Part shown: one piece after another, positions 1-64,000 of the stretch
How positions within the stretch are numbered: position 1 is the stretch's first letter
Layout of the letters: every line of letters begins with the position of its first letter
Source: Burkholderiales bacterium
GTDB taxonomy: Bacteria > Pseudomonadota > Gammaproteobacteria > Burkholderiales > SG8-39
Reading direction: 5' to 3'
Length of the DNA stretch: 64,000 bases
NCBI GenBank assembly: GCA_050741515.1
Contig: JBOIFD010000414.1
Coordinates: forward strand, 14,599-78,598
Made by a program: the position numbers and the translations under genes
The notes under the pieces: generated by a model
Databases searched by the model: none
Told to the model about the DNA's origin: nothing
The model's input: only the letters and a program-made list of their open reading frames with translations

Positions 1-518
1 GCCATCGCGATCATCACCCGCTGGCGCATGCCCCCGGACAGCTGATGCGGATACTCGCCCGCGCGCCGCCCCGGCTCGGGGATGTCCACCAGCCGCAGCA
101 TCTCGATGGCGCGCTCCAGCGCCGCAGTTCGGGACAGCCCGCGGTGCAGAGTGAGGGCTTCGGCGATCTGCCTGCCGATGGTGAGCACCGGGTTGAGCGA
201 GGTCATCGGCTCCTGGAAGATCATCGAGATCTCGTTGCCGCGGAGCTTGCGCATCTCGCGCTCGGGCAGCGCCAGCAGGTCCCGGCCCTGGAACCTGACC
301 CGCCCGGCCACCACGCGTCCCGGCGGCGAGGCGATCAGGCGCAGGACCGACAGCGACGTCACGCTCTTGCCGCAGCCCGATTCGCCGACCACCGCCAGCG
401 TTTCCCCCGGGTAGACGGCAAACGACACGCCGTCGACCGCACGCACCACGCCGTCGCGCGTGAAGAAGTAGGTCTTCAGGCCGTCGACCTCGAGCAGCGG
501 CTCAGCGCTCGCGCCCAT
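1..518 (-). CDS. Peptide/nickel-type ABC transporter ATP-binding protein (DppD/OppD-like); 3' end runs off the window
   Basis: Hand translation of the minus strand from ATG at 518 gives [18 protein letters not shown]... It has Walker [11 protein letters not shown] (about nt 370-400) and the ABC signature QLSGGMRQR (about nt 22-45). The ORF track omits it because the window edge truncates it. It starts 4 nt after the stop of the upstream permease gene. Confidence 0.85.
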
Positions 519-522
519 TGCG

Positions 523-1401
523 TCACATGCGCCGCGCGAGACGCGGATCGAGCGCGTCGCGCATGCCGTCGCCGAGCAGATTGACCGCCAGCACCGTGAC
601 CGACAGGCACACGCCCGGGAACAGGATCAGGTAGCCCGCGATCTGGAACAGGCTGCGGGCCTCGGCCATGATGTTGCCCCAACTCGGGATGTTGGGCGGC
701 GTGCCGGCGCCGATGAACGACAGGATCGCCTCGGTGATCATCGCCGAGGCGCACACGTAGGTCGCCTGCACCAGCAGCGGCGCGACGATGTTCGGCAGGA
801 TATGGCGCAGCAGGATGCGCGGCATACTGGTGCCCGCGGCGATGGCGGCGGCGACGTAGGGCTCCTCGCGCAGGGTCAGCACCAGGCTGCGCACCAGCCG
901 CACCACGCGCGGCACCTCGGCGAGGGTGATGGCGGCGATCACGTTCTCGATGCTCGCTTTGGTGAGCGCCATCAGGGCAATCGCCAGCAGCACCGGCGGG
1001 ATCGACATCAGGCCGTCCATGACGCGCATGACGATCGCGTCCAGCCAGCGCACGAAGCCGGTAGTCAACCCGATCGCCAGGCCGAGCAGCGTGCTCACGA
1101 TCGCGACCGCGATGCCCACGGTCAGCGAAACTCGCGCCCCGAACAGCACCCGGCTATAGACGTCGCGTCCCATCATGTCCGAGCCGAACCAGAACTCGGC
1201 CGAGGGCTGCTTCAAGCGCCGCACCGGCGCGACCGCCTGCGGGTCCACCGTGCCCAGCCACGGGGCGAGCAGCGCCACCAGGACCATCGCCAGCAGGATC
1301 ACGCCGCCGGCGATGGCGGTCGGATGGCGGCGGAACGCGCTTCCGAAGCGCCGCCAGGTCGGGGAAGCGGAGACCGGCGCGCCGGCAGCGATCGCATCCA
1401 T
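523..1401 (-). CDS. ABC transporter permease (DppC/OppC-like)
   Basis: 292-aa ORF with multiple hydrophobic segments and a BPD-type permease core ([26 protein letters not shown]). It sits in an operon with a second permease, a substrate-binding protein and an ATPase. Confidence 0.9.
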
Positions 1402-1402
1402 G

Positions 1403-2344
1403 TCAGTAGCGGATGCGCGGATCGAGGAACATGTAGCTCAGGTCTACCGCGAGGTTTATCAGCACGTAGGCGCCGGAGAAGATCAGCACCACCCCCTGGA
1501 TGATCGGGTAGTCGCGGCGCAGGATCGAATCGACGGTGAGCCGGCCGATGCCCGGGATCGCGAATACCGTCTCGGTCACGATCGCGCCGCCGATCAGCAA
1601 CGCGATGCCGATGCCGATCACCGTCACGATCGGCACCGCGGCGTTCTTCAGAGCGTGCCCGACCAGCACCTCGCCGGGCGCCAGGCCCTTCGCCTGGGCG
1701 GTGCGCACGTAGTCCTGGGCCAGTACGTCGAGCATGCTGGCACGGGTGATGCGCGCGATCAGCGCGATGTAGACGGTGCCCAGCGCGCTGCTGGGCAGGA
1801 TCAGGTGGCGCGCCCACTCCCACACGCCCTCGCGGATCGGGCGATAGCCCTGCACCGGCAGCCAGTCGAGGCCGATCGAAAACGTGAGGATCAGGATATA
1901 CGCCAGCACGAACACCGGCAGCGAGAAACCGAGCACCGAGAAGGCCATCACCAGGCGGTCGATCCAGGTGCCGGCGCGCGCGGCGGCGACCACGCCCAGC
2001 GGCACCGCGATCAGCACCGAAACCAGCAGGGTGCACACGGTGAGGGACAGGGTCGGCTCGATGCGCTGCGCGATCAGGTGCGTGACCGGCAGGTTGGTGA
2101 AGATCGAGATGCCGAGGTCGCCGTGCAGGAGCCGCGACACCCAGCCGCCGAAGCGCACCAGGAACGGCTCGTCCAGGCCGAGCTTCTCGCGGATGCGCCG
2201 GATGTCGTCGCTGGTGGCGGCGTCGCCGGCCAGGATCGCGGCCGGGTCGCCGGGAGTGAGGTACAGCAGCAGGAACACCACGAACGCGACCACCGCCATG
2301 ACGACGATGGTCGCGAACAGCCGCCGGACTACATAGGCGAACAC
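1403..2344 (-). CDS. ABC transporter permease (DppB/OppB-like)
   Basis: 313-aa ORF. The N-terminus MFAYVVRRLFATIVVMAVVAFVVFLLLYLTPGDPA and the motif YVRTAQAKGL are typical of DppB/OppB permeases. There is a 1-nt gap to the next permease gene. Confidence 0.9.
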   Translation of the reverse strand: MFAYVVRRLFATIVVMAVVAFVVFLLLYLTPGDPAAILAGDAATSDDIRRIREKLGLDEPFLVRFGGWVSRLLHGDLGISIFTNLPVTHLIAQRIEPTLSLTVCTLLVSVLIAVPLGVVAAARAGTWIDRLVMAFSVLGFSLPVFVLAYILILTFSIGLDWLPVQGYRPIREGVWEWARHLILPSSALGTVYIALIARITRASMLDVLAQDYVRTAQAKGLAPGEVLVGHALKNAAVPIVTVIGIGIALLIGGAIVTETVFAIPGIGRLTVDSILRRDYPIIQGVVLIFSGAYVLINLAVDLSYMFLDPRIRY

Positions 2345-2367
2345 CTATACGAGCACCGGCCCCGGGG

Positions 2368-3945
2368 CTACTTTTTCTCCACGTTCCAGAGCAGGTTGAT
2401 GGGGGCGATGATCACGCCGGTGATGTTCGAGCGATACGCCGTCGGCAGGATGAACTGCCCGGTCGGGATGAAAGGCACGAACTCGAACGCCCGGCGCTGC
2501 ACCGCGTCGGCGGCCTTCTTGGAGCTCGCCGCATCGGAGGCGGCGAACCAGGCTTCGCGGAGTTCCTCCATCCTGGGATCGGTCGGCCAGCCGAACCAGG
2601 CCTTGTCGCCGGTGCCGCGCAGCGGAAAGTTGACCGCGGGATTGACCATGTCGGGACCCACCAGCCAGGTGTGGAAGATCGACCAGCCGCCGCGGTCGAT
2701 CGGTTCCCTTACCGCGCGGCGGGTGATCAGCGTTCCCCAGTCGCCGGCCTGGATTTCGGCGTTCAGCCCGAGCTTCTTCAGGTTCTCCAGGGTGAGCAGG
2801 GACTGGGAATGCACGATCGGCTGGTCGGTCGCATCGATGATGACGATCTTCTCGCCCTTGTAGCCGGACTCCTTGACCAGCTGCTTGGCCCTCTCGAGGT
2901 CGCGCTTGCCCTTGAGCGGCTCGGCGGAGACCTCGGACGCGAGCGGCGTGCCGCAGGTGAAGTACGAGTAGCACGGATGGCCGTTCTTCGGGTCGCCGGC
3001 GATGCCGATCACGTAGTCCTGCTGATTGACGGCATAGAGGAGCGCCTGCCGCATTTTCGGATGGTTGAACGGCGGATAGAGGAAGTTGAAGCGGATCATG
3101 CCCATCGAGCCGAGCGGGTCGATGTTCTTGACCGTGATGTCCTTGTTCCGCGAGAGCAGGGGAATCAGGTCGGGCGGCATCTGCTCCCACCAGTCGGCCT
3201 CGCCGGCGTTGAGCGCGGCCGCGGCCGTCGCCGAATCCGGGATGTAGATCCACTCGACGCGGTCGACCTTGACGACCTTGCCGCCCGAGGCCCACGACGG
3301 CGCCTCCTTGCGCGGGATGTAGTCGGTGTTCTTGACATACACCACCTTGTTGCCCGGTACCCACTCGGCCTTGACGAACTTGAACGGCCCGGAGCCGGTC
3401 GCGTCGTCGATGTTCTTGAAGGCATCGGTCTTGGCGATGCGCTCGGGCATGATGAACGGCACGTTCGACGAGGGCTTGGCGAGCGCCTCGAGGGCGAGCG
3501 GGAACGGCCTCTTGAGCTGCAGCCGGAAAGTCTTGTCGTTGACCGCGCTCCACGACTGGGTCGCCTCCGCGAGCTTCTGGCCGAGCGCATCGCGCTTGGC
3601 CCAGCGCTCGATCGAGGCGATGCAGTCGGCCGAGCGCACCGGCTGGCCGTCGTGGAACTTGAGCCCGTCGCGCAGCGTGAAGGTGTAGGTCAGCTGGTCC
3701 TTGCTGATCTCGTGCCGGCCGACCATCTGCGGCTTGACCTGGAAGCTCGCGTCCATCGCGAACAGCGTGTCGTACACCATGTAGCCGTGGTTGCGCGTGA
3801 TGTACGCGGTAGTGGCGATCGGATCGAGGATGCGCAGGTCCGCCTGCGGGATGAACTTCAGCACCTTCTGCTGCGCAACGGCGCCCATTGCCGGCATTGC
3901 GACGAGCAGCCCTGCGACGACGACTCTCAGAAATCGATGGGTCAT
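2368..3945 (-). CDS. ABC transporter substrate-binding protein, family 5 (peptide/opine/nickel type)
   Basis: The ORF is 2368..3993. I place the start at the internal ATG at 3945, giving MTHRFLRVVVAGLLVAMPAMGAVAQQ, a signal-peptide-like N-terminus. That ATG overlaps the amidase stop as ATGA. Size and sequence style fit SBP family 5. Confidence 0.85.
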   Translation of the reverse strand: MTHRFLRVVVAGLLVAMPAMGAVAQQKVLKFIPQADLRILDPIATTAYITRNHGYMVYDTLFAMDASFQVKPQMVGRHEISKDQLTYTFTLRDGLKFHDGQPVRSADCIASIERWAKRDALGQKLAEATQSWSAVNDKTFRLQLKRPFPLALEALAKPSSNVPFIMPERIAKTDAFKNIDDATGSGPFKFVKAEWVPGNKVVYVKNTDYIPRKEAPSWASGGKVVKVDRVEWIYIPDSATAAAALNAGEADWWEQMPPDLIPLLSRNKDITVKNIDPLGSMGMIRFNFLYPPFNHPKMRQALLYAVNQQDYVIGIAGDPKNGHPCYSYFTCGTPLASEVSAEPLKGKRDLERAKQLVKESGYKGEKIVIIDATDQPIVHSQSLLTLENLKKLGLNAEIQAGDWGTLITRRAVREPIDRGGWSIFHTWLVGPDMVNPAVNFPLRGTGDKAWFGWPTDPRMEELREAWFAASDAASSKKAADAVQRRAFEFVPFIPTGQFILPTAYRSNITGVIIAPINLLWNVEKK

Positions 3946-5321
3946 GCCTCGCCTCCCCTTTCGGATGTGAACCGCCACGGCATGGTGTGCCATTCGGTTG
4001 TCGACTCGTAGGCTCGCGCCACCCGGAACAGCAGGCCCTCCTGCAGCCGGTCACCGACGACCTGCATGCCGATCGGCAGGCCTTGCGGGGCGGCGCCGCA
4101 TGGAATCGAGATCGCCGGTAGCCCCGCGGAGCTAAACGGTATCATGAACTGGCGCTGGCGGTCGAAGAGCGGCGCGGGTGCATCGAGGCGCGGCGTGAGC
4201 ATCGGCAGCACCGGCGTCACGAGCGCGTCCACCTGCGCGAAGACCGCGCGGATCGCCGCCGCCTGATCGGCCCGCGCCGCCAATGCCTTACGGTAGCTCG
4301 GCGCGCTGATTTCCATGCCGCGGCGGATGTTCGCGCACACCACCGGGCCGAACACCTCGTCCGGGTTGCGACAGGCGCGGAACGCCTCGCCCAGGATGCG
4401 GTTGAACTCGAACAGCATGATCTCGAGCAGCGCGCCGTGGGCGAGCGGATCGGACACGCCGGGCACGTCGACTTCGCTCGCTTGCGCACCGAGCGCGCGG
4501 AGCTGCTCGACGGCCGCCGCCACCGCCTGCTCCACCTCGCGGTCGACGCCCATGGCGGAGAGCCCGCGCAGCACCCCGAGGCGAAGCCCCGCGATACCGG
4601 CTTCCAGGCCGGCGGCGTAGTCCTCCGCGGGGGCCATGGCGCGGAGCAGCAGGCTGCAATCGCGGACGCAACGCGCCAGCGGCCCCACCACGTCAAAGCT
4701 GAACGACCGGGGAAACGAGCCCGCGACCGGAACTCGTCCGAAAGACGGTCGGATGCCGACGATGCCGGTGCACGCGGCCGGCACCCGGATCGAGCCGCCC
4801 GCGTCGGTCCCCACCGCCGCGAGCGCCATTCCGGATGCAACCGCGGCCGCCGCGCCGCTGGAAGATCCGCCGGGAGAATGATCGAGCGCCCACGGATTGC
4901 GCACGTCGCCGTAGATCGCATTCTTTCCGGAGGTTCCGGCGGCGAACTCGTTCATGTTGGTCTTGCCGACCATGACGGCGCCGGCGGCGGCGAGCCGCGC
5001 GACCGCGACGGCGTCGCTCGCCGGCACGCGATCGGCAAAGTACCGCGAGCCCACGGTGGTGCGCACGCCCGCGGTATCGAGGCAATCCTTGCAGGCGAAC
5101 GGAATGCCGTGCAGCGGACCGCGGTCCGTTCCCGAGCGCAGCTCCCGATCGAGACGCGCGGCCTGCGCCAGCGCCGCATCGGCCGTCACGGTGAGGAAGG
5201 CGTTGAGCCGCGGCTGCAGCGCCTCGATGCGCTCCAGCGCCGCGCGGGTAAGCTGCACGCACGTCGTCCCGCCCGTACGCAACTCCTCGCCGGCAGCGTC
5301 GATCGACGTCGGCAGGTCCAT
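3942..5321 (-). CDS. Amidase (amidase-signature family, GatA-like)
   Basis: 459-aa ORF with the AS-family motifs GIPFACKDCLDTAG (Lys) and GGSSSGAAAAVASG / GTDAGGSIRVPA (Ser-cisSer). It is the first gene of the minus-strand ABC operon. Confidence 0.85.
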   Translation of the reverse strand: MDLPTSIDAAGEELRTGGTTCVQLTRAALERIEALQPRLNAFLTVTADAALAQAARLDRELRSGTDRGPLHGIPFACKDCLDTAGVRTTVGSRYFADRVPASDAVAVARLAAAGAVMVGKTNMNEFAAGTSGKNAIYGDVRNPWALDHSPGGSSSGAAAAVASGMALAAVGTDAGGSIRVPAACTGIVGIRPSFGRVPVAGSFPRSFSFDVVGPLARCVRDCSLLLRAMAPAEDYAAGLEAGIAGLRLGVLRGLSAMGVDREVEQAVAAAVEQLRALGAQASEVDVPGVSDPLAHGALLEIMLFEFNRILGEAFRACRNPDEVFGPVVCANIRRGMEISAPSYRKALAARADQAAAIRAVFAQVDALVTPVLPMLTPRLDAPAPLFDRQRQFMIPFSSAGLPAISIPCGAAPQGLPIGMQVVGDRLQEGLLFRVARAYESTTEWHTMPWRFTSERGGEA

Positions 5322-5407
5322 CGGTCAGAGCTCGATGGCCGAGCGGATGCCCGCGATCCCCGCCCCGGCGCAGGCCTTCTTAGCGCGCAAGCGCGGCAGC
5401 GGGCAGT

Positions 5408-5509
5408 TCAAGCCGCGGCGTCGAACTCCTTGTCGCAGTTCATCCGGTGATGTTCGCAGGCAAGGGTCTCGTAGTAAAGCCGGTCCTGTGTCGGCGGTGA
5501 TCGCGCCAT
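5408..5509 (-). CDS. Hypothetical small ORF (33 aa) upstream of the amidase operon; very uncertain
   Basis: The sequence is MARSPPTQDRLYYETLACEHHRMNCDKEFDAAA. It starts with ATG and its third codon positions are mostly G/C (about 24 of 33 by hand), as in real genes here. I see no clear Shine-Dalgarno and recognise no family. Confidence 0.2.
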   Translation of the reverse strand: MARSPPTQDRLYYETLACEHHRMNCDKEFDAAA

Positions 5510-5534
5510 CAAACCGGCAGCCACGCAACCAGAT

Positions 5535-8807
<3,273 letters not shown>

Positions 8808-8841
8808 GGTGGGTTCCCCTGAAGGACCGCGCCGCGAGCCG

Positions 8842-9663
8842 TCAGTCCCCTCTGAGCAGCTCGTTGATGCTGGTCTTCGCGCGCGTCTTGGCGTCGACCT
8901 GCTTCACGATTACGGCGCAATAAAGGCTGTATTTTCCGTCGGCCGAGGGTAGGGTACCAGGAACTACTACCGATCCGGCCGGCACCCGGCCATGCAGGAT
9001 CGCGCCGGACGCCCGGTCGTAGATGCGGGTGCTCGCGCCGATGTACACGCCCATCGAGATCACTGCGTTCTCCTCGACGATCACGCCCTCGACGATCTCC
9101 GAGCGGGCGCCGATGAAGCAGTTGTCCTCGATGATGGTCGGGTTGGCCTGCAGCGGCTCGAGGACGCCGCCGATGCCCACCCCGCCCGAAAGATGCACGT
9201 TCTTGCCGATCTGCGCGCAGCTGCCGACGGTCGCCCAGGTGTCGACCATCGTCCCCTCGTCGACGTACGCGCCGATGTTGACGTAGGAGGGCATCAACAC
9301 GACGTTGCGCGCCACATACGCGCCGCGTCGCGCCACCGCTGGCGGCACCACCCGGAACCCGGCCGCGGCGAAATCCGCCGGCGCGTAGGCTCCGAACTTG
9401 ACCGGAACCTTGTCGTAGTAGCGGGTGAACGTCCCGGGAATCACCTGGTTGTCGCTCAACCGGAACGACAGCAGCACCGCTTTCTTGATCCATTGACGGG
9501 TCTGCCAGGCGCCAGCCAGCTTTTCCGCGACCCGAAGCTCGCCCCGGTCGAGCCTGGCGAGCACCGTGTCGACCGCCTCGCGGAGCTCCGGATCGGTCGT
9601 GGCGGGGGAAAGGTCCGCGCGGCGCTCCCACGCCGCTTCGATGACCGCCTGCAGTGCCGGCAT
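8842..9663 (-). CDS. dapD: 2,3,4,5-tetrahydropyridine-2,6-dicarboxylate N-succinyltransferase
   Basis: I place the start at the internal ATG at 9663 ([18 protein letters not shown]). It has hexapeptide repeats. The C-terminus [42 protein letters not shown] is nearly identical to the E. coli DapD C-terminus as I recall it. Confidence 0.93.
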
Positions 9664-9671
9664 GACCCCTC

Positions 9672-10868
9672 TCAGATCGAGATTGAACGGGCGAACTCGG
9701 CGATCCGGCGCACGCCCTCGAGGCACTCGTCCGGCGGCGCGACGAGCGCGACCCGGACGTACTGTCGGCCGGGGTTGGTCCCGTGCGCTTCGCGCGCGAG
9801 GTAGCTGCCCGGCAGGACACTGACATTATATTTCCCGTACAGGCCCCGCGCGAACGCCGCGTCGTCGATCGGCGTGCGGATCCAGAGATAGAACCCGCCC
9901 GCGGGCATTGCCGCCTCGAGCGGGGGCCGGATGACCGGCAGGGCGGCGGCGAACTTTTCCCGGTACAAGGCCCGGTTCGCCGCGACGTGAGCCTCGTCGC
10001 CCCAGGCCGCCTGGCTTGCGGCCTGGACGGCCGGGCTCATGGCGCTGCCGTGATAGGTCCGGTAGAGCAGGAACGCCTTGAGCACCGCGGCGTCCCCGGC
10101 CACGAACCCCGACCGCATCCCCGGCACGTTCGAGCGCTTCGACAGGCTCGAGAACACCACCAGCCGCGCGAAGTCGCGCCGTCCGAGCCGCGCCGCAGCC
10201 TCGAGCGCGCCGAGCGGCGCACGGGCGTCGTCGAAGTAGAGCTCGGAGTAGCACTCGTCGGACGCGATCACGAACCCGTGCCGGTCGGAGAGCCCGAACA
10301 GGTGCTGCCACTCCGCGAGGGTCATCACGTGGCCGGTCGGATTCGCCGGCGAGCAGGTGTACAGGAGCTGGACCCGCGACCACGCGGCCGGCGGGATGGC
10401 GGCGTAGTCGATCGCGAAGCCCCGGGCGCGATCGGCGTTCGCGTACAGCGCGGCCGCCCCCGCGAGCAGGGCCGCGCCCTCGTAGATCTGGTAGAACGGG
10501 TTCGGACACAGCACCAGCGGGTCGCGCGCCCGGTCGACGACCACCTGGGCAATTGCGAACAGCGCCTCGCGCGAGCCGTTGATCGGCAGCACCTGCGTCC
10601 CGGGATCGACGCCCGAAAGCCGGTAGCGGCGGGCGAGCCAGCTCGCGATCGCCTCCCGGAGCGGCGCCGCGCCGATGGTCGGCGGGTACGCCGCGAGCCC
10701 GTCGAGGCCCCGGGTCAGCGCCTCCTTGATGAAGACGGGCGTCGGGTGCTTCGGCTCGCCGATCTGGAGACGGATGGGGGTGAAGCGGGCGTCCGGCGTC
10801 ACGCCGGCGAAGAGCTCGCGCAGCTTCTCGAACGGGTACGGCTGGAGCCTCGCGAGGTCTGGGTTCAT
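9672..10868 (-). CDS. dapC: Succinyldiaminopimelate transaminase
   Basis: I place the start at the ATG at 10868 ([20 protein letters not shown]). It is a class I/II aminotransferase with the PLP-lysine motif [16 protein letters not shown]. It lies immediately upstream of dapD. Confidence 0.85.
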
Positions 10869-11011
10869 CGGCGCAAGCGTCGCGCGCTCGGGACGCGCCG
10901 GGTCGCGCCGGAAGCGACGCTCTGGAATGGTATTATACGGCCCGCCTTGGATCGTCCCGACCAACCCTCGACAACCGCGGCGCACCGCGCCGCTGCCTGA
11001 TCGTCGGTAAG

Positions 11012-14000
11012 TTGCGCCTCACGCAGATCAAACTGGCCGGGTTCAAGTCGTTCGTCGATCCGACGGCCATCGATGTCCCGGGCCAGCTCGTCGGCGTGGT
11101 CGGCCCCAACGGCTGCGGCAAGTCCAACATCATCGACGCGGTGCGCTGGGTGCTCGGCGAGACGCGGGCGTCCGCGCTCCGCGGCGAGTCGATGCAGGAC
11201 GTCATCTTCAACGGCACGCTGCAGCGCGCGCCGGTCGCGCGCTCGAGCGTCGAGCTCGCATTCGACAACAGCCTGGGCAGGGCGGCCGGCCAGTGGTCGC
11301 AATACGCCGAGATCGCGGTGAAGCGCGTCCTCCAGCGCGACGGCGAATCGTCGTACCACATCAACAACACCCAGGTGCGGCGCCGCGACGTGCAGGACAT
11401 CTTCCTCGGCACCGGCCTCGGCCCGCGGGCGTACGCGATCATCGAGCAGGGGATGATCTCGCGCGTCATCGAGGCGAAGCCCGAGGAGCTGCGGATCTTC
11501 CTCGAGGAGGCCGCCGGCGTGTCGAAGTACAGGGAGCGCCGCCGCGAGACCGAGCATCGCCTCGCCGACACGCGGGAGAACCTGACGCGCGTCGACGACA
11601 TCCGGCGCGAGCTCGAGACCCAGATCGAGAAGCTCACCCGCCAGGCCGAGGTCGCGCGCCAGTACAAGGCGCTGCAGGGCGAGGCCGCGCACAAGCAGAG
11701 CCTGCTCTGGCTGCTCCGCAAGCGCGACGCCGAGAACGACGCGCTGCGGGTGAAGCGCGAGATCGACCGGGTCGCGACCGAGCTCGAGGCCGAGACCGCG
11801 CGGGTCCGCGCGATCGAGAGCCGGCTCGAGCAGGCGCGCGTGGATCATTACGCGGCCGCGGACGCGGTCAACGTCGTCCAGGGCGCGCTCTACGAGGTCA
11901 ATACGGAGGTCTCCAGGCTCGAGGCCGAGCTGCGGTTCATGACCGAGACCCGGCAGCGGCTCGAGGCGCAACGCGCCCATCTCGCGCTCCAGCTCGGGCA
12001 GTGGCAGCGAAGCCGCGCCGAGCTGGATGAGGCCGCCGCGGACTGGGCGCGGCGGGGCGGTGACGCCGCGGCGCGGGTCGCGGCGGCGGCGGCGCGGCTC
12101 GGTGCGGAGGAGGCCCGCCTGCCGGAGATGGAAGAGGCGTTCCGCGCCACGCAGGCGCGGCTGGAGGAATCGCGTGCCGCGATCGCGCGCGCGGAGCAAG
12201 CGCTGCAGCTCGAGCAGGCGCACCTCGCGCACGTCGCCCGCACCCTCCAGGGTCACGCCACGCGCACCGAGCGGCTGGTCGCCGAGCGCGCGCAACTCGC
12301 GGCGCCCGATTCCGCGCGCCCGGACGAGCTCGCCCGGGGAATCGCGAGCGCCGACGCGGACGCCGCGGCCTGCGCGGCCCGCATCCGCGAGCTGCAGGAA
12401 GACCTGCCGGTGCTCGAAGCCGCGCGGAGCGCGGGGCTCGCGCGCCTCCAGGAGCTGGAGCGCGACGTGAATACCCGCGCCGGCCGGCTCGCGACGCTCC
12501 AGCACATCCAGGAGCAGGTCGAAGAGGGCGTTGAGGTCAACGACTGGCTCGCCAAGCACGGGCTCCAGCGCCGCGGGCGGCTGTGGCAGAAGATCACGGT
12601 CGAGCCGGGGTGGGAAACGGCGGTGGAGTCGGTGCTGCGCGAGCGGTTGCACGCGCTCGAGGTGGCCGACCCGCGGGCGCTGGAAGCGCTGCTCGACGAT
12701 CCGCCCCCCGCGAAGCTGAGCGTATTCGCGCCGGGCGGCGCCGAGCCCGGCGTTGCCGATCGGTCCGGACTCCGGCCGCTCGCGTCGCTCGTGCGGTTTG
12801 CCGATGCGACCGCCCGGCCGCTGGTCGCCGACTGGCTCGCCGGATGCCTCGCCGTGGAAGGCGTGCCGCCGGCTGCGACCCGTCTGGCGCTCCCGCCGGG
12901 GACGATCCTCGTCAACCGCGAAGGGCATCAGTTCACCCGCCACGCGGTCAGCTTCCATGGCCCCGACTGCGTCGAGGCCGGGATCCTCGCCCGACAGCGC
13001 GAGATCGAGGGGCTGAGCGAGGCGCTGCGCGGATTCGAGGAGCGTACGCAGGCAGCCCGAGACGTCCACGCTTCGGCCGAGCGCCAGCTCGCCGCCCGGC
13101 GCGAGGAGGTGGGCGCGCTGCAGGAGCGCGAGGCCGATCGCCACCGGACGCGGCACGAGCTTCAGCTCGAGCACGTGCGGGTGAGCGAGGCGATCGGCCG
13201 CGTGCGCGAGCGGGGGCGGCAGATCGCCGACGAGCTGGCCGAGATCGAACGCCAGCGCGCCCAGGAGCGGGAGGCCCAGTCCGTTGCGGAGGCCAACCTG
13301 AAGCGCCATCAGGAGGAACTCGCCGAGCGTGCCGTGGCGCTCGACGCGACGCGGCGAACCTACGCGACCGCGTCCGAAGCGTTGGACGCTCAGCGCGACG
13401 CCGTCCAGTCGACCTCCCGCGAAGTCCAGGAAACGTCATTCTATGAGCGAGAATGTTCTTCTAAAATCAATGAAATAACGAGATCTATTCAAGTTATTTC
13501 AGAACAGACGGCCCAAGGCGAAACCGAGCGGGCGAAGACCGAAACGGAGCTCTCGGCGCTGCGGGCCGACGGCACGCAACAGGCCTTGCAGGCGGCGCTG
13601 GCCCAGCGGGTGGAACGCGAGGCGCGCCTGACAGCGACCCGGACCGGGCTGGAGGAGGCGGGGGCGCTCCTGCGGTCCGCCGACGAGGAGCGGCTCGCCG
13701 CCGAGCAGAAGCTCCCCCCGCTTCGCGATCGGGTCGGCGAGCTGCGGCTCAAGGAGCAGGCAGCCCGGCTCGCCGTGGAGCAGTTCGCGCAGCAGCTCGC
13801 CGACGCCCACGTCGACGAGGCGGATCTCGCCCAGTCGCTCGACGGCAAGCTGCGGCCGTCCGCGCTGCAGGCCGAGATCGCGCGGCTGCAGCAGGCGATG
13901 ACGGACCTCGGAGCGATCAACATGGCGGCGCTGGAGGAGCTTGCGACCGCCACCGAGCGCAAGGGGTTTCTCGACGCGCAGGCCGGCGACCTCGCGCAGG

Positions 14001-14530
14001 CCCTCGAGACGCTCGAGAACGCCATCCGCCGCATCGACCGCGAGACGCGCGAGATGCTGCGGCAGACGTTCGAGGACGCGAACCGCCACTTCGGCGCGCT
14101 CTTCCCCGAGCTCTTCGGCGGCGGCGAGGCGCGGCTGGAGATGACCGGCGAGGAGATTCTCGACGCCGGCATCGAGGTCCGGGCCCAGCCGCCGGGCAAG
14201 CGGACCGCCACCATTCATCTCCTCTCCGGCGGCGAGAAGGCGCTCACCGCGATCGCGCTCGTCTTCGCCCTGTTCCAGCTGAACCCCGCGCCCTTCTGCC
14301 TGCTCGACGAGGTCGACGCGCCGCTCGACGATACCAACACCGAGCGGTTCTGCAACCTCGTGCGGCGGATGGCCGAGGCGACCCAGTTCCTGTTCATCAC
14401 CCACAACAAGATCACCATGGAGCTCGCCGCGCAGCTGATCGGCGTCACGATGCCCGAGCAGGGGGTATCGCGCGTCGTCGCGGTGGACATCGAGGAGGCG
14501 CTCCGCATCCGGGAGGCGGCTGCCGCCTGA
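11012..14530 (+). CDS. smc: Chromosome segregation protein SMC
   Basis: 1172-aa ORF with a TTG start. It has Walker A [20 protein letters not shown], long E/A/R/L-rich coiled coils, the signature [13 protein letters not shown] and Walker B [12 protein letters not shown]. Confidence 0.95.
   Translation: [1172 protein letters not shown]
13471..13501. repeat. Perfect 9-bp inverted repeat TGAAATAAC-N13-GTTATTTCA inside the AT-rich island in smc
   Basis: Read directly from the sequence. The arms are 13471-13479 and 13493-13501. The 13-nt spacer contains the palindrome AGATCT. Confidence 0.8.
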
Positions 14531-14596
14531 ACGCGGCCCTGAAGGCGCGGGCGGGCGGCACCCTCTCGCGCGACTCGCACGAGGTAACGGCGCACC

Positions 14597-15709
14597 ATGA
14601 GTGATCTGCAGCTCGGCCTCCTCGCGATCGGTGTTGCGGTGGTGGTGGGCGTGATCGCCTATAACAAGTGGCAGGAAGCGAAGCTCAGGCGGCGCACCGA
14701 AGCGGCCTTCGGTACGCAGCCCGGCGATGCCCTGCTGCGCGGGACGCGGGCGGACGGCGAAGGAGATTCGCGTCCGCCCCCCGCAGCGTCGGCGCCGGGC
14801 CCGGTCACGCGCACGATCGAGCACCGGCTCGCCGACGACGGGGGCCTCCCGCAGCCACTCCGCGAACCGCCCACGGGACCATTGCCGGCGGCGACGCTGG
14901 ATCCCGAAGTCGACTACATCGTGGACCTCGCATGCGCGCGCGCGGCTGCCGGGGCCGAGGTTTCGACTCATGCCCAGGCGATGGTCGACGAGGCGCTGAT
15001 CAGGCCGGTCCACTGGGAAGGCTACGACGACGCGCGCTCGGTCTGGCGACCGGTCAGCGCGGAGGCGCGATATCTTCGCCTGCGGGTGGGGCTGCAACTC
15101 GCCAACCGCACCGGCGCGGTCACCGAGGACGATCTCCTTCCGTTCTGCGGGGCAGTCCAGGAGGTCGCGCTCGCCCTGGCGGCCGAGGCCGACTTCCCCG
15201 ATACCGACGCCGCGCTCGCGCGCGCCGCCGCGCTGGATCGGTTCTGCACCGACGTGGATCTGCAGATCGGGCTCAGCGTCATCGGCAGCGAATCGCACCC
15301 GTTCTCCGGCAGCAAGATCCGGGCGCTCGCCGAGAGCGCGGGACTCGCGATCGGGCGCGACGGACGGTTCCATCGCGCCGGCGAGGACGGCACGGAGCTC
15401 TTTTCGCTCGCCAACCTCGAGCCGATGCCGTTTCACCCCGAGACGATCAAGACGCTGCAGACGCGCGGGATCACCGTGCTGTTCGACGTGCCGCGCGTGC
15501 CGCCCAGCGCCGCGGCGTTCCGCCGTTTCATCGATTTCGCGCACCAGCTCGAGCAGGCGCTCGGCGGAGTGCTGGTGGACGACAACCGGAAACCGATCGG
15601 GCAGGCCGCGCTCGAGGCGATCGGCCAGCAGCTCGAGCGCATCCACCAGACGATGCAGGCGCGCGGGATCCCCGCCGGCGGACCGGTTGCGCTCCGGCTC
15701 TTCGGCTAG
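14597..15709 (+). CDS. zipA: Cell division protein ZipA
   Basis: 370-aa ORF with an N-terminal transmembrane helix (LLAIGVAVVVGVIAYNKW), a charged and Pro/Ala-rich linker, and a C-terminal globular domain ending GGPVALRLFG. The smc-zipA-ligA order is conserved synteny. Confidence 0.8.
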   Translation: MSDLQLGLLAIGVAVVVGVIAYNKWQEAKLRRRTEAAFGTQPGDALLRGTRADGEGDSRPPPAASAPGPVTRTIEHRLADDGGLPQPLREPPTGPLPAATLDPEVDYIVDLACARAAAGAEVSTHAQAMVDEALIRPVHWEGYDDARSVWRPVSAEARYLRLRVGLQLANRTGAVTEDDLLPFCGAVQEVALALAAEADFPDTDAALARAAALDRFCTDVDLQIGLSVIGSESHPFSGSKIRALAESAGLAIGRDGRFHRAGEDGTELFSLANLEPMPFHPETIKTLQTRGITVLFDVPRVPPSAAAFRRFIDFAHQLEQALGGVLVDDNRKPIGQAALEAIGQQLERIHQTMQARGIPAGGPVALRLFG

Positions 15710-17725
<2,016 letters not shown>

Positions 17726-17732
17726 GGGTGGC

Positions 17733-18608
17733 ATGCGCGCGATGACCAAAGCGGTGTTTCCGGTCGCGGGCTTCGGCAGCCGGTTTCTTCCGGCGACCAA
17801 GGCGAGCCCGAAAGAGATGATGCCGGTGGTGGACAAGCCGCTGATCCAGTACGCGGTCGAGGAGGCGGTGGCCGCGGGCCTGACCGAGATGATCTTCATC
17901 ACCGGCCGCCACAAGCGCGCGATCGAGGACCATTTCGACCGGGCGTACGAGATCGAGAACGAGCTCGCGAGCCGCGGCAAGCGCGAGCTGCTCGAGCTCG
18001 TGCAGGGGATCCTGCCGAGCAGCGTGCACTGCATCTACATCCGCCAGCCCGACCCGTTCGGCCTGGGTCACGCGGTGCTGTGCGCGAAGCCGGTGATCAA
18101 CGACGAGCCGTTCGCGGTGATCCTCGCCGACGATCTGATCGACGCCGCGCCGCCGGTGACGAGGCAGATGGCCGAAGTGTTCGCGCGCGAGGGGCGATCG
18201 GTGCTCGGGGTCCTGGAAGTTCCTCGCGATCAGACCGCGAGCTACGGCATCGTAAAAACGTCCCGGGTCGACGAGCGCCTGGAGTCGGTCGAGGCGATCG
18301 TCGAGAAGCCGCGCCCGGAGGTCGCGCCGTCCAACCTCGCGGTGATCGGGCGCTACGTGCTCACCCCGCGGATCTTCGCCCACCTCGAACGGGCAACCCC
18401 GGGCGCGGGCGGCGAGATCCAGCTCACCGATGGGATCGCCTCGCTCCTCCAGGAGGAGCGCGTGCTCGCCTACCGGTTCCGCGGAGCTCGCTACGACTGC
18501 GGGTCGAAGCTCGGCTACCTCCAGGCGACGGTGGCGTTCGGCCGCAGGCATCCCGAGGTCGGCGCGTCGTTCAGCGCCTGGCTCACCGCCACCCAGCAGC
18601 GGGACTGA
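17733..18608 (+). CDS. galU: UTP--glucose-1-phosphate uridylyltransferase
   Basis: 291-aa [43 protein letters not shown] is the classic GalU N-terminus. Confidence 0.93.
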
Positions 18609-18677
18609 TCGGCGCTGTCCGCACCGCCATCGGATATGGTAATTTGTCTAGTGTTCTCTACCATTTGCCGCTGAGCG

Positions 18678-19223
18678 ATGCTCACTGCAGCACAGGCGTG
18701 GAAGATGCTCGACGAGGCCGACCTCGTCTGCCCCGCCGCCGAGGTCGACCACGCGATCGAGCAGGTGGCGGGCGCCATCACCGCCGAGTTCCGCGACCGG
18801 TACCCGCTCGTCTTGTGCGTCATGAACGGCGCGCTGTTCTTCTGCGCACGGCTGCTGCCCCTGCTGCGTTTCCCGCTCCACCTCGACTACGTTCACGCCT
18901 CCCGGTACGGCGACGGGATCGACGGTCGCCAGGTCCACTGGCGGGTCGAGCCGGGCGACGCGGTGCGGGCGCGACACGTGCTGGTCGTCGACGACATCCT
19001 CGACGCGGGCGACACGCTCGCCACCATCAAGGCGAAGGTGCTCGAGCGCGGCGCCGCTTCGTGCAAGGTCGCCGTGCTCACCGACAAGATCAAGCCGGAC
19101 CGCAAGCCGATCACGCCGGATTTCCTCGGCCTGCGGATCCCGGACCGGTTCGTGTTCGGGTGCGGCCTCGACGCCCACGGCCTGTGGCGGAACCTGCCGG
19201 CCATCTACGCGCTGAAGCAGTGA
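18678..19223 (+). CDS. hpt: Hypoxanthine-guanine phosphoribosyltransferase
   Basis: 181-aa ORF with the PRPP-binding motif [14 protein letters not shown]. Overall length and sequence are like 6-oxopurine PRTases. Confidence 0.85.
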
Positions 19224-19963
19224 TGCTGGCGATCATCGGGGGCAGCGGGCTGACGCAGCTCGCGAGTCTGGAGGTCACGTTCCGAAAGGCGGCCCGCACC
19301 CCTTACGGCGAACCGTCCGGCGCGCTCACCTTCGGCAAGCTCCGCGGCCGCGAGGTGGCGTTCCTCGCGCGACACGGCTACGGGCACACGATCCCGCCGC
19401 ACGAGGTCAACTACCGGGCGAACATCTGGGCGCTTCGCGAGGAGGGCGCGACCGAGATCGTATCGGTCGCCTCCGTCGGCGGGATCCGGGCCGACCTCGG
19501 TCCGGGCACGCTCGTCGTCCCGCACCAGCTCATCGACTACACGTGGGGCCGGCGGTCGACGTTCTTCGAGGGCGGCGACGTGCCGGTATCCCACGTCGAC
19601 TTCACCGCGCCGTACTCCGAGCCGCTGCGGCAGAAGCTCCTCGCCGCGGCGCGGGCGTGCGGCGAACCGGTTCTGGACGGCGCGGTGTACGCGGCGACCC
19701 AGGGGCCGCGCCTGGAAACCGCCGCCGAGATCGACCGCCTCGAGCGCGACGGCGCGGACGTGGTCGGCATGACCGGGATGCCCGAAGCGGCGCTCGCGCG
19801 CGAGCTCGATCTCCCGTACGCGGCGATCGCGGTCGTCGTCAATCACGCCGCCGGAAGAGGCGAGAGCCGCACCGGCATCCGTCTCGAGCGCATCGAGCAG
19901 ATGCTGCACGCGACGATCGGGCGCGCGCGGCGAATCGTCGAGGAAATGGTCGCGCCGGGATGA
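19223..19963 (+). CDS. mtnP: S-methyl-5'-thioadenosine / 5'-methylthioinosine phosphorylase (MTAP family)
   Basis: Only the last 246 aa of ORF 18080..19963 look real: [13 protein letters not shown]...[27 protein letters not shown]...[17 protein letters not shown]. The ATG overlaps the hpt stop (TGATG). I cannot decide the MTA versus MTI substrate from the sequence. Confidence 0.82.
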
Positions 19964-20490
19964 TCAGGGACGTGCTCAAGCTGGGCGATCCGCGCCTGCT
20001 CGAGAAGGCACGGCCGGTCACCGCCTTCGGCACCCCCGAGCTCGAGGCCCTGCTTGCGGACATGCGGGACACGATGGCCCATCTCGACGGCGCGGGCCTC
20101 GCCGCCCCGCAGATCGGCGTGGGCCTGAGAGTGGTGATGTTCGGCGTGCACCGCAATCCGCGCTATCCGGACGCGGAGGAGGTCCCGGACACGGTGCTGA
20201 TCAATCCGGTGCTCGAGCCGCTCGGCGACGAGCTGGTCGAGGGCTGGGAAGGGTGCCTGTCGGTGCCCGGGATGCGCGGGCTCGTGCCCCGCTTGCGGCG
20301 GCTGCGCTACCGCGGCTGCGACGCGACCGGCGCCCCGATCGACCGGACCGTCGAGGGTTTCCACGCGGTGGTCGTGCAGCACGAAGTCGATCACCTGGAG
20401 GGGATCCTCTATCCGATGCGGATCCGCGACCTGACGAAGTTCGGGTTCACCGAAGCGCTGTTCCCCGGCGAGAACGTCCGCGCCGACTAG
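19960..20490 (+). CDS. def: Peptide deformylase
   Basis: The ATG at 19960 overlaps the mtnP stop (ATGA). All three deformylase motifs are present: [18 protein letters not shown] and QHEVDHLEG. Confidence 0.9.
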
Positions 20491-20491
20491 C

Positions 20492-23074
20492 TTACTGCAG
20501 CGCGGTCAGCAGGTCCTGCTCCAGCTGCAGCACGCGCTTCGGACTGCCAAGCGCATCGCCGCTCACCACGAAGACGTCCTCCGCCCGCTCCCCGAGGGTC
20601 ACGATCTTCGCGGTGTGCAGGTCGACGAAGTACTGGCTGAACACCCGCGCGATCGAGTAGAGCAGGCCGGGCCGATCGCCGGCGGTGATGGAGACGAGGT
20701 GATACTGGCCTTTTTCGTCGGGCCGGATGTGCACCTCGGGCGTGATCGGGAAGTGCTTGAGCTGGCGCGAGACGCGGCCGCGGGTCGGCGCCGCGAGCGG
20801 CGCGTGCCGTGCGACGCGGTCGGCGAGCTCGTGCTCGATCAGGCTGAGCATCTCGCGGTAGTGGTGCGACTTGCCGGCGCCGAGCACGAGGAAGGTGTCG
20901 AGCGCGTAACCGTGGCGCGTGGTGTGGATCTTGGCGTCGACGATCGAGGTGCTGATCGACTCGAAGTAGCCGCAGATCCGGGCGAAGAGGTCGCGCTCGT
21001 CGCGGGCGTAGATCATGACCTGGAGACCCTCGCCGATCGGCGACAGCCGCGCCTTGACGACCGGCGTGTCGGTGTCGACCCGGTAGTGGAGCATGCGCGT
21101 CTGCCAGGCGATCTCCTGCGGCTCGTGCCGCAGGAAGTACGCGACGTCGAGCTCGCGCCATAGCGCTTCGCCGGCGTGCTCCGACAGGGCGTACAGGCGC
21201 ATGAGCCGGACCGCCTCGGCCTGCTTCGCCTGGACGTCCCGATCGTAGCCGACCGCATCGCCCCTGAGTACCCGGCGCGTCAGCCGGAAGAGATCCTCGA
21301 GGAGCTTGCCCTTCCACGCGTTCCACACCTTCGGGCTGGTACCGCGGACGTCGGCGACCGTGAGCAGGTAGAGCGCGACCAGGCGGCGCTCGTTCCTGGC
21401 CGCCGCGGCGAAGCCGTGGATCACGTCGGGATCCGAAAGATCCTTCTTCTGCGCCACCGACGACATGGTCAGGTGATGCTCGACGAGGAACTCCACCAGC
21501 GCGATGTCGTCCTCGGCCAGGCCGTGGGCGCGGCCGAAGCGCCGCGCGTCGATCCGGCCGAGGTGGGAGTGATCGCCGCCGCGGCCCTTGGCGATGTCGT
21601 GGAACATCGCCGCGATGTACAACAGCCAGTAGCGGTCGAAGCTCGCGGCCAGCCGGCTGCAGAGCGGATACTCGTGCGCGAACTCGACCATCGTGAACCG
21701 CCGCAGGTTGCGCACGACCATGAGCATGTGCTGATCCACGGTGTAGACGTGGAAGAGATCGTGCTGCATCTGGCCGACGATCTTGCCGAAGGTCGGCAGG
21801 TAGCGGCCGAGGATGCCGTACTGGTTCATGCGCCGCAGCTCGTGCACCACGCCGCGCGGCTGCTGCAGGGTGGCGAGGAACGTCGCGCGATTCGCCGGAT
21901 CGCGGCGGAATCGTCCGTCGATCCGGTAGCGCGCGCGCCACAGCGCCCGCAGCGTGGGTGCGGTCATGCCCTTCAGCTCGGCGTGCTGTTGCAGCAGCAG
22001 GAAGCTCTCCAGGATCGCCCGGGGCTCCTGCTCGAAGACCGCGGGATCCCGGGCGTCGAGCAGCTCCCGCACTGCCTGGAAGCGCTCGTTGATCGGTTCC
22101 GGCGGCGCGTCGAAGGCGGGAAAGATCGCCGCCCCGAGGTTCTGCAGCAGGATCGTGTTGAGCTGCGTCACCGCCTTGGCGGTGCGGAAGTACCGCTGCA
22201 TGAACACTTCACTCGCTCGCTTGGTCGGCGTCGCGGCGAAGCCGAACGTCCGGGCGAGCGCGTCCTGGTAGTCGAAGAGGACCCGGTCCTCCCGCCGCTG
22301 CGCCAGCAGGTGGAGCTGGACCCGAACGCGAGCGAGCCAGTCCGCATGGCGGCGCAGCTGCACCGCCTCCTCGCGCGTGACCAGTCCGCGCGCCGCAAGC
22401 GCCCTCCAGTCCCGCGCGAGCCCGCTTGCGCGGCTCACCCAGAGGATGACCTGGAGGTCCCGCAGGCCCCCGGGCGCGTCCTTCAGGTTGGGCTCGAGAC
22501 TGTAGGGACTGTCCTGGTACTTCGCATGCCGCTGCTCCTGCTCGAGGCGCTTGGCCTTGAAGAACGCCTGCGCATCGAAGCTCCGGTGGAGTCGATCGTG
22601 GAGCGAACGGAACAGGGCGCGGCTTCCGGCGATGAGCCTGGCCTCCAGGAGCGACGTCTGGACGGTGACGTCCTTGGCGGATTCCTCGCGGCACTGCTCG
22701 ACCGTGCGCACGCTGTGGCCGAGCTCGATCCCGATGTCCCAGAGCCGCCCGACGAACCGCTCGACGCCGGCCTCCCCGCTCCGGTCGAGCGTGGCCGGCA
22801 GCAGCAGCAGGATGTCGACGTCGGAGTGCGGATAGAGCTCGCCGCGGCCGAAACCGCCCACCGCGACGAGCGCCAGGCTGCGGGGAAGGCCGGCGCCCCG
22901 CCAGAGCTCGCGGAGCGCGGCATCCACGAGCTGGCGGTGCCGCCGCAGGAGCCCGGCGGCGTCGGAAGCGACCGCGGGCGCGTGCCACAAGGCCGCCCGC
23001 CCCTGGGCCAGCCGCTGTCGGAGCTCGACGACGCGGCCCGGCGTCTCGATGCGACGGGCCGGGACCGAGGCCAC
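20492..23074 (-). CDS. glnD: Bifunctional [protein-PII] uridylyltransferase / uridylyl-removing enzyme
   Basis: 860-aa ORF with the nucleotidyltransferase motif GGFGRGELYPHSDVDILLL, the HD domain MFHDIAKGRGGDHS and two C-terminal ACT-like repeats. Confidence 0.93.
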   Translation of the reverse strand: MASVPARRIETPGRVVELRQRLAQGRAALWHAPAVASDAAGLLRRHRQLVDAALRELWRGAGLPRSLALVAVGGFGRGELYPHSDVDILLLLPATLDRSGEAGVERFVGRLWDIGIELGHSVRTVEQCREESAKDVTVQTSLLEARLIAGSRALFRSLHDRLHRSFDAQAFFKAKRLEQEQRHAKYQDSPYSLEPNLKDAPGGLRDLQVILWVSRASGLARDWRALAARGLVTREEAVQLRRHADWLARVRVQLHLLAQRREDRVLFDYQDALARTFGFAATPTKRASEVFMQRYFRTAKAVTQLNTILLQNLGAAIFPAFDAPPEPINERFQAVRELLDARDPAVFEQEPRAILESFLLLQQHAELKGMTAPTLRALWRARYRIDGRFRRDPANRATFLATLQQPRGVVHELRRMNQYGILGRYLPTFGKIVGQMQHDLFHVYTVDQHMLMVVRNLRRFTMVEFAHEYPLCSRLAASFDRYWLLYIAAMFHDIAKGRGGDHSHLGRIDARRFGRAHGLAEDDIALVEFLVEHHLTMSSVAQKKDLSDPDVIHGFAAAARNERRLVALYLLTVADVRGTSPKVWNAWKGKLLEDLFRLTRRVLRGDAVGYDRDVQAKQAEAVRLMRLYALSEHAGEALWRELDVAYFLRHEPQEIAWQTRMLHYRVDTDTPVVKARLSPIGEGLQVMIYARDERDLFARICGYFESISTSIVDAKIHTTRHGYALDTFLVLGAGKSHHYREMLSLIEHELADRVARHAPLAAPTRGRVSRQLKHFPITPEVHIRPDEKGQYHLVSITAGDRPGLLYSIARVFSQYFVDLHTAKIVTLGERAEDVFVVSGDALGSPKRVLQLEQDLLTALQ

Positions 23075-23084
23075 GCCGACCCGC

Positions 23085-23891
23085 CTACGCCGCCTTGAGC
23101 GAGTGGGGCATCGGCGGCGCGCCGGCCGACAGCGTGAGCACCTCGTAACCGGTATCGGTGACGAGTACCGTGTGTTCCCACTGCGCCGAGAGGCTGTGAT
23201 CCTTGGTGACGATGGTCCAGCCGTCGGCGAGCTCGCGAATCGCCGCCCGTCCGGCGTTGATCATCGGCTCGACGGTGAAGATCATGCCGGGCTGCAGCTG
23301 CAGGCCGGTTCCGGCCCGGCCGTAGTGCAGCACTTGCGGCTCCTCGTGAAACCTGCGGCCGATGCCGTGCCCGCAGAATTCGCGCACCACGCTGTAGCCA
23401 TGGCGCTCCGCGTGTCGCTGGATCGCCGCGCCGATGTCACCGAGGAACGCGCCGGGCCGGACCGCGAGGATGCCGAGCCACATGCACTCGTAGGTGATCT
23501 CGCACAGGCGCCGGGCCTGGATCGAAGGGTCCCCGACGCAGAACATCCGGCTCGTATCCCCGTGGAAGCCGTCGCGGATCACGGTGACGTCGACGTTCAT
23601 GATGTCGCCGGCCTTCAGCACCCGGTCGCCGGGCACGCCGTGGCAGACCTGGTGATTGACGGACGTGCAGATCGACTTGGGGAACGGCGGGTAACCGGGC
23701 GGCGCGTAGTTGAGCGGCGCCGGAACGGTGTGCTGCACGTTCACCATGAACTCGTGGCACCGGCGGTCGAGCTCGTCGGTCGTGAGGCCCGGCCGGACCT
23801 GCGCGGCGACGAAATCGAGGACTTCGGCGGCGAGCCGTCCGGCGACCCGCATCCGCTCGATCTCTTCTGCGCTCTTCAGGGCGACGGTCAT
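23085..23891 (-). CDS. map: Type I methionine aminopeptidase
   Basis: 268-aa ORF with CHGVPGDRVLKAGDIMNVDVTV, FCGHGIGRRFHEEP and SAQWEHTVLVT, the metal-ligand motifs of MetAP1. Confidence 0.95.
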   Translation of the reverse strand: MTVALKSAEEIERMRVAGRLAAEVLDFVAAQVRPGLTTDELDRRCHEFMVNVQHTVPAPLNYAPPGYPPFPKSICTSVNHQVCHGVPGDRVLKAGDIMNVDVTVIRDGFHGDTSRMFCVGDPSIQARRLCEITYECMWLGILAVRPGAFLGDIGAAIQRHAERHGYSVVREFCGHGIGRRFHEEPQVLHYGRAGTGLQLQPGMIFTVEPMINAGRAAIRELADGWTIVTKDHSLSAQWEHTVLVTDTGYEVLTLSAGAPPMPHSLKAA

Positions 23892-24039
23892 TCGGGCCGA
23901 CTGAAAAAAGCCGTGAGGATAGTGGAACCCCCTGGGCGAGGCAAACCGCGGACGGGGTGTCCGAGCGGGTGGCAGGGGCGCCGCGCGAGGGCGCTTAGTT
24001 CGCTGTTTGACAAGACAATTCTTGAGCCGCTTGAGATGC

Positions 24040-24239
24040 CCGTGCTAAACTTCATGATTATCCTGCACGGGACCCGCGCACGTTGCCACGGGGCCTGCAG
24101 GGTGGGCGTGCTTCGCCGCGGCGGATTTCACCCGGTGGAGGCGCGCCCCAATTTCGCGCTCGCCCGGTTGGGGTGCCCCGCACGCGGGGTTGATTGTGGG
24201 CCGAGCGTCAGTGATCAACCCTGATACGGAGCAAATTGC
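24040..24239 (+). promoter_or_regulatory. Putative rpsB promoter and structured 5' leader
   Basis: Candidate -35 TTGAGC and -10 TAAACT lie around 24022-24051. Downstream are GC hairpins: CCCCG-CACG-CGGGG at 24176-24189, and GGGTTGAT (24187-24194) pairing with ATCAACCC (24214-24221). A GGAG Shine-Dalgarno sits about 8 nt before the ATG at 24240. S2 autoregulation through the leader is established in E. coli. Applying it here is inference. Confidence 0.4.
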
Positions 24240-24986
24240 ATGAGCACCACGATGCGCCAGATGCTGGAGGCCGGCGTCCACTTCGGCCACCAGACCCGCT
24301 ACTGGAACCCGAAGATGGCGCCGTTCATCTTCGGTCACCGCAACAAGATCCACATCATCAATCTCGAGCAGACGCTCGCGCTGTACAACGAGGCGGCGAA
24401 GTACGTTCGCAAGCTCGCCTCGAACAAGGGCGTGGTGCTGTTCGTCGGCACCAAGCGCCAGGCGCGCGAGATCCTGCGCGAGGAGGCGATCCGCTGCGCA
24501 ATGCCGTTCGTCGACCACCGCTGGCTCGGTGGGATGCTGACCAACTTCAAGACCGTGAAGCAGTCGATCAAGCGCCTCAAGGAGATGGAGGCGCAGGTCG
24601 CCGACGCCAGCGTCGAGCACCTGTCGAAGAAGGAGGCGTTGCACTTCCAGCGCGAGCTCGCGAAGCTCGAGCGGAGCCTCGGCGGCATCAAGACGATAGA
24701 CGGTCCGCCCGACGCGCTGTTCGTGATCGACGTCGGCTACCACAAGGGCGCCGTGGCCGAGGCGAAGAAGCTCAACATCCCGATCGTGGCCGTGGTCGAC
24801 ACCAATCACTCGCCCGACGGCATTGCGTACGTCATCCCGGGCAACGACGACTCGAGCCGCGCGATCCGGCTCTACGCCCGCGGCATCGCCGACGCCATCC
24901 TCGAGGGGCGCAACCAGTCCATCCAGGAGATCGTCGCGGCCTCGGCCGACGAGTTCGTCGAGGTCGAGGAGGCGGGCGGAGCGTGA
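24240..24986 (+). CDS. rpsB: 30S ribosomal protein S2
   Basis: 248-aa ORF starting [32 protein letters not shown]. Confidence 0.97.
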
Positions 24987-25013
24987 GGCGCCCGGTCGAA
25001 GGCCAGCCGCGAA

Positions 25014-25035
25014 GGGGGGCACGCCCCCCTTTTTT
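25014..25035 (+). terminator. Rho-independent terminator/attenuator between rpsB and tsf
   Basis: The stem is GGGGGG (25014-25019) pairing with CCCCCC (25024-25029), with loop CACG, followed by TTTTTT (25030-25035). It lies 28 nt after the rpsB stop and 22 nt before the tsf ATG. Confidence 0.75.
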
Positions 25036-25056
25036 CACGATCAGCAGGAGCGAAAC

Positions 25057-25935
25057 ATGGCGGAAATCACCGCGGCACTGGTGAAGGAGCTGCGCGAGAT
25101 CACCGGGCTCGGCATGATGGAGTGCAAGCGTGCGCTCGAGGAAGCGGGCGGTGATCTGAAGAAGGCGGAGGATCTCCTTCGCATCAAGAGCGGCGCCAAG
25201 GCGAGCAAGGCGGCCGGCCGGGTCGCCGCCGAGGGCGTGATCGGGGCGTACCTCTCGCCCGACCGCAAGCTCGGGGCGCTGGTCGAGTTGAACTGCGAAA
25301 CCGACTTCGTGGCGAAGAACGAGGCCGTCCTCGGTTTTGCGCGCGCGCTCGCGGAGGCGGTCGCGAGGGAGAACCCTGCCGACGTCGCTGCGCTCGCAAG
25401 CCTGAGCGTCGGCGGCGAAAACGTCGAGACGAAGCGGCAGGCGCTGATCCAGAAGCTCGGCGAGAACATGGCGATCCGACGGTTCGCCCGCCTGCAGACC
25501 GACGCGAAGCTCGCGCAGTATCTCCACGGCGTCAGGATCGGCGTGATGGTCGACTACGAGGGCGACGACGAGTCGGGCAAGGGCGTGGCGATGCATGTCG
25601 CGTTCGCGAGGCCGCAGTTCCTGTCGAAAGGCGAGGTTGCGCCCGAGATCGTCGCGCGCGAGCGCGCGGTGCAGGAGGCGCGCGCGAAGGAATCGGGCAA
25701 ACCGCCCGAGATCGCGGCCAAGATGATCGAGGGTGCGCTCGGCAAGTTCCTCGGGGAGATCACGCTCCTCGGCCAGCCGTTCGTGATGAACGACAAGCTG
25801 ACGGTCGAGAAGGCGCTGACCGAGAAGAAGACCAGGGTGCGAGGCTACCGCTTTCTGGTCGTCGGCGAGGGGATCGAAAAAAAAAGCAGTGACTTCGCCG
25901 CCGAGGTGATGGCCCAGGCGGGGGCCGGGCGCTAG
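25057..25935 (+). CDS. tsf: Translation elongation factor Ts
   Basis: The ATG at 25057 is preceded by AGGAG. The sequence starts [42 protein letters not shown]. Confidence 0.96.
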
Positions 25936-25948
25936 CAGGGAGCCGACC

Positions 25949-26665
25949 ATGCCCGAGCCGCGCTACAAGCGGATCCTGCTCAAGCTCTCCGGCGAGGCGC
26001 TGATGGGGGACGACCCCTTCGGCATCAACCGGCAGACGATCGAGACGATCGTCGACGAAGTGGCGGCGATCGCCCAGCTCGGCGTCGAGATCGGTGCGGT
26101 GATCGGCGGCGGCAACATCTTCCGCGGCGTCGCGCTCGGCGCCGCCGGCATGGACCGCGCCACCGCCGACTACATGGGCATGCTGGCGACGGTCATGAAC
26201 GCGCTCGCGCTGGCCGACGTCATGCGCCAGAAGGGTCTCATCGCCCGCGTGCAGTCGGCGATCAACATCGAACAGATCGTCGAGCCCTACATCCGGCCGA
26301 AAGCGATCCGCTATCTCGAGGAGGGCCGGATCGTCATCTTCGCCGCCGGGACCGGCAACCCGTTCTTCACCACCGACACCGCGGCCGCGCTCCGCGGCAG
26401 CGAGATCGGCGCCGAGGTGATGCTGAAGGCGACGAAAGTGGATGGCGTCTACACCGCCGATCCCGCGACCAACCCGGATGCGAAGCGCTACCAGCGCGTT
26501 ACCTTCGACGAGGCGATCGCCAAGAATCTGCGGGTGATGGACGCGACTGCGCTCACGCTGTGCCGGGACCAGAAGCTGCCGGTAATCGTGTTCAGCCTGT
26601 ACAAGCGCGGCGCGCTCGCGCGCGTCGTCATGGGGGAAGACGAGGGGACTCTCGTCCATCTCTAG
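25949..26665 (+). CDS. pyrH: UMP kinase
   Basis: 238-aa ORF with [15 protein letters not shown] and [17 protein letters not shown]. Confidence 0.96.
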
Positions 26666-26678
26666 CCGGGAGGAACGC

Positions 26679-27239
26679 ATGGACGTCGCACACATCCGAA
26701 GGACGGCCGAGGACAGGATGAAGAAGTCGATCGAGGCGCTCAAGGCCGACCTGGCAAAGGTCCGGACCGGACGGGCGCACACCGGCCTCCTCGATCACCT
26801 CCGCGTCGAGTACTACGGCCAGCAGGTGCCGATCAGCCAGGTCGCGAACGTGACGCTCACCGATGCCCGCACCATCGGCATCCAGCCGTGGGAGAAGAAG
26901 ATGGTCGCGGTGGTCGAGAAGGCGATCCGTGAGTCCGATCTCGGGCTGAATCCGGCGACGCAGGGCGAGCTGATCCGCGTGCCCATGCCGGCGCTCACCG
27001 AGGAGCGGCGCAAGGAGCTGACGAAGGTCGTCCGGCACGAGGGCGAGAACACGCGCGTGGCGATCAGGAACCTCCGCCGCGACGCCAACACCCAGCTCAA
27101 GGAGCTGCTCAAGAAGCACGCCATTCCCGAGGACGAGGAGCGCCGGGCGCAGGACGAGGTTCAGAAGCTCACCGACCGCTACGTCGCCGAGGTCGACAAG
27201 CTGCTGCAGCAGAAGGAAGCCGATCTGATGCACGTCTAG
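26679..27239 (+). CDS. frr: Ribosome recycling factor
   Basis: 186-aa ORF with [29 protein letters not shown] and [12 protein letters not shown]. Confidence 0.96.
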
Positions 27240-27255
27240 CCCGGGACCCGCCACG

Positions 27256-28059
27256 ATGCACGAGAGCACCACGCAGAAGATCCCGCCGACCGGCCCCGTC
27301 CCGCGGCACATCGCCATCATCATGGATGGCAACGGGCGCTGGGCGCGCAGCCGCCTGCTGCCCCGCGTCGCGGGACACCGCCGCGGGGTGGAGTCCGTCC
27401 GCGGCGTCGTCAAGGCGTGCGGCGAGCGCGGCGTCGAGTACCTCACGCTGTTCGCGTTCAGCTCCGAGAACTGGCGCCGCCCCGCCGAGGAGATCTCGGT
27501 GCTCAAGCAGCTCTTCCACGTCGCCCTCGAGCAGGAGGTGAGCAAGCTGCACGAGGTCGGAATCCGCCTGCGCGTGGTCGGCAACGTCGCGCCGTTCGGC
27601 GAGACGATCGCCGGCCTCGTGCGCCGGGCCGAGGCGCTGACGGCGGCGAACCGGCGGCTGACGCTGACGATCGCCGCCAACTACGGCGGGCGCTGGGACC
27701 TGCTGCAGGCGATCAACGCGATGGTGCGCGAGCACCCGGAGAAGGCGGGGTCGTTCGGCGAGAACGACCTCGCGCCGTACCTCGCGATGAGCTACGCACC
27801 GGAGCCGGATCTTTTCATCCGCACCGGCGGCGAGCAGCGCATCAGCAACTTCCTGCTCTGGCACCTCGCCTACAGCGAGCTGTACTTCACCGACACCCTC
27901 TGGCCCGATTTCGACGCTGCGGCGCTCGACGCGGCGATCGCCTCCTACCAGCAGCGCGAGCGCCGATTCGGCCGGACGAGCGAGCAGCTGACTGCAGCCG
28001 TCGCAACCGAAGAGCTTCCCGTTGTCGTTCGCTCCGACGCACGCCGCCGACTGGCGTAG
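27256..28059 (+). CDS. uppS: Ditrans,polycis-undecaprenyl-diphosphate synthase
   Basis: 267-aa ORF with [13 protein letters not shown] and [24 protein letters not shown]. Confidence 0.93.
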
Positions 28060-28069
28060 GCCCGGCGCG

Positions 28070-28896
28070 ATGCTCCGCGACCGGGTCGTCACGGCAGCGG
28101 TGCTCGCGGCGTGCTTGCTCGCGGCGCTCTTCTGGCTGCCGCCGCTCGGCTGGACTGCCCTGGCGAGCGGCGTCCTCGCCCTGGCCGCGTGGGAGTGGGC
28201 CGGGTTCGCGCGCTGTGCGACGGGCGGACGCCTCGCGTACGCGGCCGCTTCGGTCGCCGCGCTCGTCGCCGCCGCGCACGCCTTCAACCTGGCGACCGGC
28301 GCGGCCGGCACCATCGCGCTCACGCCGGTCTACGGGCTGGCCGCGGTCTTCTGGGCGGTCGGGGCGCCGATCTGGCTCGCGCGGCGGCCGCGCAATGCGC
28401 CCGCAGCGCTGGTGCTCGGCGCAGGCTGGGTCGTGCTGCTGCCCGCGTTCCTCGCCCTGATCCACCTGCGCAACCTCGACCCGCGGTCGCTGCTGCTGTT
28501 CATGACGATCGTATGGATCGCCGACAGCGCCGCATACTTTGTGGGCCGCCGCTTCGGGCGGCACAAGCTCGCGCCGCGAATCAGCCCGGGCAAGACTTGG
28601 GAGGGCTTGGCCGCGGCGCTGGTCGCGACTGCGGTGTACGCTTTCGTCTGGATCGCCTTCGCCCGCGGCGCGACCCCGGCCGTGGTGCGTGACCTCCCGT
28701 GGAGTCCGGCGTGGATGCTGGTGCTGGTCGAAGCCCTCGCCGTGCTGTCGGTGATCGGCGATCTCTTCGAGTCGGCGATGAAGCGTCAGGCGGGACTCAA
28801 GGATAGCGGCGGGCTGCTGCCCGGCCACGGCGGCGTCCTCGACCGCATCGACGCCCTGACGCCGGTGCTGCCCGTGGCCGCGCTCGTGAGCCTCGT

Positions 28897-28900
<4 letters not shown>
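28070..28900 (+). CDS. cdsA: Phosphatidate cytidylyltransferase
   Basis: I place the start at the ATG at 28070 ([14 protein letters not shown]), after the uppS stop. The protein is polytopic and carries the CDS signature [27 protein letters not shown]. Confidence 0.88.
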
Positions 28901-30096
<1,196 letters not shown>

Positions 30097-30128
30097 GCGC
30101 ATGGGCGCGCCGGGGCGAGGGTAGTCCA

Positions 30129-31496
30129 ATGGGCCTGCTGCATACCGTCGCATCGTTCATCGTGGCGCTCGGCGTGCTCATCGTCGTGCACGAGCTCGGC
30201 CACTATCTCGTCGCGCGGTGGTGCGGCGTGAAGGTGCTGCGGTTCTCGGTCGGGTTCGGCCGGGCGCTCGCCGCATGGCGCGTCGGACCCGACCGCACCG
30301 AATGGGTCGTCGCCGCCGTGCCGCTCGGCGGATATGTGAAGATGGTCGACGAGCGCGAGGGGGAAGTGGCGCCCGCGGATCGGCCGCGCGCGTTCAACCG
30401 GCAGAGCGTGTGGCGGCGGATCGCGATCGTCGCCGCCGGGCCGGTGGCGAACTTCCTGCTTGCGATCCTGCTGTACTGGATGCTGTTCATGTCGGGCGTG
30501 CAGGAAGCCAAACCGATCCTCGCCGGCCCGGATCCAGGGACGGTCGCCGCGCAGGCGGGGGTTGCGCGCGGGGACACGATCCGCGCGATCAACGACGAGC
30601 CGGCGGCGGGCTGGCAGGAGGTCCGGTGGCGTCTGCTGCAGCTCGCGCTCGACCGGAAGAGCGCGCGGCTCGAGGTGATCGACGCGCGCGGTGCGATCGG
30701 CTCGCGCACGCTCGACCTCTCGCGCTTCGCCACCGATGAGCTCGAGGGGGATCTGCTCGCGAAGCTGGGCTTGAGGCTGCTGCGGCCCGACCTGCCGGCA
30801 GTGATCGGCAAGGTGGTTCCGGGCAGCGTCGCCGAGCGCGCCGGCCTGGCCGAGGGCGACCGCGTCGTCGCGATCGACGGGGCGCGGGTCGCGAGCTGGG
30901 AGGCGCTGGTCGCGAAAGTCCGCGCGAGCCCCGGGCGCGCGCTCGTGCTCGAAGTCGAGCGCGACGGGCGGCGCCGGGGGATCGAGCTCACTCCCGAGGC
31001 GGCGACGCAGCAGGGCGCGGAGACCATCGGCCGCATCGGTGCCGCGCCGCACGTCGACCCGGACGCGCTCAAGGACTACTACCTCGAGATTCGTTACGGG
31101 CCCGTCGCCGCGGCCGGCAAGGCGGTGGCGAGGACCTGGGAGATGTCGGTCTTCAGCCTGCGCATGCTCGGCAAGATGATCGTGGGCGAGATCTCGTGGC
31201 GAAACCTCTCCGGTCCGGTCACGATCGCCGATTACGCCGGACAGTCGGCGAGTCTGGGGCTCGCGCCGTATCTCTCGTTCCTCGCGCTGATCTCGATCAG
31301 TCTCGGCGTGCTCAACCTGCTGCCGATCCCGCTCCTCGACGGCGGGCACCTGATGTACTATACGATCGAGTTGTTGAAGGGCAGTCCGGTCTCGGAGCGC
31401 GTGATGGAGCTCGGCCAGCGCGCGGGGCTCGCGGTACTTCTCTTCCTGATGGCGTTCGCGTTCTATAACGACATACATCGCCTACTCTCGGGCTGA
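30129..31496 (+). CDS. rseP: RIP zinc metalloprotease RseP
   Basis: ATG at 30129. It has HExxH (VVHELGHYLVARWCGV), PDZ-like middle regions and the C-terminal motif NLLPIPLLDGGH. Confidence 0.92.
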   Translation: MGLLHTVASFIVALGVLIVVHELGHYLVARWCGVKVLRFSVGFGRALAAWRVGPDRTEWVVAAVPLGGYVKMVDEREGEVAPADRPRAFNRQSVWRRIAIVAAGPVANFLLAILLYWMLFMSGVQEAKPILAGPDPGTVAAQAGVARGDTIRAINDEPAAGWQEVRWRLLQLALDRKSARLEVIDARGAIGSRTLDLSRFATDELEGDLLAKLGLRLLRPDLPAVIGKVVPGSVAERAGLAEGDRVVAIDGARVASWEALVAKVRASPGRALVLEVERDGRRRGIELTPEAATQQGAETIGRIGAAPHVDPDALKDYYLEIRYGPVAAAGKAVARTWEMSVFSLRMLGKMIVGEISWRNLSGPVTIADYAGQSASLGLAPYLSFLALISISLGVLNLLPIPLLDGGHLMYYTIELLKGSPVSERVMELGQRAGLAVLLFLMAFAFYNDIHRLLSG

Positions 31497-31512
31497 CGCC
31501 GCTGCGAACTGG

Positions 31513-33837
31513 ATGACCAAGCGCCTGTTCGCAGCCCTGCTCGGGGTGCTCCTGGCTCGGTATGCGCTGGCATTCGAGCCGTTCGTCATTCGCGACATCC
31601 GCATCGAGGGCATCCAGCGCGTCGAAGCCGGCACCGTGTTCGGCTATCTGCCGGTCAAGGTCGGCGAGACCATGACCGAGGCCAAGGCGGCGCAGGCGAT
31701 CCGCGCGCTGTTCGGCACCGGTCTCTTCAAGGACGTCCGCGTCGAGGTCGAGGGCGACGTTCTCGTCGTCGTCGTCGAGGAGCGCCCGTCGATCGCGCAG
31801 ATCGACTTCGTCGGGATGAAGGACCTGCCGGCCGACCAGGTCAGGAAGGCGCTGCGGGAAAACGGCGTCGCCGAGGGCCGGACGTTCGACAAGGCGGTCG
31901 TCGACCAGGCCGAGCAGGAAATCAAGCGCCAATACCTCAGCCGCGGGCGCTACGGCGTTACGGTCACGACGACGGTCACGCCGCTCGACCGCAACCGCGT
32001 CGCCGTCAACTTCACGGTCGACGAGGGCGAGATCGCGCGGATCAAGAGCATCAACGTCGTCGGGAACCGCGGCTTCACGGAAAGCGAGCTGCTCGGTCTG
32101 ATCCAGCTCCAGACCCCGGGCCTGCTCACCTGGTACACGAAGAACGACCAGTACTCGCGGCAGAAGCTCGCGGCCGATCTGGAGACGCTCCGCTCGTACT
32201 ACCTCAACCGCGGCTATCTCGACTTCAACATCGAGTCGACCCAGGTGTCGATCTCCCCGGACAAGCGCGATATCTACATCACGATCAACCTCACCGAAGG
32301 CGAGAAGTACACCGTGACCGACGTCAAGCTCGGCGGCGACCTGCTCCTCCCCGAGGCCGAGCTGATGCGACTGGTGCAGGTGAAGCCGGGCGAACCGTTC
32401 TCCCGGGAGAAGCTCGCCGAGTCGACCAAGGCGATTGCCGAACGGCTGGGCAACGAGGGCTACGCGTTCGCCAACGCGAACTCCGTACCGGACGTCAACA
32501 AGGACAAGCGGACCGTCGGCTTCACGATCATGATCGATCCGGGCCGCCGCGTGTACGTGCGGCGGATCAACATCGTCGGCAACACCAAGACCCGCGACGA
32601 AGTCGTCCGCCGGGAACTGCGCCAGCTCGAAGGCGGGTTCTACGACGGCCAGAAGCTGCAGATCTCGCGCCAGCGGGTCGACAAGCTGAATTACTTCGAC
32701 TCGGTGGAGCTCGAGACCGAACCGGTGGCCGGCTCGAGCGACCAGGTCGACATCAACTTCAAGGTGAAGGAGAAGGCGACCGGGAGCCTGCTGTTCGGGG
32801 TGGGGTTCTCGAGCAGCGACGGGCTGACCCTGCAGGGGTCGCTCAGCCAGGCCAACATTTTCGGCAGCGGCAACTCGGTGACGCTCAGCGCGAATACGAG
32901 CCAGGTCAACCGCAACATCGGGTTCTCGTTCGTGAATCCGTACTTCACCGTCGACGGCGTCAGCGCCGGAGTCAACGTCTACAACCGCCGCTTCGACGCC
33001 GACGCGCTCGATGTCGGCAACTACGTCACCGAGACGCTCGGGGGCGGCGTGCAGGTCGGCTTCCCGACGGCCGAGTTCGACCGCGTCAGCGTGGCGGTGG
33101 CGCTCGAGCAGACCAAGATCGATCTGTTCGCGGACAGCCCGCAGCGCTTCATCGACTTCGTCAATCAGAACGGCACCGAGCCGGTGTCGCTGCCCGTCAC
33201 CGTCTCGTGGGCCCGCGACCGGCGCGACAGCGCGATCTTCCCGACCACCGGGACGTTTCAGCGCGTGTTCACGGAGGTCGCAGCGCCGGGCTTCGACCTC
33301 AAGTACTACAAGCTCGGCTACCAGCTCACCTGGTATTACCCGATCACTCGCGACGTGATCGGCATGTTGAACGGCCTGATCGGCTACGGCGGCGGCTACA
33401 GCGGCAACACGCTCCCGTTCTTCAAGGCGTACTACGCCGGCGGTCCGGGAACCGTGCGGGGCTACGACACCGCCTCGCTGGGCCCGCGCGACCCCGAGGG
33501 CGTGCTCGGCGGCAGCCGGCAGGCGGTCGCCAACGCCGAGGTCACCTTCCCGTTCCCGGGAATGGGCCAGGACCGTTCGCTCCGCCTGGGGGCGTTCTTC
33601 GACGCCGGCCAGGTCTGGAGCGACCAGCCCGGCTTCGGCTTCGGCGACAAGGGCACGGCCACCAACAGCAGCGGGGCGTCCGTCTCCTATGATCTCCGTT
33701 TGCGGTATTCTGCCGGCGCGATCATTGCCTGGAACTCGCCACTCGGCCCGCTGCGGCTGTTCTACGCCGTGCCGCTCAACGACCAGCCGGGTGACCAGCT
33801 GCAGAAGTTTCAGTTCGTTTTCGGCCACGCGTTCTAG
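31513..33837 (+). CDS. bamA: Outer membrane protein assembly factor BamA
   Basis: 774-aa ORF with a signal peptide, POTRA-like repeats ([19 protein letters not shown]...) and a beta-barrel ending QFVFGHAF with a terminal aromatic residue. Confidence 0.94.
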
Positions 33838-33866
33838 CGCGCGATCGCCTGACCTGGGAGACAAAG

Positions 33867-34379
33867 TTGGCGAAGTTGCAGTGGTTGCTGGCACTGACGC
33901 TCCTCGCGCTCGCAAGCGCCGGGCAGGCACAAGCCGAGAAGATCGGGTTCGTGAACCTCGACCGGATCCTGCGCGACGCTGCGCCGGCGGTTCGCGCGCA
34001 GAAGAAGCTGGAGGCGGAGTTCGCGAAGCGCGAGCAGGAGCTCGCCAAGATGGCCGACCAGCTGAAGCGCACGCAGCAGACCCTCGAGAAGAACGCGGTG
34101 ACGATGACGGAGTCGGATCGCGGCAAGCGGGAGCGCGAGTTCGCCGAGCTGACGCGCGACTTCCAGCGCAAGCAGCGCGAGACTCGGGAGGACTTCAATC
34201 AGCGCCGCAACGAGGAGCTGTCCGGGATCCTCGAGCGCGCCAACCGCGTGGTGCGCCAGATCGCCGAGGCGGAGAAGTTCGACATCATTTTCCAGGAGGC
34301 GGTGTTCGCGAGCCCGCGCATCGACATCACCGAGAAGGTGATCCGGGCCCTCGACGACACCTCGCCGGCAAAGAAGTAG
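33867..34379 (+). CDS. skp: OmpH/Skp family periplasmic chaperone
   Basis: 170-aa ORF with a TTG start after GGGAGA. It has a signal peptide ([16 protein letters not shown]) and a lysine/glutamate-rich coiled region. It sits at the conserved position between bamA and lpxD. Confidence 0.85.
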
Positions 34380-34384
34380 GCTCG

Positions 34385-35425
34385 ATGGCGCACGGCCCGT
34401 TCCGGCTCGCCGAGATCGTCGCGAGATTCGGCGGGGAGCTGGTCGGCGACCAGGACGTCGTCGTGCGCCGGATCGCCACCCTCTCGGGCGCGGGGCCGGG
34501 CGAGCTCTCGTTCCTGACCCACCTGCGGTACCGCGGCGAGCTCGCCGCCACCCACGCCTCCGCGGTCATCGTCCCCGAGAGCGCGCGCGGGGCAACCGCG
34601 CTGCCGCGGATCGTCTGCCGCGACCCGTACGCCTACTTCGCGCGCGTATCGACGCTGTTCAATCCGCCGCCGCCGCCGGTCCCCGGGGTGCATCCGGCGG
34701 CGGTGGTCTCGCCGGAGGCGCACGTCGCGCCCTCGGCGAGCGTGGGGCCGGCGTGCGTCGTGGAGCGTGGCGCACGGATCGGGGAGGGTGTCGTGCTCGG
34801 GGCCGGATGCTTCGTTGGCGAAGCGGCGTCGATCGGCCGCGACAGCCGGTTGTATCCCCACGTGACGATCGGAGCGCGATGCGTGGTCGGCGCTCGGGCA
34901 ATCGTGCATGCCGGGGTGGTGATCGGCGCCGACGGGTTCGGTTTCGCGCCGGAAGGCGGCGAGTGGATCAAGATCCCGCAGGTCGGCCGGGTAGTGCTCG
35001 GTAGCGACGTCGAGATCGGCGCCAACACGACGCTCGACCGCGGCGCAATCGACGACACGGTCATCGAGGACGGCGTGAAGATCGACAACCAGGTTCAGAT
35101 CGGGCACAACTGCTGGATCGGCGCCCATACCGCGATTGCGGGCTGCGTGGGGATCGCCGGCTCGACGCGGATCGGCCGGCACTGCCTGATCGGGGGTGCC
35201 GCCATGATCGGCGGGCATCTCGAGATCGCCGACCGCGTGGTGATCACTGGCTCGAGCGGCGTCAGCAAGTCGATCTCCGCGACCGGCGTCTACAGCGGCG
35301 CGCTGCCCGCGACCGACGCCAGGGCATGGCGCCGGACCCTGGCGCTGCTGCGGAACCTCGAACGGCTCGCAGCCCGGATCCGCGAGCTCGAGCGGCGCGT
35401 GGCTACCCTGGAGCGACCGCGATGA
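34385..35425 (+). CDS. lpxD: UDP-3-O-(3-hydroxyacyl)glucosamine N-acyltransferase
   Basis: The ATG at 34385 gives [21 protein letters not shown]. The body is left-handed beta-helix hexapeptide repeats. Confidence 0.93.
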
Positions 35426-35865
35426 GCGTGATGGACATCAAGACGGTCCTCGAGCGGCTTCCGCACCGCTACCCGTTCCTGCTCGTCGACCGCGTGCTCG
35501 AGTGCGAAGTGGGCAAGCGCATCGTGGCGCTCAAGAACGTCACCATCAACGAGCCGTTCTTCCCCGGGCACTTCCCCCACCATCCGATCATGCCGGGGGT
35601 GATGCTGATCGAGGCGATGGCCCAGGCGGCCGCGATCCTCGCGTTCGAGTCGAGCAAGCTGCGCCCGGACGACAAGTCGGTGGTGTATTTCCTCGGCATC
35701 GACGAGGCGCGGTTCAAGAGTCCGGTGGTGCCGGGCGACCAGCTCGTCCTCGAGGCGCGCATCGAGCGGCACCTCAAGGGGGTGTGGAAATTCGCGGCCG
35801 AGGCACGCGTTGGCGAGCGCGTGGCCGCAGTGGCCAAGATGATGTGCGCTTTGCGCGACGCCTGA
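35422..35865 (+). CDS. fabZ: 3-hydroxyacyl-ACP dehydratase FabZ
   Basis: The ATG overlaps the lpxD stop (ATGA). Motifs are [13 protein letters not shown] and [23 protein letters not shown]. Confidence 0.95.
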
Positions 35866-35905
35866 GGTCACGGGCGGCGGTGGGTGACGCTGTAGCGGCT
35901 TGCGA

Positions 35906-36676
35906 ATGATCCATCCAACCGCGATCGTGCATCCGCACGCCGAGCTCGGCGCGAACGTGACCGTCGGCGCCTACTCGATCGTAGGCGAGCACGTCGAGAT
36001 CGGCGACCGGACCGCGATCGGACCGCACACGATCGTCGAGGGGCCGACCCGCATCGGCCGCGACAACCGGATCGGCAGCTTCAGCGTTCTCGGCGGGCCG
36101 CCGCAGGACAAGAAGTACGCTGGCGAGCCGACGCGGCTGGAGATCGGCGACCGCAACACGATCCGCGAGTACTGCACCCTCAACCGCGGCACGACGAAGG
36201 ACGCCCGCGTCACGCGCATCGGCGACGACAACTGGATCATGGCCTACGTCCACGTCGCCCACGACTGCCAGATCGGGAGCAACACGGTGTTCGCCAACAA
36301 CGCCCAGCTCTCGGGCCACGTCGATGTCGGTGACTGGGCAATCCTGGGCGGCTTCACCGGGGTGGTGCAGTTCATTCGCATCGGCGCGCACGTCATGGTC
36401 GGCGGCGGCACCATCCTGCGCCAGGACGTGCCGCCGTACGTAACGGTGGCGGGCAACCCGGCCAAGGTGTTCGGGATCAACAGCGAGGGGCTCCGCCGGC
36501 GGAGCTTCCCTCCGGGGGCGATCGAGGGATTGCAACGCGCCTACCGCACGCTCTATCGGAGCGGGCTGCCATTGGCCGACGCGCAGATCGCCCTCGCCGA
36601 GCAGGCCGAGGCGACGCCCGAGATTGCACTGCTCGTGGACTTCCTCCAGACCGCGGCCCGCGGGATCGTCCGGTAG
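35906..36676 (+). CDS. lpxA: Acyl-ACP--UDP-N-acetylglucosamine O-acyltransferase
   Basis: I place the start at the ATG at 35906 (MIHPTAIVHPHAELGANV); the ORF track starts 6 nt earlier at a TTG. It has hexapeptide repeats. Confidence 0.94.
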   Translation: MIHPTAIVHPHAELGANVTVGAYSIVGEHVEIGDRTAIGPHTIVEGPTRIGRDNRIGSFSVLGGPPQDKKYAGEPTRLEIGDRNTIREYCTLNRGTTKDARVTRIGDDNWIMAYVHVAHDCQIGSNTVFANNAQLSGHVDVGDWAILGGFTGVVQFIRIGAHVMVGGGTILRQDVPPYVTVAGNPAKVFGINSEGLRRRSFPPGAIEGLQRAYRTLYRSGLPLADAQIALAEQAEATPEIALLVDFLQTAARGIVR

Positions 36677-36685
36677 GGCGCGGCC

Positions 36686-37861
36686 TTGGCTCCGCCGGTC
36701 CGCATCGCCATGGTCGCGGGGGAAGCGTCCGGAGACCTCCTCGGCAGCCGGGTGATGGAGGCGCTCCGCCGGCGAGTTCCGGAGGCGGTGTTCTGCGGCA
36801 TCGGCGGCCCCCACATGGTAGCGGCGCGGTTCGACTCCTGGTTTCCCCAGGAAACGCTCGCGGTGCGCGGGTTCGTGGAAGTCCTGCGCCACCTCCCCGA
36901 AGTGCTGGCCGTGCGACGCGCGCTGGCGCAGCGGTTGAAGGCCGAGCCGCCGGAGCTCTTCGTGGGGATCGACGCCCCGGAGTTCAACCTGGGTCTGGAG
37001 CGCCGGCTCAAGCGCTCCGGCGTCGTCACCGTGCATCTCGTGAGCCCGCAAGTGTGGGCGTGGCGGCCGGGCCGTATCGAGACCTTGCGCGCCGCAGTAT
37101 CGCGGGTCCTGGTGCTGTTTCCGTTCGAGGAGGCGATCTACCGGGCCGCCGACATCCCCGTCACCTACGTCGGCCATCCGCTCGCGGACGAGGTTCCCGA
37201 GCGCATCGATCGCGAGGCCATACGCGTCGAGCTGCGGCTGCCGGCGCTCGCCCCGGTGGTGGCGGTGCTGCCCGGCAGCCGCCAGTCCGAGATCGCGATG
37301 ATGGCCGCAACGTTCATCGAGACCGCCAAGCTCATCGCGCGCCGGGTTCCCGAGGTGCGGTTCCTGGTCCCGTTGGTCACTCGCGAGACGCGGGCGCTGT
37401 TCGAAGAAGAGGTCTACCGCCGGGACGCTCGCGAGCTCTCCATGACGCTGCTCTTCGGCCACGCGCAGGACGCGCTCGGCGCCTGTGACGTCGCGCTTGC
37501 GGCGAGCGGCACGGTCACGCTGGAGGCCGCGCTCAACCACCGGGCGATGGTGATCGCCTATAAGGTTGCGCCGCTTTCCTGGGCGATCGCCAGCCGTCTC
37601 GTGCGGGTGCGGCACATCGGACTGCCGAACATCCTGTGCGGCGAGCCGGTGGTGCCCGAGTTCCTCCAGGGCGACGCCACGCCCGAGAACCTCGCGCAGG
37701 CGGTGGTGAACCTTCTGAACGACGGACCGGTGCGGCGCGCAGTCGAGCAGCGCTTCGAGCGGCTGCATGGCGAGATGCGCCGCAACGCGGCGGAGCGGGC
37801 GGCCGAGGCACTGGTGCCACTCATTCCCGGCGGGCGGGCCGGGGCAACGCAGCCGGCATAG
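36686..37861 (+). CDS. lpxB: Lipid-A-disaccharide synthase
   Basis: 391-aa ORF with a TTG start. It has [15 protein letters not shown] at the N-terminus and overall LpxB length. Confidence 0.92.
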
Positions 37862-37866
37862 ACGAG

Positions 37867-38469
37867 ATGACACGTGGCGCAGGGCTGCTGTGCGGAGTGG
37901 ACGAGGCCGGGCGCGGTCCGCTCGCCGGGCCGGTCTTCGCCGCGGCGGTCGTTCTCGATCCCCGCCGGCGGATCCGCGGCCTCGACGACTCGAAGAAGCT
38001 CCCCGAACGCACCCGGCTCGAGCTGGCAAGCCTGATCAAGGAGCGCGCGATCGCCTGGGCCGTGGCGAGCGCGTCGGTCGAGGAGATCGACGCACTGAAT
38101 ATCCTGGGTGCGACGCTGCTGGCGATGGAACGGGCGATCGCGGCGCTCGGCATCGCCCCCGATCGCGTGCTGGTCGATGGCCTGCACTGCCCGGCGACCG
38201 CGCTCGACACGAGGGCGGTCGTGGACGGGGATGCGAAAGTGAAGGCGATCTCCGCGGCATCGATTCTCGCCAAAACGGCCCGCGACGGCGAGATGGTCCG
38301 GCTCGCGGCCGTCCATCCGCAGTACGGGTTCGACCGACACAAGGGCTACCCGACGCCCGAGCACTTCGCGTGCCTCCACCGGTTCGGGCCGTGCGCCGTC
38401 CACCGGCGGAGCTTCCATCCGGTCCGGCGGCTGCTGGCACAGGGCGAGCTGTTCCCCCTTGGCGGCTGA
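37867..38469 (+). CDS. rnhB: Ribonuclease HII
   Basis: ATG at 37867. Motifs are [22 protein letters not shown] and LDDSKKL. Confidence 0.93.
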
Positions 38470-38506
38470 CGCAACCGGCACCGCAGCCGATCAGGATCCT
38501 GGCCGC

Positions 38507-46888: not shown

Positions 46889-46975
46889 GCGCGGCCAGGG
46901 GTGGATGCTGCGGCGCGATACGCGCGCCGGTAAAATAGCCTTTTCCGGCGCATGCGGCAACCCGGCGGACACGGC

Positions 46976-49351
46976 ATGGCGACCAGCGACTACGTGGTGC
47001 GATTCGAGGACCTGCGCATCGGCGACGTCCCGCGCGTCGGCGGCAAGAACGCGTCGCTCGGCGAGATGATCGGCAACCTGGCATCGCGGGGGATCCGGGT
47101 ACCGGCCGGGTTTGCGACGACGGCCGCGGCGTATCGGGGGTTTCTCGACGGCGCCGGCCTCACGCGGCGGATCGAGGACCGGCTCCGGGCGCTCGACCCG
47201 GACGACGTCGCGGCGCTGGCGCGGTGCGGCGCCGCGATCCGGGAATGGATCGTCGCTGCGCCGCTCCCGCCGGGCCTGGAAGCGGCGATCGCCGCCGCCT
47301 ATCGCACGCTCATGGCGGAGGGCGATTCGCCGGTGGCAGTGCGCTCGAGCGCGACGGCGGAGGATCTGCCCGACGCCTCCTTCGCCGGGCAGCAGGAGAC
47401 GTTCCTCAACGTCGCGGGCCTCGCCGGCGTGCTCGCGGCGGTCCGGCACGTGTTCGCTTCCCTGTACAACGATCGCGCGATCTCCTACCGCGCGCACAAG
47501 GGGTTCGCCCACGGCGAGGTCGCGCTGTCGGCGGGCGTGCAGCGGATGATCCGCAGCGATCTCGCCGCGAGCGGCGTGATGTTCACGCTCGACACCGAGT
47601 CGGGGTTCCGCGGCGTGGTCTTCATCACCGCGTCCTACGGGCTCGGCGAGACCATCGTTCAGGGCGCGGTGAACCCCGACGAGTTCTACGTGCACAAGCC
47701 GATGCTCGCGGCCGGGAAGTTTCCCGTCATCCGGCGCAGCCTCGGATCGAAGCTCGTCAAGCTCGTGTATGCGCCCGACGGCGATGCGCGCTCGACCGTG
47801 ACGGCGGATGTCCCGGAACCGGATCGCCATCGCTTCTGCATCACCGATGCCGACGCGATCGAGCTCGCGCGCTTGGCCGTGGAGATCGAGCGGCACTACG
47901 ACCGTCCGATGGACATCGAGTGGGGAAAAGACGGTGTCGACGGCAGGCTCTACGTCCTGCAGGCGCGGCCGGAGACGGTCAGGGGCCAGGCCGGCCAGGC
48001 CGGTCACGAGGCCCAGGAGCATTACCGGCTCAAGGCACGGTCGCGCGTACTGGTGTCGGGCCGCGCGATCGGCCACAAGATCGGGGTCGGTCCGGTGCGC
48101 CTCGTGCCGGACGCCTCGGAGATGGCGCTGGTCCAGGCCGGCGACGTGCTCGTCACCGACATGACCGACCCGAGCTGGGAGCCGGTGATGAAGCGCGCGG
48201 CCGCGATCGTGACCAACCGCGGCGGCCGGACCTGCCACGCCGCGATCATTGCGCGCGAGCTCGGCATTCCGGCCGTGGTCGGATGCGGCGACGCCACCAG
48301 GCGGCTCCCGGACCGTGCCGCGGTGACGGTCTCGTGCGCCGAAGGCGACACGGGCAGCGTGTACGAAGGCGCCCTGGCGATCGAGGTGACGAGGCAGCGC
48401 CTGACCGAGATGCCGCGCATTCCGGTCAAGATCAGCATGAACGTCGGCAACCCGCAGCTCGCGTTCGACCTGCAGGCGCTCCCGAACGCCGGCGTCGGGC
48501 TCGCCCGCCTCGAGTTCGTGATCAACAACATGATCGGCGTCCATCCAAAGGCGGTCCTGGAGTACCCGGACCTGCCCGACGAGCTGAAGCGTGCGGTCGA
48601 ATCGGCCGCGCGCGGATACTCGAGCCCGCGGGCGTTCTACGTCGAGAAGCTGGCCGAGGGGGTAGCCACGATCGCGGCCGCCTTCTGGCCGAAGCCGGTG
48701 ATCGTGCGGCTCTCGGACTTCAAGTCGAACGAGTACCGCAAGCTCGTCGGCGGCACGCGCTACGAGCCGGAAGAGGAGAACCCGATGCTCGGGTTCCGCG
48801 GGGCGTCGCGCTATGTGGCCGAGTCGTTCCGCGACTGTTTCGCCCTCGAGTGCGAAGCGCTGCGGCGGGTGCGCGACGCGATGGGGCTGACCAACGTCGA
48901 GCTCATGGTGCCGTTCGTGCGCACCGTCGACGAGGCCCGTCGGGTGATGGCCTTGCTCGCCGCCGAAGGCCTGGAGCGCGGACGGAACGGGCTGCGGGTG
49001 GTGATGATGTGCGAGCTGCCGTCGAACGCGCTGCTCGCCGACCGGTTTCTCGAGCACTTCGACGGCTTCTCGATCGGCTCGAACGATCTCACGCAGCTCA
49101 CGCTCGGTCTCGACCGCGACTCGGGCCTGGTCGCTGAATCCTTCGACGAGCGCGATCCCGCCGTCCGGGCGCTGCTCCGGATGGCGATCCAAGCGTGCCG
49201 TCGACAGGGGAAGTACGTGGGCATCTGCGGGCAGGGCCCTTCCGACCATCCCGACCTCGCGCTCTGGCTCGCGCAGGAGGGTATCGAGAGCCTGTCGCTC
49301 AACCCCGACACCGTAGTCGACACTTGGCTCGAGCTGGCCAAAGCGGCGTAG
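46976..49351 (+). CDS. ppsA: Phosphoenolpyruvate synthase
   Basis: The ATG at 46976 gives [31 protein letters not shown]. It has the phosphohistidine motif [24 protein letters not shown] and a C-terminal PEP-utilising TIM domain. Confidence 0.95.
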
Positions 49352-49373
49352 CCGCCCGCCCGGGCGGCAGGCG

Positions 49374-49820
49374 CTACAGCTTTACCCGCAGCAGCCGCTG
49401 CTTCTCGCGATTCCATTCGCGCTCTTTCTCGGCCGCGCGCTTGTCGTACTGCTTCTTGCCGCGCGCGAGGCCGATCTCGAGCTTGATGCGGCCTTTCGAA
49501 TAGTGGAGATTGAGCGGCACCAACGCGTAGCCGGCGCGATCGACCTTGCCGATCAAGCGGCGGATCTCCTCGGCCCGCAGCAGGAGCTTCCGGGTGCGGG
49601 TCGGGTCGGGGTGGACGTGCGTCGAAGCGGTGGCGAGCGGGCTCACGTGCGCACCGACGAGGAACACCTCCCCGTCCTTGAGCACGACATACGCCTCCTT
49701 GAGCTGTGCCCGTCCGGCGCGGATCGCCTTGACCTCCCAGCCGGCGAGCGCGATCCCGGCCTCGTAGCGCTCCTCGACGAAGAAGTCGTGGAGGGCCTTG
49801 CGGTTCTCGACGATGCTCAC
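49374..49820 (-). CDS. smpB: SsrA-binding protein
   Basis: 148-aa ORF with [30 protein letters not shown] and a basic C-terminal tail. Confidence 0.95.
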
Positions 49821-49888
49821 GATCGCAGGACGGCGCGGCTGGACGGACTGAAACGATTGTAGTCGAGTCGGCGCACCTCACCCCGCGG

Positions 49889-50332
49889 ATGGTCACCGTC
49901 GAACGGCAAGCCCTCGTCCCCTACAGCGCGGCCCGAATGTACGCGCTGGTGGAGGACGTCGAGGCCTACCCCCGCTTCCTGCCCTGGTGCAGCGGCGCGG
50001 AGGTCGCGTTTCGTGACGCGCAGCGGACCGTCGCCACGCTCCACGTCGAGTACCGCGGCGTGCGGCAGCAGTTCACGACCGAGAACCGCAAGCGGCCTGG
50101 CGAGCGCATCGAGCTTGCGCTCGTCACCGGGCCGTTCCGCAGCCTGCGCGGCGAGTGGCGCTTCGTGGCGCTCGCCGCGGACGCCTGCCGGGTGGAGCTC
50201 TCGCTCGCCTACGAGCTCGGGAGCCCGCTCCTCGACCGGCTGCTCGGTCCGGCGTTTCACCACATCGCCAATACCTTCGTCGACGCCTTCGTCCGACGGG
50301 CGGAAGTGGTCGCGGCCGCGGGGCGATGCTGA
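49889..50332 (+). CDS. ratA: SRPBCC/RatA (YfjG, Coq10-like) family protein
   Basis: 147-aa ORF containing YSAARMYALVEDVEAYPRFLPWC. It shows the conserved smpB-divergent ratA-rnfH arrangement. Confidence 0.8.
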   Translation: MVTVERQALVPYSAARMYALVEDVEAYPRFLPWCSGAEVAFRDAQRTVATLHVEYRGVRQQFTTENRKRPGERIELALVTGPFRSLRGEWRFVALAADACRVELSLAYELGSPLLDRLLGPAFHHIANTFVDAFVRRAEVVAAAGRC

Positions 50333-50604
50333 AGATCGAGGTCGTCTACGCGACCCCGGGCCGGCCGGCGCGTTACGCGATCGAGCTCGAGGAAGGCGCG
50401 ACGGTCGGCGACGCCATCGCGCGGAGCGGGGCGCTCACCGAGTTCCCGGAAATCGACCTGACCCGGAACCGGGTCGGAATCCACGGTCGGCTGGTGACGC
50501 TCGGCGCGGGTCTCGGCGACGGCGACCGGGTGGAGATCCTGCGCCCCCTCGTCGCGACCCCGAAAGAGGCCCGGCGCCGCCGCGCGGCGCGGGCCGGCCG
50601 CTAG
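50326..50604 (+). CDS. rnfH: RnfH (YfjF/UPF0125) family protein
   Basis: The ATG at 50326 overlaps the ratA 3' end by 7 nt. The sequence is MLKIEVVYATPGRPARYAIELEEGATVGDAI...DGDRVEILRPL. Confidence 0.8.
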   Translation: MLKIEVVYATPGRPARYAIELEEGATVGDAIARSGALTEFPEIDLTRNRVGIHGRLVTLGAGLGDGDRVEILRPLVATPKEARRRRAARAGR

Positions 50605-50611
50605 CTCCGGG

Positions 50612-51106
50612 TCACTTGCAGCCAGCGGCAATTTCGCGCTGGAGCCGCTGGGTCTCCTGCTGGATGCCGTCGTCCTCGAGGACCTCCCGGTCGCCCTGCG
50701 CGTTGATCCTCGCGACGCGCGCGCCGGACTGGAGCCCCGAGAGCTGACGGCGCGCAGCGGCGCAGCTGGCGTCCTGAGCGCGCTTCTCCTCGGCGAGCTT
50801 CGCATCCTTGCTCGCCTTTTCCTGGGCCTCGAGGCGGCGCTTGCGAAAGTCCTGGTCCTGCTCCGCGAGCGACTTCGGTGCGCCCGCCTTCGCTGCGTCG
50901 CTGCCGGAGACCGCGGCCGAGGCGGGGGGTGACACAGTGCTCGCCCGGCCGGTGATTTTTTCCGCTTTTTGCCCGTCTGCCGGGGGCCGATCGGAGTACT
51001 GCACCTTCCCGTCCGGACCGGTGTACTTGTAGAGCTGCTGTGCGACCGACGGGGCGGCGACCAAGCCCGCGGCCGCGAGCGCGAGAAGGGTTCGGACCAG
51101 GCTCAT
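50612..51106 (-). CDS. Secreted DUF4124-like protein
   Basis: 164-aa ORF with a signal peptide (LLALAAAGLVAAPSVAQQ) followed by LYKYTGPDGKVQYSDRPP, the DUF4124 hallmark as I recall it. The C-terminal half is charged. Confidence 0.7.
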   Translation of the reverse strand: MSLVRTLLALAAAGLVAAPSVAQQLYKYTGPDGKVQYSDRPPADGQKAEKITGRASTVSPPASAAVSGSDAAKAGAPKSLAEQDQDFRKRRLEAQEKASKDAKLAEEKRAQDASCAAARRQLSGLQSGARVARINAQGDREVLEDDGIQQETQRLQREIAAGCK

Positions 51107-51189
51107 GACATTGTCCTTGGCACGGGTGGCTTGACCCTAGCCGGTTTCCCCGGGGCCGTCAATTGCGGCAGCGATCACGCTGCGGCGAA

Positions 51190-51218
51190 TTTACCGGGCT
51201 CATCGTCGCGCGTATAAT
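51190..51218 (+). promoter_or_regulatory. Putative sigma70 promoter of guaB
   Basis: The -35 is TTTACC (51190-51195) and the -10 is a perfect TATAAT (51213-51218), 17 nt apart. The -10 lies 25 nt upstream of the guaB ATG. Confidence 0.55.
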
Positions 51219-51243
51219 GCGCCTTTGCGCCGCCCATCCGGCC

Positions 51244-55223
<3,980 letters not shown>

Positions 55224-55238
<15 letters not shown>

Positions 55239-56687
55239 GATTTCGATCCGCGTCGCCCCGATCCACGCCGCGAGCGGCGCGAGGTCGCCGAGATTCTCGC
55301 CGTAAAGGAGCTTGAGGTGGGTCGCGTCGGCCTGGAGCTGGCCAAACATCGGGTCGATCGCGACCCATTGCCCGTCGATCAGGCTCTCGTTCCAGGCGTG
55401 GTAGACGAAGCCCTTCAGCTCCGCCGCGTACACGACCCCGTTGGCCACGCGAGTGGGGATGCCGCTCGCGCGTGCCAGCGCGGCGAACAGATAGGCGTGG
55501 CCCTGGCACTCGGCGCCTCCGGTCGTCAGGACGTCGAGCGCCGAGAACACGTCCGCGGGCTCCTTGCGGATGTTCCGCCCGATCCAGTCGAGCATGGCCT
55601 GCGCCTGCTCCCGCGCGGTCGGCTTGTCGGCGACGATCGACGCCGCGAGCGTTCCGATGCGCGGGTCCGTGCTCGGCACGGCGAGCGAAGGCTGGAGGTA
55701 AGTGGGCGCTGGCGGCCCGGCGGGCACGGGCACGCTCTGGAGCACGCACTCGACGGCGACGTCGACCTTGCGGCAACGTTGTCTCGCATCGCTCGGCGGC
55801 AGCGTGCCGGCCGCGGGGCTCCTGACCGAGAGCCTGAGGCTCGTGGCGGTGCGCGGCGCAGTGATCGGGGTCGCGGTCCGGATCAGCCCCAGCTCGAGCA
55901 GCGCCTCGTCCTGTCCGAGCGCGGCCCGGGCGAGATCCCGCTTCGCACGGCGCTCGTCCTCGATCCCGGCGATCAGCACCCCGTTCAGCCCGACTTCGAG
56001 CATCGGCCGGCCGAGCCGGTCGATCCAGGTGGTCGTGCGCAGGCCCTCGAGGTCGGTCGTGACCTTCCACGCCGGGCCCTCGAAGAGCGTGCTTCGCTCG
56101 TAGCCTTCGACGCGCTGCTGCACTTCTGCGAGGCGCTGCGATTCGCCGACGTAGACCGTGTAGCGATACTCGGCCCCGGGAACCAGGCCGCGCACCACCG
56201 GGATCATCCCGATCGCGCTCGCAGGATAGACGGCATCGGGTGTGGACAACACCTGCTCGCTCGTGCGCCCCGCGTTCCTCACCTTCACCCGGAGAACCCC
56301 GTCGCGCCGCACGCCGGCGAGCGCGAGCTCGGACCCGTCGATGTGATAGGCGTACTCGAACGACTCGAGCGCGAGATCAGCCTGCACCCGGTCGCGGGCG
56401 CGCAGCGCGATGCGCTTGTCGAAACCGAGGAACTTCAGGCGGAACGCGCTCTCCCCTGAGATCTCGAACGCCTCGTCGCCGCTCCCCGCGGGTCGCACCT
56501 GAACGTGCGCGTACCCGATCTTGTTCCCGTTGAAGACGATGCCGGTCCAGTACTCCTGCCAGGGCCATTCGGCGAGGCGGTGGTGCGGCGGGGCGGGCGG
56601 GGCGCCCGCATCCTGGAAGTACTGCCCGGCGCAGCCCCCAAGTGCAACCGCGAGGCCGACGACGAGCGCGCAGGCTGCGCGCCGCAT
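55224..56687 (-). CDS. Transglutaminase-like domain lipoprotein
   Basis: 487-aa ORF with a lipobox signal (LAVALGGC). The C-terminal transglutaminase core has Cys in GGAECQGHAYLFAALARASGIPTR and His in FVYHAWNE. Confidence 0.75.
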
Positions 56688-56690
56688 CGC

Positions 56691-57737
56691 TCAACCCTCG
56701 AGCGTGCGGCGGATGCCCTCGGCGGTGACCGGAGACACGACGCCGCGCTCGGTCACGATCCCGGTCACGAGCTCGGCGGGCGTGACGTCGAACGCCGGAT
56801 TCGTCACCGCCACCCCCTCGGCCGCCCAGCGCTCGCCGCGAAAGCCGGTGACCTCGGCCGCGCCGCGCTCCTCGATCGGGATCGCGCTGCCTTCCGCGAC
56901 CTTGGGGTCGATGGTGGAAAGCGGCGCGGCGACGTAGAACGGGATCCGGTGACGGGCAGCGAGAACCGCCAGCGTGTAGGTGCCGATCTTGTTCGCGACG
57001 TCGCCGTTGGCCGCGATCCGATCGGCCCCGACGACCACCACATCGACGGCGCCCCGCTGCATGAGATGGCCGGCCATGCTGTCGGTGACCAGCGTGACCG
57101 GGATTCCCTCCTGCACCATCTCCCACGCCGTGAGGCGTGCGCCCTGGAGGTAAGGGCGGGTTTCGGTCGCGACGACCGAGACCCGCTTCCCGTCGTCGCG
57201 GGCCGAGCGCACGACACCGAGCGCGGTTCCATGCCCGGCAGTGGCGAGCGCGCCGGCATTGCAGTGGGTCATGATGCGCGCCCCGTCGGCCACGAGCGCC
57301 GCGCCGTTGCGGCCGATCGCGCGGTTGACCTCGAGATCCTCGCGCTGAATCGCCTGGGCCTCCTCCGCGAGCTTCGCCGCCACCCGCTCGGGCGGCAGGC
57401 CGCGCGCCGCGTCCAGCACGCGGCGCATCCGGTCCAGGGCCCAGAACAGGTTCACGGCCGTGGGCCGGCTGGCCGCGATCTCGCCGAACGCGCTGTCGAC
57501 GGCGCGGTAGAACTCGGCGATCGAGGCAAAGGTCGGCCGGGCGGCCTCGAGCGCGACGCCGTAGGCCGCCGCGCAGCCGATCGCCGGCGCGCCGCGGACG
57601 ATCATGTCGCGGATCGCGGCGGCCACCTCGGCCGCGGTCGCGCAGGAGACGTATCCGAGCCGCTGGGGGAGCGCCCGCTGGTCGAGGAGCTCGAGGCGAT
57701 CGCCGCGCCAGCGGAGCGTCTCGATGGGTTGCGCCAC
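56691..57737 (-). CDS. mtnA: S-methyl-5-thioribose-1-phosphate isomerase
   Basis: Only the C-terminal ~348 aa of ORF 56691..58685 look real. The GTG at 57737 gives VAQPIETLRWRGDRLELLDQRALP. It has the eIF-2B-family motif VRGAPAIGCAAAYG. Confidence 0.88.
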   Translation of the reverse strand: MAQPIETLRWRGDRLELLDQRALPQRLGYVSCATAAEVAAAIRDMIVRGAPAIGCAAAYGVALEAARPTFASIAEFYRAVDSAFGEIAASRPTAVNLFWALDRMRRVLDAARGLPPERVAAKLAEEAQAIQREDLEVNRAIGRNGAALVADGARIMTHCNAGALATAGHGTALGVVRSARDDGKRVSVVATETRPYLQGARLTAWEMVQEGIPVTLVTDSMAGHLMQRGAVDVVVVGADRIAANGDVANKIGTYTLAVLAARHRIPFYVAAPLSTIDPKVAEGSAIPIEERGAAEVTGFRGERWAAEGVAVTNPAFDVTPAELVTGIVTERGVVSPVTAEGIRRTLEG

Positions 57738-57745
57738 GGGGTGAC

Positions 57746-59740
57746 CTAGATCACGCGCTCGTTGCCGCCGTCGACCGGCAGCTGCGCGCCGGTCGTCTTG
57801 GCGAACAGCGGACCGCACATCTCCGCGGCCAGCTCCGCGACGTCGCGGCTCGTCACCTCGGTCCGGAGGACGTTGTTGCTCTTGTACTGCGCGACGGTCA
57901 TGCCGTAGCGTTGCGCGCGCTCCGCGAGCACCGCGTCGGTCCACAGCCCGGTGTCGAATACCGCGTTCGGATGCAGGGTGTTCACGCGGATCCCGTCGGC
58001 ACCCCATTCCAGCGCCGCGATCCGCGCGAGCTGGTTGAGGGCCGCCTTGGAGGCGGAGTAGGCCGCCGCCCCGGGACCCGGCGCCGGGACGTTTTTGGAG
58101 CCGATGACGACGACGCGGCCACCCTGCGGCGCTCGGTTCAGGTACCCGTGGCACGCGCGCATGAGCAGGAGATTGGCGTCGAGGTTGACGCGCATCGCCG
58201 CCCGCCATTCGTCGCTCGCCAGATCCTTGATGCTGCGGCTCGCCGGGAAGATGCCGGCGTTCAGGATCAGCATGTCCAGGCCGCCGAACGCGAGCGCCGC
58301 ACGCTCCAGTGCGCTGGCGATCGCGCTTTCTTCGGTCACGTCGCAAAGGAGGCCGAGATAGTCGTCGCGCCGGTGAAGGGTTTCGACCGCGGGATTGAGA
58401 TCGAGCCCGACGACCGCGGCGCCGCGCCCGAGCAGCGCGCTCACCGCGGCCTTGCCGATTCCCGATGCCGCGCCGGTGACCCAGGCGACCTCGCCGGCGA
58501 ACGCGAGCGGCTGGCCGGCTTTCTTCAACTTCGCCTGCTCGAGATCCCAGTACTCGACGTCGAAGATGTCCTGCGCCGGCAGCGCCGCGTAGCGCTCGAG
58601 GGCCTCGGCGCGGAGGATCACGTCGATCGTATGCTCGTAGAGCTCCTCGACGACGCGCGCGTCCTTGGCGGTGCGGCCGAGGCACGCCAGGCCGAAGCGC
58701 GGGTCGACGACCACGCGCGGCGCCGGATCGAGCATGACCTTGCGCTCCCCGGCCTGCGGCTCGTGACCGGCGAAGTAATCGCGGTACGCCGCGACGAACC
58801 TTTCGACGTCGTCGCCGAGCATCGGGACGCGCTTCGTCCGGATCACGTGGTCGGGTGTGGCCGGGCCCTGCTGCGAGATGCGTCTCACGTCGCGATGCCG
58901 CGCGAATGCCAGCGTCTGCGCCGTCGTGCTAGTCCGCAGGAGCAGCGGGAACCCGGCCACGGCCGAGATCCGTCGGCGCAGGTCGGCGAGGTCCAACCCG
59001 GTGATCTCGGGCGCCGCGGCCGTGGGCGGGAGCACGACGTCCCAGGCCCGCTTTCGGGTGAGGTATGCCTCCGCGCGTCCGACCAGGTCGAGCATGCGCT
59101 CGTAGGACTCCCGCGCGCTCTCGCCGAACGAGAAGATGCCGTGCTTCATCAGCACCACGCCGGTCGTCCGCGGCGTCGCCGCCCGCGCGAACTCGCGCGC
59201 CACGCGCTGGGCGAGGTCGAACCCCGGCATGAGATAGGGAATGACGACGACCGCGTCGCCATAGACCTCGCGGATGCGCGCTTCGCCGCCGGGCGTATTC
59301 GTGATCGCGAGGACCGCGTCCGCGTGAGTGTGGTCCACGAACTTGAACGGCATGCACCCGTGGAGGATCGTCTCGATCGACGGCGCCGGGGCCGACGCCC
59401 GGACCATGTGGGTGACGAGCTCGTTGACCATGTCCGGGTCGGACAGGCGTTCGAGCCCGGCGAGCTTGCGCACGTGGTCGAGCCGCACCGGGGAGAACCC
59501 GGCCGGCTCGATCGACTCGAGGTCCCAGCCGCTGCCCTTGACGTACAGGATCGCCTCGTCCTCGCCGAAGCGGTTGCGCTCCGAGATCTTCACCGATGTG
59601 TTGCCGCCGCCGTGCAGGACGAGCGACTTGTCGCGTCCGAGCAGCCGCGAGGTGTACACGCGCTGCGCAAGGTCGCCGGTGAAAGCGGCGGCTTCGGCGT
59701 CCTGCCAGAGACTCTGCATCGAAAGTATTATAGCGGCCAC
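57746..59740 (-). CDS. Bifunctional class II aldolase/adducin-domain + short-chain dehydrogenase protein
   Basis: 664-aa ORF. The N-terminal ~400 aa are of the class II aldolase type (VLHGGGNTSVKI...VKGSGWDL...FVDHTHADAV). The C-terminal SDR has VTGAASGIGKAAV and the YxxxK motif YSASKAAL. The start is GTG at 59740 with GGAGG upstream, or ATG at 59719. Confidence 0.8.
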   Translation of the reverse strand: MAAIILSMQSLWQDAEAAAFTGDLAQRVYTSRLLGRDKSLVLHGGGNTSVKISERNRFGEDEAILYVKGSGWDLESIEPAGFSPVRLDHVRKLAGLERLSDPDMVNELVTHMVRASAPAPSIETILHGCMPFKFVDHTHADAVLAITNTPGGEARIREVYGDAVVVIPYLMPGFDLAQRVAREFARAATPRTTGVVLMKHGIFSFGESARESYERMLDLVGRAEAYLTRKRAWDVVLPPTAAAPEITGLDLADLRRRISAVAGFPLLLRTSTTAQTLAFARHRDVRRISQQGPATPDHVIRTKRVPMLGDDVERFVAAYRDYFAGHEPQAGERKVMLDPAPRVVVDPRFGLACLGRTAKDARVVEELYEHTIDVILRAEALERYAALPAQDIFDVEYWDLEQAKLKKAGQPLAFAGEVAWVTGAASGIGKAAVSALLGRGAAVVGLDLNPAVETLHRRDDYLGLLCDVTEESAIASALERAALAFGGLDMLILNAGIFPASRSIKDLASDEWRAAMRVNLDANLLLMRACHGYLNRAPQGGRVVVIGSKNVPAPGPGAAAYSASKAALNQLARIAALEWGADGIRVNTLHPNAVFDTGLWTDAVLAERAQRYGMTVAQYKSNNVLRTEVTSRDVAELAAEMCGPLFAKTTGAQLPVDGGNERVI

Positions 59741-59760
59741 ACCCTCTCATCCTCCCGCCG

Positions 59761-60189
59761 ATGCGCGAAGTGTCGGTTCGAATTCTCGCCTGGCCCGATG
59801 CGGAGACCGACGCGATGCGCGTCCGGGACGCGGTGTTCGTCGTCGAGCAGGGCGTGCCCCGCGAGATCGAGCGCGACGCCTGGGATCAGTGCTCCGATCA
59901 TGCGCTCGCCCTCGACCGCGACGGCCGGGTCGTGGGTACTGGACGCCTGCTGCCGGACGGCCACATCGGCCGGATGGCGGTGCTGCGGGAATGGCGCGGG
60001 CACGGGATCGGCGGCCGCATCCTCGGCGCGCTCGTGGCTTGTGCGCGGGAGCGGGGGATGAAACGAGTCGTCCTCAATGCCCAGACGCACGCGGCGCCGT
60101 TTTACGCCGGTCACGGATTCGCCGCGTTCGGCGACGAGTTCATGGAAGCGGGCATCCCGCACGTTGCGATGGCGCGCGAGATCAGCTGA
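59761..60189 (+). CDS. GNAT-family N-acetyltransferase
   Basis: 142-aa ORF with the acetyl-CoA-binding motif VLREWRGHGIGGRILGAL and the end of the GNAT fold NAQTHAAPFYAGHGF. Confidence 0.8.
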   Translation: MREVSVRILAWPDAETDAMRVRDAVFVVEQGVPREIERDAWDQCSDHALALDRDGRVVGTGRLLPDGHIGRMAVLREWRGHGIGGRILGALVACARERGMKRVVLNAQTHAAPFYAGHGFAAFGDEFMEAGIPHVAMAREIS

Positions 60190-60943
60190 TCACGAAGCGC
60201 TCCCGGACGGTCGACTGCTCCCGGCCGTGCTCGTCGAACGAGCGCTCGGCAATGGAAACCTCGCCTTCGGCGCCGATCAGGAGCGCGGTCGACGAACGCG
60301 TGCCATAGCCGTCGGCGACGACGCGAAGCGCGGACAGCTTCCGTTCCCACTCGTTGCCGACTCCGGTGCGCGGGAGCGCCTCGTCCGGCGCGGTGCGCGG
60401 GTCGTCCAGCAGGGCGAGCAACGCGTCCTCGTCCACGCGGTCATCGAGCCGCTCGGCGAGGCGCGCCTTCCCCAGCCGGACCTTGGGCCACGGCACGTCG
60501 AGAAGGTTGTTCGACAGGCCGTAGACGCCCGGCTCCAGGCTGCGGACCTCGCCCTCGCGGTTGGACAAGTAGCAGAGCGACGCGCCGTCGCCGACCAGCA
60601 GGCCGAAGCCGTTGTAGGACGCCGCGTCGCGCCGCAAGCGCTCGAGGTAGGACGCCGGTGTGACGCGCGCGCGCAGGAAGTCGCTGACCAGCCGACCGCG
60701 GGAGGGCGCGTCGGGACGATGGTTCCCCGGTTCACGAAAATTGGTGATCGCCGCGAACCGGCCGGTCGTCGTGACCCCGAGCCAGGTACCCCGGTGTTCT
60801 AGATCGCGGCCGGCGAAGATCTCGGGGGCGTCGGCCCAGAAGGCGGCCGAGGCCGTCGGCCGCCGGAACCACTCGTCGCGATTCGCGGCCACGACCAGCC
60901 GATACGCCGGGTGCGCGCGGTGGGCGAAGAGGATCAGGCACAT
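60182..60943 (-). CDS. NRDE-family (TANGO2/DUF833-like) protein
   Basis: I place the start at the ATG at 60943, giving MCLILFAHRAHPAYRLVVAANRDEW. This provides the N-terminal Cys and the NRDE motif. Confidence 0.8.
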   Translation of the reverse strand: MCLILFAHRAHPAYRLVVAANRDEWFRRPTASAAFWADAPEIFAGRDLEHRGTWLGVTTTGRFAAITNFREPGNHRPDAPSRGRLVSDFLRARVTPASYLERLRRDAASYNGFGLLVGDGASLCYLSNREGEVRSLEPGVYGLSNNLLDVPWPKVRLGKARLAERLDDRVDEDALLALLDDPRTAPDEALPRTGVGNEWERKLSALRVVADGYGTRSSTALLIGAEGEVSIAERSFDEHGREQSTVRERFVIS

Positions 60944-60950
60944 CCGGAGG

Positions 60951-61232
60951 TCAGTCGGCGGTGAAGCGCTCGACGTGCCGCTCGGCGCCCGCCTGGAGCA
61001 GCGCACGCACCCCGAACCGTTCCACACACGCGGTGAGCTCCCGTTCGAAGCGCTCGGGATCCGCGACGTCCGCGTAGACTTCCATCCACGTCGTGCGGTC
61101 GTCGACCCGGCTGAGCAGTCGCCCGGCGACGCCGGTGGCTTCGGCCAGCGCCGTTTGCATGGCGGTCACCACGGCGCGGATCCGCGCGACGTCGGCAGCA
61201 GTCCGGTAGTAGATGTAGTAGCTGTGCTTCAA
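60951..61232 (-). CDS. Small conserved hypothetical protein (DUF4936-like)
   Basis: 93-aa ORF starting MKHSYYIYYR..., with good GC3 coding signal. The family assignment is from memory only. Its start overlaps the ygfZ stop by 4 nt. Confidence 0.6.
   Translation of the reverse strand: MKHSYYIYYRTAADVARIRAVVTAMQTALAEATGVAGRLLSRVDDRTTWMEVYADVADPERFERELTACVERFGVRALLQAGAERHVERFTAD

Positions 61233-64000: not shown

What the first reader, a model, noticed from the sequence alone, without database searches (positions are those of the whole stretch)
56691..59740. mtnA directly downstream of a fused class II aldolase-SDR: possible one-polypeptide DHAP-shunt step for SAM by-product salvage
mtnA (56691-57737) starts 8 nt after the stop of a 664-aa protein. 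That protein's N-terminal part belongs to the class II aldolase/adducin family, and its C-terminal part is a classical SDR (TGAASGIGKA, YSASK).

Two pieces of established knowledge are relevant:
- In the DHAP shunt, MtnP/MtnK and MtnA feed 5-methylthioribulose-1-P (or 5-deoxyribulose-1-P) to a class II aldolase (Ald2). Ald2 releases DHAP plus an aldehyde, which a separate dehydrogenase then reduces or oxidises.
- The same fused architecture is known as rhamnulose-1-P aldolase/lactaldehyde dehydrogenase.

My inference is that here the fusion performs aldol cleavage and aldehyde processing of the MtnA product. No mtnB/C/D-type genes of the canonical methionine salvage pathway are visible in this window. 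An MTAP-family phosphorylase lies at 19223-19963.
Basis: inference. Interest (0 to 1): 0.6.

Follow-up and report, generated by a model that had tools for sequence, protein, structure and literature searches.

The report
Fused aldolase-dehydrogenase partnered with MtnA
An uncultured soil/sediment Burkholderiales bacterium places the sugar-phosphate isomerase MtnA directly behind a two-enzyme fusion. That fusion most likely splits the isomerase's product, a leftover of S-adenosylmethionine use, and detoxifies the resulting aldehyde, in a version of the "DHAP shunt" that I found in no paper.

Summary
On the minus strand, a class II aldolase + linker domain + classical SDR fusion (57746-59719; 657 aa from the conserved ATG) ends 8 nt before mtnA (56691-57737).

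**What the fusion is.** It meets NCBIfam NF006196. It falls below the cut-off of the rhamnose enzyme RhaEW (TIGR02632) and lies in a different clade from RhaEW.

**This genome** (89% complete MAG):
- No MtnB, MtnC or MtnD was found.
- No MtnK or MtnN was found.
- No rhamnulokinase or rhamnose isomerase was found.
- No Ald2-type small aldolase was found.
- One MTAP/MTI-type phosphorylase is present, at window 19223-19963.

**Comparative evidence:**
- 55 of 80 orthologous loci carry mtnA, MTAP or apt beside the fusion. Some read fusion-MTAP-apt-mtnA.
- Related genomes without the fusion read MTAP-[212-aa FucA/DrdA-like aldolase]-apt-mtnA.
- In 251 Burkholderiales genomes, the small aldolase (64 genomes) and the RhaE-type form (57 genomes) never co-occur. 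Nearly all genomes of both sets have MtnA.

**Reading.** The fusion replaces Ald2 of the DHAP shunt and adds the aldehyde-processing step. This rests on comparative genomics and no enzyme was assayed. Whether the SDR oxidises or reduces the aldehyde is open, though NAD+-dependent oxidation is favoured by analogy with RhaEW.

I found no paper describing this. Earlier agents of this scan noted the same pairing on other DNA (82 notes in at least 81 genomes).

The parts
57746..59719 (-). Gene for the 657-aa fused class II aldolase / linker domain / SDR protein. An alternative upstream GTG lies at 59740. The stop is TAG at 57746-57748.
   Evidence: NF006196 scores 1043 bits, cut-off 831. Homologues are 657 aa and start at MQSLW. 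The AlphaFold model has pLDDT 91.6 and pTM 0.90.
59036..59719 (-). RhaE-type class II aldolase domain (residues 8-235 of P0001). The phosphate-binding GGGNTS and KGSG motifs, the catalytic acid E123 and the metal ligands H137, H139 and H200 are conserved.
   Evidence: Pfam Aldolase_II, 80 bits. PDB 3m4r matches at E 1e-53 by sequence and TM 0.93 by fold.
58511..59035 (-). Middle domain (residues 236-410). It has no Pfam family but is conserved across the whole PRK08324 family. It is retained in the short mtnA-linked forms that lack a working SDR.
   Evidence: Only PRK08324-family models match it. It is retained in L154-L158, L095, L105 and L106.
57749..58510 (-). Classical SDR domain (residues 411-664). 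It carries TGAASGIG, NAG, N519 and the Ser-Tyr-Lys triad (Y561, K565). The invariant D447 at the end of beta-2 indicates NAD(H).
   Evidence: Pfam adh_short_C2 at 3.6e-41. Foldseek matches NAD-dependent SDRs at TM 0.84-0.90.
56691..57737 (-). mtnA, S-methyl-5-thioribose-1-phosphate isomerase. It starts 8 nt after the fusion stop.
   Evidence: TIGR00512 scores 455 bits (cut-off 279) and NF004326 474 bits.
55224..56687 (-). Transglutaminase-core lipoprotein gene. Its ATG lies 3 nt after the mtnA stop, so it is probably on the same transcript. I propose no role for it in the pathway.
   Evidence: Pfam Transglut_core at 2.5e-19. The gene follows mtnA in 21 of the 80 orthologous loci (tblastn), two of them not directly; clustering of called ORFs groups 15 of them.
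19223..19963 (+). The only MTAP-family phosphorylase found in the genome, and the presumed entry step that makes 5-methylthioribose-1-P or 5-deoxyribose-1-P. Its best model is MTI phosphorylase.
   Evidence: NF006599 scores 396 bits (cut-off 223) and TIGR01694 287 bits (cut-off 275). It is the single genome-wide match. No MtnK or MtnN was found.
18678..19223 (+). Hypoxanthine-guanine phosphoribosyltransferase gene abutting the phosphorylase gene. It would salvage the released base, as apt does beside MTAP in relatives.
   Evidence: NF006605 scores 226 bits, cut-off 181. The MTAP-apt pairing in relatives is shown.

Best explanation
The fusion is the aldolase of a DHAP-shunt-type route for the S-adenosylmethionine by-products 5'-methylthioadenosine and 5'-deoxyadenosine.

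1. The window's MTAP/MTI-type phosphorylase makes 5-methylthioribose-1-P or 5-deoxyribose-1-P.
2. MtnA isomerises it to the ribulose-1-phosphate.
3. The RhaE-type class II aldolase domain of the fusion cleaves it to DHAP plus 2-(methylthio)acetaldehyde or acetaldehyde.
4. The attached NAD-dependent SDR domain converts the reactive aldehyde on the spot.

For step 4 I favour oxidation to 2-(methylthio)acetate or acetate, at about 60:40 over reduction to the alcohol, by analogy with RhaEW.

The fusion is a non-orthologous replacement of the small FucA-like Ald2/DrdA aldolase, and it adds the shunt's still unassigned aldehyde step.

Shown here: domain identity, intact catalytic motifs, gene linkage and phyletic pattern. 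Inferred: substrates, products and redox direction.
For: **Linkage**
- mtnA starts 8 nt after the fusion stop.
- Of 80 orthologous loci (64-94% identity), 47 hold mtnA, 13 hold MTAP, 8 hold apt, and 55 hold at least one.
- L039, L064, L066 and L081 read fusion-MTAP-apt-mtnA.

**Displacement**
- Fusion-less relatives read MTAP-[212-aa class II aldolase]-apt-mtnA.
- That small aldolase is FucA/DrdA-like: PDB 1fua at 1e-54 and 6btd at 7e-48.

**Phyletic pattern in one sample of 251 Burkholderiales genomes**
- MtnA is over cut-off in 137 genomes and MtnB in 2.
- The RhaE-type form (full or short) is in 57 genomes, 55 of them with MtnA.
- The small aldolase is in 64 genomes, 62 of them with MtnA.
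- The two sets do not overlap.
- Of the 30 genomes over the NF006196 cut-off, 23 have mtnA adjacent or within 1.6 kb, and 5 have one of the two genes cut by a contig end.

**Own genome**
- No MtnB, MtnC or MtnD.
- No MtnK or MtnN.
- No Ald2-type aldolase; the best match is 56 bits, against 189-430 bits for members.
- One MTAP-family phosphorylase.

**Not a rhamnose enzyme**
- TIGR02632 scores 450 bits against a cut-off of 568.
- RhaEW forms a separate clade with SH-aLRT support 100.
- RhaEW controls lie beside rhamnose isomerase and the RhaS transporter, and this genome has neither rhamnulokinase nor that isomerase.

**Intact active sites**
- The aldolase and SDR catalytic residues are conserved, and D447 indicates NAD(H).

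**Precedent for the chemistry**
- RhaEW cleaves a 1-phosphoketose and oxidises the aldehyde with NAD+, and shows no activity with NADH (PMC3870299).
- A 2026 review states that the enzyme acting on 2-methylthioacetaldehyde is still unknown (PMC13474568).
Against: - No enzyme assay, genetics or expression data exist for any member of this subfamily.
- About 15 of the 80 orthologous loci have 2.5 kb or more of sequence downstream of the fusion (6 kb in 14 of them) and no mtnA, MTAP or apt nearby.
- The genome is a MAG, 89% complete and in 445 contigs, so absences are provisional.
- It holds six other uncharacterised class II aldolase/adducin-family genes that could in principle act on the MtnA product.
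- Related genomes are not independent, so the mutual exclusivity overstates the statistical weight.
- The redox direction rests only on analogy with an SDR domain that is 33-38% identical.
- The phosphorylase fits the MTI model best, but no MTA deaminase reached a curated cut-off.
Confidence: 0.74

Rival explanations
1. The pathway and aldol cleavage are as above, but the SDR domain reduces the aldehyde with NADH. The products would be 2-(methylthio)ethanol or ethanol, as seen for the classical DHAP shunt in Rhodospirillum rubrum and E. coli.
For: The published shunt ends in the alcohol, through an unidentified alcohol dehydrogenase (PMC13474568; PMC10986504). Classical SDRs are usually carbonyl reductases or alcohol dehydrogenases.
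Against: The only characterised relative, RhaEW, oxidises its aldehyde with NAD+ and is inactive with NADH. The invariant D447 indicates NAD(H) rather than NADPH, which favours oxidation in aerobic cells. That last point is inference.
Confidence: 0.3
2. The aldolase-fold domain does not cleave the substrate. It acts as an MtnB-like dehydratase, or another lyase or epimerase, on the MtnA product and feeds an unknown methionine-regenerating route. The SDR reduces a diketo intermediate.
For: MtnB is itself a class II aldolase-fold enzyme (PMC6302742). Nothing in the sequence alone fixes the chemistry.
Against: - No MtnC or MtnD was found.
- The MtnB model gives only 17 bits on the domain.
- The protein is interchangeable with a FucA/DrdA-type aldolase, not with MtnB, in the same gene cluster.
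- Its nearest characterised relative is a true aldolase.
Confidence: 0.07
3. It is an ordinary RhaEW-type L-rhamnulose-1-phosphate aldolase / lactaldehyde dehydrogenase, or acts on another deoxy-sugar phosphate unrelated to SAM by-products. Its position beside mtnA would then be incidental.
For: JGI annotations call the homologues 'rhamnose utilization protein RhaD'. The architecture is the same as RhaEW's. Some orthologous loci lack mtnA nearby.
Against: - It is below the TIGR02632 cut-off and in a distinct clade.
- The genome has no rhamnulokinase or rhamnose isomerase.
- True RhaEW copies in Burkholderiales (G124, G164, G249) occur in genomes without MtnA, and one of them (L152) sits beside rhamnose isomerase.
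- 29 of 30 genomes over the NF006196 cut-off have MtnA.
Confidence: 0.04

Closest known systems
RhaEW / YuxG (bifunctional L-rhamnulose-1-phosphate aldolase / L-lactaldehyde dehydrogenase; TIGR02632; Rodionova et al. 2013, PMC3870299)
   Same: It has the same three-part architecture: a RhaE-type class II aldolase, a middle domain and a C-terminal SDR. It belongs to the same PRK08324 superfamily. It probably shares the logic of cleaving a ketose-1-phosphate to DHAP and processing the aldehyde in the same polypeptide.
   Different: - It scores 450 bits against the 568-bit cut-off.
- Identity to RhaEW is 33-39% in the aldolase domain, 28-35% in the middle domain and 33-38% in the SDR domain.
- It falls in a separate clade.
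- About 40 positions are fixed differently, including the catalytic acid: E123 here against Asp in RhaEW.
- Its genomic partners are mtnA, MTAP and apt rather than rhaI, rhaB and the rhamnose transporter.
DHAP shunt (MtnP or MtnN+MtnK, MtnA, Ald2/DrdA, EC 4.1.2.62) of Rhodospirillum rubrum, ExPEC E. coli and Bacillus thuringiensis
   Same: The upstream enzymes are the same: an MTAP-family phosphorylase and MtnA. The cluster has the same layout, with apt and MTAP in relatives. The predicted products of the cleavage step are the same.
   Different: - The aldolase is not the ~212-aa FucA-like Ald2/DrdA. It is a remote RhaE-type paralogue, and the MtnB, FucA and RhaD models give 22 bits or less.
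- It is fused to a dehydrogenase, a step that is unassigned in the published pathway.
- In this genome the phosphorylase is of the MTI type and is paired with hpt.
PDB 3m4r, N-terminal class II aldolase domain of a conserved Thermoplasma acidophilum protein (function unassigned)
   Same: It is the closest solved structure to the aldolase domain: 43% identity and TM 0.93.
   Different: It is a structure of the N-terminal aldolase domain alone, without the middle domain or an SDR. No function or substrate is known for it.

Membership tests
NCBIfam NF006196 (PRK08324.2-4, bifunctional aldolase/short-chain dehydrogenase) | Whole-protein score at or above the curated cut-off of 831 bits, end to end | tested here: met
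   1043.3 bits, covering residues 8-664 against profile positions 1-657 of 657.
PRK08324 / RhaEW-type fusion architecture | Class II aldolase domain with the metal-binding His triad and phosphate-binding motifs, then a middle domain, then an SDR with TGxxxGxG and YxxxK | tested here: met
   H137, H139 and H200; E123; GGGNTS; KGSG; TGAASGIG; Y561 and K565 are all conserved. The confident model shows both folds.
RhaEW (TIGR02632, rhamnulose-1-P aldolase / lactaldehyde dehydrogenase) | Score at or above the curated cut-off of 567.75 bits | tested here: not met
   450.7 bits. In the genome-wide search it scores 449 bits, while true members score 954-1204.
RhaEW (TIGR02632) | Encoded within a rhamnose utilisation locus (rhaI/rhaA, rhaB, transporter, regulator) | tested here: not met
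   The neighbours are mtnA, a lipoprotein gene, and GNAT and TANGO2 genes. The genome has no rhamnulokinase or TIGR02629 isomerase. The controls L149 and L152 do have that context.
RhaEW (TIGR02632) | Falls inside the RhaEW clade on a tree of the aldolase and middle domains | tested here: not met
   RhaEW forms a clade of its own with SH-aLRT support 100 on a branch of length 1.04. The window protein sits in a 40-row group with the mtnA-linked forms, support 93.
DHAP shunt (as a pathway) | A nucleoside phosphorylase (MtnP), or a nucleosidase plus kinase, that yields the 1-phosphate | tested here: met
   One MTAP-family phosphorylase is present in the genome, at window 19223-19963. MtnK and MtnN were not found.
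DHAP shunt (as a pathway) | MtnA isomerase | tested here: met
   TIGR00512 scores 455 bits against a cut-off of 279.
DHAP shunt (as a pathway) | Ald2/DrdA-type (FucA-like, ~210 aa) 5-methylthioribulose-1-P / 5-deoxyribulose-1-P aldolase | tested here: not met
   The best match in the genome to the small-aldolase profile is 56 bits, while members score 189-430 bits. The fusion occupies its place in the cluster.
DHAP shunt (as a pathway) | Cleavage of 5-methylthio- or 5-deoxyribulose-1-P to DHAP plus an aldehyde | not testable with these tools
   This needs an enzyme assay.
Canonical methionine salvage pathway | MtnB dehydratase, MtnC enolase-phosphatase and MtnD dioxygenase | tested here: not met
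   No match over a cut-off was found: TIGR03328 best 34 bits, TIGR01691 best 21 bits, PF03079 none. The genome is 89% complete.

The most novel reading that the evidence does not exclude
The NF006196 subfamily is an 'oxidative' DHAP-shunt enzyme. It cleaves 5-methylthio- or 5-deoxyribulose-1-P and, without releasing the toxic aldehyde, oxidises it with NAD+ to 2-(methylthio)acetate or acetate. As in RhaEW, aldolase turnover would depend on the dehydrogenase half.

In this lineage the enzyme would be fed through a deaminated (methylthioinosine) branch coupled to hypoxanthine salvage. This would identify the missing aldehyde-handling enzyme of the shunt for a large set of environmental bacteria. 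It would also predict 2-(methylthio)acetate as a new sulfur end product or intermediate.
Probability: 0.4. Interest if true: 0.7.

Novelty: new variant of a known kind. Interest (0 to 1): 0.58.

Why it matters
MTA and 5'-deoxyadenosine are unavoidable, inhibitory by-products of SAM chemistry.

In the 251 Burkholderiales genomes sampled, MtnA is common (137) and MtnB is almost absent (2). What follows MtnA therefore decides how these bacteria dispose of those by-products.

The data indicate two interchangeable solutions: the published small Ald2 aldolase, and this unpublished RhaE-type form, usually fused to a dehydrogenase. Public annotation labels that fusion a rhamnose protein.

If confirmed, three things follow:
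- A widespread annotation error is corrected.
- A candidate is supplied for the aldehyde-processing step that reviews still list as unknown.
- There is a clear case of non-orthologous displacement that can be assayed directly.

Tried and rejected
- **Expression.** No RNA holder was listed for the operon. All holders carried small shares of the sequence, so I did not lay reads.
- **Promoter and terminator.** The scan found no consensus sigma-70 site on the minus strand upstream of the fusion. It found one terminator-like hairpin inside the coding region, no more than chance expectation.
- **MTA deaminase.** The PA3170-type model (NF006549) gave no match over its cut-off. Of the three amidohydrolases found, one is a guanine deaminase, one is a PRK12393 family member, and one is an unassigned relative of 5'-deoxyadenosine deaminase at 253 bits against a cut-off of 522. 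The MTI branch is therefore not established.
- **Literature.** Searches for the fusion in the DHAP-shunt context, and for methylthioacetate or methylthioacetaldehyde, found no description.
- **Alphaproteobacterial paralogues.** Full-length paralogues below the cut-off showed no mtnA in flanks of 1.5-4 kb, except for apt in L138. I did not pursue their role.
- **Other aldolase-fold genes.** The six other class II aldolase-fold genes of the genome belong to the uncharacterised PRK07044, PRK06486 and PRK06208 families or resemble decarboxylases. None is of the Ald2, FucA or MtnB type.
- **Not done.** A classical tree against FucA, RhaD and MtnB sequences was not built. The domain matches those models at 22 bits or less, too remote for a meaningful alignment. 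I did not attempt complex prediction.
Full report
**Observation**

The window has about 70% G+C. On the minus strand there is a 664-codon ORF at 57746-59740 and a 348-codon ORF at 56691-57737. Pfam places Aldolase_II at residues 28-227 of the first ORF and adh_short/adh_short_C2 at residues 418-659. The second ORF is an IF-2B/MtnA-family protein.

NCBIfam calls the second ORF MtnA: TIGR00512 scores 455 bits against a cut-off of 279. The ribose-1,5-bisphosphate isomerase model stays below its cut-off.

The fusion stop TAG is followed by 8 nt and then the GTG of mtnA. The mtnA stop is followed by 3 nt and then the ATG of a transglutaminase-core lipoprotein gene.

All close homologues are 657 aa and start at MQSLW. 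The true start of the fusion gene is therefore most likely the ATG at 59719.

**What the fusion is**

The protein meets the NCBIfam equivalog NF006196 end to end, at 1043 bits against a cut-off of 831. It is below the cut-off of the characterised rhamnose enzyme model TIGR02632 (RhaD_aldol-ADH = RhaEW), at 450 bits against 568.

Scanned alone, the aldolase domain matches only the PRK08324 family. The classical RhaD, MtnB and ribulose-5-P epimerase models give 22 bits or less. It is therefore a RhaE-type aldolase, remote from the FucA/Ald2/MtnB group. The middle domain (residues 236-410) matches nothing outside this family.

A 32-sequence alignment and a confident AlphaFold model (pLDDT 91.6, pTM 0.90) support both halves being catalytically intact:
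- The N-terminal domain superposes on PDB 3m4r (TM 0.93, 43% identity).
- The C-terminal domain superposes on NAD-dependent SDRs.
- The aldolase metal ligands (H137, H139, H200), the catalytic acid (E123) and the phosphate-binding motifs are conserved.
- The SDR TGxxxGxG motif, N519, Y561 and K565 are conserved, and so is D447, which indicates NAD(H).

**Genome context in this organism**

The window lies in a Burkholderiales MAG of 3.6 Mb in 445 contigs, 89% complete. Genome-wide searches found none of the following:
- MtnB, MtnC or MtnD
- MtnK or MtnN
- rhamnulokinase or the rhizobial-type rhamnose isomerase
- an Ald2-type small aldolase; the best match is 56 bits

There is one copy of the fusion. 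There is one MTAP-family phosphorylase, the gene at window 19223-19963. That gene fits the methylthioinosine phosphorylase model best and abuts hpt. Six other class II aldolase-fold genes belong to uncharacterised adducin-type or decarboxylase-like families.

**Comparative evidence**

I fetched 80 orthologous loci at 64-94% identity. Most come from uncultured Burkholderiales, with others from Gallionellaceae, Sulfuricaulis, Nitrosomonadaceae, a Zetaproteobacteria MAG and other lineages.
- 47 hold mtnA, mostly 5-240 nt downstream on the same strand.
- 13 hold an MTAP gene and 8 hold apt.
- 55 hold at least one of the three.
- Several read fusion-MTAP-apt-mtnA.
- About 15 loci with 2.5 kb or more of downstream sequence hold none of the three.

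In one sample of 251 Burkholderiales genomes:
- MtnA is over its cut-off in 137 genomes and MtnB in only 2.
- NF006196 is over its cut-off in 30 genomes. Of these, 29 have MtnA, and the exception has the fusion at a contig end. In 23 of the 30, mtnA is adjacent or within 1.6 kb.
- Three full-length copies with low scores lie in genomes without MtnA. They fall in the RhaEW clade, and one of them (L152) sits next to L-rhamnose isomerase.
- A further ~27 genomes carry a shorter or incomplete relative. Most hold the aldolase and middle domains, and in 18 of them the gene lies directly beside mtnA. The short forms I aligned keep only a decayed SDR remnant, without the glycine motif or the Tyr-Lys pair.

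**Displacement**

Some MtnA-positive relatives lack the fusion. In three of these that I examined (L096, L102, L103), the cluster reads MTAP-[~212-aa class II aldolase]-apt-mtnA. That small protein is FucA-like, and among solved structures it matches the B. thuringiensis DrdA entry 6btd at 7e-48.

A profile of the small aldolase finds it in 64 of the same 251 genomes, usually adjacent to mtnA. None of these 64 is among the 57 genomes that carry the RhaE-type form. Nearly all genomes of both sets have MtnA: 62 of 64 and 55 of 57. Together they account for 117 of the 137 MtnA-positive genomes.

Related genomes are not independent, so I make no formal test. The pattern is still the expected signature of two alternative enzymes for one step.

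**Phylogeny**

I built a tree from the aldolase and middle-domain columns: 81 rows, IQ-TREE quick search, LG+G4.
- The window protein sits in the NF006196 clade.
- That clade is sister (SH-aLRT 93) to the short mtnA-adjacent forms (support 98).
- True RhaEW sequences form a separate clade with support 100 on a long branch.
- About 40 positions are fixed differently between the two groups, including Glu against Asp at the catalytic acid.

**Mechanism**

The chemistry follows from two published precedents.
- The DHAP shunt runs from MtnP, or MtnN plus MtnK, through MtnA to Ald2. Ald2 gives DHAP plus 2-(methylthio)acetaldehyde or acetaldehyde (PMC6079011, PMC10986504, PMC13474568).
- RhaEW cleaves rhamnulose-1-P and oxidises the lactaldehyde with NAD+. 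It has no activity with NADH, and no products form without NAD+ (PMC3870299).

I therefore propose that the fusion cleaves the MtnA product and immediately oxidises the aldehyde to the acid. Reduction to the alcohol is a live alternative. A 2026 review still lists the enzyme acting on 2-methylthioacetaldehyde as unknown.

**Novelty and caveats**

I found no paper linking this fusion to MtnA. Earlier agents of this scan reported the same pairing on other DNA and reached the same reading: 82 notes in at least 81 genomes. Those notes are unchecked leads, and the tests above were run independently here.

Nothing has been assayed. The MAG is incomplete. The methylthioinosine branch lacks an identified deaminase.

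Noticed in passing
window 59717-59763: The fusion gene and a divergent GNAT acetyltransferase gene (ATG at 59761) are only 41 nt apart. A perfect TATAAT (59727-59732, minus strand) ends 7 nt before the fusion's ATG at 59719. This would fit a leaderless or near-leaderless transcript. No -35 match was found.
   Followed up: partly
window 18678-19963: The last base of the hpt stop codon (19223) is the first base of the phosphorylase start codon, so the two genes overlap by one base. The phosphorylase fits the methylthioinosine phosphorylase model. Relatives instead pair MTAP with apt. This suggests the lineage routes MTA through deamination and salvages hypoxanthine, but no MTA deaminase passed a curated cut-off. 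The best candidate is on contig C322 (L113:127-2274).
   Followed up: partly
L154-L158, L095, L105, L106 (other Burkholderiales genomes): These are shorter forms next to mtnA (393-565 residues as read from the loci). They keep the aldolase and middle domains but carry only a decayed SDR remnant, with the glycine motif and the Tyr-Lys pair lost. They look like fusions in the course of losing the dehydrogenase half.
   Followed up: partly
L145-L148 (Rhizobium-like genomes G362, G498, G523, G425): These genomes hold two fused aldolase-SDR genes. One is a true RhaEW in a rhamnose locus. The other is a paralogue scoring about 490 bits, with no mtnA within 4 kb. The function of that second copy is unknown.
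   Followed up: no
window 55224-56687: A transglutaminase-core lipoprotein gene is translationally close-coupled to mtnA (3-nt gap). It follows mtnA in 21 of the 80 orthologous loci. No metabolic link is apparent.
   Followed up: no
window 60182-61027: A TANGO2-family (PF05742) gene lies just upstream of the divergent GNAT gene. It is syntenic with the fusion in about 27 of the related loci.
   Followed up: no
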